Below are positions 1 to 64,000 of a DNA stretch of 64,000 nt, in pieces. The position numbers and the translations under genes were made by a program. The notes beneath the pieces were generated by a model. The model ran no database searches. It had not been told where the DNA came from and saw nothing but the letters and a program-made list of their open reading frames with translations. The first letter of the stretch is position 1; each line of letters begins with the position of its first letter. This DNA is from Mollicutes bacterium (GTDB lineage Bacteria > Bacillota_I > Bacilli_A > RF39 > UBA660), in assembly GCA_012799635.1 (NCBI GenBank), contig JAAZKW010000010.1, positions 3,308-67,307 on the forward strand, written 5' to 3'.

Positions 1-174
1 AGGATAATCTTTTCTTTTTATTAAAAGCACACTAAAATGTTTATCTTTTAATTTACGATAATTTTTCTGATCACCATCTGATACACTAAATATTATAATA
101 TCTGAAGTCATTGATAACTTTTCAAATTCATCAGGATTATAGTTTTTTAAAAACTCTTCTTCACTTTTATACAT
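1..174 (-). CDS. NrtR-like Nudix-related regulator / ADP-ribose pyrophosphatase family protein; only the N-terminal 58 codons are present because the gene runs off the left edge
   Basis: ATG at 172-174 (reverse complement) is preceded by AAGGAGG. The translation is MYKSEEEFLKNYNPDEFEKLSMTSDIIIFSVSDGDQKNYRKLKDKHFSVLLIKRKDYP. The pattern 'LxNYxPxxFxxxxxTxDxxxF' is typical of NrtR-family N-termini. The gene lies at the 3' end of the NAD operon. Confidence 0.45.
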   Translation of the reverse strand, partial: MYKSEEEFLKNYNPDEFEKLSMTSDIIIFSVSDGDQKNYRKLKDKHFSVLLIKRKDYP

Positions 175-191
175 TCTTTAACCTCCTTATA

Positions 192-995
192 TTAATCAGT
201 TAATAATTTCTCATTAATTTTCTTTGGGAAATTATAATGTTTTAATCTTATACATTTAATCGTCTTATCCTTTATTTCTGTTTTAATTTTTTTAACATTA
301 TCAAAATAATAACTATTTCCATCAAAGGAAATATGTAAATCTTTTTTATCAAATTCAGGTTCTACTATAATTTCTTTATGATTAGGAATTATAACTGAAT
401 TACGAAGTGCTCGATATACTTTAGTATTAATCGGAGCAATTGGAGTTATCTGTAAACTATTAAAAGTATTATAAACAATACTACCCCCAAAACTTAAATT
501 ATATGCAGTTGAACCTGTAGATGTTGCTATAAGAATACCATCACCAATAAATCTTTCAAGTAAATCTCCATTTATTTTTATATTAAGTTTAGTGGCTTTT
601 AAATTCTTATCTCTAATCACTATTTCATTTAATGTTAAATAATTATATTTTTTATTATTAGTTTCAATCTCTGTTTCTTGAATACCTATTTCCTCTATTT
701 TAAATTCACCATTTTTTAATTCTTTAATAAAACAATCTACTTCATCAACTTTAATTTCTTGTAAAAAACCAAGTGTTCCAGTATTAATTCCAACATAATA
801 AATATTACTATTAAAATTCATCTTTTTTACCATTCTAAGAAAAGTGCCATCTCCTCCAATTGCAATAACAAGATCACAGTTCTTATCAATAATATATCCA
901 TTAGAAATAAGCTTTTCTTTTATAATATTGCTTATTTCAATTGATTTGTCATCATTATTTGGATATAACCATATCTTCTTTATCATAAAAATCAT
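192..995 (-). CDS. nadK: NAD kinase
   Basis: 267 aa with the GGDGTFL motif (AIGGDGTFLRMV) and a typical ATP-NAD kinase length. The second ATG at 986 has better spacing from AAGGAG, so the true start may be 986. Confidence 0.9.
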   Translation of the reverse strand: MIFMIKKIWLYPNNDDKSIEISNIIKEKLISNGYIIDKNCDLVIAIGGDGTFLRMVKKMNFNSNIYYVGINTGTLGFLQEIKVDEVDCFIKELKNGEFKIEEIGIQETEIETNNKKYNYLTLNEIVIRDKNLKATKLNIKINGDLLERFIGDGILIATSTGSTAYNLSFGGSIVYNTFNSLQITPIAPINTKVYRALRNSVIIPNHKEIIVEPEFDKKDLHISFDGNSYYFDNVKKIKTEIKDKTIKCIRLKHYNFPKKINEKLLTD

Positions 996-1272
996 ACTCC
1001 TTTTTCTATTACTATGTTAGGAAGACTTACAATATTCATTTTATCATCATATAGAGTAATTTTGTTTAATAAATTCTCTTCACATCCATCTTGTAAAAAT
1101 GCTACACATTTATTTAATACAATTAAAGTCTTTTTTAATCCTTTTTTAGTAATTAATTTCTTTTCTATTAATTCACATAATTCTTTATTTTTATTTAAAT
1201 TAACTTCCCTCTAATATATTGTCCAATTAGTCCATGTGTTTTAATTCATTTATCGCTTTCATAAAAACCTCT

Positions 1273-1740
1273 TTAACCAATAATCTTTATTAACATATCT
1301 TTAATTATCTTTACTATTCTCTTTTTATTATCTTCTCGACTAGAATTAATAGTTTTTATTTCTTTGGTATAATATTGATTATTATTTTTATCATAAATGC
1401 TTACAAACACTTTATTATCTTCGCCAAACAAATTATTTATATCAATGTCATTTATTTTTCCTGTAATACCAACTCCATAATCAGAATTTGTATAATTACT
1501 AATTACTAAGCTCATTTCTTTAGCTACTTCTAAACTATATACCGAATATTTATCTATTATATCCTTATTAACACCCATCTTAATTTTAAATTCATTTGAA
1601 TAAGTTACTGCACTAAATTTTAATACATCACTAGAACCGGAAATATTTGTAATAGAATTTACTAAATATCCTCCCGTACATGATTCCATTGTCGCAATTG
1701 TTTTATTAGCTTTTTGTAATAACTCTACTATTATTTTCAT
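1273..1740 (-). CDS. pncC: Nicotinamide-nucleotide amidohydrolase (CinA C-terminal domain type)
   Basis: 155 aa with the MESCTGG motif characteristic of the CinA/PncC domain. It lies within the NAD gene cluster. Confidence 0.8.
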   Translation of the reverse strand: MKIIVELLQKANKTIATMESCTGGYLVNSITNISGSSDVLKFSAVTYSNEFKIKMGVNKDIIDKYSVYSLEVAKEMSLVISNYTNSDYGVGITGKINDIDINNLFGEDNKVFVSIYDKNNNQYYTKEIKTINSSREDNKKRIVKIIKDMLIKIIG

Positions 1741-1757
1741 ATAATCCTCACTAATAT

Positions 1758-2324
1758 TTATCTAACATATAACTTCTTTTCTCTAATATACTTAATTACT
1801 TCTTCATCCAATAAACCTGATAAATCAGTGGTATTACCTTTTTCAATCATTTCTCTTATAATTGTCGAAGAAATCTCTTTATATGAAAAACCGTCTACAA
1901 ATATAAAATTTTTATGTTTTGAAAAATCTACTATTTCACTAAATGATGGCATATTATCTCTGGGTAAAACGATAATTTTATATTCTAATAATTCTTCAAA
2001 GTTTTTCCACAAATGAAATTTAGGTAAATTATCTGAGCCTATTATTAAATATAATTCTTTTTCTCTACTTTTTAATGCTCTTAAAATTTGATACGTATAT
2101 TCTAAATGATTAAGATTTTTGTTAATTATTATTCTATTTGTCTTATAAAACTCTAACATCTTTATTCTGTCTTTTATATCAATCAAATCTTTTTTATCCC
2201 AATAATTACCCGTAGGTACTATCTCAATTATATCAACATATTTATTATTTAACAAATAATCAATTATGGCTTTATGTCCCTTATGTACAGGATTAAAACT
2301 ACCTACATATACTCCGACTTTCAT
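1758..2324 (-). CDS. nadD: Nicotinate-nucleotide adenylyltransferase
   Basis: 188 aa with the GSFNPVHKGH motif (GxFxPxHxGH nucleotidyltransferase motif) and C-terminal ISSTxIR. Confidence 0.9.
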   Translation of the reverse strand: MKVGVYVGSFNPVHKGHKAIIDYLLNNKYVDIIEIVPTGNYWDKKDLIDIKDRIKMLEFYKTNRIIINKNLNHLEYTYQILRALKSREKELYLIIGSDNLPKFHLWKNFEELLEYKIIVLPRDNMPSFSEIVDFSKHKNFIFVDGFSYKEISSTIIREMIEKGNTTDLSGLLDEEVIKYIREKKLYVR

Positions 2325-2341
2325 ATTTTATCCTTCTTTCA

Positions 2342-3103
2342 TTAATTGTTTTTTATATAGGTTGGTATTTTAAATTTATGGCTACTGTTATCACGTAATG
2401 TTCTAATTTTTTTTGCAATATCATCATTTACACTATTAGGATTTTCCATGTAGCTAGCAATATCTTTATATTTAACTCCTAATTTTTCTTCATCAGACAT
2501 TCCAGATAATCCGTCATCAGGAGTTTTATACAATACTTTTTCAGGAACCTTTAAATATTTGCCAATAGCAATAACTTCATCTACTGTAAGATCAGCTATA
2601 AGAGCAATATCATGTGCTGAATCTGCTCCTTTTGTAAAATATCCTACATATATTTCACACTTATTTGAAGTTCCTACTACTAAATAAGTTTTACCTTTTA
2701 ATGCACTATATAATGCCGCTAAATAATATAACGTTGCCATTCTTAATCTCGGTTTTAAATTAATATCAGAATTTTTAGTTTCAATATCACTAAAATTACC
2801 TAAATTATTAAGCTCATTTTTAAAGGAATCATAAACACCAGTAAGATCAAAGTTAATTAATTCAAAACCATAATAATCACTTACTAATTTTGCATCTATT
2901 TTATCATCTTCATGTGAATGGCATGGCATCGTTACTCCAATTACATTTTCTTTGCCTAAAGCCTTAGTTAATAGCCCAGCTACAACACCACTATCTTTAC
3001 CACCACTAATTCCTAAAATAGCCCCCTTTAGATTATTTGTTTCATAATAATTTCTAACAAATTTAACTATTCTTTCCGTTTCTTTTTTTGCATCAAATTT
3101 CAT
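2342..3103 (-). CDS. nadE: Ammonia-dependent NAD+ synthetase
   Basis: 253 aa with the SGGKDS PP-loop (LGISGGKDSGV) and the size expected for NadE. Confidence 0.9.
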   Translation of the reverse strand: MKFDAKKETERIVKFVRNYYETNNLKGAILGISGGKDSGVVAGLLTKALGKENVIGVTMPCHSHEDDKIDAKLVSDYYGFELINFDLTGVYDSFKNELNNLGNFSDIETKNSDINLKPRLRMATLYYLAALYSALKGKTYLVVGTSNKCEIYVGYFTKGADSAHDIALIADLTVDEVIAIGKYLKVPEKVLYKTPDDGLSGMSDEEKLGVKYKDIASYMENPNSVNDDIAKKIRTLRDNSSHKFKIPTYIKNN

Positions 3104-3702
3104 TTTTTATTCCTAACTTTCATATATTTTTTAGCTCTTTCTAGAGTAATAATCGCATTACACCCTTCAATATAACCCATATTTATAAGCTCCAAAGCTT
3201 CATCATAATAACAATTAAAATATTTTATGTACTCACCTTCATCCAAATGTTGATTTCCTGCTTTATAGCAATCAAGAGCAAGGAAACATTCATTATAAGC
3301 ACTCGAACATCCCATATCTTGATAAAAGCCTCCCAATGATATTAATCTTTTAGGCATATAGCCAATTTCTTCTTCTAATTCTCTAACTGCAGCACCATAA
3401 GATGGTTCTTTTTTCTCAATATATCCTGCAGGTAATCCAATACCTACTGTTCTTTTGGAAAACACTCTTGGTTCAACAATTAATATTACTTTATCATCTT
3501 CAATTACAGGAAGGATAATAACAGCACTACCCTCCTTTTCTCCTTTTATGATCTTTTCTCTTTTAATCATTTGACCATTATTTAAATAGCACTGATATAC
3601 CTCACTTTTTAAAAAGGAGCATGGCTCAAATAACCTTTCTTTATTAACTGTTTTTAACTCTTCTATTAAATGGTGTAATTCTTCTAATTTTTCTTTTCTC
3701 AT
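3100..3702 (-). CDS. Nudix hydrolase, probably ADP-ribose pyrophosphatase
   Basis: 200 aa with the Nudix box GYIEKKEPSYGAAVRELEEEIGY. It overlaps nadE by 4 nt, suggesting translational coupling. Confidence 0.75.
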   Translation of the reverse strand: MRKEKLEELHHLIEELKTVNKERLFEPCSFLKSEVYQCYLNNGQMIKREKIIKGEKEGSAVIILPVIEDDKVILIVEPRVFSKRTVGIGLPAGYIEKKEPSYGAAVRELEEEIGYMPKRLISLGGFYQDMGCSSAYNECFLALDCYKAGNQHLDEGEYIKYFNCYYDEALELINMGYIEGCNAIITLERAKKYMKVRNKK

Positions 3703-3705
3703 CTA

Positions 3706-5169
3706 TTATGATCTGCTCCTTACGGGTGTAGTTTCTTCTAATGCTCTTTTTTGATGTTCTTCAATTAAACGATTCTTTAAATCAAGTAATTTTTGAGATA
3801 AATCAACATAATATTCATGCGGATTAGTAAGTCTTTTAATTTCTGGATAAAATGTCATAAATTCATTGTAACAATATTCTTTTCTTTCTTCAACACTAGG
3901 TAATTGATAAACTAACTTTCCATTTATATATATTGGAACTTGCATTTCTCTTAAGTTATAATTTCTAAGGGTAGTTTGTTTCCAATTTTCTACAGGATGA
4001 ATTAAAGTATATTGTTCTAGAGGAATCTTTTCATCAGCAAGAGCTATTAAATCTCCTAAAGCATAACCATTATTTTTATCATAAAACCTGTAAACCTTTT
4101 TATACCCTGGATTTATAGTTTTAATAGTATCTTCACTAACCTTCATTTTAGGTATAATTACCCCATCTTTTTCTGTTGCTACTAACTTATAAACACCACC
4201 AACTCTTTCTTTTGCTGCTGCTATATTATCTCCAACTCCTAAACTATCAAAGCTTGCACCTTGCATTACTAAGTCTCTTATTGTATATTCATTTAATCCA
4301 TTTGATAAACATATCGTAGCATCTTTAAAACCACTATCATCCAACATTTTACGTGCTTCATTTGATAAGTACGCTAAATCACCACTATCAATTCTAATCC
4401 CCTTAAACTTATGTCCATTTGGAATTAAATATTCTTTAGCTACCTTTATAGCATTTGGAATTCCACTTCTTAAAGTATCATAAGTATCAACTAAAAATAC
4501 GCAATTATCAGGATTACTTTTAGCATAATTTAAAAATGCTTCATACTCAGTATCTGCTTCTGTTATTAAAGAATGAGCCATTGTTCCCATAACAGGTATT
4601 TTATATTTCATTCCTGAATAAGTATTTGAAGTTCCTACACATCCTCCTATATAAGCATATTTACTTGCTTCTATAGCTGAATCCTCACCCCTAGCCCTTC
4701 TAGCTCCAAATTCCATAACTGCTTTGCCATTTGCTTCATTAGTTATTCTCCTAGCAGCTGTAGTAACTAAACTTGCATGATTGAAATTAGCTAATAAAGC
4801 CGTCTCAATTATCTGAGCCTCAATTATTTTTGCTTTAACAGTCATTACTGGCTCATTAGGAAATATTGGTGTTCCATCAGGAATTGCATATATATCCCCA
4901 GTAAATTTAAGATTTTTTAAATAGCTTAAAAATTCTTCACTAAATTTTCCTAGACTTCTCAAATAATTAATTTCTTTTTCACTAAATTTAAAATTTTTAA
5001 TGTATTCAATTATATTATCTAATCCCCCACTTATTGTATATCCGCCATTAAAAGGATTTTTTCTAAAAAATAAATCAAAATAAACTTTTTCATCTTCTTT
5101 ACCTTGATCAAAATAAGTTTGAGCCATGGTAAGTTCATAAAAATCAGTCATTAAAGTTTTATTTGCCAT
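3706..5169 (-). CDS. pncB: Nicotinate phosphoribosyltransferase
   Basis: 487 aa with the N-terminus LMTDFYELTMAQTYF typical of NAPRTase, and a matching length. Confidence 0.9.
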   Translation of the reverse strand: MANKTLMTDFYELTMAQTYFDQGKEDEKVYFDLFFRKNPFNGGYTISGGLDNIIEYIKNFKFSEKEINYLRSLGKFSEEFLSYLKNLKFTGDIYAIPDGTPIFPNEPVMTVKAKIIEAQIIETALLANFNHASLVTTAARRITNEANGKAVMEFGARRARGEDSAIEASKYAYIGGCVGTSNTYSGMKYKIPVMGTMAHSLITEADTEYEAFLNYAKSNPDNCVFLVDTYDTLRSGIPNAIKVAKEYLIPNGHKFKGIRIDSGDLAYLSNEARKMLDDSGFKDATICLSNGLNEYTIRDLVMQGASFDSLGVGDNIAAAKERVGGVYKLVATEKDGVIIPKMKVSEDTIKTINPGYKKVYRFYDKNNGYALGDLIALADEKIPLEQYTLIHPVENWKQTTLRNYNLREMQVPIYINGKLVYQLPSVEERKEYCYNEFMTFYPEIKRLTNPHEYYVDLSQKLLDLKNRLIEEHQKRALEETTPVRSRS

Positions 5170-5171
5170 AT

Positions 5172-5789
5172 CTATCTTCTCCTTTCATATTTTTTCACTA
5201 ACTGTATTCCAGCTTGATCCATTAATTTATATGCCATTTGAGTATATTCATCCCTACTATGACCTGGAGCATCATATGTTTCAACAGCATTAGTTGGAAC
5301 AACAATTCTTACATCTCTATTAAATTCATCGAAGTAATTTTGAAGTGGAATCGCAAGGTTGATATCACAAATATCAGTACAACATCCTGCAATTACAACT
5401 TCTCTTAAATATTTCATTTGCTCAATATCAGAAACAAAACCTGGAGCAAACATTGCACTAGTAGAATTTTTCGGATAAACAAGAGCATCCTTTTCAAAAG
5501 GTTTGAACTCATCAATTAGCTCTGCTTCTTTAGTACCAATAACACAATGTTCTGGATACCTTTTAAATTCACTGCAACCTAGTTCATGATTATCCTTGAT
5601 AAATGCAATACCTGCATCACTTCTTTGAAACATGTTAATTAATCTAAGTTGTTCTGGAATTATATGCGCTATATATGGATCAGCCATATTTCCCTCTCTA
5701 ACAAAGCCATTAACCATATCAACTATAATAAGCAAGTCTTTAATTTTCTCTAGCCTTTCTCTTTTCATTTCTAACTTTTCTTTTTTCAT
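5172..5789 (-). CDS. pncA: Nicotinamidase / isochorismatase-family hydrolase
   Basis: 205 aa with an isochorismatase-like fold signature (LIIVDMVNGF ... IAGCCTDICD). It is the first gene of the NAD operon and lies directly upstream of pncB. Confidence 0.75.
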   Translation of the reverse strand: MKKEKLEMKRERLEKIKDLLIIVDMVNGFVREGNMADPYIAHIIPEQLRLINMFQRSDAGIAFIKDNHELGCSEFKRYPEHCVIGTKEAELIDEFKPFEKDALVYPKNSTSAMFAPGFVSDIEQMKYLREVVIAGCCTDICDINLAIPLQNYFDEFNRDVRIVVPTNAVETYDAPGHSRDEYTQMAYKLMDQAGIQLVKKYERRR

Positions 5790-5806
5790 AATATCCTCTC
5801 CTTCTT

Positions 5807-5886
5807 TGTTATTAACATTTTATTAATAACAATAGTTAAAAATTTTAGACAGTTGGCTGTCTGTTATTAACATTTTATTAAAAACA
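5807..5886. promoter_or_regulatory. Two near-identical 25-bp palindromes flanking a 6-bp-stem inverted repeat in the pncA divergent promoter region; candidate operator sites
   Basis: TGTTATTAAcattttaTTAATAACA lies at 5807-5831 and TGTTATTAAcattttaTTAAAAACA at 5862-5886. The first 20 nt of the two sites are identical. AGACAGttggCTGTCT lies at 5847-5862 between them. Confidence 0.5.
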
Positions 5887-5992
5887 AATCCATTTGTCAA
5901 GCTTTTTTTATTAATTTGACAAAAAATAATAAAAAAGTTATGATTTTAATACCAATAGAAAGATATTTTTAGAGCATTATCCGGAGGGAAAA

Positions 5993-6856
5993 ATGGATTC
6001 ACTAATTATAATTCTTATAAAATCAATTACTACTTTCATCACTCAGTATGGAAAAAGCATATTATTAATGTGGTTTGCCACTACTACTGCTGCTTATATT
6101 ACACAGTTTTTTAGTAGTATAAGAGTTTTAAAAGATGCCGCTGACAAAGGTTTTTTAATTGATATGGATAAACTATCAAATATCGAAAAAGAAACAAATC
6201 AAAGTTTTAGAAATGTTGCCTTTCACCAAATGTTAATTCCTTTTAAAAATATATGGGAAGTTTTTAAAAAAGCTAATGAATATGATAAAATGAGGCCATC
6301 AATAATACATACCCTAAATGAACTTTGTTGTTTGATTAAAATGAATCCAAGACAAATAAAAGAATATAATTCTAAACCAACAACATTAAATGCTTTTGCC
6401 TTATCTTATAATATGAAAGAAGAATTAAGCTCTGAAGGATTCATTATTTCGGTAGAAAAGGATAATGGAGAATGTGATAGTAAAATAGAATTTAGACTTG
6501 AGGAAAATGGTGATGTTATTATTACCGAGACCGAAGGCGCAATATCACGGTTATCACTAGAAGAACAAAAAAATGGTGTTTTAGACAATTTAACACTTAT
6601 AGGCGCATTAATAAATATAGCAAATAGCTACTATGAAATTGATGATGATTTAGATGATATAATAGATAATATTGATGAGCTTGATGAAGAAATTGATGAA
6701 ATAAATAATGATTTAGATGTCGTTTTAGCTCAAAGAGAATATTTATTAGATGCAAGAGAAATGCTTTTAACTTTAAAAAGAAATGAATTTCAAACATTTA
6801 ATGTATATTCTTCAGAAGAAAATGCTACTAGACGTTTAAAAATAATAAAAAAATAA
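5993..6856 (+). CDS. Hypothetical membrane-associated protein with an acidic coiled-coil C-terminus
   Basis: 287 aa with a GGAGGG RBS. The N-terminus is hydrophobic and the C-terminal region is D/E/I-rich. No motif was recognised. Confidence 0.6.
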   Translation: MDSLIIILIKSITTFITQYGKSILLMWFATTTAAYITQFFSSIRVLKDAADKGFLIDMDKLSNIEKETNQSFRNVAFHQMLIPFKNIWEVFKKANEYDKMRPSIIHTLNELCCLIKMNPRQIKEYNSKPTTLNAFALSYNMKEELSSEGFIISVEKDNGECDSKIEFRLEENGDVIITETEGAISRLSLEEQKNGVLDNLTLIGALINIANSYYEIDDDLDDIIDNIDELDEEIDEINNDLDVVLAQREYLLDAREMLLTLKRNEFQTFNVYSSEENATRRLKIIKK

Positions 6857-6869
6857 CTGGGACATAAAA

Positions 6870-7422
6870 TTATGTTCTAGTTTTATTTATATAATCTAAA
6901 TATGCTTGAATTAGATCAAAATCTATTATATTTCCTGGAACTTCATCTGGATAAAAAAATTCTAGTCTTTTTGTTTCAAAATTCCCTTTTAAATTTTTTA
7001 TATCTTCTAAAGATATATCAGCCAAATACAAAGAAGTATTATTATAAACAATATCCCCGTTTTTCGGCTCGCTCCTGATAAAGTATCAATTAATTTTATT
7101 TTACTTGAATCTAACCTAATGCCCGTTTCTTCATAAGCTTCCCTAACAGCAGTGTCTTTTAAATCTTCCCCCAAATCTTGACAACCTCCTGGTAGTCCCC
7201 ATTTATTTCTATCAGTTCTTTCTTGCAATAATATTTGCCCTCTTCATTTCTTATAATAATAGCAGCACCAGTCTGTATAAAAGGAATATGGCTAATACGT
7301 TTATCTAAAGCCATTCTAAATAATACGGGGTATCCCCCATAATTTTTACTTAACTCTAATAACTCTTCTTAGGTTAAACTCATTACTAATTTTACAAATT
7401 CTTCATGAGTATAATTTCTCAT
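6870..7422 (-). pseudogene. Nudix hydrolase pseudogene (multiple frame disruptions)
   Basis: The Nudix box GLPGGCQDLGEDLKDTAVREAYEETGI lies in the 7007-7228 ORF. The N-terminal part (MRNYTHEEFVKLVMSLT*, then ...GAAIIIRNEEGK) and the C-terminal part (YFIRSEPKNGDIVYNNTSLYLADISLEDIKNLKG...) are in other frames. At least three lesions are present. Confidence 0.7.
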
Positions 7423-7426
7423 GTTT

Positions 7427-8200
7427 TTAAACTTCATATGACGATCTCCTTTTAAATTTTATGATCAAAGTACTAGGACAATTTTCTACCTTTTCTTTTT
7501 TCCAATAAGTACTTTTATATCCCTTTACATCATCTTTTAATATTGTTTCTTCTTCTAAAATTTTATCTACATAAAAGCCTGCTTCATTAGCGGTATTAAT
7601 TATTGTAGAAATCATTAAATTTTTTTGTGCAAGATTTACTTTATCTTGCCCTTTTGTTATTATTTCGCTTTCTTCATTAAAATAAGATTTATTAATAATT
7701 ACTTTTGCATCCAAAATATCTAAACAACGATAAAAAGGATGAGTCCAACTAATAATCATTGAACCATTTTTATTTAAATATTTATTAACATTTTTTAATG
7801 TTTTTAATAAATCAGATGTATAGCCAATACTAAAAATAAATATTACATAGTCAAAATAATTATTGGGAATATTAACTTCTTCTTCCATCGGAGAAATTAT
7901 AAAATTATCTTTATATTTTGGGAATCTCTTTTGAGCTTCTAATATTTGTTCTTTTGATATATCTAAACCCCAAATTTCTGATGCTCCTTTTTTATATAAA
8001 TACTCTAACGATCCCCCACTTCCACACCCAATATCTAATACTTTTGCATTTTTTATATTATCAATAAGATTTAATTCATCTTCATTTCTTTTTAAAAAAG
8101 GTCCATATTCTGGTAATACAGTATTAGAAAAAGGGGCGTTATTCTTTATTAAATGGTTCCATCCATCTTCATTCATTTTTATAAAATCTTCATTTTTCAT
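7427..8200 (-). CDS. Class I SAM-dependent methyltransferase
   Basis: 257 aa with SAM-binding motif I, VLDIGCGSGGS. Confidence 0.8.
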   Translation of the reverse strand: MKNEDFIKMNEDGWNHLIKNNAPFSNTVLPEYGPFLKRNEDELNLIDNIKNAKVLDIGCGSGGSLEYLYKKGASEIWGLDISKEQILEAQKRFPKYKDNFIISPMEEEVNIPNNYFDYVIFIFSIGYTSDLLKTLKNVNKYLNKNGSMIISWTHPFYRCLDILDAKVIINKSYFNEESEIITKGQDKVNLAQKNLMISTIINTANEAGFYVDKILEEETILKDDVKGYKSTYWKKEKVENCPSTLIIKFKRRSSYEV

Positions 8201-8285
8201 AACAGCCTCCTATGGTATATTATACTTTTATTGTTGCAATTAATAAATAATAATTCAAATTATTAAAAAAGGGTTAGTTTAAACC

Positions 8286-8810
8286 CTATTTTCTATTAAG
8301 TTCTTCTTCTAAACCAAATCTTTCTCTTTCTTCATCTGTAAGTGATAAAACGTATGCTAAATCTTTATTTGCTGAATTATTTCGCGCCCAAAAATCAAAA
8401 TATATTAGATATTGTTCTTCTGTTTCCCCTTCCAATCTTGGGCGGGGGCTTTTATCATGTAGCATTTGCGAGTATAAATACTCCTTTTTCAAAGAACGCA
8501 TATCGCCTTTTAATCCATAACTTACCACATCAGTCCTTAAATTAAACTTTCTAGCATTGTCTAATAAATATTTTGCTGCAACATAATGATTTAATTCCAA
8601 AGCTAACGCAATTGCATTGCCCTTTCTGCCAAACCTAGGTAAAGCCAAATTATCGCCAGAAACTAACACAAGAGAATCTAGAACAGCCTTATCTTCTTCA
8701 ACCCCATAATAGTGAGACATGAACATACTCCATGCTATACCTGCAGCACCAATAAAATCATTGTTTTCCTTCTTCATTTGCTCAATTGTTTCTTGATTTA
8801 TTTCCATCAT
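8286..8810 (-). CDS. Hypothetical protein
   Basis: The ORF is open to 8843, but the ATGATG at 8810 follows AAGGAGAG. No motif was recognised. Confidence 0.55.
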   Translation of the reverse strand: MMEINQETIEQMKKENNDFIGAAGIAWSMFMSHYYGVEEDKAVLDSLVLVSGDNLALPRFGRKGNAIALALELNHYVAAKYLLDNARKFNLRTDVVSYGLKGDMRSLKKEYLYSQMLHDKSPRPRLEGETEEQYLIYFDFWARNNSANKDLAYVLSLTDEERERFGLEEELNRK

Positions 8811-8902
8811 AATAACTCTCCTTTTTTTTATATAATACCACATTATTATTTTTTTACAATATACCTTATATAAACACTAATAATATAATATTCCAACTTT
8901 TA

Positions 8903-11900
8903 TTATTCTGTTCTAAGCGCTTCAACAGGATCTTTCTTTGATGCTACTTTCGCTGGTATTAAACCACCAATTAAAGTTAATATAATTGCCAATATAACTA
9001 ATACAAAAGCATTAAGAATTGGTAATGAAGCATTAAGGGGTATATTTCCAATATAATGATGTAATACTATATTTATTATTGGTATTAATAAATAAGATAT
9101 TCCGATTCCAAATAAACCCGATAACATTCCTATAATAAATGTTTCAGCATTAAATATCGAAGATATATTTCCTTTAGAAGCTCCTATTGCTCTTAAAATA
9201 CCAATTTCTTTGGTTCTTTCATAAACTGATATATAAGTTATTACCCCAATCATAATACTTGATACAACAAGTGAAATAGATACAAAAGCAATTAATACAT
9301 AACTAACAGCATTTACTATTGTTTTAACAGTCGACATCAAAATGCCTGTTGTATCTGTATATTTAATTTCTTTTGGTTCTTCAACACTTTTATTATATTT
9401 ATCTATAAAAGATAAAAAGTTTTCTTTCCCTTCAAAGCTAGTAAAATAAACTGATACATACGTAGGTTCTTCTTTATCTTGATATCCAAGTGATATAAGG
9501 TTTGTTTTTTGAGTGGTTTTACTTGGATTCATTATTGCATTTACTACCCTTGCAAGTTCATCTTCGGTAAAATTTAATGTAAAAGCGGATGCAATTTTAT
9601 CTTGATCAATATTAAATGATGTTGCAAAATTATTTGTAATATTTGCCGTTAATTCTCCAACTTTGGTTAAAACATCTTTTTTTACTTTCGCTTCAGTCAT
9701 TGCTTTAGCCATAACGTCGCCTGTCCCTTTAATTGCAGCACTTTCTATATATGAAGATACAATTGTATCTTTAAGTTCAGGTAATATTATACCCTTAGGA
9801 TTAACACTATCGATAACAAAACCTGGATCTAAAGATGCCATATAAGTATTATATCCTGTAATATATGCTTGTAATAACCCTTTTAATAATCCATTATAAG
9901 TTGTTTTAAATGTGTTTTTAGGAATAACATAATTTTTTTCCATATTCAATAATATATTACTAGCATCAGCTGTATCAAGATAATTATTAACTAACATCTC
10001 AATTTCACTTACACTAAACTCTTTATCAATACTATTTAATAATCCCTTTATTAAAACACTTAAATTATTATTAAATAAATTACTTGCAGGTGTTATATCA
10101 GTTGTAATAAAACTTGCTATCTCATCCATATAATCTTGAGTTTGATTTTCTAGGGTTTTTTTATCAACATTAATATTAAATGCGCTTTTTAATTTCTTAT
10201 TATCAACTTTAACTAAATCGGTAAACTTAAAATCAAAATCGCTTTTTTTACTATCAAATCTATTTCCAGAAAAAACATCTATTTCACTATTTTGCAATTG
10301 TTTTTTTACAATGTTAGTTTCTTTGGAATAATTAATAATATAATCTATTAATTTTGAAGTATATGCTACCCCTGGATTTAAAGCCATTGTTGCAACCCCT
10401 TCTTTGGGACTTACAATTCCAACTATTTTTAATTTAGTTGCATTATCATATAATTTTCTCATATAAGTTTTATCTTCCTGCATATCCTCATAAACATCAT
10501 ATTTAGGATTATATTTATATCGATCCGAAGGCATTATAAGTCTTAAATCACTTTTCATTAACTTTTCATATGTAATCGTCATTGGTTTATTATTTATATC
10601 AACAGTATCCCCACCCATAATACTTGTAATCATTTGAGTAAGTTCTTCAGTATCACGAAGTCCTAAAGAATATACTAATAAATCAGATATACTATCGGGC
10701 TCAGACAATACAATTATCATTTCATCATAATTTTTAGGCCATGAACCAGCTAACATATCATAATCATCTTCAATATCACTGACATCATCAATCATCTGTG
10801 AATATATCGAGGACATTCCAGAATATGAACTCATTAAACTATTTGAACCTATCATTGATGTAAATAAATTACTTGGATTTACTTGAGCTAATTTTTTAGT
10901 TGCATCTATTGTATATATGTTAGGATCTACACTATAAGAATATTTAATGTTTGAAATATCAGTTTCTATTTTATGATAATTTTTTTCAATATATTTTTTA
11001 AAGCTTTTAAGATCATTTGTACTAACGTTGGAAAGCATTGATGTAATATATTGTTGCTCTACCACTTGATTTTTTTCTTTTTTTCCACTACTTTTATTTC
11101 GCATCGATAATAATACACTTGTAATATCAGATGATTCTTGCATAATTGTTAAAGGATAAGACGTTAATGTATCTTCTTGAATCGAATCAACATAATTTTG
11201 AAAACCAGTTGATACAGCCATAATTAAAGCAATACCAATAATACCAATAGATCCTGCAACCGAAACTAAAGTTGTTCTTCCTTTTTTTGTCATTAAATTA
11301 TTAAATGATAATGATAACGCAGTTAAAAAAGACATTTTAGTTTTACTAATCACCTTTTGTTCAACTTCTTTAGTATTAAGTTTTCCATCATAAGGATTAG
11401 AATCACTTATTATTTTTCCATCTTTTAGATTTATAATTCTACTTGAATATTCTTCGGCAAGTTCTGAATTATGAGTAACCATTATAACAAGCTTTTCTTT
11501 AGATATCTCTTTAAGTATTTTCATAATTTGAATACTTGTATCAGAATCAAGTGCACCAGTTGGTTCATCTGCTAAAATTATTTCGGGATTATTTACAAGC
11601 GCTCTTGCAATTGCAACTCTTTGCATTTGCCCACCTGATAGTTGATTAGGTCTTTTATTTGCATGCTTTTCTAACCCAACATCTTTTAATGCCTTTAAGG
11701 CTTTTTTCTTTCTTTCTTCTTTAGAACATCCTGATAAAGTTAATGCTAATTCGACATTTCTTAAAACTGTTTGATGGCCAATTAAATTATAGCTTTGAAA
11801 AACAAATCCTACTCTATGATTACGATAGCTGTCCCAATCACGATCAGAAAAATTCTTAGTACTAACTTCATTAATTATTAAATCTCCTGAATCATAATGA

Positions 11901-12064
11901 TCAAGACCTCCAATAATATTTAGAAAAGTTGTTTTACCACTACCACTGGGACCTAAAATAGAGGCAAATTCACTTTCTCTAAAATTGAGACTTACTTTAT
12001 TTAAAGCTTTTTGTTCAAAATCTCCTGTTTTATATATCTTCGTTATATTTTTTATTTCTAACAT
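8903..12064 (-). CDS. MacB-type fused ABC transporter (N-terminal ATPase plus FtsX-family permease) with a very large extracytoplasmic domain
   Basis: 1053 aa with Walker A GPSGSGKTT, signature LSGGQMQRVAIARAL and Walker B ILADEPTGALD. One TM segment lies near aa 265-285 and a cluster of TM segments after about aa 915. Confidence 0.85.
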   Translation of the reverse strand: MLEIKNITKIYKTGDFEQKALNKVSLNFRESEFASILGPSGSGKTTFLNIIGGLDHYDSGDLIINEVSTKNFSDRDWDSYRNHRVGFVFQSYNLIGHQTVLRNVELALTLSGCSKEERKKKALKALKDVGLEKHANKRPNQLSGGQMQRVAIARALVNNPEIILADEPTGALDSDTSIQIMKILKEISKEKLVIMVTHNSELAEEYSSRIINLKDGKIISDSNPYDGKLNTKEVEQKVISKTKMSFLTALSLSFNNLMTKKGRTTLVSVAGSIGIIGIALIMAVSTGFQNYVDSIQEDTLTSYPLTIMQESSDITSVLLSMRNKSSGKKEKNQVVEQQYITSMLSNVSTNDLKSFKKYIEKNYHKIETDISNIKYSYSVDPNIYTIDATKKLAQVNPSNLFTSMIGSNSLMSSYSGMSSIYSQMIDDVSDIEDDYDMLAGSWPKNYDEMIIVLSEPDSISDLLVYSLGLRDTEELTQMITSIMGGDTVDINNKPMTITYEKLMKSDLRLIMPSDRYKYNPKYDVYEDMQEDKTYMRKLYDNATKLKIVGIVSPKEGVATMALNPGVAYTSKLIDYIINYSKETNIVKKQLQNSEIDVFSGNRFDSKKSDFDFKFTDLVKVDNKKLKSAFNINVDKKTLENQTQDYMDEIASFITTDITPASNLFNNNLSVLIKGLLNSIDKEFSVSEIEMLVNNYLDTADASNILLNMEKNYVIPKNTFKTTYNGLLKGLLQAYITGYNTYMASLDPGFVIDSVNPKGIILPELKDTIVSSYIESAAIKGTGDVMAKAMTEAKVKKDVLTKVGELTANITNNFATSFNIDQDKIASAFTLNFTEDELARVVNAIMNPSKTTQKTNLISLGYQDKEEPTYVSVYFTSFEGKENFLSFIDKYNKSVEEPKEIKYTDTTGILMSTVKTIVNAVSYVLIAFVSISLVVSSIMIGVITYISVYERTKEIGILRAIGASKGNISSIFNAETFIIGMLSGLFGIGISYLLIPIINIVLHHYIGNIPLNASLPILNAFVLVILAIILTLIGGLIPAKVASKKDPVEALRTE

Positions 12065-12152
12065 GTTACCACCCTTTGCTCAAGTTAATTATTATAACAT
12101 CTATCAAATAATTATTCTAGGTAAATGAAGATATTTTTGATATAATTGTTTT

Positions 12153-12908
12153 ATGTTAAAAAGAAAATTTAAAAATAAATATAATTATGAAAATTTACCT
12201 GAAGATGCTGTTGTTGTTAAGAACTGGGAACCGTTAAAATTTGAAATTAAAGATAATTACAAATATATATCTGAAAATATTGTTTTTAATTGCTTTTCAA
12301 ATATCTTTGGTTTCATTGCTGCCATAATATTAACCGTTTTTAATAAGATATTTTATGGATACAAAATTAAAAATAAAAATAAGATTTTAAAAAACACGGG
12401 ATTTATAAGCATATCTAATCATATTCATCAAATGGATTGTACTTTTATAGCCCTTTCATATTTTCCTCGGAGAGTATATTTTCCTACTTTAGCAAGCAAT
12501 TTTAAAATACCAGTTGTAAGACACATCATAAAATTATTTTATGCCATCCCTATACCAAAAAAATCTAAACAATTGCTAACTTTCTATAATAAGATTATTA
12601 ACGCTTTAAAAAAAGGAAAGATTGTTCATATGTATCCAGAAGGTTCTTTATGGCCATATTATGATAAAATTAGAAACTTTAAAGAAGGAGCATTTAAAAT
12701 GGCAGTAGATGCTGGTGTTCCTATCCAACCAGTTATATTTAAATATAAACAAAGATGGTATAAAATAAAACCCGCAATTATATGCGAAATATTAGACCCA
12801 ATATATCCAAATAAAGAACTTAAAAGAAATGATTGTATAAAAGATCTGAAAAATAGATGTTTAAATGAAATGAGGAAAGAAAATGAAAGTATTAATACTA
12901 TCCTGTAA
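12153..12908 (+). CDS. 1-acyl-sn-glycerol-3-phosphate acyltransferase family protein
   Basis: 251 aa with the HX4D motif (NHIHQMD) and a YPEGS second acyltransferase motif. The N-terminus is hydrophobic. Confidence 0.7.
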   Translation: MLKRKFKNKYNYENLPEDAVVVKNWEPLKFEIKDNYKYISENIVFNCFSNIFGFIAAIILTVFNKIFYGYKIKNKNKILKNTGFISISNHIHQMDCTFIALSYFPRRVYFPTLASNFKIPVVRHIIKLFYAIPIPKKSKQLLTFYNKIINALKKGKIVHMYPEGSLWPYYDKIRNFKEGAFKMAVDAGVPIQPVIFKYKQRWYKIKPAIICEILDPIYPNKELKRNDCIKDLKNRCLNEMRKENESINTIL

Positions 12909-13956
12909 TACAGGGGGCGGACATAATTCATGTGGTAAGTATATTAAAGAAGAGTTGCTTTTTAATAATATTGAGTGTGACTTTAAAAATTATTTTGAAA
13001 TAGTAAATTTAAGTAAAAAGGATTTCTCAGATAAATTATATATAGGTTCTCTTGGTAAAAAAGGTGGTTTATTTAAATATATGTATAAAATGGGAGAAGC
13101 TTATGATAAGATGAATATCAAATCACCAGTATACCTAGCAAACCAATTACATGCTAATAAGCTTTATAAATTTATTGATGAAAATAAGTATGATTTAGTT
13201 ATATGTCCCCATTTATTTCCGGGACAAGCATTAACAGAAATAAATAAAAAACATCATATAAACTTTATCTTTGTGGCAACTGATTATGAATATCACCCTT
13301 TTACTGATGAGATAAAAGCAGATTATTATGTTATTCCCAAAGGTTTAGAAGAAAGATTTATATCTAAAGGTATTGATGAAAATAAATTACTATCTTTTGG
13401 TATCCCTATATCTAGTAAATTTATTACTAATGCTAAATTAATTAAAAAGAATAATGAAAATAAAAAAAATATTTTAATTCTTTTAGGTAGTATGGGGTTT
13501 GGCAGTATTAATAAAATACTTGATGATCTTCTTAATATTAAAAATATATATATTACTATAGTTTGTGGTAATAATCATAAGTTATATAATGAATTAAATA
13601 ATTATAATAATGAAAATTTAAATATAATAGGCTTTTCTAAAAACATCAATGATTTAATCAAGTCATCCGATATTGTTATCTCTAAACCTGGGGGTCTTTC
13701 TTCAACAGAAATAGCTTGTTTTAGAAAAGGTCTTATTCATGTTTTCCCTATTCCAGGAGTTGAAACAAGTAATACAGAGTTTTTTAGCAAACATAATTTA
13801 AGTTTTGTTGCTAATAATAAAGAAGAAATAATTAATTATATTAATCTTCTTATTAATGATAATAAAATTTATAATAAGATGATTGAAAGTCAAAAAGAAA
13901 TGATTAATCAAAACAGTGCTATGGATTTAGTAGCATTCATTAAAGACAAATATTAA
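12883..13956 (+). CDS. Diacylglycerol glycosyltransferase (MGDG synthase / UgtP-like, GT28 family)
   Basis: 357 aa with the N-terminus MKVLILSCNTGGGHNS typical of the UgtP/MGDG synthase family. It overlaps the acyltransferase gene by 26 nt. Confidence 0.7.
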   Translation: MKVLILSCNTGGGHNSCGKYIKEELLFNNIECDFKNYFEIVNLSKKDFSDKLYIGSLGKKGGLFKYMYKMGEAYDKMNIKSPVYLANQLHANKLYKFIDENKYDLVICPHLFPGQALTEINKKHHINFIFVATDYEYHPFTDEIKADYYVIPKGLEERFISKGIDENKLLSFGIPISSKFITNAKLIKKNNENKKNILILLGSMGFGSINKILDDLLNIKNIYITIVCGNNHKLYNELNNYNNENLNIIGFSKNINDLIKSSDIVISKPGGLSSTEIACFRKGLIHVFPIPGVETSNTEFFSKHNLSFVANNKEEIINYINLLINDNKIYNKMIESQKEMINQNSAMDLVAFIKDKY

Positions 13957-13970
13957 ATTATTTATTTTTT

Positions 13971-14038
13971 TATACCAAATAAAAATGTCTTATATTTAAG
14001 ACATTTAATGTCATTTATAGAGTCCTTGAAAGGATTTG
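13971..14038. repeat. Left direct repeat of the tRNA-Arg island: terminator hairpin plus a displaced 17-nt tRNA-Arg 3' fragment
   Basis: 68 nt. It shares perfect blocks tataccaaataaaaatgtctta (22 nt) and gtccttgaaaggatttg (17 nt), plus the aatgtctta/taagacatt hairpin, with 21112-21178. Confidence 0.85.
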
Positions 14039-14105
14039 CATTATTCCTATTCTAAACTGTTTTTTCTGTTCTTTTATTGATAATTTACCCTACAATGAAA
14101 CTATT

Positions 14106-16061
14106 TTATAAACCCCCTTTATAAAAATAAATTTTCATGGCATTATCTGAATATATTGGTTTAGACACATCAATATCCAAAACTTTACCAATATAATATA
14201 TTATGAATTGTGACGCAATAAGCAAATCAAATTCTGCTAAAATGCCATCATATTTACTTTCAATTAATATATAATCATTATCTAAATACTTTAACAGTTC
14301 AATTTCATATTTAGTAGTAGATTTTTGCTTAAAATATATTGAAAAATTATTTCCTAAATTTTCATAATTAATAAATCTTCCATGAGAAAAATTCTTTTTT
14401 TCATGAATTATACAATTAAATATGCCCGATTCAATAATTTTACTTTCTAAATCGTAACAAGCAGCATCAGTATAATCGCCTCTAAAAATATTCACCAAAT
14501 TATTCTTTTTTATTTTTTCTATTATTTTTTTATCTACTAATCCTTCTATTTGTCTGTCCCAATACATAATTGATTTTTTTATAAAATCGTTAATATCAAT
14601 ATCATAATTTACTTTCTCTAAATAATATTTTAAAAATATTGCTGCTGGGGCTACAGCTCCTTCGAACGAAAGAAATCCTCTCTCTTTTCCTTTATTAGAC
14701 GCAGTTCTATAACTTAATATATTTTCCTTCAAAAAATCTGTTTTTAATACTATATTTTGCAGTTCGCCTTTTGTAATTATATAAACATCCTTCTTATCAA
14801 ACTCTCTAGCGCTGCAAACAATATCATTAGTTGTTCCTGAATATGAAAACAAAATAATTTTATTAATATTACTATTATTTCTATATAATATATCTCTCGG
14901 ATATAATGAATAAGTATTACATCCATATAATGCATTTATTACTTTTGATGAAAAAATTGAACCAGCATATGATCCTCCTGTGCCTATAAATAAACAGTTT
15001 GTATCTTTACAAAAACCGATTTCTTCTAATTTTTTACATGCTGGGGAATTAACAGCATTAATAACTCTCTTTTCTAGATTGTTTATATTAATATTACATC
15101 TTTTTATTTTTTTTCTTTCAATAAGATCAAATTTATCACACGTACAAGTTTCATTTACTTTTTTTAATTTAAACAATGAATTTATGTGTCCTCTTGCGCC
15201 TATTTTTGAAACAACTTTAGCAGTGAGTTTGTTAGATTTCAAATACCACTTTTTTAATTTATGTGAATCATATTTAAAATCGTTTTTTATACTATCTTTA
15301 ATAACACTTGAAATAAATGCATCCCCCGCACCAGTAGAATCTACTACATCACCTTTTAATTCAAGCTCGAAATTATGAACTTTATTATTTGCTATAAATG
15401 TTGCACCATCCTCACCCCTTGTGATAGTCATTAAATTAGGGTTGATGATCTTATATAAGTCAATGTCGTTTTTTAAGTTTAACCTTTTTAAAAGGTAATT
15501 ACTTACTCTTTCATTAAAATTAATTATCTCAAATTTTTGCTTTAACTTTTTTATTATTTCATCATTTGACATATTTTCTAACTCAAAATACTGACCTAAA
15601 TCAATTATTTTTTTATTAATAGTATTATCAATTATTATTTGGTTCTTTATATTTAAATTGTCAAAAACTAAAATATCATCTGTTTTAATGTTAGCAAGAA
15701 CATAATTGGTTTCCAATAAGCTTTCATCATACCATTTTTTACTATTACAAAATGGGCATCTTTTTTTAGAAGTTAAGAACAATTTGCCGTTTTTTTCATA
15801 ATAAGATACATGAAAGCACCTCGTTCTAGTACCTTCAACAATTTTTATATTATCTATATCAACTTTAAGTTTTTCTAAACTTTTAATTGCAATTTTTCCC
15901 TGGTCATCATTACCACAACAAGCAAACACCGTAGTCTTCAACCCCATTTTTGCTAAATTAGCAATTATATTTTGTGAGGTCATACCACCATTTACGCCTA
16001 ATAATTTGTCATCTTTATAATAAAAATCTGTTACTAAATCTCCTATGCTTACTACTCTCAT
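14106..16061 (-). CDS. Fusion protein: PfkB-family sugar kinase (N-terminal) plus a double SIS phosphosugar isomerase/deglycase-like domain (C-terminal)
   Basis: 651 aa. The PfkB signature DSTGAGDAF lies near aa 240. The first SIS motif is FIGTGGSYAGS ... LFSYSGTTND. The second half, LESKIIESGIFNCIIHEKKNFSHGRF, resembles the GlmS/AgaS/FrlB C-terminal SIS domain. CxxC (CPFCNS) and CTC...C cysteine clusters are present. Confidence 0.75.
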   Translation of the reverse strand: MRVVSIGDLVTDFYYKDDKLLGVNGGMTSQNIIANLAKMGLKTTVFACCGNDDQGKIAIKSLEKLKVDIDNIKIVEGTRTRCFHVSYYEKNGKLFLTSKKRCPFCNSKKWYDESLLETNYVLANIKTDDILVFDNLNIKNQIIIDNTINKKIIDLGQYFELENMSNDEIIKKLKQKFEIINFNERVSNYLLKRLNLKNDIDLYKIINPNLMTITRGEDGATFIANNKVHNFELELKGDVVDSTGAGDAFISSVIKDSIKNDFKYDSHKLKKWYLKSNKLTAKVVSKIGARGHINSLFKLKKVNETCTCDKFDLIERKKIKRCNININNLEKRVINAVNSPACKKLEEIGFCKDTNCLFIGTGGSYAGSIFSSKVINALYGCNTYSLYPRDILYRNNSNINKIILFSYSGTTNDIVCSAREFDKKDVYIITKGELQNIVLKTDFLKENILSYRTASNKGKERGFLSFEGAVAPAAIFLKYYLEKVNYDIDINDFIKKSIMYWDRQIEGLVDKKIIEKIKKNNLVNIFRGDYTDAACYDLESKIIESGIFNCIIHEKKNFSHGRFINYENLGNNFSIYFKQKSTTKYEIELLKYLDNDYILIESKYDGILAEFDLLIASQFIIYYIGKVLDIDVSKPIYSDNAMKIYFYKGGL

Positions 16062-16249
16062 TTTAATATCCTCCTTTTGTCATTAAAAATATTACAAAAA
16101 TCGCTCAACGATTCATTGCCTATATAACACTGAATTATATTATGCATATTAAAAGTTAAAAATATAAGTTCGTCTTGAAATCTCTTAGATTTATCTGTTA
16201 TTTCTTTATTAAAATAACTTTCTTTTATCCACATATCAACCTCATTTAC

Positions 16250-17122
16250 TCAAACCGTTATGAAAGATAAAAACACATCCTTATCTTTTATTTCAATAAT
16301 ACAATTATAGCCTGACATAAAAGACTTTATTCTATTATAATTAAGAATATCATTATTATAACAATAAGACATTATAATTCTACCTATATCCAATAATGGC
16401 GAATTAAATCTTACTAACTCAAAGTCCAATATTTTAGGCATATCTTTTTCAAAAAGAATATTATCAGCAGCGAAATCGCCATGAGTCATAGAAATAGGTA
16501 TTTCATCGATTATATTTATTTCACTTAATAATGTTAATATTTTTTGGTGTTTTATTAATAACTCATAATATAGCTTGGGAGTGTTTTGATTTTTCTTATT
16601 GACTTTAGCTTCATATCTTTCAAACAATTTATCAATTGTTGGAATTTTTAAATATTCCCCTTTGTAAGGAGTTTTATCCACGTTTCTAAATAAATAATGC
16701 ATTTTAGCGCATTCTCGCCCAAGATAATATAATTGAACATCATTAATACTTTCTCTTAAAACATGATGACCACTCAAAAAACCTATTAATGCTAAACGAT
16801 CATTACCATAAGGCAATAATATTCTATTTTTCTTATCGGGTTCTATATACTCACAATTTAGATTATTGCAATACATAACATTTTCTATTCTTAAATTATT
16901 TAAAAGTTGATTATCCAAATAATCAGTAGAAAATTCATTGTTACTCATTTTACTCACTTTTCTTGAACTAAATATTTTTATAACATATTTGGTATTTGCT
17001 AAATCTCTACATATGAATTTTTTATTCATCCATCCACCAGACAATATATTAATATCGACAAGCTCAATTCCATAATTTTCATAGATTATAACCTTTAAAT
17101 TACTTTCCACCATTATCACCAT
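16250..17122 (-). CDS. Aminoglycoside/choline/fructosamine-kinase-like phosphotransferase (APH fold), ending at an in-frame TGA
   Basis: 290 aa with the Brenner motif HGDFAADNILF and ILDFE. The same frame stays open for 63 more codons after the TGA at 16250-16252 and ends in an ATGA overlap with the next gene at 16058-16061. Confidence 0.7.
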   Translation of the reverse strand: MVIMVESNLKVIIYENYGIELVDINILSGGWMNKKFICRDLANTKYVIKIFSSRKVSKMSNNEFSTDYLDNQLLNNLRIENVMYCNNLNCEYIEPDKKNRILLPYGNDRLALIGFLSGHHVLRESINDVQLYYLGRECAKMHYLFRNVDKTPYKGEYLKIPTIDKLFERYEAKVNKKNQNTPKLYYELLIKHQKILTLLSEINIIDEIPISMTHGDFAADNILFEKDMPKILDFELVRFNSPLLDIGRIIMSYCYNNDILNYNRIKSFMSGYNCIIEIKDKDVFLSFITV

Positions 17123-18071
17123 CTATATATTCCTTTGCTATTTTAATTATTTCTTCGATTGTTTTTCTATTTGAAAAACCTGCTGCATGTGTATGCCCAC
17201 CACCAGTTAATAATTCTGCTAATTTACTTGCATCTAATTTGTTTTTACTACGTATCTCACCCTTCTTTTTATTTCCAAAATCCATTATTACTATCATAAC
17301 ATCAATATCTTCTCTACTTAAAATAGCAGGAATACATTTTTTTGAAATATCAGAATAAGAGACTAAATTAAATAGTGGTTTTTTCATATCTAGAACTACA
17401 TAATGAAAGTTAGATACTATTAAATTATTATTTATATAAGAAATAATATCCATTTCGTTTTTTGTCTTTTCTAAATAAAATTTCTTTATCAAAAATTCAC
17501 CATCAACATCATTCTTTAATAATTTACTAACTATAGAAAATGTTTTACTTGAAGCAGCATTAGAAAATAAATTAGTATCACTTATTATTCCTGTAAAAAT
17601 AAGTTCAGATATTTTTTTATCACAATTAAGATCCAACTTTTTTATAATGTCATAAATTATTTCACAAGTAGAACTTGCACTATAATCACTTAAAATAAAT
17701 TCAGCATTTGTTATGTTACCATTATGATGATCAATATTAATCCTATAATTTGCATTATTATAATATTCTTCAATAGAATCAGGCAATCTTGAAGTTCTAT
17801 TTAAATCTATTGCTATAAAGGTAAAATCTTTTGATGTAATTTTTTGACACAATAAATCATTTAAATCAAAATAACTAATTTTATTTATACTTTCAGGTTC
17901 AATAAATGCTTTTACATTTTTATTGATTTTTTTTAAACCATACGCTAATGCTAAAGATGAACACATTGAATCATAGTCGGCATTTTTATGTCCAGCAATT
18001 ATAATATCATTTGACAAGTTTTTAAGTATATCTGCTAGCTTTTTTGTATTTTTTTTCTTAACATTTTTCAT
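17100..18071 (-). CDS. DHH/DHHA1 family phosphoesterase (NrnA-like paralogue)
   Basis: 323 aa with AGHKNADYDSMCSS (DHH motif I/II region), NIDHHNGN (DHH) and GGGHTHAAGF (DHHA1 GGGH). Confidence 0.8.
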   Translation of the reverse strand: MKNVKKKNTKKLADILKNLSNDIIIAGHKNADYDSMCSSLALAYGLKKINKNVKAFIEPESINKISYFDLNDLLCQKITSKDFTFIAIDLNRTSRLPDSIEEYYNNANYRINIDHHNGNITNAEFILSDYSASSTCEIIYDIIKKLDLNCDKKISELIFTGIISDTNLFSNAASSKTFSIVSKLLKNDVDGEFLIKKFYLEKTKNEMDIISYINNNLIVSNFHYVVLDMKKPLFNLVSYSDISKKCIPAILSREDIDVMIVIMDFGNKKKGEIRSKNKLDASKLAELLTGGGHTHAAGFSNRKTIEEIIKIAKEYIDGDNGGK

Positions 18072-20389
18072 TTTAATAATCTCCTTTTATATTCTCCTAC
18101 TTCACTATTGTCATTATAATCATGATTTTTTATTAAACACTCAATAATCTTTTTCCTATTTATATCAAATACTCCTATACTGTCTTTATAATCAATCTTA
18201 CCGTCTTTATTTTTCCATTCATTATCTTTCCAACTATAAGGACTGCTATAGCATAATCCATAAATATAATCAAAGAATAAATGAAAATCAACAGCTGCGA
18301 TATTATCTAAAAACATTTGGTCAATTCGATTAATTCCCGGATATCTAACGATACATATATTATTAACATCTATATCACTATCATATAAGGAATTAATTGC
18401 CAATTGTAATGTTTTCCCAGTTAAAACGTTATCATCAAAAAGGTCTACATTAGAATGCCTAAATACATTAGAATTAATTAGTCCGCCATATTCATTAATA
18501 TTAAATTTTCTTAAATCTATAAGTTGTTTATTTGAATATCCAGAAACTTCTTTATTGAATTTAAGAAGTAAAAGGCTTTCAATTGTATTTTTATCAACTA
18601 TCTTTGCAATTATTGGCAATTCGATTCCACCATAGCTTAAACCACATGCGTTAATATAATCATTAGTATTACCTCTTTTTTCTTTATATAAAGATACTGC
18701 CGTATAATTTTCACCAAAATTATCTATTTCACGATATGCTCTATAGTCTTTTGAATAATCCTTTTTTTCATTGCTTAATTGTTCTATCATAAAATTATCA
18801 TTAATTAATTCTTTTGACTTGCGTACTAAATTACACACTAGATCTTTATTTATTAAAACCTTTTCTTCAAAACATATTTTACTCATTATATCTTCTATTT
18901 CAAATAAGATATTATATATATCATTAAAATCTTTATTTTCTTTTGAAGAAATATCTAATAAAATATTATCGTTTACATTATTTGAAACAAGTTTATGATT
19001 CATTATAACTAATAATACATTCCTACAATTATCTAAAATTCCGAGCAACAATTTTTTGTTAATTAAAGAATTTATTTCCTTAGTATTTAATATAGCCTGC
19101 TCAGCATCATTTAAAAACCGAATGTAATTACGATGCCATTCTAACACATTATTTTTTGTTGTTATATCTCTGCCATTTAAACTTATTCTATTTGCTAGAA
19201 AGTAATAATATGTAGACGACCCCCTAAGAAGATAATTATTATCATCTCTTAACAAATAAATTAAATTACCATCTGCTTGTGAATTCCAAAATTCTTTTAG
19301 AGAATTATTTGATATAAGTTCCCATTCATACATAGGTATCAATATACTTCCGCTTGATTTATCAAACAAACCATCTATTCCATCATCGGTTTCGAAATTC
19401 TTATTTATTATTTCATTATATTTTTTTAATAATTTTTTCCTTCCTAATACAATCTTTTTTTCGGCAATTGCAAAATTCAATTTATAACTTAATATATCAG
19501 CTTTTTCTAAACAAACAGTCGGCAAAATTTTAGAATTATTTATTAGCTCGATTGTTGCAACAACACCTTTTAAAATGTTCCCATTTTCATCAAATATTGG
19601 GAAACAAGAATCTACTGAGCCGCTAGTTTTATCAACACTATAACCTTGTTGACAGTTTAACATTAAATAGTCGTTTCCATGAATGTCTCCGCAATCTCCA
19701 ACTCTCATCATCGAATTTTTAGGAACACCTATTATTTTTTCAACCCTTTCAATGGCCTTATCCTTAGTAGTTGTACCTATTTGAATGATAGTATTATCTT
19801 TATATATTCCCCTAGTTAAATAAATTCCTGCAAGCTTATTAGCAGAAATTATTTTTTCAAGAGCATCATTTACTTCTTTGATAATATTGGCATTTTTAAT
19901 TTTAAAAACTAGTCTAATATTAATAATAGTGTTAGTTTTTAAATCTTTTGAATATGTTATATCAAAATAATTGCTATTAATATTTTTAATTGTAGCATTT
20001 ATTTTCATTAATTGATTTAATTCATCTTTTGTAGTTATATAAGTATCTTGAGATAGAAATTCTTCGTATGAAGCACCATTACTATAAAAAAGTCGTGCCC
20101 CATCATTTGTTAATACATGAATTCTTTTAATATCATTATCTGTTATCCCAATTGAATTAGCAATAAAATCATATATATCATTTTTAAAATCGTTTAGTCC
20201 TGTTTCGCCACGCCCTGTTATAAAAACCACTGGCACTTTTCTCTTTAAAAGCTCAATAATTAATTTAATGGCCCTGTTATCTATTTTTTTTGATTTTTCT
20301 TCTGTTAAGGTCCCATTAATATCAAAACAAACGGCATTATACTTTTGTTCAAGTGATTTTTTAAAATTATAATATAGTTCATTTTTCAT
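18068..20389 (-). CDS. Multidomain protein: N-terminal Cof-type HAD-IIB domain, unassigned central region, C-terminal type I phosphoribosyltransferase-like domain
   Basis: 773 aa. HAD motif I is FDINGTLT (Asn at the D+2 position). Motif II is VVFITGRGETG and motif IV is VGDCGDIHGNDYLML. A PRPP-loop-like sequence, VDLFDDNVLTGKTLQLA, lies near aa 650. Confidence 0.65.
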   Translation of the reverse strand: MKNELYYNFKKSLEQKYNAVCFDINGTLTEEKSKKIDNRAIKLIIELLKRKVPVVFITGRGETGLNDFKNDIYDFIANSIGITDNDIKRIHVLTNDGARLFYSNGASYEEFLSQDTYITTKDELNQLMKINATIKNINSNYFDITYSKDLKTNTIINIRLVFKIKNANIIKEVNDALEKIISANKLAGIYLTRGIYKDNTIIQIGTTTKDKAIERVEKIIGVPKNSMMRVGDCGDIHGNDYLMLNCQQGYSVDKTSGSVDSCFPIFDENGNILKGVVATIELINNSKILPTVCLEKADILSYKLNFAIAEKKIVLGRKKLLKKYNEIINKNFETDDGIDGLFDKSSGSILIPMYEWELISNNSLKEFWNSQADGNLIYLLRDDNNYLLRGSSTYYYFLANRISLNGRDITTKNNVLEWHRNYIRFLNDAEQAILNTKEINSLINKKLLLGILDNCRNVLLVIMNHKLVSNNVNDNILLDISSKENKDFNDIYNILFEIEDIMSKICFEEKVLINKDLVCNLVRKSKELINDNFMIEQLSNEKKDYSKDYRAYREIDNFGENYTAVSLYKEKRGNTNDYINACGLSYGGIELPIIAKIVDKNTIESLLLLKFNKEVSGYSNKQLIDLRKFNINEYGGLINSNVFRHSNVDLFDDNVLTGKTLQLAINSLYDSDIDVNNICIVRYPGINRIDQMFLDNIAAVDFHLFFDYIYGLCYSSPYSWKDNEWKNKDGKIDYKDSIGVFDINRKKIIECLIKNHDYNDNSEVGEYKRRLLK

Positions 20390-20396
20390 ATTTTAG

Positions 20397-20913
20397 TCAC
20401 CTCCTTAACAAAAATTCTAAACTTTTAACCTTTCCATCTGTATCATTTGAAAGGTTTTTATCAAAAAGTAATCCATTTCCACCATTTTCATTCCATAATC
20501 TAACATTTTTCTTCAAATCGTCAATTAAAATTTGTCCATTTGGTATAACAACGTTATGTTTTTTTATACCTGGTGGAACAAAAATTACGGGGCAATAAAT
20601 TTTTCTATGTTCTCTTAAATATTCTATTTTAACTTTCATCTCATTTAAAGTATGTATTTTAGTTAAGATAGCAATTTTCTTTTTTAAGGATTCAAGCTCT
20701 CTAATTATTTCAACTGAATTATTTATTGAACTAGCTTCTCTTATTATATAATCCCATTCTTCTTGGTGAATATTAGTATAATCAAAATAATCATCAAATT
20801 CTTTTTTCATCTTTATGATTATGAAAACCAGCATTATATTTTCTTTCTAACATTCTTTCCTCAGAATCAAGTATAACCCCATCAAAATCAATATAAACAA
20901 AATCATCCATCAT
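20397..20913 (-). CDS. HAD-superfamily 5'(3')-deoxyribonucleotidase-like protein (NT5C family), interrupted by a frame change at an A6 tract
   Basis: ATGATG at 20908-20913 follows GGAGG and encodes MMDDFVYIDFDGVILDSE (DxDxV motif I), then stops at 20794-20796. The +1 frame (track ORF 20397-20834) carries the rest (...ILIDDLKKNVRLWNENGGNGLLF). The frames meet at GAAAAAAG (20802-20807 on the plus strand as T6). Confidence 0.6.
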
Positions 20914-20935
20914 ATCAATCCTCCGCCTCGGAAAT

Positions 20936-20944
20936 ATTATAACA
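20936..20944 (-). promoter_or_regulatory. Extended -10 element (TGTTATAAT) for the island operon
   Basis: The reverse complement of attataaca reads TGtTATAAT. It lies about 23 nt upstream of the GGAGG-ATG of the first island gene. No good -35 element was seen. Confidence 0.45.
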
Positions 20945-21111
20945 CACTCTTTTGAGATATTTGGTTTTTTATTTTATTTATATATCAACCCCATTCTTTT
21001 TTTATCAATACATATTGCTTTGCATAAGCATCTTTAATATTAATATGAATTGGCTACTTATTTTAATGATTTATTTCTTATTATAAGAACCCCATAAAGC
21101 GATACCACATT

Positions 21112-21178
21112 TATACCAAATAAAAATGTCTTAAATTATAAGACATTTATACTCACATGGCGTCCTTGAAAGGATTTG
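21112..21178. repeat. Right direct repeat of the tRNA-Arg island: terminator hairpin plus the genuine tRNA-Arg 3' end
   Basis: 67 nt, matching 13971-14038 (see the left repeat). The last 21 nt are part of the intact tRNA. Confidence 0.85.
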
Positions 21179-21234
21179 AACCTTCGACCTTCCCCTTAGG
21201 AGGGGGATGCTCTATCCAGCTGAGCTACAAGGAC
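21158..21234 (-). tRNA. tRNA-Arg (anticodon CCT)
   Basis: The reverse complement is GTCCTTGTAGCTCAGCTGGATAGAGCATCCCCCTCCTAAGGGGAAGGTCGAAGGTTCAAATCCTTTCAAGGACGCCA. It folds as a cloverleaf with anticodon loop CUCCUAA and an encoded CCA. Confidence 0.9.
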
Positions 21235-21246
21235 AGAAAATAGTAA

Positions 21247-22350
21247 TTATCTTAAATACCAAAGATTATTACCATCTTTTGATACACTATCTATAAAACC
21301 ACAGCCTATACATTCATCTTTATAATATAAGACACATGCTTGACCTGGGGTAACACTTTTAACATTTTCATAATTAACTTTTATTTTATTATTATCTAAA
21401 TATTCTATTTGGACAGGATATTCTTTACCTTGATGTCTAAATTTAGCAGTTAAATCTTGATATTTATCATCAGTTAACAAATTAACATTATCTATTATAC
21501 AACTATCTGAATATAAATACTTAGAATCACCATAAGCAATATATAAAATATTTTTACTGATGTCCTTACCACAAACATAATGTCTTTCCTTATTACCTGA
21601 TAGACCTACATTTCTTCTTTGACCTATTGTATAATTCATTAAACCATTATGTTTACCAATAACTTTTTTAGTTTCTACATCTACTATATCACCAGGATTT
21701 GGTTTTAAATAATTTTTAATAAATTCTTGATAATTTCTTTCTCCAATAAAGCAAATACCGGTAGAATCTTTTTTATCAGATACAGTTATCTTAGCTTCTT
21801 TTGCAATCTTTCTAACTTCTTTTTTAGTATAATCTCCTAAAGGAAATAAGACATTATCAAAACTTCCCTTATTAACATCTGCTAAAAAGTAAGTTTGGTC
21901 TTTATTAACATCTTTTGCTTTAAATAATCTTCCATTTTTACTTTTTGCATAATGACCTGTAGCAACAAAATCTGCTCCTAATTTTTTTGCTTCTTTAAGA
22001 AATAAATCAAATTTAATATATTTATTACATAACATATCAGGATTAGGGGTTCTTCCTTTTTTAAGTTCCTCTAAAAAATAAGTGAAAACATAATCCCAAT
22101 ATTCTTTAATAAAATCTACTCGATACAAAGGAATATTTAAATCTTCACAAACTTTTTTAGCATCATTATAATCTTTTTCTTGGGGACATATGTCATCAAA
22201 ATCATTTGGGTTACCTAAAATGTCATTATTGATATTACTATCCCAATTACGCATAAATAAAGCTATAACATCATAGCCTTCTTTTATTAATAGATATGCA
22301 GCAACGGCACTATCTACTCCACCGCTCATTCCAACAACAACTTTTTTCAT
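21247..22350 (-). CDS. mnmA: tRNA-specific 2-thiouridylase
   Basis: 367 aa with the PP-loop VGMSGGVDSAVAA and a typical MnmA length. Confidence 0.9.
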   Translation of the reverse strand: MKKVVVGMSGGVDSAVAAYLLIKEGYDVIALFMRNWDSNINNDILGNPNDFDDICPQEKDYNDAKKVCEDLNIPLYRVDFIKEYWDYVFTYFLEELKKGRTPNPDMLCNKYIKFDLFLKEAKKLGADFVATGHYAKSKNGRLFKAKDVNKDQTYFLADVNKGSFDNVLFPLGDYTKKEVRKIAKEAKITVSDKKDSTGICFIGERNYQEFIKNYLKPNPGDIVDVETKKVIGKHNGLMNYTIGQRRNVGLSGNKERHYVCGKDISKNILYIAYGDSKYLYSDSCIIDNVNLLTDDKYQDLTAKFRHQGKEYPVQIEYLDNNKIKVNYENVKSVTPGQACVLYYKDECIGCGFIDSVSKDGNNLWYLR

Positions 22351-22444
22351 ATAACCACATCCCTATTATATTAATTATTAATAAAAAAGTAAATACTAGC
22401 AAAAGAAAACAAGTTGTGATATATTCTATAATAAGGATGTATAT

Positions 22445-23509
22445 ATGATATTAAATTATATGAAAGAAATAAATAATATAATCACGAAGGCGCAAAATTT
22501 TTCAATTACCTTAATTGATAAAATTATAACATTTGTAAATGATGATAACTTATTTTGTTGCATGTTTAGTTTATTTTGTGCTATTAATAGTGTTATTATT
22601 ATATATTGGTTTGTAATATATTTTTCAGAATATAGAAAAGAGTTAAAAGAACCTCTTTTGAAGGATATTCCAGAAGAAGCTACTCCCGAAGAAGTAGAAT
22701 TTCTTTTTACAAAAAAGATTTCTGTTAAAAGCATTTTAGCTACAATTTTAAGTATTATAAATAAAAAAGGACTGTTAATAAATAAAGGATTAGAACTTGG
22801 TAGCAAAAAAGAAGATATAACGATTGCTGTTAATGATAACAATTTAAAAGACAAATTAACAGAAAAAGAAATAACTCTACGAGATGAAATTGTTAAAATT
22901 CTTGGAAAAGATAATGTTATATCAATTAATAGTTTAAATAAAATAAAATCGGACAAAACAAAATGTCAAAAGTTAACAACCCATTATTATATATGGCATG
23001 ATAAAGCGCTTCATGATTTAACTTTAAAAAACATTTTTGATAAAAATAAAAGAGAAATTCTTTTTAGTTTTATATATCTTCTTATTGGTGTTATATTTAT
23101 TGCTTTTTATTACAACTTTAGCCATAAAGTATTATGGTTATTACCAAGTTTTATTGCAATTATTATTTGTTCTTTTATTCCTAGAAGATCTAAAAAATAT
23201 ACCGATATATATTATAAATGGTTATCTTTCAGAAGATATTTATTTTCTTTGAAAAACCTTCCTTTTGAGAAACTTCCAAAGCAAAGTGATTTAAGTAAAT
23301 TTTTAGTTTATGTTTATCCTCTTGGATGTCACGATTATATGTATAATATGATAGCCAAAAAAGAACCGAACCATATTAATATGAAAGATACTAATAATAG
23401 TGATATGTTTGATTTGTTTAATAACAAAAGAAAAGTACTATTAGCTATATGGACCACTTACTTAGTTGCCCTAGAAACAAAAAGCGTTCAAGAACAAAAA
23501 AAATATTAG
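22445..23509 (+). CDS. Hypothetical integral membrane protein
   Basis: 354 aa with one N-terminal and several C-terminal hydrophobic segments. No catalytic motif was recognised. Confidence 0.6.
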   Translation: MILNYMKEINNIITKAQNFSITLIDKIITFVNDDNLFCCMFSLFCAINSVIIIYWFVIYFSEYRKELKEPLLKDIPEEATPEEVEFLFTKKISVKSILATILSIINKKGLLINKGLELGSKKEDITIAVNDNNLKDKLTEKEITLRDEIVKILGKDNVISINSLNKIKSDKTKCQKLTTHYYIWHDKALHDLTLKNIFDKNKREILFSFIYLLIGVIFIAFYYNFSHKVLWLLPSFIAIIICSFIPRRSKKYTDIYYKWLSFRRYLFSLKNLPFEKLPKQSDLSKFLVYVYPLGCHDYMYNMIAKKEPNHINMKDTNNSDMFDLFNNKRKVLLAIWTTYLVALETKSVQEQKKY

Positions 23510-23523
23510 AATTGCTAATATTT

Positions 23524-23982
23524 TTATTTGTCTGTAGATCCAAAGCCACCTAGACGTTCTCCTTCAGCATTATCATCATCTGTTATCAAATATTTTTGAA
23601 AAATCGCCTGGCCTATACGTTCTCCTTTTTTTATTAGAATATCTTCATCTTTAATATTAATAAAATTATAACTCATAGCGCCATCATTAGTTGGATTACC
23701 ATAATAGTCGGCATCAATAATACCAATACCATTAATCATAACTAAGCCTCTTTTCGTTGGATTGCTACTACGATTACATAAAAGTAGTAGTTCATCTTCT
23801 TGTAAAAACACTTTTATTCCTGTTGGTACAAGGGTTGGCTTTCCTACTTTATGAAATGGTTTAATAATAACATCTTCAGCGGCCTCAAGGTCATAGCCTG
23901 CAGCATGTTTTGTTGTTCTTCTTGGAAGATTAATATTTTTATCTTCAAAACCTTTAGCTACTTCAAAAAATCTTGTTCTCAA
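23524..23982 (-). CDS. dut: dUTP diphosphatase
   Basis: 152 aa with trimeric dUTPase motifs (AAGYDL, NGIGIIDADYYG, C-terminal GGFGSTD). Confidence 0.85.
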   Translation of the reverse strand: MRTRFFEVAKGFEDKNINLPRRTTKHAAGYDLEAAEDVIIKPFHKVGKPTLVPTGIKVFLQEDELLLLCNRSSNPTKRGLVMINGIGIIDADYYGNPTNDGAMSYNFINIKDEDILIKKGERIGQAIFQKYLITDDDNAEGERLGGFGSTDK

Positions 23983-24034
23983 TTAAATATCTCCTTTATA
24001 CAAACTTTTTTTATAATCAAAGCTTTTATATTAA

Positions 24035-24601
24035 TTATTCTTTTATATCTTTATTTTTACTATATTGACAACCACAATAATCTTGTCTATACAAATTATA
24101 TTTTTTAGAATACTCTATTGACTTTTTATAACCATCTTCTTTTTTAAAATCACTATTCAAATATTTAATATTATACTTGTTCTCTAATTCTTTACCAATT
24201 TTATTAATTAAATTAGAATCTTTATAAGGACTCACAGTTAAAGTTGTAGTAAAATAATCAAAAGCTTTTTCTTTTCCAACTATAGCTGTTTTTTCAAGTC
24301 TTAATCCATAACATATATGACACCTTTTGCCTCCTTCTTTTTCATGTTCAAAACCTTTAACACTTTTTTCATACTCATTATTATCATAATCACAATCTAA
24401 GAAATCTAATTTATTAATAGCACTGTATTCTTCAATAAATCTAATTTGTTCCTTTTTCCTTTTAAAATATTCTTCTTTAGGTTCTATATTAGGATTATAA
24501 TAAAAAACAGTAATATTAAAATACTTTGTTAATCTTGCTATTACCTCTGTTGAACAAGGAGCACAACAAGAATGCAAAAGTAAATTATATCTTTTTTCCA
24601 T
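24035..24601 (-). CDS. queH: Epoxyqueuosine reductase QueH (DUF208)
   Basis: 188 aa with the N-terminal LLHSCCAPCS cysteine cluster and C-terminal YCGC, typical of QueH. Confidence 0.8.
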   Translation of the reverse strand: MEKRYNLLLHSCCAPCSTEVIARLTKYFNITVFYYNPNIEPKEEYFKRKKEQIRFIEEYSAINKLDFLDCDYDNNEYEKSVKGFEHEKEGGKRCHICYGLRLEKTAIVGKEKAFDYFTTTLTVSPYKDSNLINKIGKELENKYNIKYLNSDFKKEDGYKKSIEYSKKYNLYRQDYCGCQYSKNKDIKE

Positions 24602-24659
24602 TCAATTGATCTATAGTCTTTTTCATTATATTATTATAATTAATATTCATTTTTAACCT

Positions 24660-25364
24660 TTAATTATACTTTTCAAAAATAAAATTATCGTCGGTACTAT
24701 CTAAATATAAAATACCCTTTTCTGATAATCCGAAATATATTTGTTTATATTTATTTAATTTATACATATTAACATTATTAATAACGATTTTATTACCATC
24801 ATTGGTTTTTAATATAAATCTTTCATCATCGACAACTAGCTCATTATAAATATTTGGACTATATTCGATCTCACTAATCATCTTTAAAACATCATCATCA
24901 ACATCACATAAACCTTTAATAAGGTTCTTATAACTTTCTTTTGGAACATCATTAATTAAAATTGGATAACCAACATATTGTTCCAAACCCTTTATTTCTT
25001 TTCCTGAAGATAATACCGTTTTATTAGTATTATTATTAAAAAACAATATTCGATATTCTGTTACATCAATTATTACTTTACCAAATAACTTTTTACTTAT
25101 TTTTACAGTATCAATTAAATCTAATGATTTAATTTTCTTTTTTATTGAATAACCAGTGGTCTTAATAAAAGAAGATTTACTATCTATTTTAGATGCCATT
25201 ATAATATCATTTTCAGTAAGTAAATTATTTCCTTTTATTGTAATACTTTTTATAGGCATTTTAAATAAATATAAAATTAAAGCAGTAAATATATATATAA
25301 TTAATAACAAAGTGAATAATGCTTTAAATCTAAATTTTCTTTTTTTACGTCTTTTTTTATTCAT
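24660..25364 (-). CDS. divIB: Cell division protein DivIB/FtsQ
   Basis: 234 aa with a basic N-terminus, a single TM segment and a POTRA-like region. It lies immediately downstream of murB and murG. Confidence 0.7.
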   Translation of the reverse strand: MNKKRRKKRKFRFKALFTLLLIIYIFTALILYLFKMPIKSITIKGNNLLTENDIIMASKIDSKSSFIKTTGYSIKKKIKSLDLIDTVKISKKLFGKVIIDVTEYRILFFNNNTNKTVLSSGKEIKGLEQYVGYPILINDVPKESYKNLIKGLCDVDDDVLKMISEIEYSPNIYNELVVDDERFILKTNDGNKIVINNVNMYKLNKYKQIYFGLSEKGILYLDSTDDNFIFEKYN

Positions 25365-26239
25365 AGCTCATCCCATCTTAATATGGTAGGTTCAACCACT
25401 AAAGATATTTCATACTTATCCTTGACTTTCTTTTTAATTATATTAATTAACTCAATAACATCTTTAAAGGAAGCATCTTTTTCATTGACAATAAAGTTGG
25501 CGTGTTTAGAAGATACTAATGCTCCTCCTACAGTTTTTCCTCTCATACCGATTTTATCTATTAGAACCCATGCAGGATGTTCTTCAGGATTTCTAAAAAT
25601 ACTTCCTACACTAAATTTATCAAGAGGCTGAGCATTAATTCGTTTATTGTTTTGCTCTTTTAACCATTCTTTTGTTTTTAAAACATCTCCTTTTTTTAAA
25701 ATAAAAGTTGTTTCTAAAACGATATATTTATCTTTTAATGTTGTGTATCTATAACCATAAGATATTTCATTTTTATCTAGAATCTTAATATTTCCTGCTT
25801 TATCAAGCACTTTAACCTTCTTTACATAATTTATTATCTCATCACCATAACAACCTGCATTAACTACTACAGCTCCTCCTATCGTTCCAGGAATCATACT
25901 TAAGAAAGCTAAGTTTGTATAGCCATATTTAAAATTATCATTAACAAAATTAGAAAGTATTACTCCAGATCCTACAGTTACTAAATTATCTTGATACTTA
26001 ATATCTTTAAAATAATCAAGTTTAATAATTACTCCATTAAAAAAGTTATCATCAATTATTAAACCAGAACCGTTACCAATAATATAATATTTTGTTTTAT
26101 TCTTGTTTAAATATTTAATTAATTTGGAAAGTTTTTCTTCACTATAAGGTTTAACTAAATACTTAGTTATTCCTCCTATTTTAAATGTACTATAGTCTTT
26201 TAAACTAACATTTTCTAATACTTTACCAAACTCATTCAT
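25361..26239 (-). CDS. murB: UDP-N-acetylenolpyruvoylglucosamine reductase
   Basis: 292 aa with an FAD-binding N-terminal pattern (YSTFKIGG) and SVGSIFRNP. It lies in dcw context. Confidence 0.9.
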   Translation of the reverse strand: MNEFGKVLENVSLKDYSTFKIGGITKYLVKPYSEEKLSKLIKYLNKNKTKYYIIGNGSGLIIDDNFFNGVIIKLDYFKDIKYQDNLVTVGSGVILSNFVNDNFKYGYTNLAFLSMIPGTIGGAVVVNAGCYGDEIINYVKKVKVLDKAGNIKILDKNEISYGYRYTTLKDKYIVLETTFILKKGDVLKTKEWLKEQNNKRINAQPLDKFSVGSIFRNPEEHPAWVLIDKIGMRGKTVGGALVSSKHANFIVNEKDASFKDVIELINIIKKKVKDKYEISLVVEPTILRWDEL

Positions 26240-27326
26240 TGTTTATTAACTCCTTTATTTCTTCATATATTGCTACAGAAGCATTCTTTAAATCAAGACT
26301 TTTTAAATTAGTTTTCATTCTAATATAAGTAGTATTATTATCTAGTAATTCCTTTACTTCAAGATAAACTAAGTTTGCATCAAAATCTTTTTCTTCAATT
26401 AAAATAGCAACGCCCTTTTCTTTTAAATCAAGAGCATTATAATACTGATGATTATTAGCAACATAAGGTGATGGAATCATTATCGAAGGGATCTCTAAAG
26501 CAAGAAGCTCCGATATTATTCCTGCTCCTGCTCTAGAAATAACTAAATCAACGTTTTTCATAAAACCAGATAAATTATCTAAATAAGGAACACATTTTAC
26601 ACTTTTAGAAAATTTATTATTTTTAATGAACTCTTTATAGTAATCTTTTCCTGTTATATATAAAACTTCAAAATTATCAGTCTCATCAATAAGATGTAAA
26701 AAATTTTTAAATTTATCATTTAAAGTTGTGCTTCCAAGAGAACCTGAAACTATTAAAATTAGTTTTTTGTTTTTCTTAAATCCTAATGTTTCCTTGGCTA
26801 TTTTTTTAGCATTAATCGCATTTTCACCACAAGGATTTCCTGTATAAACAATTTTCTTAGCTTTAAGATATTTTCTACTGTTTTCATAAGAAATACATGC
26901 AAGATCTACCATTCCTAACCATTTATTAGTTTTACCTGGAATACTATTTTGTTCATGAATACAGGTTTTTATACCTAGTTTATTTGCTGCAAGAATAACT
27001 GGCATTGTAACATAACCACCAGCACCAATTACAACATCAGGCATAAATTCTTTTATTATCTTTTTACATTTATTATAAGCCTTTATAACTAAAAAGATAT
27101 TTTTTATATTTCTAAATATTTTCTTTTTACTAAAACCATATATTTCCAAAGCTTCATATTTAATGTCAAGTGAAGGAATTATATCTTTTTCCATTCGATT
27201 ATGAGTACCAATATATAAAACATTCAAATCTTTTTCTTTTTCTTTCAATTTATTTATTATGGCAACAGCTGGATATATATGGCCACCTGTTCCACCAGCG
27301 CTAATTATAACGTTCATATCAATCAC
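26232..27326 (-). CDS. murG: Undecaprenyldiphospho-muramoylpentapeptide beta-N-acetylglucosaminyltransferase
   Basis: 364 aa with the GGTGGHIYPA motif. Confidence 0.9.
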   Translation of the reverse strand: MIDMNVIISAGGTGGHIYPAVAIINKLKEKEKDLNVLYIGTHNRMEKDIIPSLDIKYEALEIYGFSKKKIFRNIKNIFLVIKAYNKCKKIIKEFMPDVVIGAGGYVTMPVILAANKLGIKTCIHEQNSIPGKTNKWLGMVDLACISYENSRKYLKAKKIVYTGNPCGENAINAKKIAKETLGFKKNKKLILIVSGSLGSTTLNDKFKNFLHLIDETDNFEVLYITGKDYYKEFIKNNKFSKSVKCVPYLDNLSGFMKNVDLVISRAGAGIISELLALEIPSIMIPSPYVANNHQYYNALDLKEKGVAILIEEKDFDANLVYLEVKELLDNNTTYIRMKTNLKSLDLKNASVAIYEEIKELINNE

Positions 27327-27348
27327 CTACCTTTATTTTAACATAAAT

Positions 27349-28440
27349 TTATATTAATTTAATTAATATTTCATTCATAATATATAGTTTATCTGGGTTT
27401 ATGTAAATATTATCCTTCTCAAATATTAAGGATTTATCTTTTATTAAAGGCTCAATATTATATTCATCAAAAATATTAACTTTATATTTAGCATAAAAAT
27501 CTTTTACATTTATTCCCTTTATTTTTCTTAATCCTAAAATTATTTCATAATTCATAACATCTTTTTTAGTAAGGATTTCTTTATCAAAAAAATAATTTCC
27601 ATTAAAATATTTATTTAAATTTCTCGTGTTAGTATATCTAACATTATTTATATATCCACTAGCACCGGGTCCAAAACCATAATATTCATTATTATTCCAA
27701 TAAGTTAAATTATGTTTTGATTCATAGCCCTTTTTAGCAAAGTTAGATATTTCATAATGACAAAAACCATGTGTTTTTAAAAAATTAACTATCGTATTAT
27801 ACATTTTCGCATCTGTTTCTTCACTAATTAAAGGCATTTTCTTATTATACAAAACCGTTCCTTTTTCTAATATTAAACTATAAGTACTAATATGTCTTAT
27901 ATCCAAAGAAATAATTTTTTCTAAATCATCTTTTAAATCTGATAAGCATTGATTACTAATTGCATACATTAAATCGATATTAATATTATTAATATTATTA
28001 TCTTTTAATAATTTTATTTTCTTCTTTATATCTTCATAGTCACTATTTCTATTTAAAATTGCTAAAAGGGTTTTATTAAAGGTTTGGATTCCAATACTAA
28101 TTCTGTTTACACCATACTTTTTAAGAAGCTTTATTTTATTTTCATTAATATCTTCAGGATTAAACTCAATTGTATATTCAATATCTTTTCCCTTATTAAA
28201 AGTAGCAACTATTTTAAGAAGTTGTTCAAAAAAAGCATTATCAAAACAACTTGGTGTTCCACCGCCAATATAAATCGTTTTTATTTTATTACTCTTATAT
28301 CTTAAATTAATTTCTTTTTCTAATGAAGTTAAATATTTCCTAAGCCACTTCTCATCATATAAAACTTTACAAAAATCACAATACGAGCATATTTTAGTGC
28401 AAAAAGGAACATGTATATATATCGAAGAAAGATTACTCAT
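27349..28440 (-). CDS. hemW: Radical SAM heme chaperone HemW (HemN-like)
   Basis: 363 aa with the CX3CX2C motif (CTKICSYCDFC). It lies downstream of lepA, as in many Bacillota. Confidence 0.8.
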   Translation of the reverse strand: MSNLSSIYIHVPFCTKICSYCDFCKVLYDEKWLRKYLTSLEKEINLRYKSNKIKTIYIGGGTPSCFDNAFFEQLLKIVATFNKGKDIEYTIEFNPEDINENKIKLLKKYGVNRISIGIQTFNKTLLAILNRNSDYEDIKKKIKLLKDNNINNINIDLMYAISNQCLSDLKDDLEKIISLDIRHISTYSLILEKGTVLYNKKMPLISEETDAKMYNTIVNFLKTHGFCHYEISNFAKKGYESKHNLTYWNNNEYYGFGPGASGYINNVRYTNTRNLNKYFNGNYFFDKEILTKKDVMNYEIILGLRKIKGINVKDFYAKYKVNIFDEYNIEPLIKDKSLIFEKDNIYINPDKLYIMNEILIKLI

Positions 28441-28744
28441 CTTTATAACTACCTATAAACTTACCAAATTCATCTTTAATATAATGATTGTTTTTTGCAA
28501 AAGTCTGACCACCTTTAGATCTGCCTTTTAATTTATTTTCTTGACGTTTTTGTTTTATATATGCAAAAGTTTTTTCTCCCAATACTTCTTTAGCTAATTT
28601 ACATGTTAAATATCTTCCAACACTTGATGTAGGAATACCTGTTTGTTTTGATAACTCTTTATCAGAAAGATTTTCTTCAACAAATATAATACTTAATTTA
28701 AGTATTTTTTTTGTAATTTCTTCTTCTTGGGCTTTACTTCTCAC
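28433..28744 (-). CDS. Small helix-turn-helix DNA-binding protein (SpoIIID-like architecture, tentative)
   Basis: 103 aa. An HTH-like segment, LSKQTGIPTSSVGRYL, is followed by a basic tail with GG. The call rests on similarity of layout only. Confidence 0.4.
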   Translation of the reverse strand: MRSKAQEEEITKKILKLSIIFVEENLSDKELSKQTGIPTSSVGRYLTCKLAKEVLGEKTFAYIKQKRQENKLKGRSKGGQTFAKNNHYIKDEFGKFIGSYKDE

Positions 28745-28747
28745 ATA

Positions 28748-30556
28748 CTACTCCTCACTAGATAAAACAGCTAAGAATGCCTCCTGAGGAACTTCAACCG
28801 AACCTACCATTTTCATTCTTTTTTTACCTTCTTTTTGTTTTTCTAATAATTTTCTTTTTCTTGATACATCGCCACCATAACACTTAGCCAAAACATTTTT
28901 TCTCATCGCAGGAATAGTTTCTCTGGCTATAACTTTGCTTCCAATACTAGCTTGAATTGGCACTTGAAACATTTGTCTTGGTATTAACTTACGTAATTTT
29001 TCGGTTATAACTCTTCCTTTTGAATAAGCAAAGTCCTTATGAACGATTACTGATAATGCATCTACTATTTCACCATTTAATAAAATATCCATTTTTACTA
29101 AATCAGATTTATTATATTGTGATATTTCGTAATCAAAAGAAGCATAACCCTTGGTACTACTTTTTAATCGATCATAAAAATCATATACGATTTCTCCAAG
29201 AGGTATTTCATAATGAATATTAACTCTTGTCTCATCAATATATTCTGTTGTTTTATATATACCTCTTTTATCTTGGCAAAGTTCCATAATAGGTCCAATA
29301 TATTCATTTGGTGCTATTATATTAGTATAAATATATGGTTCTTCAATATAATTAATATGTGACTTATCAGGCATTTTATTAGGACTATCTATTTCTTCCA
29401 TTGTACCATTTGTAAGATATACTTTATAAATAACCGAAGGACTAGTTGCAATAGTATTTAAATTAAATTCTCTTTCTAATCTTGTCAAGATGACATCCAT
29501 ATGTAAAAGTCCCAAAAAACCCGTTCTAAAACCAAATCCTAGAGCAGTTGATACTTCTGGCTCAATTGTTAAAGATGCATCATTAAGTTTTAGCTTTTCC
29601 ATAGCATCCTTTAATTCATCATATTTATTTGCCTCCGTTGGAAATATCCCCGAAAAGACCATTGGTTTCATAGGTTTATATCCTTTTATAGGTTCTTTGG
29701 CACTATTATTTTCCAAAGTTATAGTATCACCTACAGAAACTTTTGATATATCTTTAATAGCAGCACAAACATATCCAACCATTCCGCTTGATAAAACTGG
29801 TATTGGAGTGTTATCTAGCTGATTAACCCCAACCTCAGTAACCTCAAAAACAGAACCTTTAGCCATCATTTTAATTTTATCTTTTATTTTAATTTTACCT
29901 TCAACTACTTTAACAAGTAAAACAACTCCTCGATAAGAATCAAAATAACTATCAAATATTAAAGCTTTTAAAGGTTTATTATCATCCGCTAAAGGCGGCT
30001 TTATTCTAACTACAACTTCATCTAAAAGTTCCTTAACCCCCTCGCCTGTTTTACCACTTACTAAAATAATTTCTTCTTCTTTAAAACCCAAAGTTTTAAT
30101 AAGCTCTTTTTTTACCTTAGGAATATCAGCATTAGGCAAATCTATTTTATTAATAACCGGAATAATGGTTAAATCATGTTCCATAGCAAGATATAAATTA
30201 GCTAATGTCTGGGCTTCAATACCTTGAGATGCATCCACAATTAAAATTGCCCCTTCACAAGCTGCTAAACTTCTTGAAACTTCATATGAAAAATCAACAT
30301 GTCCAGGAGTATCTATTAGATTTAAAATATAATCTTCACCATTATATTTATAATCTAACTTCACAGCATTAAGCTTAATAGTAATTCCTCTTTCTTGTTC
30401 AAGATCCATACTATCTAAAGTTTGCTTTTTAATTAATCTTTTAGGAAATGATGCACTTGTTTCTAAAATTCGATCAGCAAGAGTACTTTTACCATGATCA
30501 ATATGAGCTATTATTGAAAAATTCCTAATATGTGATTTATCCATCTTTACCACCAA
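28748..30556 (-). CDS. lepA: Translation elongation factor 4
   Basis: 602 aa with G1 [10 protein letters not shown]3 DTPGHVDF and a LepA-type C-terminus. Confidence 0.95.
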
Positions 30557-30605
30557 TCAATTAGTATTATACATAATATTATAAAATAAATAAAGTGTTT
30601 GATTA

Positions 30606-30634
30606 TTGATTATTGTTTAACAATTTGTTAAAAT
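30606..30634 (+). promoter_or_regulatory. Putative sigma-A promoter of rpsT
   Basis: TTGATT, then 17 nt, then TAAAAT with an upstream TG (TGtTAAAAT). It lies about 30 nt upstream of the rpsT ATG. Confidence 0.5.
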
Positions 30635-30662
30635 AAAGACGTATTAAAAGAAGGGAGATAGT

Positions 30663-30926
30663 ATGCCTAATATTAAAAGTTCAAAAAAAGCGGTTAAAGT
30701 TACAGCTAAAAAAACTATTTTTAACCGTGAACCTAAAGCAAGAGTAAAAAATCTTATTAAAAATATTGAAAAAACTATTGCTACTGGTGACAAAAAGAAA
30801 GCTGAAGAATTATTCTTAACATTTCAGAGCAAATGTGACAATGCAGTTGGTAAAGGCTTAATTAAAAAGAATACCGCTAATAGAAATAAATCAAGATTAG
30901 CACAAAAAATTAAAAATATGAACTAG
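30663..30926 (+). CDS. rpsT: 30S ribosomal protein S20
   Basis: 87 aa, basic, with the N-terminus MPNIKSSKKAVKV typical of S20. Confidence 0.9.
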   Translation: MPNIKSSKKAVKVTAKKTIFNREPKARVKNLIKNIEKTIATGDKKKAEELFLTFQSKCDNAVGKGLIKKNTANRNKSRLAQKIKNMN

Positions 30927-30945
30927 GAAACCTAGTTTTTTTTTG
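30921..30945 (+). terminator. Rho-independent terminator of rpsT
   Basis: AACTAGGaaaCCTAGTT is followed by a T9 run. The stop codon lies inside the stem. Confidence 0.75.
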
Positions 30946-30971
30946 AAATAAAAAAGCGATGTTAACACCAC

Positions 30972-31217
30972 TTAGAATGAATCAATATTTATCTTTACTT
31001 TAGACATTTTATTTACAAAAGCAAATGCTTGAATAATTGTTTTAAGGGCTGTTGCGTTTCTTCCCCCTTTACCAATTATTGCTCCCATATCATCATTATG
31101 AACTATAATCTCTATAATTGGGTCTTCCCCTTCACTTTCAAAAATTTGAACTTTTACCATATCAGGATTTTTAACAAGACTTTTTACAAGAAATTCTGTA
31201 TATTCTATAATATTCAT
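30972..31217 (-). CDS. KH-domain RNA-binding protein (YlqC family)
   Basis: 81 aa with the GxxG loop IGKGGRNATALKTI. It lies immediately downstream of rpsP, which is the conserved arrangement. Confidence 0.85.
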   Translation of the reverse strand: MNIIEYTEFLVKSLVKNPDMVKVQIFESEGEDPIIEIIVHNDDMGAIIGKGGRNATALKTIIQAFAFVNKMSKVKINIDSF

Positions 31218-31223
31218 ATTAAC

Positions 31224-31520
31224 CTAATCCTTCTTTACTTCTTTTTTTGAAGCTTTTGTTTTACTATTAGCATATTTTTCCATAATACCTTTTCTTGAAA
31301 ATATATTTCTTACAGTATCAGTAACTTCAGCTCCATTATTTAACCATTTTAATGCTTTTTCTTCATCAATATTAATTTCATCTTTTCCTTTAACAGGATT
31401 ATAAGTTCCAATCATTTCAATGAATTTACCATCTCTTGGACTTCTTGAATCAGCTGCGACAATTCTATAAAATGGTTTTTGTCTTCCGCCGATTCTCTTT
31501 AATCTTAATTTAACTGCCAT
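31224..31520 (-). CDS. rpsP: 30S ribosomal protein S16
   Basis: 98 aa with the N-terminus [31 protein letters not shown]. Confidence 0.95.
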
Positions 31521-31545
31521 ATACTATCCTCCTTTGACTAAAATA

Positions 31546-31575
31546 ATTATAACACTTTTCTTTATCTGCTGTCAA
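31546..31575 (-). promoter_or_regulatory. Putative sigma-A promoter of rpsP
   Basis: On the minus strand, TTGACA (31570-31575), then 18 nt, then TATAAT (31546-31551) with an upstream TG. Confidence 0.6.
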
Positions 31576-31655
31576 CCATTATTTGTTGACGACCTTTTTA
31601 AATTATTTATTATAGTATTAAATAATAATTTGTGTTAAAATTGATATAATAAAGG

Positions 31656-33434
31656 GTGCTAAGTATGCTAGGAAAAATAGAAAAAATTATTGACAATAAA
31701 TTATATTTAAAATTATCTGTAGATCCTTCAGTAAATAAGAGTTTTCTTAATTTGTATGTCGTTATTAAAGATGAAAACAAGGTCTATATTGGGGAAATAA
31801 TATCTATAGATTCTTTTAATGCTATTATAAATTTACTTGGAGAATATAATAATAATGAATTTGAATTTGGTATTATTAAAAAGCCCGCTTTAAAATCTAC
31901 TGTCGATTTAATTGACCCCTCTTTTATCGGAGAATTATTAACTTTTAAAAATGTTAAAAAGCTTGAGATAGCTAAACTTCCTTTTTATGATAATGTTCCT
32001 ATTAAAGCTAAATTATCGGCTTTATTTGGGAATCATTTTGCAATATTTGGTTCCACAGGTTCAGGTAAATCTTGTGCTTTTGCTCGAATAATGCAAAATT
32101 TACTTAACATTAATAATTTATCAAATAATATCCATATTGCACTTTTTGACACTTATGGCGAATATACCGAAGCCTTTTCTTATTTAAATGAAATACCAAA
32201 TAAAGGATATAAAATATATTCTTCGAATCTTTCATCTAATAAAGAAATTATTTACCTTCCTCCATGGCTTTTAGATATTGATGACTATGCTTTATTATTA
32301 AATGTTACTAAACCTATTCAAATTTCAATATTAGAAAAAACTTTAAGAAATGTTAGTCTATTTAAAAGAAAAGAAGAAGAAGTTATAGTATATAAAAATA
32401 GCATTATTGCTCAAGCACTATTAGATATTATATTAAGTGGAAGACAAGCATCACAAATAAGAGATCTATTTATTTCAGCACTAACAAAATTTAAAACTAA
32501 AGATTTAAATTTAGAAAGTATAATTAGCCAACCTGGTTATAATAGAACAGTAAGACAATGCTTGTTGATTGATAGTAATAATAAAATTAATGCTATTGAA
32601 GAAATAGTTAATTTTTTAGAACAATTTTCTACTGAAGAGGTATATACAACTATTCCTGATGGGACTTTTTCTTACTCATTAAATGATTTTGCTGATGCTC
32701 TTGATTTTGCTCTAATATCCGAAGGAGTTTGGAAAAGTGATAAAATATATGATGACTTTAATATTTTAAAAGTGCGTTTAAATTCATTACTTAATAGCGA
32801 TAGTAAATCTTTCTTTTTGAAAGAAAACGATGAAAACTACTATATCGATAGAGAAACTTATATTAAAAATTTGTTTCTTAAATCAGATGGTTCTGTCGCC
32901 CAAATTATAAACTTTAATATTAGTGAATTAGATGATCGTTTTGCTAGAGTTATTGTTAAAATATATTCTAAATTGTTTTTTAATTATTTAAAAAGTGCTA
33001 CACAAAGAGCTTCATTTCCTATTAATATCATTCTTGAAGAAGCACACCGTTATGTTCAAAGTGAAGAGCATGATACCGATAATGCAATTCTTGGTTATAA
33101 TATTTTTGAAAGAATAACTAAAGAAGGAAGAAAATATGGTAATATTTTAACTTTAATATCTCAAAGACCTAGCGAACTTTCAGAAACATGTTTAAGTCAA
33201 TGCTCTAATTTTCTATTTTTTAAAATGACTCACCCTGTTGATATTAACTATATTGCTAAAGCTATTCCGGATGTTAATGAGGAAATTATTGAAAAAATGA
33301 AGGTAGTTAAAGCTGGTCATGCTATATGTTTTGGAAATGCCTTTAAATGTCCCTCTTTATTAAAATTTGATTTGCCAAATCCGCTTCCAAATAGCGATAA
33401 TGTTGATCTAGATTCATTATGGTTTAATAGTTGA
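31656..33434 (+). CDS. HerA-like (DUF87) hexameric ATPase/translocase
   Basis: 592 aa with Walker A FGSTGSGKS, the LEEAHRYV Walker B region and GRKYGNILTLISQRPSELSETCLSQCSNFLFFKMTHPVD, typical of HerA/FtsK-class ATPases. The likely real start is the ATG at 31665. Confidence 0.7.
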   Translation: MLSMLGKIEKIIDNKLYLKLSVDPSVNKSFLNLYVVIKDENKVYIGEIISIDSFNAIINLLGEYNNNEFEFGIIKKPALKSTVDLIDPSFIGELLTFKNVKKLEIAKLPFYDNVPIKAKLSALFGNHFAIFGSTGSGKSCAFARIMQNLLNINNLSNNIHIALFDTYGEYTEAFSYLNEIPNKGYKIYSSNLSSNKEIIYLPPWLLDIDDYALLLNVTKPIQISILEKTLRNVSLFKRKEEEVIVYKNSIIAQALLDIILSGRQASQIRDLFISALTKFKTKDLNLESIISQPGYNRTVRQCLLIDSNNKINAIEEIVNFLEQFSTEEVYTTIPDGTFSYSLNDFADALDFALISEGVWKSDKIYDDFNILKVRLNSLLNSDSKSFFLKENDENYYIDRETYIKNLFLKSDGSVAQIINFNISELDDRFARVIVKIYSKLFFNYLKSATQRASFPINIILEEAHRYVQSEEHDTDNAILGYNIFERITKEGRKYGNILTLISQRPSELSETCLSQCSNFLFFKMTHPVDINYIAKAIPDVNEEIIEKMKVVKAGHAICFGNAFKCPSLLKFDLPNPLPNSDNVDLDSLWFNS

Positions 33435-33472
33435 AATAAATATGATAAAATATATACGAAAGGAATTATAAT

Positions 33473-33874
33473 ATGGATAATTGTGTTTTTTGTAAGATTA
33501 TCAACAAACAAATTCCATCTAAAATAGTTTATGAAGATGATATCGTAATTGCTTTTATGGATATTAATCCTATTTGTGATGGACATACTCTTATTGTTCC
33601 AAAAAAGCATATTGAAAATATATTTACTGTTGATGATAATACATTTCTTTATATGTATAAAATAGCTAAAGAGTTAACCCCTATTTTAGAAAAGGCCACT
33701 AATGAGTCTTCGATGAGTTATGATATTAATTATGGCGATGCGCAAGCTATTAAACATATTCACCTACATTTGCTACCAAATGTAAGACAAAGACCACATA
33801 GAAAAGTTGAAGATGTCTATAATCGTATTATTGGAGTAATTAATGAAAAAAAGGCGATTGAAAAAGAAAGTTAA
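33473..33874 (+). CDS. HIT-family nucleotide hydrolase/transferase
   Basis: 133 aa with the histidine triad HIHLHLLP and the N-terminus CVFCKI. Confidence 0.85.
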   Translation: MDNCVFCKIINKQIPSKIVYEDDIVIAFMDINPICDGHTLIVPKKHIENIFTVDDNTFLYMYKIAKELTPILEKATNESSMSYDINYGDAQAIKHIHLHLLPNVRQRPHRKVEDVYNRIIGVINEKKAIEKES

Positions 33875-35132
33875 GTTTACTCTAGCTCTTTTAATTATTG
33901 GAATTACTTTAATATATGGATTTATTTTCCTTAAAAATAATCCTAAAAGCATTAATTTTATAAAGGAGTTTTTTATGAAAGAAAATAATAGCATTAAAAA
34001 TGATAAACCTAAAATTCCCAAAGAAGTTTGGCCTAAAGTAGAAAAAATTTCTTTAGTAGCAACTGGAGATGCCTTGCTTCATAATTCTGTTTATATTGAT
34101 GCTTATAATAAAAAAACTGATACTTTTAATTTTGCACCTCAAGTAGAAATGATAAAAGATATAGTTAATAAATATGATATTGCTTATTATAACCAAGAAA
34201 CTATCTTCGGAGGAAAACAACCTGATATTTTTCCAAATGAAAACCAATGGAATGTAAAAGGATATCATTGTTATCCCCACTTCAATAGTCCATCTGAGTT
34301 TGGCGATGCTATGGTTGATATTGGTTTTAATATGGTATCTTTAGCATCAAATCATAGTGCTGATTGTAAAACAAAAACAAAAGATTGTGTAACTAATGCA
34401 TATAAATATTGGGAATCAAAAAATGTTGTCTTTGATGGTTTAAATATAGAGGAAACAAGAGAAAATAAATATAATGTAAATACTATAAATGGTATAACTT
34501 ATGGCTTTTTAAATTATACTACTACTTTAAATGGATTAGATGGCTTTATAAAAGGCCAAGAGTATTTAATTGATACTTATTCTGAAGAAATATCAGATCA
34601 AGAAATAATTGAGCTTAAAAAAAAGGTTGATGTTTTAATTGTTGCAATGCATTGGCATAAAAATTCGCCGGAATATTCAACGGTTCCATCTAACTATAAT
34701 AAACAGCTTGCAATGCATTTATCAGAGCTTGGTGTTGATATTATACTTGGTACCTATTCCCACTGTCTTCAGCCATTTGATATTATTAATGAAGGTAAAA
34801 CAGTAGTCTTTTACTCTTTGGGTAATTTTATATCTAATCAAGGAGTATTAACCTATTTAAACAATAAGGGTATTGTTGGAGTTCTTGCAGGAATGGATAT
34901 AGTTAAAACTACCAACAAAGATAAGACTTTTACTATCAAAGTAGAAAATCTCAGAGGAGATCTCATTTATACATATAATAATGGTAATATTTTTGGTTCA
35001 GACGCCTTTAAAGTAATCCCTTTTGATAAAATGAATGAAACCTATAATAAAAATTATAGAGCTATTTATGAAGAATTTAAAAATATTCTTACTTCATTAA
35101 ATAGTAATATTGATATAACACCAATAAATTAA
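33843..35132 (+). CDS. CapA-family metallophosphoesterase (poly-gamma-glutamate capsule synthesis-like)
   Basis: 429 aa with an N-terminal TM segment, then ATGDALLH ... SLASNHSAD ... VAMHWH motifs of the PGA_cap family. Confidence 0.7.
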   Translation: MKKRRLKKKVKFTLALLIIGITLIYGFIFLKNNPKSINFIKEFFMKENNSIKNDKPKIPKEVWPKVEKISLVATGDALLHNSVYIDAYNKKTDTFNFAPQVEMIKDIVNKYDIAYYNQETIFGGKQPDIFPNENQWNVKGYHCYPHFNSPSEFGDAMVDIGFNMVSLASNHSADCKTKTKDCVTNAYKYWESKNVVFDGLNIEETRENKYNVNTINGITYGFLNYTTTLNGLDGFIKGQEYLIDTYSEEISDQEIIELKKKVDVLIVAMHWHKNSPEYSTVPSNYNKQLAMHLSELGVDIILGTYSHCLQPFDIINEGKTVVFYSLGNFISNQGVLTYLNNKGIVGVLAGMDIVKTTNKDKTFTIKVENLRGDLIYTYNNGNIFGSDAFKVIPFDKMNETYNKNYRAIYEEFKNILTSLNSNIDITPIN

Positions 35133-35323
35133 GAATTTTCATATGTTAAAATTATATAAATTTTATAGACAAAACATTTAAGACGATAATAATTAATATT
35201 AAATAATATTATATGTTTTATTTGCATAATTATAAAAAATGTGAAAAGTCGCTTTTTTCATAGAAAATAATTGTATTTTAGCATAGTTATTGTTATAATA
35301 ACTTTTATGGGAGGTATAAATTT

Positions 35324-36340
35324 ATGAAAAAAGTATTATGTTTATTACTTGTTATAGTATTATTAACAGGATGTGGTAAAGTTCCAAAATTATCAAACGG
35401 AAAAGATATCGTCGTATCTTTCGGTAAAGAAAAACCCATAAGTGTTGATGACTTATATGAAAAGATGAAAAATACTTATGCACTTTCTACTCTAATTACA
35501 ATGGTTGATGTTAAAATTTTTGAAAGAGCATTTCCTAAATATATTGACGAGGCTAAAAAGCTTGCTGAAACAGAGGTTGAAAAATTAAAAGAAAGTTATC
35601 CTGATGAAGATAAACTTATACAAGCATTATATTACTACACAAGAATGGCCAGCGTTGAAGAATATAAGGAATCAGTATATTTAAATTATCTTCAAAATCA
35701 TGCTGCTAATGAATATGCTAAAGAAAATGTTACTGATAAACAAATTGAACAGTATTATAAAAATAATGTTTCTGAAGATATTGATGTAAAACATATATTA
35801 ATTGTTCCAAAAGTAACCGATAAAATGTCAAAAGAAGAAAAAACTAAAGCTGAGGATAAAGCACTAAATGATGCAAAAGATATTTTAAAAGAAATTAAAG
35901 ATGAGAAAAAAGATATTTTAGCTACATTTGAAAAATTAGCAAAAGAAAAATCCCAAGATGATGCAACTAAAAGCAAAGGTGGTTCTTTAGGTAAGATAAA
36001 TAAAAACTCTTTAGGTACTAAATATCAAAAATTAACCGATGAAGTGTTTAAACTAAAAGATAATAGTCTATATGATGGTGTTGTTAAAACTGAAATTGGT
36101 TATCATATTGTATATCGTGGAAAGTCTTATGAAAAACCAGCATTAAAGGATGTAAAAGAAAGTATTATTGCAACGCTTGGAAAAGAAGCATTAGAAAAAG
36201 ATCAGGCTCTTCATACAAAAGCATTACAATATTATCGTAAAAAAAGTAAAATGAAGATTGAAGATTCTGTACTTGCTAAACAATATTCAAATTACATTTC
36301 TAACACAATACTAAATGCTACAACAGAAAAAACGGATTAA
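35324..36340 (+). CDS. prsA: Foldase lipoprotein PrsA (parvulin-type peptidyl-prolyl isomerase)
   Basis: 338 aa with the lipobox LLTGCG and a parvulin core (VKHILI ... GGSLG ... IGYHIV). Confidence 0.85.
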   Translation: MKKVLCLLLVIVLLTGCGKVPKLSNGKDIVVSFGKEKPISVDDLYEKMKNTYALSTLITMVDVKIFERAFPKYIDEAKKLAETEVEKLKESYPDEDKLIQALYYYTRMASVEEYKESVYLNYLQNHAANEYAKENVTDKQIEQYYKNNVSEDIDVKHILIVPKVTDKMSKEEKTKAEDKALNDAKDILKEIKDEKKDILATFEKLAKEKSQDDATKSKGGSLGKINKNSLGTKYQKLTDEVFKLKDNSLYDGVVKTEIGYHIVYRGKSYEKPALKDVKESIIATLGKEALEKDQALHTKALQYYRKKSKMKIEDSVLAKQYSNYISNTILNATTEKTD

Positions 36341-36357
36341 ATTATAATCCGTTTTTA
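36332..36357. terminator. Bidirectional rho-independent terminator between prsA and recX
   Basis: ACGGATTaaattatAATCCGT is followed by TTTTTAT on the plus strand and flanked by an A-run on the other side. Confidence 0.65.
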
Positions 36358-37092
36358 TATGTCAAAACCTAATTTAATAAGTTTGTCTTTTATTTTAATA
36401 TCAAGTATTTCTTTAGGATACTTATTTTTATATTTTTTAAATAATTTATTATATTCATTTTGATAAATTTCACTTTCATCTACATGAATTTTACTAACTA
36501 TACTATCATAGATATTTTTATCATAGCCTTCATTAAACAAATAGTTACTTAATTGATATAAAAACATTTTTTTTGAAAGACTTCGATTACTTTTTATTCT
36601 TTTATTAATAATTTCATTTATTTTATTTATCCATACTTCATTATTAATATTATTTAAATATTTGTTTATCTCATTTTCATTAAAACCTAATGTTAAAAGC
36701 TCATTTTTAATTTTATATGGTCCTTTTAAAGAGAGTTTTACTCTATCATTAATAAAACTTTTTAAATAATCATCCTTATTTAAATAATTATTTTCTTTTA
36801 ATTTAAGAATTGTTTTATTACTAATCTTTTCGCTTATACCAAGTGATTTAAGCTTTTCTTTAACTTCTTTTTCAGTCCTTTTCTTATATGATATAAACTT
36901 CAAAGCTTTTTCATACCCTAAAAGATAATTATTATAATCTACGATTTCTATAATTTCTGTTTCCGAAAGGTCTCTTGGTTTTAACAAATTGTTTTTAACT
37001 AAAGTATCTGCATAAAAAATATATTTAATATTTTCTATAAAAAGCTCATATTTGTTACCCCCTATAAATCTTATTTGGGTAACTTTTTTCAT
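36355..37092 (-). CDS. recX: Recombination regulator RecX
   Basis: 245 aa, helical-repeat and basic, with a RecX-like pattern (EKxLKxxGISEK ... YLNDxxY). The call is supported by length and layout only. Confidence 0.6.
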   Translation of the reverse strand: MKKVTQIRFIGGNKYELFIENIKYIFYADTLVKNNLLKPRDLSETEIIEIVDYNNYLLGYEKALKFISYKKRTEKEVKEKLKSLGISEKISNKTILKLKENNYLNKDDYLKSFINDRVKLSLKGPYKIKNELLTLGFNENEINKYLNNINNEVWINKINEIINKRIKSNRSLSKKMFLYQLSNYLFNEGYDKNIYDSIVSKIHVDESEIYQNEYNKLFKKYKNKYPKEILDIKIKDKLIKLGFDI

Positions 37093-38000
37093 TTTTCCCC
37101 TTTAGCTAAATACTTTTTACATTCATTATCAAGTTCTTTTAATAATTTATCAACATCTTCTTTTTTAGTTATTCTAGCCCCTGAAGCAAAATCATGTCCC
37201 CCACCATTATATTTACCTGCTATTTCATTTATTACAGGGCCTCTACTTCTTATATTAATTTTAAATATTTCATTTTTCTCATCAAAAGTAACAAAACACC
37301 ATACTATAAAATCTTTAATAAAATTAAAATTATTTATAATAGTTGATGCCTTGGTAATATCTGTATCAAATTCTTCTACTTTTTTATTATCAAATATAAT
37401 ATAAGCAAATGAATTTTTAGTAATAATTAAATTTTCTATTATATAAGCTTCAAACTTACAATCATTAAAACCCTTTTCATATAAATTATTATATAAATTA
37501 GTGAAATCCAAATCAAAATCCTTAATTAATCTTAACGACATTTCTAGTGTACCAACACTTGTATTTTTAAACAAAAATCTTTCACTGTCTGATACAATAC
37601 CTAAAAATAACTTAGTGGCTATTTCTTTATTAATAGCAAGTCTTGTAGAATATAAAAGATTTGCCACCATCTCACAAGTTGATGAATAGTCACTAGATGT
37701 AAAATCAACTGTACCAATAATATCCTCTTTAGGATGATGATCTATTTTAATAATATCATTATACATAAGTCCTTCAATTCCATCTACACGAGAATAATTT
37801 GGAACATCCAAGACTATTAATAAAGCATTAGTTAAACTATTATAGTCAAGCTTATCAAGATACCCTAAATATTTAAATTTATTAACTCCGGCACCAATAG
37901 CATATACTTTCTTATCGGGAAATGTTAATTTAATACTTTCCCTTAGTGCAATTTGGCTACCAATAGCATCAGGATCTGGTCCAATATGACGCGCTATCAC
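37089..38000 (-). CDS. nrnA: Bifunctional oligoribonuclease / pAp phosphatase NrnA (DHH/DHHA1); the true start is probably upstream at a non-canonical codon
   Basis: Motifs RHIGPDPDAIGS, IDHHP and GGGHDFASGA are present. A further 23 sense codons upstream (to 38069) encode IKINRDIYKQIYKLIKKYDEIV, which looks like the usual NrnA N-terminus but contains no ATG, GTG or TTG. An ATT at 38057 lies 6 nt after GGAGAGG. Confidence 0.85.
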   Translation of the reverse strand: MIARHIGPDPDAIGSQIALRESIKLTFPDKKVYAIGAGVNKFKYLGYLDKLDYNSLTNALLIVLDVPNYSRVDGIEGLMYNDIIKIDHHPKEDIIGTVDFTSSDYSSTCEMVANLLYSTRLAINKEIATKLFLGIVSDSERFLFKNTSVGTLEMSLRLIKDFDLDFTNLYNNLYEKGFNDCKFEAYIIENLIITKNSFAYIIFDNKKVEEFDTDITKASTIINNFNFIKDFIVWCFVTFDEKNEIFKINIRSRGPVINEIAGKYNGGGHDFASGARITKKEDVDKLLKELDNECKKYLAKGEK

Positions 38001-38069
38001 TATTTCATCATATTTTTTTATTAATTTATATATTTGTTTATAAATATCTCTATTAATTTTAATCCTCTC

Positions 38070-39281
38070 CTATTCCAAATTGTTTTTAACTTTAACAGTT
38101 TCTTCAGCAATTAATAACTCCTCATTTGTTGGAAGAACCATTACAGGAATTTTAGAATCAGCTCCAGTTATAATACCTTCTAGTGTATCTTTCCAGCTAG
38201 CTATTTTTTCATTCATATCATCATATAAAATTACTCCTAAAGGTTTAAGTTTTTCAATAATTATTCTTCTCATCATGGCACCATTTTCAAGTACCCCAGC
38301 AGTAAATACAATTGAATCAACATTTCCTTCTAACTTTAAATAATATTCCCCAATATATTTAACAATTCTATCAGTATACATTTCGATGGCCAAAATAGCG
38401 TTTTCATTATCATCACTTGCAAGTTTTTCAACATCACGACAATCAGAAACTCCTGTTATTCCTACAAAACCACTTTCTTTATTAAGTTTATCAGTTATCT
38501 GATGAATATCCATGCCCGTTTCATCCATAACATATTTTAATATTGAAGGATCAATAGAACCACTTCTAGTCCCCATCATAAGCCCATCAAGTGGAGTAAG
38601 ACCCATAGTTGTATCAAAGCATTTTCCTGCTTTAACACATGAAATTGATGCTCCTGAACCAACATGACAAATAATTAAATTAACATCTTCTTTCCCAAGT
38701 CTTGATTGCATTTCTCTTGTTATATATTTATGACTGGTCCCATGAAAACCATATTTTCTTACTCCATATTTTGTATACCATTCATAAGGAACTGGATATA
38801 TATAATTTTCTTTTGGCATCGTTTGATGAAAAGCGGTATCAAAAACTGCAGCTTGAACAGTATTTGGTAAAGCTTTTCTCATCGCTTTAATACCTGCTAA
38901 ATTACCAGGATGGTGAAGTGGTCCTAGTTTTGTTAAATTTTCAATATCTTTAACAACTTCATCCGTTATTAATACTGAATCACTATACTTCTCCCCCCCA
39001 TGAAGAACTCTATGTCCTACACCTTTTATTTCATCTAAGGATTCAACAACTTTATATTTAATTAATTCTTCGATAAGAACATCAACAGCTTCGGTATGAT
39101 TTTTTAAATACTTTTCTCCTCGTATTTTTTCACCATTAATTTTAGTATTCCAAAAACAGTCTTTTTGATTAATCTTTTCAATATAACCACTAATTAATAC
39201 TTTTTTCTCTGGCATTTCATATACTTGAAATTTAAGTGATGAACTACCGGCATTAACACATAATATTTTCATTTTCTTCAC
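38070..39281 (-). CDS. ackA: Acetate kinase
   Basis: 403 aa with ILCVNAGSSSLKFQVY at the N-terminus and a typical length. Confidence 0.95.
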   Translation of the reverse strand: MKKMKILCVNAGSSSLKFQVYEMPEKKVLISGYIEKINQKDCFWNTKINGEKIRGEKYLKNHTEAVDVLIEELIKYKVVESLDEIKGVGHRVLHGGEKYSDSVLITDEVVKDIENLTKLGPLHHPGNLAGIKAMRKALPNTVQAAVFDTAFHQTMPKENYIYPVPYEWYTKYGVRKYGFHGTSHKYITREMQSRLGKEDVNLIICHVGSGASISCVKAGKCFDTTMGLTPLDGLMMGTRSGSIDPSILKYVMDETGMDIHQITDKLNKESGFVGITGVSDCRDVEKLASDDNENAILAIEMYTDRIVKYIGEYYLKLEGNVDSIVFTAGVLENGAMMRRIIIEKLKPLGVILYDDMNEKIASWKDTLEGIITGADSKIPVMVLPTNEELLIAEETVKVKNNLE

Positions 39282-39346
39282 CTCAAAAATATTATATCAG
39301 ATTATATAATAAAATGCATAAAAAGAACTAAAATATTGTTTAAAGT

Positions 39347-40531
39347 TTATAATATACCTTGAAAATCATTTTTATCATTTTCACTTATTTCAAATATTTT
39401 TCTTGTTTTAATAGCTTCATAAAAAAGAGCCTTAAAATCAACTAATTTCTCATACTCATGCACTAATTTTAAATCAGGATGAATAACGGGATGTTCTGGT
39501 ACAAAGATAGTACAACAATCAGCATATGGTCTAATACTTATATTATAAGTATCTATCTTTTTAGCCAAAGCAATAATTTCTAGTTTATCATAAGTACAAA
39601 CAGGTCTTATAACTGGTATTTTAATACACTCATTAATTACTTTCATACTTTTAAGAGTTTGACTAGCAACTTGACCTATACACTCACCATTAATAATAAC
39701 ATGAGCGTTTATTTTACTTGCAACTATTGCACTTATTTGATACATAGCTCTACGCATCATTGTTATTAAATAATATTTAGGTATTTTCTTTAATATTTCT
39801 TCTTGAATCTTAGTAAAATTAATAACATGGATTTTTACAGTTCCATTATATAGAGATAATTTTCGAGCCAAATCTTTTACTTTATTAAAAGCCATTTGAC
39901 TTGTATGAGGAGGTGAGTCAAAATAAATAGCTTCAATTTTAACACCTCTTTTAATAGCTAAATAACCAGCTACTGGAGAATCTATTCCTCCGGATAACAT
40001 TAATAATCCTTTTCCTAAAGTAGATATCGGATAACCTCCTAAACCAGGAATTCCATTAAAATAAACAAAAACATCATTTAATCTAATTTCAACAAAAACA
40101 TTTAAATCTACATTAGTCATTAACACTTTTTTATTATTAGTATTTTTGAGAATATGAGCACCAATTTCTTTTGCTATTTCAACACTAGTACCAGGATATT
40201 TTTTGTCACTTCTTTTAACAGTAACTCTAAAAGTTTCAAAAGTTTTATCCTTAATTAAAAATAATATTTTATTTTTAATTATATCTAGATCTTTATCATT
40301 TAATTTATAACCAACACATATTTCATGAATACCAAAAACTTCTTGCAACCTATTTAATACTAACTCTAAAGAAGAAGTTTCAATAACCATCCTACCATAA
40401 TCATACGTTATACTAAAATCTAACCCTTCTAATTTATTTGTAATATTATTTTTTAAAGTTCTTAAAAAGAAATTTATATTATCATTTTTAGTAGATAATT
40501 CTGCATATTTAATTATTATAACTTTTTCCAT
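39347..40531 (-). CDS. thiI: tRNA 4-thiouridine synthase
   Basis: 394 aa with a THUMP-like N-terminus and the PP-loop LSGGIDSPVAG. Confidence 0.9.
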   Translation of the reverse strand: MEKVIIIKYAELSTKNDNINFFLRTLKNNITNKLEGLDFSITYDYGRMVIETSSLELVLNRLQEVFGIHEICVGYKLNDKDLDIIKNKILFLIKDKTFETFRVTVKRSDKKYPGTSVEIAKEIGAHILKNTNNKKVLMTNVDLNVFVEIRLNDVFVYFNGIPGLGGYPISTLGKGLLMLSGGIDSPVAGYLAIKRGVKIEAIYFDSPPHTSQMAFNKVKDLARKLSLYNGTVKIHVINFTKIQEEILKKIPKYYLITMMRRAMYQISAIVASKINAHVIINGECIGQVASQTLKSMKVINECIKIPVIRPVCTYDKLEIIALAKKIDTYNISIRPYADCCTIFVPEHPVIHPDLKLVHEYEKLVDFKALFYEAIKTRKIFEISENDKNDFQGIL

Positions 40532-40534
40532 TAA

Positions 40535-41665
40535 TTAACCTGCCAAACTATTTAACATATTATAATTTTTATCAAAACTTAATAAAAACTTATTAATTTC
40601 TTCTGTAGTTGTAAGCGAAGATAAACTTATTCTTATTGTATGCTTTGCTCTTAAACTATCATTATATATTGCCATTACTGCTGGGGATACTTCCTCAGAA
40701 GAACACGCTGTTGATGTTGATAAATATATTTCATCATAATCAAAAGCATGAATTAGAGTCTCTGGTTTAATGTTCATAACCGATATATTTAATATATGAG
40801 GAATAGAATATTTAGTTTTATTTATTAATACTCCTTCATAAGTTGATAGTTTTTTGCAAATACTTTCATTTAATAGTTTAATATATTTTTCCTTTTTTTC
40901 AAGTTCTTCTTGAGAAAGCCTTAATGCTTTCGAAAACCCTACAATTAAAGGAAGAGCCGGAGTACCTGGTTTCAAAATATTTGTTTTACCAGCACCATAT
41001 ATAATTGGTGTTATCTTTATAGCATTATTTTTATATAACATAGCAATACCCTTAGGCCCATATATTTTATGCGAAGATAATGTTGCTAAATCAACATCAT
41101 ATAATGATACATTTATCTTTCCAATTGCTTGAGTCATATCACTATGAAAAACAGTATTACTATTTTCTTTTTTAATTATTTGTCTTATTATTCTAAGAGG
41201 CTGTCTTATACCCATTTCACTATTTACAGAACAAACACTAACTAATATTGTATCCTCTCTTATAAGGCTTTTTAAATGATTAAAATCAATCAATCCCTCT
41301 TCATTATTGTTAACATAACTTATTTCAAAACCAATTGATTTTAAATAATCACATATTACATAAATCCCAGGATGCTCAAGCTTAGATACAATAATATGTT
41401 TTCCTTTTTTATAATTTGAAATAGCTGTTCCTATCAAAGCCATGTTATTACTTTCAGTAGCTGATGAAGTATAAGTTATTTCATTTTCTAAAATATTAAA
41501 AATCTCTGCAATTTGTTTAGTTGCACTATCAAGAAGACTTTTAGATTTCAAACCAAGAGTATTAATAGAATTAGGATTACCTATAAAATCTTTAGTTGTC
41601 TTGTTCATTGCATCTAAAACTTCTAAAGAAACTGGGGTTGTAGAACTATAGTCTAGATATATCAT
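40535..41665 (-). CDS. Cysteine desulfurase (NifS/IscS class V aminotransferase)
   Basis: 376 aa with the PLP lysine motif SSHKIYGPKG. It lies directly upstream of thiI, the usual partner arrangement. Confidence 0.85.
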   Translation of the reverse strand: MIYLDYSSTTPVSLEVLDAMNKTTKDFIGNPNSINTLGLKSKSLLDSATKQIAEIFNILENEITYTSSATESNNMALIGTAISNYKKGKHIIVSKLEHPGIYVICDYLKSIGFEISYVNNNEEGLIDFNHLKSLIREDTILVSVCSVNSEMGIRQPLRIIRQIIKKENSNTVFHSDMTQAIGKINVSLYDVDLATLSSHKIYGPKGIAMLYKNNAIKITPIIYGAGKTNILKPGTPALPLIVGFSKALRLSQEELEKKEKYIKLLNESICKKLSTYEGVLINKTKYSIPHILNISVMNIKPETLIHAFDYDEIYLSTSTACSSEEVSPAVMAIYNDSLRAKHTIRISLSSLTTTEEINKFLLSFDKNYNMLNSLAG

Positions 41666-41673
41666 ATCTCCTC

Positions 41674-43392
41674 CTACTTATTACTTACATTAAGCAACTT
41701 TTTATATATGCCTGGCTCTACTATATTAATAGAACTAATCGCTTGCTTTAAACTACTCTTATAACTTCCCTTTAAAAATGATGCTTCAGCTTTTGTTAAT
41801 CCATAATCAACTTCTTTATTAACCGTTCGATACCTGTTACCATAAACAATAGCCATTTCTGCCATTTTAGCTGTCTTTGTCATCTCATTTATAGTATTAT
41901 AAACTTTTAAAACCAAATCCCTTGCAGTATCTACTCGAGTATTTAATGTTTTTATTGACATTGGTCTTTTTTCAAGCTCTAAAGTCATCGCATTTATTGC
42001 TTCAATTGCTTCATTTAATTCAATATAATATTCTTCCCTAATAACGGGAAGGTTATATATATTGGCTTTTTCTTTTGTTTGAAATAATATTTTCTTAATT
42101 TCCTCAAGTTGCCCTTTAGCTCTTAATTCATCATCTTTAAAAGAACTTAAATTTCTAATGGTAATATTTAATTTTTCTTCTGTATATATAAGTTTATTAT
42201 TTATTTCATCCATTAAAGAATTTAATTTTGAAAAAGCCGTTTTACCCTCTCTAAAGAGTGCCATATTACTATCATAGGAAGTTTTAATATCAATTAATTC
42301 ATCTCTTATCTCGGGAATAACTGAAACTTCTTCATCCGATAAATCATAATTATATTTAATTTCACCCATTTTCTTATATATTTCATTATTAATTTTCTCA
42401 AGTTTTGAAGATTTAATTAAAATGCTTCTAGAATAATCATCAAAAGACTTTCGAGCATTTCTTTCCTTTTCAAAATCATTATATAATGAATCAAAATAAT
42501 CAAGAATTGTCTTAAGTTCAAAAACTGAATCCTCCACATCAAGAACATTTAATCTTTGAAAGATATTTTTTACTTTCTTTTTCGTTACATCTATATTATA
42601 TGCGATTTTTAAATAATCAAGATTATATCCATCTTTATTCATCCTACCATAGATTTGTTTAATATCCGCTATTTTTTTAGGTATTAAAATTTGTCCTAAT
42701 TGACATATTGTTTTAGTTTCACTTGTTACAGCCTTCAAATTAGCAACAATATTATCAATCGCTTTTACTATTTTACCAACTTCAGTATATTCGTTTTTCT
42801 CCATTGCTATTTCAAAACTAGCAAAAAGTTTATCAGCATTCTCAAATTGTAATTGTAAAGGGGTTTTTACTACTTCAAAATCATTTATATTGTCAGTATA
42901 AACATTCATTACATCTCGATATTCTGCCTTTAACTTAGTAATCTTTTCTCTATTTCTTTCTTCACTTAAAGTAATTTTTTTAATTTCATCAAGTAAAAAA
43001 TCTGCTTTCGTTTTTAAAAAATTTAAATCCATTTCTGATTTAATTAAAGCAATTTTAAGTGCACGATAATCTTTATCATCATAATGTGTTTGAACTTCAT
43101 TAATTGAATCAGTTATTTTTGGTATATCAGTATCTTTTATTTCATTAAAACGCTCTTTCCAATTATCATATTGTTTTTTTAATTCTTCATTATTAACTAA
43201 AGACTCTACTTTATTTAATTCACTTAAAATAGAGGCAGAAATTACAAGATTTTTTTGTCTTTCAAGTTCATTTATTTGCCTTGCAAAACGCTTTTTATTA
43301 CGTGAACTTATTAAAAATAAAACAATTGCTATAATAAGCATTGTAACAACATAATAACTAACAGCAAACAAAAGAAACATTGATTTTGTCAT
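41674..43392 (-). CDS. ezrA: Septation ring formation regulator EzrA
   Basis: 572 aa with a single N-terminal TM segment followed by long coiled-coil repeats. Length and layout are typical of EzrA. Confidence 0.8.
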   Translation of the reverse strand: MTKSMFLLFAVSYYVVTMLIIAIVLFLISSRNKKRFARQINELERQKNLVISASILSELNKVESLVNNEELKKQYDNWKERFNEIKDTDIPKITDSINEVQTHYDDKDYRALKIALIKSEMDLNFLKTKADFLLDEIKKITLSEERNREKITKLKAEYRDVMNVYTDNINDFEVVKTPLQLQFENADKLFASFEIAMEKNEYTEVGKIVKAIDNIVANLKAVTSETKTICQLGQILIPKKIADIKQIYGRMNKDGYNLDYLKIAYNIDVTKKKVKNIFQRLNVLDVEDSVFELKTILDYFDSLYNDFEKERNARKSFDDYSRSILIKSSKLEKINNEIYKKMGEIKYNYDLSDEEVSVIPEIRDELIDIKTSYDSNMALFREGKTAFSKLNSLMDEINNKLIYTEEKLNITIRNLSSFKDDELRAKGQLEEIKKILFQTKEKANIYNLPVIREEYYIELNEAIEAINAMTLELEKRPMSIKTLNTRVDTARDLVLKVYNTINEMTKTAKMAEMAIVYGNRYRTVNKEVDYGLTKAEASFLKGSYKSSLKQAISSINIVEPGIYKKLLNVSNK

Positions 43393-43624
43393 CCCTTAAC
43401 TCCTATTATAAATATGATATCATATTTTCTTTGAAAATTGAATAACAACCTTCTTATAACTGCTTTAAACAATATTATTATTTTAATTTCGTTATAATTT
43501 TAAAAACAGATGGCCCCATTTCTCAACTGATATTGGTTTTGTCTAACCCTTCCTATTTATATAAAGATTTTATTAATTGATTATACAATAATAAAATGAA
43601 ATTTTGCGTAATTCCATTTTATTT

Positions 43625-43977
43625 TTATTTCTTTCCCAAAATTCTCTTGCTCTCTGGATCTGGCATAGTTATTTTATCAATTGTTATACTTTTAGCAATC
43701 TCTATTGCTGTTTCTAATGCCATAAAGATTGTTCCTTTTTGTTCATCTGTAACTAATCCTTTTTTACGATATAGTTTACCAGCAAAGTCATCAACTAAAT
43801 TATATTCTAGACCTAGATAAGTTTAAAATTTCATCTTTCAATTCTTTTCTATCTATTACCTTTAACATCTCTAGCATAGCTTTCCTTCGTAATTAAAGGT
43901 GGCTCACTTGGCATTCCAATTAATATTAAATTTTTTTGAGCAACATATTCATTAAAAGTCATATCTCCTTCTTCCAT
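43625..43977 (-). pseudogene. Fragmented ORF of unknown function (possible pseudogene)
   Basis: ATG at 43977 follows a GGAG-type RBS. The coding signal passes through three frames: MEEGDMTFNEYVAQKNLILIGMPSEPPLITKESYARDVKGNR*, then ...KELKDEILNLSRSRI*, then ...LEYNLVDDFAGKLYRKKGLVTDEQKGTIFMALETAIEIAKSITIDKITMPDPESKRILGKK*. Confidence 0.35.
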
Positions 43978-43995
43978 TCGCAAAAAAGAACCATC

Positions 43996-44322
43996 TTAAG
44001 TATGACATACATACTTAATACTATTAATTTCCATATTATTAATTAAAGTTCTATAATCTGAATTATCCCCATATTTTACTTTAACTTGATCAAGACTCAA
44101 TCTTTCTCCAAAAAAAATCCAATTAGAAACATTTGTCCTTTCACCATAATAAGTTTTTTCTCCATCAATAACCTCTTCTCTATCAAAGAAACGAAAACCT
44201 TGCATTTTACCATCATTATCAATTTTTGTTGGATCTCTTTCCACTACTTCTTCAATTACAGGTTCACTAACAATTATACCCCAATAAATTTTCTCAACAT
44301 AACTTTTATTCAATTTTTCCAT
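43996..44322 (-). CDS. Hypothetical protein
   Basis: 108 aa with AAAGGAG before the ATG. No motif was recognised. Confidence 0.55.
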   Translation of the reverse strand: MEKLNKSYVEKIYWGIIVSEPVIEEVVERDPTKIDNDGKMQGFRFFDREEVIDGEKTYYGERTNVSNWIFFGERLSLDQVKVKYGDNSDYRTLINNMEINSIKYVCHT

Positions 44323-44516
44323 CGTTTGACTCCTTTCAATTAATTAACATATATTATATATATATATTTAAAATTTTGTCAATTTAAATAAAAAATGTTA
44401 ATTTAAATCTGAAATGCAACATTTAATTCATCCAACTTATATTCAATTTTAACCTCCTTAATATAAATCTAACCAATTTACTCATTAGTAGCCTTCTTTA
44501 TTTTAAACTTGTATTA

Positions 44517-44540
44517 TAAAAAAAGAGAGTCGAAACTCTC
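44517..44540 (-). terminator. Rho-independent terminator downstream of the 240-aa hypothetical gene
   Basis: On the minus strand, GAGAGTttcgACTCTC is followed by a T7 run. Confidence 0.6.
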
Positions 44541-44638
44541 ATATATATAAATATTAAAACTTTTTTTGCTATTTTCCTTATTTCATAAGGATTTAAAATA
44601 ATCATTATTAATAATAAAATTAAAACTTTATACTTATT

Positions 44639-45349
44639 TTAATTAATAACTTTCTTTCTTTTCCTTGAGGTTTGGTAATCTTCAAGAGGTTTAGAAAGTA
44701 TATTATCTTTTCCAGTATAGTCTGATTTTATTTTTAATCCACATCTTTGACACATTATTTCCCAATATCTTGGATGGTGACAATAATAAACACCACGATC
44801 ATCATCGTAATAATTTATTATTGTAACTGAATTATCAATTTCTTTTATTTCATCCTCAGGAACTCTTATCAAACGATAGCAAAGCTCCCATGGCAAAAAG
44901 TCGTGTCCTTCTTCCTGACATTTAGAAATAGGACTGATTTCTTCTTTAAGTTCTTTATATTCTTGCATAGCTTCTAACACCATATTATAAGCTCTTATTC
45001 TACTCTGTTTTAAATTCATACCAATAACTTCTGCATAATCATTTTCAATTCTTTCAATTATATGTACCATTTCTTTTTCAAGAGCAGAAATTTTCTCTTC
45101 AAAAGATCCTATAATATTAACATCTAATTTACGATTGTCTGCTTTAAACTCAGCAAGTTTAGTTTTATAAAAATTAATATCTTTCTGCAACTTAGTTAGT
45201 TTATCCATATATACGTTTTCTTCCGCTATACACGTTCTTCCTTCAATTTCCATCTTGGAAAATTTTTCTAATATAAAGGCAATTAACTTATCAAACAACT
45301 CTTTTTCATCTACACCATCTAAAATTTCAAAAATTTCTTTTATATTCAT
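44639..45349 (-). CDS. Hypothetical coiled-coil protein with a C-terminal Cys/His cluster
   Basis: The track ORF starts at 45361, but its first four codons are the GGAGG RBS, so the ATG at 45349 (MNIKEIFEIL) is the likely start. The C-terminus has C..H ... C ... CHH ... CxxC spacing suggestive of a zinc-binding module. Confidence 0.6.
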   Translation of the reverse strand: MNIKEIFEILDGVDEKELFDKLIAFILEKFSKMEIEGRTCIAEENVYMDKLTKLQKDINFYKTKLAEFKADNRKLDVNIIGSFEEKISALEKEMVHIIERIENDYAEVIGMNLKQSRIRAYNMVLEAMQEYKELKEEISPISKCQEEGHDFLPWELCYRLIRVPEDEIKEIDNSVTIINYYDDDRGVYYCHHPRYWEIMCQRCGLKIKSDYTGKDNILSKPLEDYQTSRKRKKVIN

Positions 45350-45437
45350 CTTTACCTCCACTTACATTTTAGCATTGGTAATTCTATGAGTCAAACTTTT
45401 ACAAAAATTTGACAGTGTAATAGTTTTGCAACATCAT

Positions 45438-46295
45438 TTAATCTTTTTTCTTTAAATAATCTATTACATTTATAGCAGCAAAAGTTCCATCGCTAACCGC
45501 AGTTGTTATTTGTCTTACATCTTTTTCCAAAATATCACCTGCTACAAATATATTATCTATTTTATTTTCTTTAATAAATCCATATTTATTTAAATGCTTT
45601 TTATCTACTAAATTAGATGATGGATCACTACCAATACTTAAAAATATCCCATCTACTTTAATGGCATCATGATTATCTAAGTGTATATTAATATCATCTG
45701 TTAATTTAGTGACTTTATTATTATAAATGACTTCAATATTTCCTTTTTTTAACACTTCTTCTACTCTAATTTTTTCACCATTTAGTTTATCTATGCATTG
45801 AATAATATAAACCTTCTTACATATATTAGATAATTCTAAAGCATTAATAACACCACTATTGCCACCACCTATAACCGCTACTGTTTTATTTTTATAAAAA
45901 GCACCATCACAAGCTACACAATAATGAATTTTTTCATTCTTATATTTATCTTCACCCGGAACATTTAATCTTCTTTGTAATAAACCACTTGCCATTACTA
46001 TTGCCTTAGTTTTATAAGTCATAGTATTAGTTATAACACTATCTTTAGTAACTTTTATAACTTCTTCTAAATCAACATCTCCACCTAAATTTAATACTTG
46101 TTCTAACATCTTACTTGCTAGTTCACCACCGCTAATACTAACATATCCTGGATAATTTTCTATTTTGGGACTAAATGCCATTTGACCACCAATTTTATTT
46201 TTTTCCAATACTAATACTTTATATCCAGCACGAAGCAAATATATAGCAGAAGTAAGGCCCGAAGGCCCTGCTCCGATTACTACTACATCATACAT
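45438..46295 (-). CDS. trxB: Thioredoxin-disulfide reductase-like flavoprotein
   Basis: 285 aa with the FAD motif VVVIGAGPSGLTSA, the redox-active CVACDG and the NAD(P)H motif VIGGGNSG. Its start lies 1 nt after the nrdD stop. Confidence 0.8.
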   Translation of the reverse strand: MYDVVVIGAGPSGLTSAIYLLRAGYKVLVLEKNKIGGQMAFSPKIENYPGYVSISGGELASKMLEQVLNLGGDVDLEEVIKVTKDSVITNTMTYKTKAIVMASGLLQRRLNVPGEDKYKNEKIHYCVACDGAFYKNKTVAVIGGGNSGVINALELSNICKKVYIIQCIDKLNGEKIRVEEVLKKGNIEVIYNNKVTKLTDDINIHLDNHDAIKVDGIFLSIGSDPSSNLVDKKHLNKYGFIKENKIDNIFVAGDILEKDVRQITTAVSDGTFAAINVIDYLKKKD

Positions 46296-46296
46296 A

Positions 46297-48657
46297 TTAA
46301 TAATTCTCTGTAAATAGTTTTATATTAGATGCATTTTTATGTAAAGTGATTTCGCCATCTTTAATTACTACTAAAGTAGGAGCCTCTGTTACATTCATAT
46401 CTTTAGTTTTCTCTATTTCTTTTTCAGCATCTACCCATTTGTATTCTATTTTCTTTTTTTCTAAAAAGTTTTTAGCTAAAGTACAGTTCGGACATTTTTC
46501 TGTTCCAAATAACATGATTTGATCTTTCCTTCTAGTTTTTTTTGTTTCATTTGCTTTTTCTTTTATATCTTTTTTATTAAGCTTTGACTTTTTCAAATCA
46601 TATTCTTTTCTTTCCCTATACTCTTCAGTTTTTCCAATATTCCAGTTTTTAACCGGTCTATAATAACCTGTTATTCTACTATAAACTTCCATTTCTTCAC
46701 CACATTTTGGGCACTCTTTTATTTCGCCTGAAAAGTATCCATGATTTTGGCAAACCGAATATGTAGGAGATAAAGTATAATATGGTAATTTATAATTATC
46801 ACTAATAGTTTTAACAAGTTCTGCTGCACTCTTCCAATCTGTAACTCTCTCTCCTAAAAAAGCGTGAAATACAGTTCCTGAAGTATATAAAGTTTGTAAT
46901 TCATCTTGAATATCTAAAGCTACAAAAATGTCTTCAGTAAATCCAACTGGTAAATGTGAAGAATTTGTATAATAAGGTTTATCATCACATTCACTTGCTG
47001 TTATTATATCCGCATACTTTTCTTTATCATGTTTAGCAAATCTATAAGTTGTAGATTCGGCTGGCGTTGCTTCAAGATTATATAAGTCTCCAAATTCTTC
47101 TTGGTAATCACTTAATTTTTCTCTCATAAATGTCAAGACTTCTTTAGTAAATTTTTGAGTTTCAGGATGTGTTAAATCTTTTTGTAACCAGTTAGCATTT
47201 AAACCAACTTCATTCATACCTATTAATCCAATGGTACTAAAATGATTATCGAAAGTTCCTAAATATTTTTTAGTATAAGGATATAAACCCTCATTTAATA
47301 ATTTAGCAAGAACATTCCTTTTTACTTTTAAACTTCTAGCACTAATATTCATTAATTTTTCTAATCTTTTATAAAAATCTTTTTCATTTTCTGCTAAATA
47401 TGCAATTCTTGGCATATTAATTGTAACCACGCCTATTGAACCAGTTGATTCTCCTGAACCGAAAAATCCACCTGATTTCTTTCTAAGTTCACGTAAATCC
47501 AAACGCAATCTACAACACATACTTCTTACATCACTCGGCTCCATATCACTGTTAACATAATTTGAGAAATACGGTGTACCATATTTAGCAGTCATTTCAA
47601 ATAATAACTTATTGTTTTCTGTTTCACCCCAATCAAAATCTTTAGTAATTGAATAAGTTGGAATTGGATATTGAAAACCTCTACCGTTTGCATCTCCTTC
47701 AATCATTATTTCAATAAATGCTTTATTAATCATATCCATTTCTTTTTGAACATCTTTATATTTAAAGTCTACTTGTTTACCACCAACATAACAATCAATC
47801 TCAGCTAAATCATTTGGTACTTTCCAATCTAATGTAATATTAGTAAATGGTGCTTGTGTTCCCCATCTAGATGGAGTATTAACACCATATACAAATGATT
47901 GAACACATTGTTTTACTTCTTTATAATTTAAATTGTCTATTCTAACAAAAGGTGCTAAATAAGTATCAAAACTTGAAAACGCTTGAGCACCGGCCCATTC
48001 ATTTTGCATAATACCTAGAAAATTAACCATTTGATTACACAATGTAGATAGGTGTTTCGCTGGGCTAGAAGTTATTTTACCAGGAACTCCACCTAGACCC
48101 TCCATAATTAATTGTTTTAAACTCCAGCCAGCACAATATCCTGTTAACATTGATAAATCATGAATGTGAATTGCTGCACTTCTATGAGCATCAGCCACTT
48201 CAGGATCATATACTTCACTTAACCAATAGTTAGCAGTAATTGCACCCGAATTACTTAAAATAAGACCCCCCACCGAGTATGTAACAGTTGAATTTTCCTT
48301 TACTCTCCAATCGGTTACATTTACATAACTATTTACAACTTCTTTATAGTCAAGCAAAGTATTTTCAACATTACGTACCTTTTCACGATTCTTTCTATAC
48401 AAAATATATGCTTTAGCTACATTAGTATAGCCTGCTTTACTTAATACTTCTTCAACACTGTCTTGTACATCTTCTACACCAATGATATTATCCTTAATTT
48501 TAGGTTCAAAATCAGCGGTAACTTTAAGAGCTAAAAAATCAAGCACATCCTCACTATATTTTATTTCTGTTGCATCAAAAGCCTTTCTCATTGCATTTTT
48601 AATTTTTTCAATTTCAAAAGCAACTATTTTATTATTTCTTTTTCTTATTTTATACAT
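46297..48657 (-). CDS. nrdD: Anaerobic (class III) ribonucleoside-triphosphate reductase fused to a C-terminal glutaredoxin/NrdH-like domain
   Basis: 786 aa with an N-terminal ATP-cone, a Zn site (CQNHG...CPKCG) and the glycyl-radical motif SRITGYY. About 100 extra residues follow and contain MLFGTEKCPNCTLAKNFL...APTLVV (thioredoxin fold, CPxC). Confidence 0.9.
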   Translation of the reverse strand: MYKIRKRNNKIVAFEIEKIKNAMRKAFDATEIKYSEDVLDFLALKVTADFEPKIKDNIIGVEDVQDSVEEVLSKAGYTNVAKAYILYRKNREKVRNVENTLLDYKEVVNSYVNVTDWRVKENSTVTYSVGGLILSNSGAITANYWLSEVYDPEVADAHRSAAIHIHDLSMLTGYCAGWSLKQLIMEGLGGVPGKITSSPAKHLSTLCNQMVNFLGIMQNEWAGAQAFSSFDTYLAPFVRIDNLNYKEVKQCVQSFVYGVNTPSRWGTQAPFTNITLDWKVPNDLAEIDCYVGGKQVDFKYKDVQKEMDMINKAFIEIMIEGDANGRGFQYPIPTYSITKDFDWGETENNKLLFEMTAKYGTPYFSNYVNSDMEPSDVRSMCCRLRLDLRELRKKSGGFFGSGESTGSIGVVTINMPRIAYLAENEKDFYKRLEKLMNISARSLKVKRNVLAKLLNEGLYPYTKKYLGTFDNHFSTIGLIGMNEVGLNANWLQKDLTHPETQKFTKEVLTFMREKLSDYQEEFGDLYNLEATPAESTTYRFAKHDKEKYADIITASECDDKPYYTNSSHLPVGFTEDIFVALDIQDELQTLYTSGTVFHAFLGERVTDWKSAAELVKTISDNYKLPYYTLSPTYSVCQNHGYFSGEIKECPKCGEEMEVYSRITGYYRPVKNWNIGKTEEYRERKEYDLKKSKLNKKDIKEKANETKKTRRKDQIMLFGTEKCPNCTLAKNFLEKKKIEYKWVDAEKEIEKTKDMNVTEAPTLVVIKDGEITLHKNASNIKLFTENY

Positions 48658-49390
48658 TTTTTCTTCCTCCCTTTTCTGTATAACCTCTTATTTCAAAGTG
48701 ATCATAACTTTCTTTATAACTATAAAGTAAATTTAAGTCTTCAACAGTAAAACTTGTTAAACCACTTTTAATAACCGTATCTCTATCTTCAAAGTTTTGA
48801 AGATAATATTTACTCCCCTGAGTAAAATCTATTAATTTTCTTATATCTTCTAAAGTATGATATTCTTTTATAATAGTGGTTCTAAATTCATAATCAACTT
48901 TTCCTTTTTTTAAAATATCAATACTTTTTTTAACATTATCTATATTAACTTTGGCATTAGCTGTTTGATTATATTTTTCAAAAACATTTTTAATATCCAT
49001 GGCTACATAATCAACTAACTTTAATTCTATTAATTCTTGTAATAATTTTGGATTAGAACCATTAGTATCTAACTTCACTTTATAACCAATTTCTTTAATT
49101 TTAATTATAAAATCTAATAATCCTTTTTGAATAGTAGGCTCCCCGCCACTAATTACTACTCCTTGTAAAATGTTCTTTCTTTTTTCTAAATAAGCAAATA
49201 TTTCATTATGATCTATTAAAGGAACTTCCACATCTAATACTAAACTAGAATTTTGACAGTACCTACACCCAAAATTGCACCCTTTAGTAAACAATACACA
49301 TGCAAGCTTACCAGGATAATCAAGAAGGGTTAACTTATTAAAACCTGCTATTTTAGGCATCAAATCCCCCATTAAAATATTCACTAGCAA
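48650..49390 (-). CDS. nrdG: Anaerobic ribonucleotide reductase activating protein (radical SAM)
   Basis: Contains the motif CNFGCRYCQN. The likely start is the ATG at 49360 (MPKIAGF) after GGGGA. It overlaps nrdD by 8 nt. Confidence 0.9.
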   Translation of the reverse strand: MLVNILMGDLMPKIAGFNKLTLLDYPGKLACVLFTKGCNFGCRYCQNSSLVLDVEVPLIDHNEIFAYLEKRKNILQGVVISGGEPTIQKGLLDFIIKIKEIGYKVKLDTNGSNPKLLQELIELKLVDYVAMDIKNVFEKYNQTANAKVNIDNVKKSIDILKKGKVDYEFRTTIIKEYHTLEDIRKLIDFTQGSKYYLQNFEDRDTVIKSGLTSFTVEDLNLLYSYKESYDHFEIRGYTEKGGRKNV

Positions 49391-51050
49391 ATCCTATATA
49401 AGCACTTTTATCAGTTACTCCCTTAATCTCACCATATATAGCTTTATCCATTGATAAAAACTTGCTTCTCACATTTTCTAAATCAATATTACTTAATCTA
49501 AAGTTAAGTCTAGTTTCTTTTGTATACTCACATATATATTTAGTAATAAATTTTAGTATTTCTTCTTCCTTTATATTTAATAAAAAAGCACATTCACTTA
49601 AACCTACCAAATTAATATTTAATGTTCCATTTTTAATAACTTTTCTAATTCGCCCACCTCCAGATAGCTTCTCATCTTCTTTAATTAGGGAATTAGAAAA
49701 TGAATATTTATAACTTTCTTTATGCTTATTAGCAATCCCTTCAAAAGTTTGTAACAAATGACCTTTTACCAAATCCAACATACTAACCAAGTCTTCTTTA
49801 AATGCTTTATTATAAGTTCTATGAATAAGACCAAGTCTTGTTAAATTCAAACTAGAGTTAGCTAAAATCATTCTTCCTAATGCCTCTTTTTCATGATAAA
49901 TATTGTCTTTAATAATCATTTTGTCTTTAAATGATGAATTGTTTGTTATGTACATGTTTTTGCCTTTTATAACCTTTTTAAAAGTACCAATACTTACATT
50001 TTTATAAGCTTCATTATTTTTAATAATGTCATAAACAACATTGGTAATAATATTATCTTCCTTTAAAATAATTGTATAATTAGAATCATTAATACCAACC
50101 CCATTTTCATCTAAAGTCTTTATTAATTCTTTAATATGTTTAGTTAGATATTCAATAAGTTTGTTTTGACTTAAATTCATACACTTTGTAAAAACCTTTT
50201 TAACTTCATCAGTTAATAAATAATCGCTGTATTTATTAATATTAATATTTAAATCTTCTTCTTTAAATATTAATTCTTCAATCTTTTTTATATTTATATA
50301 AGGTAATAACCCACTTAATTCAAAATAACAATTAATAAAGCCTATTAATATTTTTTGATATTTATATAATGCATAGTCACTAATAACTAAATCAAAATTA
50401 TCTATTAATACCTCATTACTTACCTCTTCTTTTAATCCTAGCAAAATGTTGGCTAAAAAAGAAAAATATGAGCCTTTAAATTCTAAATTAGAAATATCGA
50501 CATTCACACTAGTGACAACCATTAAAGCATATGAATCTAATTCATGAATATAAATCAACCCTTCTTCATGTGCTTTAACATATTTATTATCAATTAAATA
50601 ACTTTTAGCAAACTCTGAAGAAACCGTTTTACCAAACAAATTTAATACACTCATAGGTCTATCGCTTTCTTTAGTCTCAACTGCTAAAATAAGTTTTTCG
50701 ATAGCTTTTACAAACTTATGTTGTTGCTTAATAGAAAAAGCTTCCCTAGATGAAGTTCTTTTCATACGATAAGTACTAAAAGATTCATATACATCTATAT
50801 ATTTACTATTTTTCAACTCTTTTTCTATTAAATCCTGAATATCTTCAACATTAATAGTTTTCCTATCACAATAATCAATCTCAATTTGATTTAATACGTT
50901 TCCGTATACTAAATTTATATCTTTTTCATTATATTTATCGCTAGTGGCATCAAATGCCTTCTTTATAGCAAGAGCAATTTTTGCACCATTAAAGGGAACT
51001 CTTTGCCCACTTCTTTTAACTATTATAAGTTCATTTAAAACCAAACTCAT
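49353..51050 (-). CDS. ATP-cone protein with a divergent NrdD-like body that lacks the glycyl-radical and Zn-ribbon C-terminus
   Basis: 565 aa. The N-terminus IVKRSGQRVPFNGAKIALAIKKAF is an ATP-cone. EEGLIYIHELDSYAL parallels AAIHIHDLSML of the adjacent NrdD. No RxxGY motif and no CxxC pairs are present at the C-terminus. Confidence 0.6.
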   Translation of the reverse strand: MSLVLNELIIVKRSGQRVPFNGAKIALAIKKAFDATSDKYNEKDINLVYGNVLNQIEIDYCDRKTINVEDIQDLIEKELKNSKYIDVYESFSTYRMKRTSSREAFSIKQQHKFVKAIEKLILAVETKESDRPMSVLNLFGKTVSSEFAKSYLIDNKYVKAHEEGLIYIHELDSYALMVVTSVNVDISNLEFKGSYFSFLANILLGLKEEVSNEVLIDNFDLVISDYALYKYQKILIGFINCYFELSGLLPYINIKKIEELIFKEEDLNININKYSDYLLTDEVKKVFTKCMNLSQNKLIEYLTKHIKELIKTLDENGVGINDSNYTIILKEDNIITNVVYDIIKNNEAYKNVSIGTFKKVIKGKNMYITNNSSFKDKMIIKDNIYHEKEALGRMILANSSLNLTRLGLIHRTYNKAFKEDLVSMLDLVKGHLLQTFEGIANKHKESYKYSFSNSLIKEDEKLSGGGRIRKVIKNGTLNINLVGLSECAFLLNIKEEEILKFITKYICEYTKETRLNFRLSNIDLENVRSKFLSMDKAIYGEIKGVTDKSAYIGFASEYFNGGFDA

Positions 51051-51074
51051 ATATCGCCTCCCACTAGTATTTCA

Positions 51075-51103
51075 ATCTTACTAAATTACCTCCTCTGTGT
51101 CAA
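51075..51103 (-). promoter_or_regulatory. Putative sigma-A promoter of the nrd operon
   Basis: On the minus strand, TTGACA (51098-51103), then 17 nt, then TAAGAT (51075-51080), about 25 nt upstream of the GGGAGG-ATG. Confidence 0.45.
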
Positions 51104-51670
51104 TGTTTTTTTAACAACTTTTTTTATTTTTCATTTTATTTACATTTTTAAAATTTAAAAATTTTTAAAAAAAACATTTCTTACAGAACTTATAATTATA
51201 AACATTTAAAATAACAAGATTATGAAGCGTTATATAATATATGACTTATTATAGATGATATTTAATCTATATCCATTATGCTACAATAAGCTTTTAAACC
51301 CCAATAAAATCGCGAATATGACGATAATTATTATTGTTCAATTACTAATACAATCTAATTTCATATATTCTTCCTAAATAACCAGTATTTAAAAATATAT
51401 AGTTGCAAATGTAAAATCAACTTGCTACTAACATATTATCATTTAGAATGAATTTTTCATATTATATATAACAGAAACACACAAAAAAGTTTTAAAAAAA
51501 ACAAAACTAAATAAATTGATCAAGATACAATTATAATATCATTAATAATGCCTAAAATTAGTTCTTTAATTCTAATATTTTTTTAAAAATATTTATTTTT
51601 GAACTTTTTTGTCTTTAAAATAAATTTATTTAATTTCAATTATTATACAACCTTCTTGCAATTGTCGTTG

Positions 51671-53425
51671 CTATTTTAAATTGTTTATTTTTTCTTCAAG
51701 ATTATTTAAATTATTAGGATCAATAATATCAACAAAGCCACACTCTAAATATTCTTTGTCATTTAAAAAATTAATATTTCTTTTGATAATCATTGTTGGA
51801 ATATCATATTTTTTATTCTTTTTTAAATTTTTAAACCGTTTTATTCCATCATAAATTTCCGCTTTTTCGTCCAAAATTACAACATCATATTTTTTATTTT
51901 TTTGTAGTTTATAAAAAGCTTCTTTTGTATCATCAATCACAAACTCTTCCTTATTAAATATCTTTGCAAATTTTCTTTTTATAACTTCATCATCTGTATT
52001 TAATAAAATTTTAAACTTACCAATATATTTTTTAACAGTATAATCCATCCTTTGAATTTTCGAATTTTTATTCACTTTTATTGCCTGATCTAAAATTATT
52101 TTGATTTCCATTCCAGCGCTATCAATACTATTAACTAGTAACGTTCCTCCCATTGTTTTCAGCAATGTTTCACATAAAGTAAATTTAGAATCATTGTTAT
52201 TCCTCTCATCTCTATAACCACTATCTATTATAGAAATATATAATCGACATACGTCATTTTTAATAACATTATCAACTTTTAATTCGATAAAACCCTCATC
52301 AGAATGTTTTAAGGAATCATCCAATATCGTTTTTAAAACGCTTTTCAGCTGATAAACATCTCCATACAACAATGGAAGAGTATTTGCAAAATCACATCTA
52401 AAATCAACACTAAGCTCTTTATTTTTTATATTATTAGAATATGCTATTTGTAATTCATTAAACAACTTATTAGGATCATATATACTATTAATCATTTTTA
52501 ATTTATACTTATCAATCTCAGCAATATTTAAAGCTTTATCTACTACATTAAGAATATTATCTGACAATAAAGATATATTTAGGCATCCATTTTTTATAAC
52601 CTGAATATCTTCCTCTTCTAGGTTTTGTTTACTTATTTTTCTAACTTTAGATATAGGATTTTTTATTTCTTGAGCTATATCTAAAATAAATTCTGCCTTC
52701 TCTTCATTCATCAAATCAGAACGCTCTTTTGCTCTTTTATATTCTGTTAATAATATAACATCGGGATTTTCTATAGTAAAATACATTAATAAAGTGTTAT
52801 AAGATACAATAAAAGTTGCCAATAATACCTCAGGATTCTTATATTGAAAAACTACCCCTAAAACAAAAAATATTATAAAGGTTATTATCGGTGTATATCT
52901 TTTATCAATAATATTCTTTATATTCTTTATAATAAAGTAAAGTACAATTAATGTATAAACTAATGCAAGCAAATAAGTTAAATGAACACTTGCACCAGAA
53001 GTATATATTTTAGAAGGCTCACTTACATACTCCATATCAAGAAGAAACATTATTATTGTACAAATAGTAGAAAAAATTATTAAAGACCACTTTAATACTC
53101 TCCATTTTTTTAATGTTATATCTTTCATCGAAATATTAATGATATATAATGCAAATGTCGTACCCCACACAATTAAATAAGTTAAATGTATTTTGGGAAT
53201 TAATAATAATATTGTTGAAGCAAATGCCTCATGTCTTAAAACAATTAAATAAGTAAAAAAGGTAATAATTGTTCCAAGAAATGAAACAAAAACCATTATA
53301 TCATATAATTTGATTTCAACACTTTTTACTCTTCTTTTTGAAAAATACGTAATTAATAACAATGTACTAATTAAAAAAGCACATACATTGTATGGATTTA
53401 CATTCTTTAAAAACACGCTTATCAC
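51671..53425 (-). CDS. Membrane sensor histidine-kinase-like protein with a degenerate H-box and a C-terminal receiver-like domain
   Basis: 584 aa with about 7 N-terminal TM segments. The H-box-like sequence EFILDIAQEIKNPIS has Gln (codon 52670-52672) where the phospho-accepting His is expected. A weak HATPase_c region follows (DSGYRD, GGTLLV). The C-terminal region has ILLNTDDE ... YDVVILD, resembling a receiver domain. Confidence 0.6.
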   Translation of the reverse strand: MISVFLKNVNPYNVCAFLISTLLLITYFSKRRVKSVEIKLYDIMVFVSFLGTIITFFTYLIVLRHEAFASTILLLIPKIHLTYLIVWGTTFALYIINISMKDITLKKWRVLKWSLIIFSTICTIIMFLLDMEYVSEPSKIYTSGASVHLTYLLALVYTLIVLYFIIKNIKNIIDKRYTPIITFIIFFVLGVVFQYKNPEVLLATFIVSYNTLLMYFTIENPDVILLTEYKRAKERSDLMNEEKAEFILDIAQEIKNPISKVRKISKQNLEEEDIQVIKNGCLNISLLSDNILNVVDKALNIAEIDKYKLKMINSIYDPNKLFNELQIAYSNNIKNKELSVDFRCDFANTLPLLYGDVYQLKSVLKTILDDSLKHSDEGFIELKVDNVIKNDVCRLYISIIDSGYRDERNNNDSKFTLCETLLKTMGGTLLVNSIDSAGMEIKIILDQAIKVNKNSKIQRMDYTVKKYIGKFKILLNTDDEVIKRKFAKIFNKEEFVIDDTKEAFYKLQKNKKYDVVILDEKAEIYDGIKRFKNLKKNKKYDIPTMIIKRNINFLNDKEYLECGFVDIIDPNNLNNLEEKINNLK

Positions 53426-53426
53426 A

Positions 53427-55295
53427 CTACTTTCTTTTTCTTACTGGTTTTTCTTTTAAAATTGGAAAAGAGGGAGAATCTTTAAATATTACATCTAAAT
53501 CCTCAAATGAAAACTGTTCATAATACTGATAATCTTCTTTTCCTAATAATGTATATTTTATATCATCTATTTGACAATAAGCAAGAGCTTTATCTCTTTC
53601 TGATAGTTTTGTTAAACTAAAAACATCTATCTCATTTATTACTTTAGCAAAATTATCTTTGGGATCTTTTAATTTTATAAATGCAGTTGGTATATCACCC
53701 TCAATCCCCTTTTCTTTTATTCCGACAACAATACAACTTTCTACTCTTGGATCTGATAAAACAACCTTTTCAAGAGGGCTTGCATGAACCGTATGTCCAT
53801 CTGGTCTATCCATACATCTTTTGTAACGGTCTATAAAATATAATGCTCCTTTTTCATCAAAATATCCTTTATCACCAGTTCTATAATATTTCATTCCCTT
53901 TTGATCATAGACAGTACATTTTTCCGTCTCTTCTTCATTATTTAAATATCCCAACATCATTGAAGGCGAATTAATACATATTTCTCCTACTTCACCAATT
54001 GGCAATTCTTTTCCTGTTACCGGATCTATTATCATTCCAGAACAACCTAATAAAAGATACCCTGAACTAGTCGGATCATATTCCCCAAATTCATCTGAAG
54101 TTGCTGACGCGCAACCTCCAAGCTCAGTGGCTCCATATCCTATCTTTATTTTAACACCTTTTGCACCATGCGTTTCCAAAAATTCATTAGTTTCCAGAAT
54201 TAATTTTAAATCGCTTTCAGATCCGCCGACTACCGCCCTTTTCAAGAAAGAAAAATCAACGTCATTAACATTTTGATTTTTAATTATAGTCCCATAAAAC
54301 CTTGGAACTCCTAAAGAATTAGTAGGACGAAAACGTTTTAATAAAAGATCAAACTCATTAGGATTATATTTAGGAAGTGCGATAATATTCCAATTTCTAC
54401 ACAAAGAATTATGCATTCCAGCTCCTGAACCATATACTACAAAAAACGGAATTGCTGCTAAGAAAGTTTCCCCTTTTTCATATGATTCTGGATTTGTTCC
54501 GAACGTCATTTGTTCCACCGTAGCATTATAAGACTCATTAGATAGCAAAGCACTTTTTGGAGTTCCACTAGTGCCACCTGTATAACAAACCGAAAAAGGT
54601 TGATTTTCTTCATATTCTGTATCTAAAGTCCCACTAAAATTATTTCCGTATAAATTTATAAAATCTTCATCTAAAAGATATTTTTTATCTGACTTTAGTC
54701 GTTTTTTTAATTTAAACATCATTTCTTTATATTTTAATACTAAATATATCTTCTTTGAATCAAAATCAGCAACATCAAAATCCATGGATCTTACCGCAGG
54801 TATTGCAAGAATATTATCTACCCTAATTTTATCTTCTATTGGTTTAATTTTAGAATCAAGTATCTCTAAAGAGGAAACAATCATTTTAGAATTTGAATTA
54901 GTTGCATAATGTAAAATTCCTTCTGGATTTGTTCTTGGATCAACTAAGTTAGCAACCGCCCCAATTCTATTTAAAGCATATTTTATATATATTGTTTCTG
55001 GAATATTTGGTAAAGTCAATGTCACAAAATCGCCTTTTCCAATTCCATAATTTTTAAATGCTTTAGCATATTTTTCTATTTTAGAAAATAAGTCAGCATA
55101 TAAAATTACATTTCCAAAATAAGTGATGGCAGTATAGTTTAGTCCCTCTTTTGCTTTATTATACATATAATTGTATACTTTATCTTTAGAATTTAAAATA
55201 ATCTCTTCAGGACTTCCTTTAGGATATAATTTTCTATGAGGTTGTAGCTCAGAATATAGTCTAGTTTCGCTCATATTCAAGACCTCCATTTGCAA
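53427..55295 (-). CDS. AMP-forming acyl-CoA synthetase / long-chain fatty acid-CoA ligase family
   Basis: Contains the AMP-binding motif YTGGTSGTPKSA and YRTGDKGYFDEKGALYFIDRYK. The ATG at 55274 (MSETRLY) follows GGAGG and is the likely start. Confidence 0.8.
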   Translation of the reverse strand: MQMEVLNMSETRLYSELQPHRKLYPKGSPEEIILNSKDKVYNYMYNKAKEGLNYTAITYFGNVILYADLFSKIEKYAKAFKNYGIGKGDFVTLTLPNIPETIYIKYALNRIGAVANLVDPRTNPEGILHYATNSNSKMIVSSLEILDSKIKPIEDKIRVDNILAIPAVRSMDFDVADFDSKKIYLVLKYKEMMFKLKKRLKSDKKYLLDEDFINLYGNNFSGTLDTEYEENQPFSVCYTGGTSGTPKSALLSNESYNATVEQMTFGTNPESYEKGETFLAAIPFFVVYGSGAGMHNSLCRNWNIIALPKYNPNEFDLLLKRFRPTNSLGVPRFYGTIIKNQNVNDVDFSFLKRAVVGGSESDLKLILETNEFLETHGAKGVKIKIGYGATELGGCASATSDEFGEYDPTSSGYLLLGCSGMIIDPVTGKELPIGEVGEICINSPSMMLGYLNNEEETEKCTVYDQKGMKYYRTGDKGYFDEKGALYFIDRYKRCMDRPDGHTVHASPLEKVVLSDPRVESCIVVGIKEKGIEGDIPTAFIKLKDPKDNFAKVINEIDVFSLTKLSERDKALAYCQIDDIKYTLLGKEDYQYYEQFSFEDLDVIFKDSPSFPILKEKPVRKRK

Positions 55296-55378
55296 ATATA
55301 TTATATCATTATTATCGTCTTGTTATCAAATTTAATTGCTTTTTCACATGAAATATACTATAATTAACTTGTTTTACA

Positions 55379-55454
55379 CGCCCATAGCTCAACTGGATAG
55401 AGCGTTAGACTACGGATCTAAAGGTTGGGGGTTCAAATCCCTTTGGGCGTGCCA
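55379..55454 (+). tRNA. tRNA-Arg (anticodon ACG)
   Basis: ACGCCCATAGCTCAACTGGATAGAGCGTTAGACTACGGATCTAAAGGTTGGGGGTTCAAATCCCTTTGGGCGTGCCA. The acceptor stem pairs as 7 bp, the anticodon loop is CUACGGA, and CCA is encoded. Confidence 0.9.
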
Positions 55455-55484
55455 TAAATAATAACCGTCATAAGACGTTAAAAA

Positions 55485-55515
55485 ATGCAACTTATCTTGT
55501 TGCATTTTATTTTTA
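55485..55515 (+). terminator. Rho-independent terminator after tRNA-Arg(ACG)
   Basis: ATGCAACttatcttGTTGCAT is followed by TTTTATTTTT. Confidence 0.7.
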
Positions 55516-55524
55516 CTTATCAAA

Positions 55525-56139
55525 TTGACACCTTTAATCCAAACTGTTATTATAATGAACAAATGGACAATTAAAATGATTAATATTGAAAGCTTAAAAG
55601 ATTATATAAATATCATTCCCCAAAAACAATTAATGTCACTTGCCGAAAGAATATACATGATAACAGATAATATTCGTGAAGATTATCCTAATCATAAAAC
55701 GTGGTACTTTGAAAAACAATTACCCGAAACTATAAAGAGTGATAAGCGAAACATTTTATTTGTCAAAAATCCAAATGATAAAGAAGAAATAATTGCTATG
55801 GCTTGTTTGAAAAGAACTAAATTTGAACGTAAAATATGTACATTATATGTTATTAATCAATGGAAGGACAAAGGAATTGGAATGGCATTAGTACAAAAAT
55901 CAATAGACTGGTTGGGTACAAATAAACCCTTAATAACATTTCCAGAATATAAATTAGAATTGTTTAGGTTATATATTGATATGTACAATTGGAAATTAAA
56001 ACAAATAGTTCCAGGTTTTTATAATGACAAACATTGTGAATTATGTTTTAATGGTACTTTAACTAATGAAAATGATAAAAATATAAATATCCACAAACTT
56101 AACGGTATAGGTAGAATTTTAAAAAATAACAAAAAATAA
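55525..56139 (+). CDS. GNAT-family N-acetyltransferase
   Basis: Contains a motif A-like sequence, LYVINQWKDKGIGMALVQKSIDWL (Q/RxxGxG/A). The start is uncertain (TTG at 55525, ATG at 55555 or 55576) and there is no clear RBS. Confidence 0.6.
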   Translation: MTPLIQTVIIMNKWTIKMINIESLKDYINIIPQKQLMSLAERIYMITDNIREDYPNHKTWYFEKQLPETIKSDKRNILFVKNPNDKEEIIAMACLKRTKFERKICTLYVINQWKDKGIGMALVQKSIDWLGTNKPLITFPEYKLELFRLYIDMYNWKLKQIVPGFYNDKHCELCFNGTLTNENDKNINIHKLNGIGRILKNNKK

Positions 56140-56224
56140 TTTTAATTTTTGTTACAAACTGATATAATGTGTTTGCTAGTTCCTTTGGAGTCTGACTTTA
56201 TAATAGTCAATATTATGGAGGAAG

Positions 56225-56896
56225 ATGGAATTATTTATATACTTAGATGAAAGCGGATCTATACATTCTAATAGTAAAACTAACTATTTTGCAGTTGGGG
56301 GATTTTTAATTTCAAAAAAAGATAAAAATAAGGCTATATCAATCTATAGAAAAAATAATAAAACGATAAAAGATAATCGAGGATATCCCCTTAATATGGA
56401 ATTAAAATCATATCATTATACTGACCAAGAAAAAATCCGTATATTTAATGATATTCAACAAATAAACTCATTTGTTGGTATTAGTGTTATTTTTAATAAA
56501 CCTAAAATGAAAAAGAAAATTATTAAATCTAATGTCTTTTTTAATTATGCTGTTAAAATATTATTAGAAAATAATATTTTCCCGTTTTTAAGCAAAATAA
56601 ACTATGTTTTTAATATTATAATTGATAATCGTAATATCAAGGTTGGGGATTTAAAAGATTTAGAAAGATATTTAAATACTGAATTTATTTTATATAACTA
56701 TAAGTTTATCATTAAATATTATGATTCTTCATGTAATTTTGGTATCCAGTTAGCAGATCTTTGCGTTAACACTATATATAATTATTATAAAAACAAAAAG
56801 ATTGTGAAAGCGGTAATGCCATATCTGAAATACAATAAATTTTTTATAACAACGTTTCCTTCTTCTGAAGTGTTTGGAAAAATATATATTGACTAG
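56225..56896 (+). CDS. DUF3800-family protein
   Basis: 223 aa with a GGAGG RBS. The N-terminal YLDESGS and C-terminal IQLADL motifs are the two conserved signatures I associate with DUF3800. Confidence 0.6.
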   Translation: MELFIYLDESGSIHSNSKTNYFAVGGFLISKKDKNKAISIYRKNNKTIKDNRGYPLNMELKSYHYTDQEKIRIFNDIQQINSFVGISVIFNKPKMKKKIIKSNVFFNYAVKILLENNIFPFLSKINYVFNIIIDNRNIKVGDLKDLERYLNTEFILYNYKFIIKYYDSSCNFGIQLADLCVNTIYNYYKNKKIVKAVMPYLKYNKFFITTFPSSEVFGKIYID

Positions 56897-56929
56897 TTTT
56901 TTTACACATGATAAAATCATTTTACAAGA

Positions 56930-56992
56930 CCTAAGGCAAGTAGCTAAATGCTAAGAGTATGTTAAGTACTCTACCCCTTAGGCATTTTGTTT
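56930..56992 (+). other. Branched stem-loop element followed by a U-rich tract (possible terminator of the DUF3800 gene or a small structured RNA)
   Basis: The outer stem is CCTAAGG (56930-56936) / CCTTAGG (56976-56982). The inner hairpins are TAGC/GCTA (56941-56953) and AGAGTA/TACTCT (56954-56972). CATTTTGTTT follows. Confidence 0.35.
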
Positions 56993-56999
56993 ATAAGAC

Positions 57000-57028
57000 T
57001 TGTAATTTATTCAATTTAGTTGTATAAT
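57000..57028 (+). promoter_or_regulatory. Putative sigma-A promoter of tRNA-Pro
   Basis: TTGTAA, then 17 nt, then TATAAT, ending 12 nt before the tRNA 5' end. Confidence 0.55.
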
Positions 57029-57040
57029 TTATCTTGTCAG

Positions 57041-57117
57041 CGAGAAGTAGCACAGCTTGGTAGTGCACCACGCTTGGGACGTGGGGGTCGCAGGTTCAAA
57101 TCCTGTCTTCTCGACCA
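57041..57117 (+). tRNA. tRNA-Pro (anticodon TGG)
   Basis: CGAGAAGTAGCACAGCTTGGTAGTGCACCACGCTTGGGACGTGGGGGTCGCAGGTTCAAATCCTGTCTTCTCGACCA. It forms a cloverleaf with anticodon loop CUUGGGA and an encoded CCA. Confidence 0.9.
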
Positions 57118-57126
57118 TTAAAATAC

Positions 57127-57153
57127 AAACTCTCTTTATGAGAGTTTTTTATT
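57127..57153 (+). terminator. Rho-independent terminator after tRNA-Pro
   Basis: AAACTCTCtttatGAGAGTTT is followed by TTTTATTT. Confidence 0.75.
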
Positions 57154-57156
57154 TGA

Positions 57157-58194
57157 CTATAATATCGTTTTTTCACAACTATAACCCTTCGAAATATAGT
57201 GTTGTTCAACCTCATCTACCTCTGTTGGAAATAAGCCATTATATTCATTATCAAGTTCTTCTTTACTTATCAATTTATTGTATTTTATTACAAACTCTGA
57301 TTCTGAATAAACTATATAATAATCTAAATCTCCATCATATGCTAATTTTCCATTCTTAGAATTTAATAAATTATTATAAAAACTTTTTTCATCATATGTA
57401 ACATCTTTTTGATTTATACATGCACCAAAAGTGTTATTATCTTCATCAATAGCATATATATAACTATCTATATCTTTACTACATTTTAAATAGTAATTAG
57501 GAGATTTCTCAGTTACATATAATAATGATGTAATTTTATCATTAATACCCTCACCAAAAATATTTATTTCAACGGGATAAATTGAATTAGGAATAGCTAA
57601 ATTATCCTTTAATATTTTAGCATCAATAAAGGTATATGTATATGGAGAAAAACTTTTTACAAAACGTTCTGGCATTACATTATCGTTTTGATTAACAATT
57701 GTTAGCTCGGTTGTAATATTTTTATTTTCATATTCTTCAACAGATAACATTCCTTCATATTTCATATTATTACACTCTAAACCATATGAATATTGGCCTA
57801 CTTTAGAACCATCAATATTTTGAGCATCAATTTGACAGTTTTTAAAACTTTCCTTTAAATATTCATTAATATTTGTCCCTACAACAACTCTTCTTTCATT
57901 AAGTTTAATTGTTTTATTAATAGGGTTTATACCACCCTTTTTACTGTTAGCAAGACTTAAATAATAATAAACCCCAAACCCAACTCCAGCCATTAATAAA
58001 ATAATTATTATTGTAAAAACTATCTTTTTTAAAAGATCATGAGGTTTTTTATCTGGATTCGGAGTACTTCCTTTCATTTTTCTATCTTGTTTTATATCAA
58101 TTTGTGGCGTTAAATCATCTAAAGATTCTATTGTAACAAGAGTAGTTGGATCTATACCAACATTTTCATTATTGCCGCTAAACATATCATTCAC
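57157..58194 (-). CDS. Hypothetical membrane-anchored (N-in, single TM) extracytoplasmic protein
   Basis: 345 aa with a TM segment IVFTIIIILLMAGVGFGVYYYL near aa 60-82. No catalytic motif was recognised. Confidence 0.6.
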   Translation of the reverse strand: MNDMFSGNNENVGIDPTTLVTIESLDDLTPQIDIKQDRKMKGSTPNPDKKPHDLLKKIVFTIIIILLMAGVGFGVYYYLSLANSKKGGINPINKTIKLNERRVVVGTNINEYLKESFKNCQIDAQNIDGSKVGQYSYGLECNNMKYEGMLSVEEYENKNITTELTIVNQNDNVMPERFVKSFSPYTYTFIDAKILKDNLAIPNSIYPVEINIFGEGINDKITSLLYVTEKSPNYYLKCSKDIDSYIYAIDEDNNTFGACINQKDVTYDEKSFYNNLLNSKNGKLAYDGDLDYYIVYSESEFVIKYNKLISKEELDNEYNGLFPTEVDEVEQHYISKGYSCEKTIL

Positions 58195-58248
58195 ATTAAT
58201 CAGCCCCTTATCATAATAATTATATCATTTACAATAATAACTTCAACA

Positions 58249-59364
58249 TTAATTTTTATATACACTATCTAGTCCAAAATATTCTTCTAAAGAAATATAA
58301 TCACCATTTCCCTTATACAATTTTAAAGCTATCTCTTTTCCAACATATCTAATATGCCAAGACTCATACTTGTACCCCGTATAATCTGTTGCATTTTCGG
58401 GATATCTTATAATAAAACCACATTTATAGGCATTATTTTTTATCCAAATCGCCTCTTTAGTATTAGTAAAAGAATTATTAACCGGAGAAATATCAATTGC
58501 AAGTCCAGTTTGATGTTCTGAAAATCCTGGTCTTGCAGAAAATGTATCTGCCTTTTCTTGCCCATCCCTTTTAATATAGTTAGTATATAATATATTTTGA
58601 AAACCATAAGAGCGATAACACGTTCCTACTTTAATATTCATCCCTTCTTTATTAAGGTCCTTAACCATGTCATCATAAGCATTTTTAACATAGTCTATTA
58701 CGGGACAATTATCAATTTTAACTAAATTGCTAGGAACATAATCTTTTGGAAGCGAATAACTTTTATTAACAATAATTAAATTATTAACTTTTGTTATTCC
58801 ATTTTCAGTAATAATTGTATAACCATTTTTACTTTTAGTAATCTTTGCATCTTTACTTATTATTCTCAAAGTTATTTCTTTTTGAGTTTTATTCATTCCT
58901 TTATCAGCTGCAACAATAATAATTTTATATTCGCCAAGCTTATTTAAATCATAATCTCCTTCAACAGAAATGTTTACATCATCTTTACTGTCTTCAGTTA
59001 TCTTTACAAGAGATTTTATATCACACTTTTCTTTAACCTTACATATAATTTCTTGTTCATCGATAACCGGAGGTTTTATATCTTTAACTGTCAGTGATAT
59101 CTTATAATTAATATTCTTACACTTTACTGTAATATTATTCTTCTTATGAAAATAATTTATATTATTATCAAAATTAATTTCTTCACATTTATTCAAATAT
59201 CTTTTTTTAATAAAGTCTTTTTTACGCGGTAATTTATCACCAATATTTATAGTAATATTATCAGTTATGAAAATACTTTGCTTTTTAAAACCAATATAAT
59301 AAAGACATATTATTGCTATTATAATAACTACTATTAAATAAATAAATTTATTAATATTTTTCAT
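58249..59364 (-). CDS. VanY-like D-alanyl-D-alanine carboxypeptidase (peptidase M15B) with an N-terminal TM segment and an Ig-like spacer
   Basis: 371 aa with the motifs SARPGFSEHQTGLAIDI and ESWHIRYVG, characteristic of the VanY/M15B zinc peptidases. Confidence 0.8.
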   Translation of the reverse strand: MKNINKFIYLIVVIIIAIICLYYIGFKKQSIFITDNITINIGDKLPRKKDFIKKRYLNKCEEINFDNNINYFHKKNNITVKCKNINYKISLTVKDIKPPVIDEQEIICKVKEKCDIKSLVKITEDSKDDVNISVEGDYDLNKLGEYKIIIVAADKGMNKTQKEITLRIISKDAKITKSKNGYTIITENGITKVNNLIIVNKSYSLPKDYVPSNLVKIDNCPVIDYVKNAYDDMVKDLNKEGMNIKVGTCYRSYGFQNILYTNYIKRDGQEKADTFSARPGFSEHQTGLAIDISPVNNSFTNTKEAIWIKNNAYKCGFIIRYPENATDYTGYKYESWHIRYVGKEIALKLYKGNGDYISLEEYFGLDSVYKN

Positions 59365-59373
59365 AATACCACC

Positions 59374-60684
59374 TTAACAAAGTAATTTAAACTCATTACC
59401 TCGATCTTCAAATTTATCATATTGATCCCAACTTGCTGATGCGGGAGAAAGAAGGACTATTTCTTTTTCTTTAACACTCTTCTTAACCTCTTCCATCGCT
59501 TTTTGCAACGTTTTACACTCTTTACACTCTATTTTCATTTGGTTTGCATAATCGGTGATTCTTGTTGACACCTCTCCAATTGCATATATGACTTTAACAT
59601 TTTTTATATAATTATCAAGTTCATGAAAATCTTGCTTTCTTTCCATCCCTCCCAAAATAAGATGGATAGGATCTTTAAATGATTTTAATGCTACTATTGT
59701 TGATGTTGGATTAGTAGCTTTTGAGTCATTATAATACTTAACACCGTTTTCTTCTTTAACAAATTCAATACGATGTTCTACCCCATTAAAATTATTTAAA
59801 ACGTCATAAATAATTTTTTTATTAATACCAAAATAATTTATAACTAATAATGCTGCCATGATATTTTCATAATTATGTAATCCTTTGATTTTTATATCAT
59901 TTATATTAATTATTTCTCTTCCATTAATAATGATTGTTCCATCTTTGGCAACATAAGATTGCTTACTATTAAAAAAGAGTTTTTTAGACAAAATATTTTT
60001 ATAAGTTTTTCTACTATCTTCATTAGTATAATTCAATATTGCCAAATCATCTTTAGTATGATGATTAAATATTTTAGACTTAATTTTAATATAATTTTCA
60101 TAAGTACCATGAAAATCCAAGTGAGTAGGATAAATATTAGTAATAACACTAATATTTGTTTTAAAGTCCTTAAAATTTGCTAGTTGGTGATCAGATATTT
60201 CTAATAATAAAACACTATTTTCATTTACCATAGGAACAATCTCGCTTAAAGGATATCCTATATTACCCCCAAGAACAACATTTATCTTCATCATTTTTAA
60301 TATTTCATAAACAATTGTTGTTGTTGTTGTTTTGCCGTTTGAACCAGTTATACCAATAATAAATACCTCTTTTGGCAAATAATGGTATGCAACTTCCATT
60401 TCATTTAGCACTGGTTTTGCTAGTTTATTTGCTTTTAAAACAGTTTCATGATAAGGCATTATTCCTGGGTTTTTAATAAGAACATCAAAAGTATTATCAA
60501 AATAATCATTCGGTTTATCTGTTTGAATAAACTTTACACCAAGACTTTCTAATTCCTTAATTTTATCTTTATCTTGAGCAGCTTGGTCCACAACCAAAAT
60601 ATCGTTTTTATTAGCTAAAAGTTTTGCTACACTATAACCACTTCTTGCCATTCCTAAAACAAATATTTTTTTATTCTCGTACAT
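59374..60684 (-). CDS. murD: UDP-N-acetylmuramoylalanine--D-glutamate ligase
   Basis: 436 aa with the N-terminus VLGMARSG and the ATP-binding motif GITGSNGKTTTT. Confidence 0.9.
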   Translation of the reverse strand: MYENKKIFVLGMARSGYSVAKLLANKNDILVVDQAAQDKDKIKELESLGVKFIQTDKPNDYFDNTFDVLIKNPGIMPYHETVLKANKLAKPVLNEMEVAYHYLPKEVFIIGITGSNGKTTTTTIVYEILKMMKINVVLGGNIGYPLSEIVPMVNENSVLLLEISDHQLANFKDFKTNISVITNIYPTHLDFHGTYENYIKIKSKIFNHHTKDDLAILNYTNEDSRKTYKNILSKKLFFNSKQSYVAKDGTIIINGREIININDIKIKGLHNYENIMAALLVINYFGINKKIIYDVLNNFNGVEHRIEFVKEENGVKYYNDSKATNPTSTIVALKSFKDPIHLILGGMERKQDFHELDNYIKNVKVIYAIGEVSTRITDYANQMKIECKECKTLQKAMEEVKKSVKEKEIVLLSPASASWDQYDKFEDRGNEFKLLC

Positions 60685-60691
60685 AAAACAC

Positions 60692-62431
60692 CTACTTTAT
60701 TTCTGCTCTAATTCTTCTTATACCAGCTGCAGATGCCTCTTCTTTAGTTATTTTAAAACTACCAATTTCTTTTGTGCTTTTAACATGTGGACCTCGGCAA
60801 ATTTCTTTTGATATATTACTAATACTATATACTGTAACAATATCGGGATAACGATCAGCAAACTCACATTCAGCACCACTTTTTAAAGCTTCTTCCTTAG
60901 GAAGTTGTTCAAAGTTAATTGGTAAATCTTCCTTAATCCATTTATTAACTACGTTTTCAATTTCAGTTTTTTCTTCATCAGTTAACTTGCGATCAAACGA
61001 AAAATCAAAACGAAGTCTTTCTGAAGTAATATTTGATCCTCTTTGATGAACATCATTACCAAGCACTTTTTTTAATGCTGCATTTAATAAATGTGTTGTG
61101 GTATGATATTTAGTTTCCATTTCGCCACTACCACCAAGACCACCTTTAAATTGGCCTGCAGACGTTGTTCTAGATAATTCTTGATGAGCTTTAAAACATT
61201 CCTTAAACCCATCAGTATCAACTTTTAAATTTCTTTCTTTTGCAAGTTCAGAAGTAAATTCTATAGGAAAGCCAAAGGTATCATACAAACGAAAAGTAGT
61301 TTTTCCATCAATATCTTTATTAGCTACTTTTTCAAATTCTTTTAAGCCTTTTTCTAAAGTTTTTACAAATTTATTTTTTTCTTGTTTTAATACTTCCAAA
61401 ACAACTAATTTATTATCTTTAACTTCTGAATAATACTTTTCATATTTACTTATAATAATTAAAGCAATCTCTTTTTCAAAATCACTATTTAAATCAATAC
61501 CTAACTCTTTTGCAAAACGAATTGCTCTTCGAATAAGTCTTCTTAAGATATATCCCTGACCTACATTTGATGGTTTAATACCCGCATAATCAGCAGCAAT
61601 AAAAACAGCAGTTCTAATATGATCAGCAATTATACGCATATATCTTTCATTACCTTTATATTTTTTATTAGATATCTCTTCAATCTTATTAATAACATCT
61701 ATAAAAATCGAAGAGGTATAATTATCATCTGTTCCTTCTAGGATGGCAGTTACTCTTTCAAAACCCATCCCTGTATCTACATTTTTATTACTAAGTTCCT
61801 TAATAGTGCCATCTTCTAGATGATCGTATTGCATAAAAACATCGTTCCATATTTCTACCCAACGTGAATCTTTTGGATCAAATTTCTTTGGAACAGGATC
61901 ATTACTTCTCCAATAAAACATTTCTGTATCAGGGCCACATAAGCCAGGAAGCTCTAAATTAGGCCACCAATTATCTTCTACCAAAGCTACAATTCTTTCA
62001 TCTGGAATACCTAAACTTCTCCATATCTTATAAGACTCCACATCTTTGGGAGCAATTTCATTACCAGCAAAATATGTAATCGCTAGTTTTAAAGCAGGTA
62101 TATTAAGAACTTCTGTTAAAAATTCATAACTCCATATTATAGCCTCTTTCTTAAAATAATCACCAAGTGACCAACTTCCAAGCATTTCAAAAAAAGTATG
62201 ATGGTAAGAATCTCCAACTTCTTCAAGATCGGTAGTTCTAATACATTTTTGATAATTACATAATCTTTTACCAAGCGGATGTTCCTTTCCCTTTAAATAT
62301 GGAACAAGAGGCTGCATTCCTGCAGTATTAAAAAGGACTGTATTATCATTTTCCGGTACAACTGGACCACTTGGAATATGAACATGTCCTTTACTTTCAA
62401 AAAAATCTATAAACAAGTCCTTCAGGTTCAT
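60692..62431 (-). CDS. alaS: Alanine--tRNA ligase, compact form (catalytic plus editing domains, no C-Ala domain)
   Basis: 579 aa. Contains FFESKGH, LFNTAGMQP and HHTFFEMLGSWSLGDYFK (class II AlaRS core), the editing-site motifs HTTTHLLNAAL and ICRGPHV, and ends at AGIRRIRAEIK. It lies downstream of an Ala (GCU) T-box. Confidence 0.85.
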   Translation of the reverse strand: MNLKDLFIDFFESKGHVHIPSGPVVPENDNTVLFNTAGMQPLVPYLKGKEHPLGKRLCNYQKCIRTTDLEEVGDSYHHTFFEMLGSWSLGDYFKKEAIIWSYEFLTEVLNIPALKLAITYFAGNEIAPKDVESYKIWRSLGIPDERIVALVEDNWWPNLELPGLCGPDTEMFYWRSNDPVPKKFDPKDSRWVEIWNDVFMQYDHLEDGTIKELSNKNVDTGMGFERVTAILEGTDDNYTSSIFIDVINKIEEISNKKYKGNERYMRIIADHIRTAVFIAADYAGIKPSNVGQGYILRRLIRRAIRFAKELGIDLNSDFEKEIALIIISKYEKYYSEVKDNKLVVLEVLKQEKNKFVKTLEKGLKEFEKVANKDIDGKTTFRLYDTFGFPIEFTSELAKERNLKVDTDGFKECFKAHQELSRTTSAGQFKGGLGGSGEMETKYHTTTHLLNAALKKVLGNDVHQRGSNITSERLRFDFSFDRKLTDEEKTEIENVVNKWIKEDLPINFEQLPKEEALKSGAECEFADRYPDIVTVYSISNISKEICRGPHVKSTKEIGSFKITKEEASAAGIRRIRAEIK

Positions 62432-62952
62432 TCAATCTCCTCCAATATTTTAAATACTTTATCTTTCAAATTATCCATAACATCATTTGCTATTGTATAA
62501 TCAAAATCCATATAATCTTCAAGTGCATTTTCAGTAATATGAGATTGTTGTTCTATAGTAAGCTTACTTTGAGCAAACTGATTAACAACATATATTGCAT
62601 ATACATCATCAAAACTCTCTCTTATCTTATCTATTTCTCCCGGCATGCGAACATCACTAATAATAAGGTTTTTAACATAATTTCTATAAACAGCTATATC
62701 CTTTATCATATTTGATGTAAAATAATTAGGGTTTTCTTTTCTAATTACATCGCCAATTTTTTGCATAAAATCTCTCGGTTTATTGGCAGATGTTCCATCC
62801 CAATCAGTTAATTCTAATGCAAAATTTTTGATATATTTACTATAACTTGTAATAGCAGATTCTTCCAGTTTATAAATGTAATATTCTTTTATTAATCTTG
62901 CCACTTCATTTTTACCACTGCCACTTTTTCCTGCTATTAAAAAAATTCTCAT
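62428..62952 (-). CDS. P-loop kinase resembling deoxynucleoside-monophosphate kinases (T4 gp1-like layout)
   Basis: ATG at 62952 follows AAAGGAGG (the track ORF start at 62991 lies inside the T-box terminator). Contains Walker A IAGKSGSGKN, ISDVRMPGE and HITENAL, ordered as in the dNMP kinase family. It overlaps alaS by 4 nt. Confidence 0.5.
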   Translation of the reverse strand: MRIFLIAGKSGSGKNEVARLIKEYYIYKLEESAITSYSKYIKNFALELTDWDGTSANKPRDFMQKIGDVIRKENPNYFTSNMIKDIAVYRNYVKNLIISDVRMPGEIDKIRESFDDVYAIYVVNQFAQSKLTIEQQSHITENALEDYMDFDYTIANDVMDNLKDKVFKILEEIE

Positions 62953-62973
62953 AAACTTTTCCTCCTTTATAAC

Positions 62974-63125
62974 AAAAAAAGATAATACCAAGGAGTGCTA
63001 TTGCACGGTACCATCCTTTATTTTACTTATTTAATTTTAACGATTTACACCGATTAATCTCCAAAAGTAGCATTGTATATTTTCTTGATCTTTTTCACCA
63101 CCCAAGAACTCTCTTTTTAAAAATA
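62974..63125 (-). promoter_or_regulatory. T-box riboswitch leader, alanine-specific (specifier GCU)
   Basis: On the minus strand: an AGAGA (GA/K-turn) motif near 63108-63114; the specifier-loop sequence AAUGCUAC with GCU at 63069-63071; the T-box sequence AAGGAUGGUACCGUGC at 63003-63018. The terminator helix pairs AAAGGAUGGUACC with GGUAUUAUCUUU and is followed by a U7 run at 62974-62980. Confidence 0.85.
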
Positions 63126-63224
63126 ATATACAAAATCTTTTTTCAACAATTACACTACAAATATATCATAATTAGCCCAATTTAACAATCTTTAAACTAT
63201 TATTTATAATATTTAAAAAGAGTT

Positions 63225-63479
63225 TTATTCTAACTCTTTCAAATTTACTATTGTTTGACCTAAATTCCAATTATCTTGTTTAAAAGTTATTACATTAGGA
63301 TTATTCTTAAGAACCCTATGAACTTCTTTTCTTAAAACACTTGAACTTTTCCCATGAATAATAATGGCTTCTTTGTTATTCAGTAACACTTGGTCCTTAA
63401 TAAAATCATTAACTAAAACCTCAACCATAGAAAATATTTCCCCATGCAAATCCAGTTTAGGTGTTTTACTAGTTATCAT
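63225..63479 (-). CDS. Smr-domain protein (small MutS-related)
   Basis: 84 aa with LDLHG ... IIHGKSS motifs of the Smr domain. Confidence 0.7.
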   Translation of the reverse strand: MITSKTPKLDLHGEIFSMVEVLVNDFIKDQVLLNNKEAIIIHGKSSSVLRKEVHRVLKNNPNVITFKQDNWNLGQTIVNLKELE

Positions 63480-64000
63480 TGGGATGATGGAACTTGTTCT
63501 TGGGTTGCAACATTTGTTTGAGTAGTAACAGTATCAGGATATTTTTGTTTAAAGTAAGCCATAATATCACTTAACTCTGGAACACTTGCATGAACCCCTA
63601 CCTTGGTTGTTGAAAGACCAGCAGCAATATTCGCAAATGTAATTGTTTTTTCCAAATCATAACCTTGACATAAAGCATAAGCAAATGAGGCATGGAAAAT
63701 ATCTCCCGCTCCAGTTGTATCAATTGCTTCTACTTGTATTCCTGGCATTACTTTTATTTGGCCATTTATCATATATAAAGCCCCTTTATCTTCGATTGTT
63801 ACTACTATCTCTTTACCGGGGAATTTATTAACTAATTTTGAAAACACCGTTACCATACTTTGAGCATTATTAAAATCAATTTTATCTCCTGCAACACTTT
63901 CAGCAAATGTTTTTGAAGCTAAAATATATTTACTATATTTACATAACTCAAGAGTATTTTGATCGCTTACTTCAGCATCCAAAATTGTAATTTTATCTTT
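63476..64000 (-). CDS. PfkB-family carbohydrate kinase, C-terminal part (gene continues past the right edge)
   Basis: Contains the PfkB signature DTTGAGDIFHASFAYAL. The reading frame stays open to position 64000, so the TTG start in the ORF track is probably not real. Confidence 0.7.
   Translation of the reverse strand, partial: KDKITILDAEVSDQNTLELCKYSKYILASKTFAESVAGDKIDFNNAQSMVTVFSKLVNKFPGKEIVVTIEDKGALYMINGQIKVMPGIQVEAIDTTGAGDIFHASFAYALCQGYDLEKTITFANIAAGLSTTKVGVHASVPELSDIMAYFKQKYPDTVTTQTNVATQEQVPSSQ

Follow-up and report, generated by a model that had tools for sequence, protein, structure and literature searches.

Class III RNRs that depend on thioredoxin are known in Neisseria bacilliformis and in T. 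maritima (Wei et al., 2014 PNAS, as summarised in PMC9669993, PMC4390871 and PMC4493059). Glu438 of the N. bacilliformis enzyme has been put forward as the carboxylate that handles the proton in redoxin-type NrdD (PMC4390871), and the route by which a redoxin reaches the class III active site, plugged as it is by the glycyl-radical domain, is open even for the characterised enzymes (PMC4493059). Class III enzymes with Met, Cys-Cys and Glu are considered compatible with formate or thioredoxin; in the "thioredoxin only" subclades the finger-loop motif does not begin with Met (PMC9669993). For a redoxin fused to an RNR component, the Grx domain of Facklamia ignava Grx::ATP-cone::NrdB has been demonstrated to reduce the RNR efficiently, and a Grx:NrdD fusion (subclass NrdDd) was catalogued in 2018 for one organism, Lachnospiraceae bacterium TWA4 (PMC6187632, Table S1). 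We found no experimental test of the Grx:NrdD fusion in the literature. Methanosarcina barkeri NrdD3 is said, in 2015 work attributed to Wei et al., to be served by a redoxin resembling NrdH together with a ferredoxin:disulfide reductase. The finger loop of NrdD3 is QCCR, and the enzyme lacks both the Met and the Glu (PMC9669993). Among TrxR-like flavoproteins that do not follow the NADPH scheme, C. pasteurianum Cp34 is NADH-dependent and paired with the Grx-like redoxin Cp9 (Reynolds et al., 2002, as reported in PMC3720550), and the FFTRs of Clostridia and cyanobacteria have the TrxR fold, FAD and CxxC without HRRxxxR (PMC10880999, PMC8154056; PDB 6gna-6gnd).

In this work we analysed a 64,000-nt stretch of a Mollicutes genome (hereafter the window) that carries a four-gene class III RNR operon. 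We propose, with a probability of roughly 0.7, that the operon encodes its own reducing system in place of formate, in which the flavoprotein would reduce a tethered redoxin domain and the domain would in turn reduce the NrdD disulfide. Like many strict gut anaerobes, this organism has a class III RNR as its only dNTP route, and what reduces the enzyme links DNA synthesis to fermentation.

Operon layout and distribution of the fusion

The operon lies on the minus strand and runs from an NrdD paralogue through NrdG and NrdD::redoxin to the TrxR-like flavoprotein (Table 1). The NrdG reading frame shares 38 nt with the upstream frame and 8 nt with the start of nrdD, and the nrdD/trxB-like junction (GAG AAT TAT TAA T ATG TAT GAT) leaves 1 nt between the stop codon and the next start, which agrees with the preliminary description of the locus, as does the CVACDG motif of the flavoprotein. 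Alignment of the 565-aa paralogue revealed no beta-A Cys, finger-loop Cys pair, Glu, Zn ribbon or glycyl-radical motif, and because these are absent it looks catalytically dead; its position is kept in family f1, at sizes of 616-657 aa. A search for NrdR boxes (CACWATATWTWGTG, up to 2 mismatches) gave 12 matches vs 7.3 expected and none in the upstream region 51051-51670. A promoter/terminator scan, weakly informative, gave fewer promoter-like sites than shuffled sequences and no minus-strand terminator within the operon. The position of the operon varies: synteny ends directly behind ezrA in genomes G019, G002 and G004, and a 90%-identical operon lies between a metallophosphatase gene and ruvAB.

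Table 1. Features of the class III RNR operon, in positions of the window.
Feature	Positions	Strand	Details	Basis
NrdD paralogue, first operon gene	49353-51050	-	565 aa; ATP-cone residues 9-99; NRDD model positions 6-438/562, only 88.6 bits	Pfam
NrdG, radical-SAM activase of class III RNR	48650-49390	-		TIGR02495 (NrdG2), 212.4 bits vs cut-off 131
NrdD::redoxin, whole protein	46297-48657	-	786 aa	Open reading frame; Pfam and NCBIfam matches
NrdD proper	46600-48651	-	ATP-cone residues 3-92; catalytic barrel with C-terminal glycyl-radical domain residues 121-686	Pfam, NCBIfam; PDB relatives 8p23, 4coi, 4u3e
Cys175	48133-48135	-	Beta-A cysteine within a Tyr-Cys pair	Aligns with T. maritima Cys125 (alignment to 4coi); codon checked
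Finger loop	47509-47520	-	Met380-Cys381-Cys382-Arg383, double-Cys type, Met retained; invariant	Aligns with T. maritima SCCR 328-331
Glu529	47071-47073	-	In NLEATPAE; invariant	Aligns with T. maritima Glu495 (NIEQVPAE)
Zn ribbon and glycyl-radical motif	46660-46752	-	C636, H639, C649, C652; RITGYY residues 661-666 (Gly664)	Re-translated coordinates
Linker	46522-46596	-	LKKSKLNKKDIKEKANETKKTRRKD; 25 aa, residues 688-712, K/E-rich, no Cys	Predicted flexible
Redoxin domain, thioredoxin fold	46300-46521	-	74 aa, residues 713-786; CPNC 722-725 at 46483-46494; APTL 759-762; cis-Pro Pro760
TrxB-like flavoprotein	45438-46295	-	285 aa; CVACDG residues 126-131	Pyr_redox_2
Flavoprotein GAGPSG (FAD)		-	Residues 8-13
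Flavoprotein CVAC	45909-45920	-	Residues 126-129
Flavoprotein GGGNSG	45852-45869	-
Flavoprotein QCIDKLN	45780-45800	-

The arrangement had at first been taken as unusual; we found it to be common among class III RNRs of gut Bacillota. The same C-terminal domain was present in 120/120 of the best database homologues (77-90% identity), and the fusion occurs in roughly 80 genomes out of the 400 sampled for the class (~20%), in hundreds of Clostridia and at 80/80 loci retained from a scan of named genomes, with Anaerocolumna aminovalerica DSM 1283 and Pseudoflavonifractor phocaeensis among the cultured carriers. This corrects the impression of rarity left by the 2018 survey, which had a single organism in a family that spans hundreds of species. 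Residues 640-786 searched against a library of 1.84 billion representatives matched mostly metagenomic fragments, which give no usable census and show only that the architecture is present in many clusters at 50% identity, some with proteins of 1041-1608 aa.

The same data bear on an artefactual origin of the fusion, be it by frameshift, by read-through of a distinct redoxin gene or by chimeric assembly. The draft assembly that contains the window has 61 contigs, and nothing was found in favour of an artefact. The same continuous frame recurs in hundreds of independent assemblies, those of cultured strains included, and the 786-aa architecture is found at 90% identity on a 727-kb contig. With the 120 homologues and the roughly 80 class genomes, this rules out a frameshift or chimera, and we give an artefact of any kind a negligible probability.

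Active site of NrdD and formate metabolism

The product of the third gene is a class III RNR catalytic subunit: Pfam NRDD (PF13597) covers residues 121-686 over model positions 1-562 of 562 (637 bits), NCBIfam NF006126 matches at 1121.7 bits (cut-off 548), the glycyl-radical motif and Zn ribbon are present, and NrdG is encoded next to it. The preliminary description had left its thiol reductant to be judged by a comparison of active-site residues with those of the NrdD subtypes. In this comparison Cys175 (invariant across 38 fusion proteins), the Cys-Cys pair and Glu529 came out as redoxin-type, and Met380 was still present. The position of Glu529 is Leu in the aligned formate-type NrdD of P. 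copri, and in sister genomes the formate-type NrdD carries MGCR as its finger loop and lacks the Glu. By these residues the active site reads as the redoxin-capable type. The MCCR motif with its invariant M380 places the enzyme outside the "thioredoxin only" subclades, and because Met380 is kept NrdD may be compatible with formate as well.

Formate metabolism was then compared between genomes with and without the fusion. Class I/II RNR, PFL and the FNT formate channel were not found in the organism's own assembly, which is 88.7% complete, so that these absences are not proof. In genus g1, PFL was found in 0/5 fusion genomes vs 9/10 genomes with MGCR-type NrdD (Fisher p = 0.002, kinship ignored). 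In family f1 it was found in none of the 8 fusion genomes and is present in 25 non-fusion genomes, and in the class sample a PFL-like enzyme occurs in 17/80 fusion vs 153/321 non-fusion genomes (p = 1.4e-5, kinship ignored). Genomes with the fusion module tend to lack PFL. The either/or pattern within a single genus fits replacement of the reductant and not an accessory role, and it amounts to a clean natural experiment that backs the formate-versus-thiol split of class III RNRs.

An accessory role is what a different explanation would assign to the module: formate, taken up or supplied by an undetected route, would be the turnover reductant via Cys175-Met380, and the redoxin and reductase would keep the enzyme activatable, e.g. 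by acting on Zn-ribbon disulfides beside the glycyl-radical loop or by repairing cysteines after exposure to oxygen. The invariance of Met380 speaks for this, since enzymes of this kind retain the requirements of formate chemistry (PMC9669993), and so do the tethering of the domain directly after the Zn-ribbon/glycyl-radical domain and the 17 fusion genomes with PFL. Glu529 and the second finger-loop Cys, however, would be needless in a pure formate enzyme and are nevertheless invariant, and the formate-type NrdD of sister genomes does without the second Cys and the Glu. The failure to find PFL and the FNT channel in the organism's own assembly and the genus-level pattern also count against this explanation, which we regard as unlikely.

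The tethered redoxin domain and its flavoprotein

The preliminary description had RITGYY followed by a K/E-rich linker and a thioredoxin-fold domain with CPNC, and all of these are present. Linker residues 696-709 have pLDDT <50 in the full-length AF2 model, and across the fusion family the linker measures 12-70 aa (median 26). The fold, which the preliminary description had staked on structure prediction, held up as well: the domain was modelled at pLDDT 96.0 as beta-alpha-beta-alpha-beta-beta-alpha, with CPNC just before helix 14-25, and its best Foldseek matches were thioredoxins (TM 0.7-0.8, probability 1.00). These included BC3987, which is able to reduce class Ib RNR (PMC3720550), and TrxA in a B. 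subtilis RNR complex. A profile of the domain matched Grx-like proteins in the PDB (E = 3e-10). C722, P723, C725 and P760 are invariant among the fusion proteins aligned, and CPNC is found in 229/233 family sequences, with CPKC in the other 4. On the modelled topology, the CxxC where helix 1 begins and the cis-Pro loop, we assign the domain as a thioredoxin-fold dithiol redoxin.

Family models place the domain less precisely. Pfam Glutaredoxin (PF00462) gave 27.1 bits vs a cut-off of 22.9 but covered just 41/60 model positions, and the NCBIfam Grx equivalogs gave 16-27 bits vs cut-offs of at least 72. The nearest NCBIfam models are Cp9/YruB-type redoxins; at 27 bits vs a cut-off of 88.55 for YruB/Cp9 the domain resembles this group and is not a member of it. 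The earlier label "NrdH-like" had to be dropped: NrdH-redoxins are defined by C-[VMI]-Q-C and an nrdHIEF (class Ib) operon (PMC3720550), whereas the motif here is CPNC, no NrdH model is among the NCBIfam matches with E <= 0.01, and no class I RNR was found in the assembly.

In the proposed mechanism each turnover would oxidise the Cys175/Cys381(382) pair to a disulfide, with Glu529 in the proton-handling role suggested for its counterpart in N. bacilliformis NrdD. The CPNC domain, on its flexible linker just after the glycyl-radical domain, would re-reduce this disulfide by dithiol exchange and would itself be re-reduced by the flavoprotein via FAD and the CVAC disulfide. The module would stand in for formate where PFL and other RNRs are missing, and NrdD probably works without formate. 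The full-length AF2 model (mean pLDDT 71.5, active-site loops of low confidence) is uninformative on docking of the domain.

NrdD::redoxin has a conserved partner in the TrxB-like gene, which is directly downstream in 88/115 fusion loci of Bacilli and Clostridia (31/35 in one set and 57/80 in named genomes); the other 27 have no adjacent TrxB-like gene. The gene is also an extra copy: another TrxB (CATCDG, GSGNSA, HRGVEFK) and a WCGPC TrxA are encoded separately in the genome, and TrxB homologues number 2-3 in the fusion genomes G000, G002 and G003 and one each in 17 non-fusion genomes of the genus. The canonical TrxA and second TrxB could suggest that these housekeeping proteins serve NrdD, and that the redoxin domain together with the TrxB-like gene makes up a general second thiol-disulfide system, e.g. 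for oxidative stress as in Cp34/Cp9 with peroxiredoxin, merely travelling with nrdD. The nearest domain models, of Cp9/YruB type, do have a peroxiredoxin as characterised partner, and in four sister genomes (G012, G018, G019, G021) the sole TrxB is closer to the nrd-linked type (43-45% identical) and is encoded away from nrd genes. On the other side, a covalent fusion kept in hundreds of species with so constant a CPNC is hard to explain in this way, no peroxiredoxin gene was found in the operon, and the extra TrxB is present in genomes of the genus with a fully assembled fusion operon and missing from those without the fusion. We consider a general system improbable, more so than the formate explanation, and retain the dedicated reductase of the proposed mechanism.

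The flavoprotein has the marks of a TrxR, with a FAD GxGxxG, a redox CxxC and end-to-end alignment with PDB TrxRs (7aaw, 187 bits); TIGR01292 scored 255.6 bits, under its cut-off of 343.45. The preliminary description had electrons enter from NADPH, and this step was not supported. NAD(P)H use in NTR is recognised by GxGxxA and HRRxxxR (PMC10880999); in the window protein GGGNSG occupies the first site and QCIDKLN stands at the second, the 2'-phosphate site of NADPH-dependent enzymes. The closest relative (81% identical, gapless) reads QDIDKLT. HRRxxxR is missing from 73/88 nrd-linked reductases, the window protein included, and many of these relatives are also without GxGxxA and have GD(A/G)N(T/S)A instead. 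The donor is probably not NADPH. NADH is our first guess, since the protein retains GxGxxG and has lost the arginines of the 2'-phosphate site, and a low-potential carrier is the alternative. PFOR was not found in the 88.7% complete assembly. Neither was a flavodoxin or small ferredoxin, in a weak test (tblastn with two approximate queries and a CxxCxxCxxxCP regex) that gave only three larger Fe-S proteins; an RnfC-like protein is among the assembly finds.

Close kinship with FFTRs was considered, HRRxxxR being absent as in FFTRs, and the PDB bit scores argue against it: the flavoprotein scored 91-107 bits to the FFTR structures 6gna/6gnc/6gnd vs 187 to NTR-type structures, and together with its relatives 91-133 bits to FFTRs vs 187-242 to NADPH-type TrxRs. 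We tentatively suggest, at less than even odds, that the flavoproteins linked to nrdD::redoxin form a separate RNR-dedicated lineage, which would have arisen from Bacillota NADPH-type TrxRs independently of the clostridial/cyanobacterial FFTRs and given up NADPH binding along two routes (to QNLxxLT, the glycine motif being retained, and to TLFDKFF with GD(A/G)N(T/S)A). If this is true, DNA-precursor synthesis in many gut Firmicutes draws on NADH or a low-potential carrier and not on NADPH or formate.

Comparison with known systems

The window NrdD shares the beta-A Cys, the double-Cys finger loop and the Glu with the NrdDs of N. bacilliformis and T. maritima. As far as the accounts cited above describe them, those hosts are also without formate metabolism and pair a thioredoxin-fold protein with a flavoprotein reductase, a pairing that is here a proposal; their thioredoxin is free and their finger loop is SCCR without Met, whereas here the redoxin is tethered and Met380 is kept. 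Both enzymes belong to another NrdD subgroup, with T. maritima NrdD at only 139 bits to the window NrdD, and, unlike in either system, the reductase is operon-encoded and without the NADPH motif.

Fusion of a redoxin domain to an RNR component is shared with F. ignava NrdB and TWA4 NrdD. The former is a class I protein with an N-terminal, GSH-linked Grx, whereas the window NrdD has a C-terminal domain that probably pairs with a TrxR-like gene rather than with glutathione; the latter was listed only, for a single organism, in contrast to the hundreds of species of the present family. Cp34/Cp9, as far as reported in the source cited, likewise consist of a small Grx-like redoxin with CPxC and its dedicated partner, a TrxR-like flavoprotein encoded in the operon, non-NADPH in Cp34 and without the NADPH motif in the window, but Cp9 is a free protein, serves a peroxiredoxin and is typically CP[YW]C, whereas the window domain is fused and CPNC. 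The FFTRs are also TrxR-like, with a FAD motif and CxxC and without HRRxxxR; unlike them, the window flavoprotein keeps GGGNSG and is closer by sequence to NADPH-type TrxRs. M. barkeri NrdD3 reportedly has, in a similar way, a small redoxin encoded in its operon and a reductase of its own that is not NADPH-dependent; the reductase is said to be an Fe-S protein and the redoxin to be unfused, in contrast to the flavoprotein and the fusion here. In kind, the fusion was already known from the 2018 listing, to which the window NrdD adds a member, and NrdG, NrdD::redoxin and one flavoprotein make a compact, self-contained system for asking how a redoxin reaches the class III active site.

Organization of the operon and structure of the fused redoxin domain

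Four ORFs on the minus strand follow each other with successive gaps or overlaps of -38, -8 and +1 nt, and all landmark codons of the operon were checked by re-translation. The junction of nrdD and the trxB-like gene reads GAG AAT TAT TAA T ATG, which makes the 1-nt distance given in the preliminary description exact.

Genes of the nrd operon in the window
Product	Coordinates	Strand	Evidence
NrdD-like protein, 565 aa	49353-51050	-	ORF, first operon gene
NrdG	48650-49390	-	Matches TIGR02495
NrdD with redoxin domain, 786 aa	46297-48657	-	Pfam NRDD, NF006126, N-terminal ATP-cone
TrxB-like flavoprotein, 285 aa	45438-46295	-	Pyr_redox_2; TIGR01292 below cut-off

The 786-aa NrdD matched the whole Pfam NRDD model with 637 bits and NCBIfam NF006126 with 1121.7 bits (cut-off 548). 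The TrxB-like protein scored 255.6 bits against TIGR01292 (thioredoxin-disulfide reductase), below the cut-off of 343.45. Only two NRDD matches were found in the window's assembly, both inside the operon. The ATP-cone of the 565-aa paralogue looks intact. The Zn ribbon and the glycyl-radical motif are missing, as are the beta-A Cys, the finger-loop cysteines and the Glu, and from these absences the paralogue looks catalytically dead. It is kept just upstream of nrdG across several genera of the family (orthologues in loci L047-L054, L057 and L058), measuring 564-565 aa in the window and its closest relatives and 616-657 aa, with ~37-40% identity, in other genera and in more distant species of the same genus. 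It may be a regulatory pseudo-enzyme. The operon is located at a synteny break beside orphan genes (43393-45437 and 51051-51670, compared with loci L139-L141 and L143), and the gene order common with sister genomes stops directly after ezrA. A 90%-identical relative carries the same four-gene operon between a metallophosphatase gene and ruvAB, and in genome G002 it is found 33 kb from ezrA; the operon therefore moved or was separately acquired.

Next, we examined the C-terminal extension of NrdD. RITGYY occupies residues 661-666 and the match to the NrdD model extends to residue 686; behind it come a cysteine-free linker of 25 residues (LKKSKLNKKDIKEKANETKKTRRKD) and a domain of 74 residues with CPNC at 722-725 and APTL at 759-762. 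A profile of 35 redoxin domains searched against the PDB gave Grx-like proteins, protein disulfide oxidoreductases and thioredoxins with E down to 3e-10. AlphaFold2 modeling of the domain from the 35-domain alignment reached pLDDT 96.0 with a beta-alpha-beta-alpha-beta-beta-alpha topology, and Foldseek returned thioredoxins at probability 1.00 and TM 0.7-0.8, including D. vulgaris desulfothioredoxin, B. cereus BC3987 and TrxA from a B. subtilis RNR complex. In the full-length model, with a moderate mean pLDDT of only 71.5, linker residues 696-709 fell below 50 and the redoxin domain was still folded. The CPNC thioredoxin-fold domain originally read behind RITGYY and a linker is borne out by the profile search and both structural methods, and we concluded that the domain is, by its predicted structure, a thioredoxin-fold dithiol protein. 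The label "NrdH-like" had to be dropped: the motif is CPNC rather than C-[VMI]-Q-C, and NrdH models gave zero matches. The best NCBIfam match, far below cut-off, was a YruB/Cp9-type model; this group and NrdH are described in PMC3720550.

Active-site residues, formate metabolism and the route of reduction

The window NrdD was aligned by HMMER to T. maritima NrdD (4coi/4u3e). Tyr174-Cys175 aligns with Tyr124-Cys125, S-M-C-C-R with the SCCR motif 328-331, and NLEATPAE with NIEQVPAE, Glu529 corresponding to Glu495. Glu438 has been proposed as the equivalent residue in N. bacilliformis, as cited by PMC4390871; the formate-dependent P. copri enzyme aligns a Leu at this position. Across 38 fusion proteins drawn from two classes, C175, M380, C381, C382, R383 and E529 never vary, nor do G664 and the Zn ligands. 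According to Burnim et al. (PMC9669993), Glu without Met goes with thioredoxin-only enzymes, and enzymes with Met, Cys-Cys and Glu are compatible with either formate or thioredoxin. The alignment proposed in the preliminary description for settling the subtype gave a divided answer: Cys175, the Cys-Cys pair and Glu529 are of the redoxin type, and Met380 is retained. Judged by sequence, the window protein is an NrdD with two of the three characters of the redoxin type; it is of the Met + Cys-Cys + Glu kind, whose residues permit the redoxin route and are also compatible with formate use.

We favor, with a probability of roughly two in three, a redoxin relay in which the CPNC domain re-reduces the active-site disulfide and is itself re-reduced by the flavoprotein. 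NrdG would install the Gly664 radical, and each turnover would leave Cys175 disulfide-bonded to Cys381(382), the proton being handled by Glu529. Reduction of this disulfide by the tethered CPNC domain would be direct, because the linker of the window protein has no cysteine; the flavoprotein would re-reduce the domain through FAD and CVAC, probably with a donor other than NADPH. Nearly all family sequences (229 of 233) have CPNC, behind linkers of 12-70 residues. At least two linker cysteines, mostly as CxC or CC, occur in 38 of the 115 fusion proteins examined (e.g., CKCDDCKCDNCEC, CDCKC, CGC and CACC; loci L059, L061, L072, L075, L077, L082, L090, L095 and others), and by analogy with the C-terminal Cys pair of class I/II RNRs such motifs may form a shuttle dithiol.

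The retained Met380 would also suit formate chemistry, with the redoxin keeping the Zn-ribbon or other cysteines reduced for activation or repair, and an activating role of thioredoxin is noted for the E. coli enzyme (PMC4390871); we consider this, the main alternative, unlikely. In the window's assembly (1.15 Mb at 88.65% completeness) we found no class I/II RNR, no enzyme like pyruvate formate-lyase (PFL) and no FNT formate channel. With genomes treated as independent of phylogeny in all counts and p values, PFL was detected within the genus in 0/5 genomes with fusion-type NrdD and in 9/10 genomes with an NrdD of ~720 aa (Fisher p = 0.002); within the family, as represented in the class sample, in 0/8 fusion genomes and in 25 non-fusion genomes; and in the whole class sample in 17/80 fusion vs. 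153/321 other genomes (p = 1.4e-5). The ~720-aa NrdD of the ten genomes, 26-33% identical to the fusion type, has the finger loop MGCR and no Glu, residues that mark it as the formate type. The pattern is seen in genus, family and class alike, and its strongest part is the within-genus contrast. The same logic is reported, in the account of PMC4390871, for Wei et al., who were led to thioredoxin by a lack of formate metabolism.

The nrd-linked reductase and its electron donor

A TrxB-like gene lies directly downstream of the fusion gene, on the same strand, in 31/35 loci of one fusion set and in 57 of the best 80 named-genome loci; the commonest gene order is NrdG, NrdD::redoxin, TrxB-like. 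It is a conserved, additional copy: two or three TrxB homologues occur in the fusion genomes whose operon is fully assembled, and exactly one in each of the 17 non-fusion genomes of the genus. The second TrxB of the window's assembly (contig C50, 16069-16956; CATCDG, GSGNSA, HRGVEFK) is presumably the housekeeping copy, with a weakened NADPH motif. A WCGPC TrxA (contig C34, 15348-15647) and an RnfC-like Fe-S flavoprotein (C34, 17500-18654) are encoded ~2 kb apart. That the redoxin domain and the nrd-linked reductase serve as a general thiol system seems to us quite improbable.

NADPH-type thioredoxin reductases (NTRs) are defined by the NAD(P)H motifs GxGxxA and HRRxxxR (PMC10880999). The window reductase reads GGGNSG and QCIDKLN at these positions; by these motifs it is not a canonical NTR, and NADPH, originally named as the donor, is not upheld. 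An 81%-identical orthologue has QDIDKLT and aligns without indels, and the window reductase is therefore under constraint and not in decay. Among 88 nrd-linked proteins (L011-L046, L059-L138), HRRxxxR is present in 15, a QNLxxLT-like motif in about 40 and other variants, including QCIDKLN, VRKDKMR and YRGKDLR, in the remainder, the glycine motif being mostly kept in these groups; about 22 have a TLFDKFF-like motif, with GD(A/G)N(T/S)A replacing GxGxxA in most. The nrd-linked reductases scored 187-242 bits to NADPH-type enzymes (7aaw, 4gcm) vs. 91-133 bits to structures of ferredoxin-dependent flavin thioredoxin reductases (6gna-6gnd). We therefore regard them as thioredoxin reductase derivatives that have lost the 2'-phosphate site; on the lower scores, membership in the known ferredoxin-dependent clade seems less likely. 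In the window's assembly (88.65% complete) no PFOR (POR_N) was found, nor, in a weak test by approximate tblastn queries and regular expressions, a flavodoxin or small ferredoxin; an RnfC-like protein is present. NADH would be our preferred guess for the donor of the window reductase.

Spread of the fusion and comparison with known systems

PF00462 and/or PF00085 follows NRDD in all of the best 120 database homologues (77-90% identity; 773-804 aa, with one exception of 950 aa). Of 400 genomes sampled evenly across the class, ~80, from at least 10 families, have an NrdD alignable through residues ~765-786, and a sister clade of ~50% identity ends at ~690. The named-genome scan confirmed at least 589 of the 600 stretches listed; its best 80 loci (69-78% identity) are fusions without exception and include many Clostridia (Lachnospiraceae, Oscillospiraceae, Christensenellaceae and Acutalibacteraceae). 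Cultured strains with the fusion are Anaerocolumna aminovalerica DSM 1283, Pseudoflavonifractor phocaeensis, Ruminococcus turbiniformis and a Lacrimispora sp. The same C-terminal domain in all three sets establishes the fusion as real, an artefact being next to inconceivable; far from the unusual arrangement first supposed, it is conserved and common.

Three fusion loci without a downstream TrxB-like gene (L010, L026, L036) encode an NrdG of 377-386 aa (377-381 aa in the latter two); in L010 (336-1496) ~150 extra N-terminal residues form a MarR-type winged-helix domain, a transcription-factor::activase fusion. Two genomes of another family have, beside the NrdD::redoxin gene, a further class III RNR, an ATP-cone-NrdD::NrdG fusion protein of 908-919 aa (L055:2874-5600, L056:1607-4366); one (G036) also has PFL and the other is absent from the PFL-positive list. 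Five library proteins of 1041-1608 aa (P0163, P0169, P0179, P0183, P0184) match the glycyl-radical and redoxin regions, which suggests larger fusions or insertions, possibly inteins.

In the literature searched, the sole mention of such a fusion is one line in Table S1 of Rozman Grinberg et al. 2018 (PMC6187632), "Glutaredoxin:NrdD" of Lachnospiraceae bacterium TWA4, subclass NrdDd, and no biochemical study of it was found. The family scale, the conserved reductase without the NADPH motif and the either/or relation with PFL seem to be new. Principle and architecture are both already on record, and a specialist would not find the system astonishing; the family lends itself well to the mechanistic question of how a redoxin reaches the class III RNR active site. 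By analogy, the window system would work like the thioredoxin-dependent class III RNR of N. bacilliformis. In architecture NrdD::redoxin is comparable to the F. ignava Grx::NrdB fusion, in which the Grx domain proved an efficient reductant (PMC6187632), and the pairing of redoxin and reductase resembles Cp9/Cp34, a redoxin with its dedicated reductase (PMC3720550).
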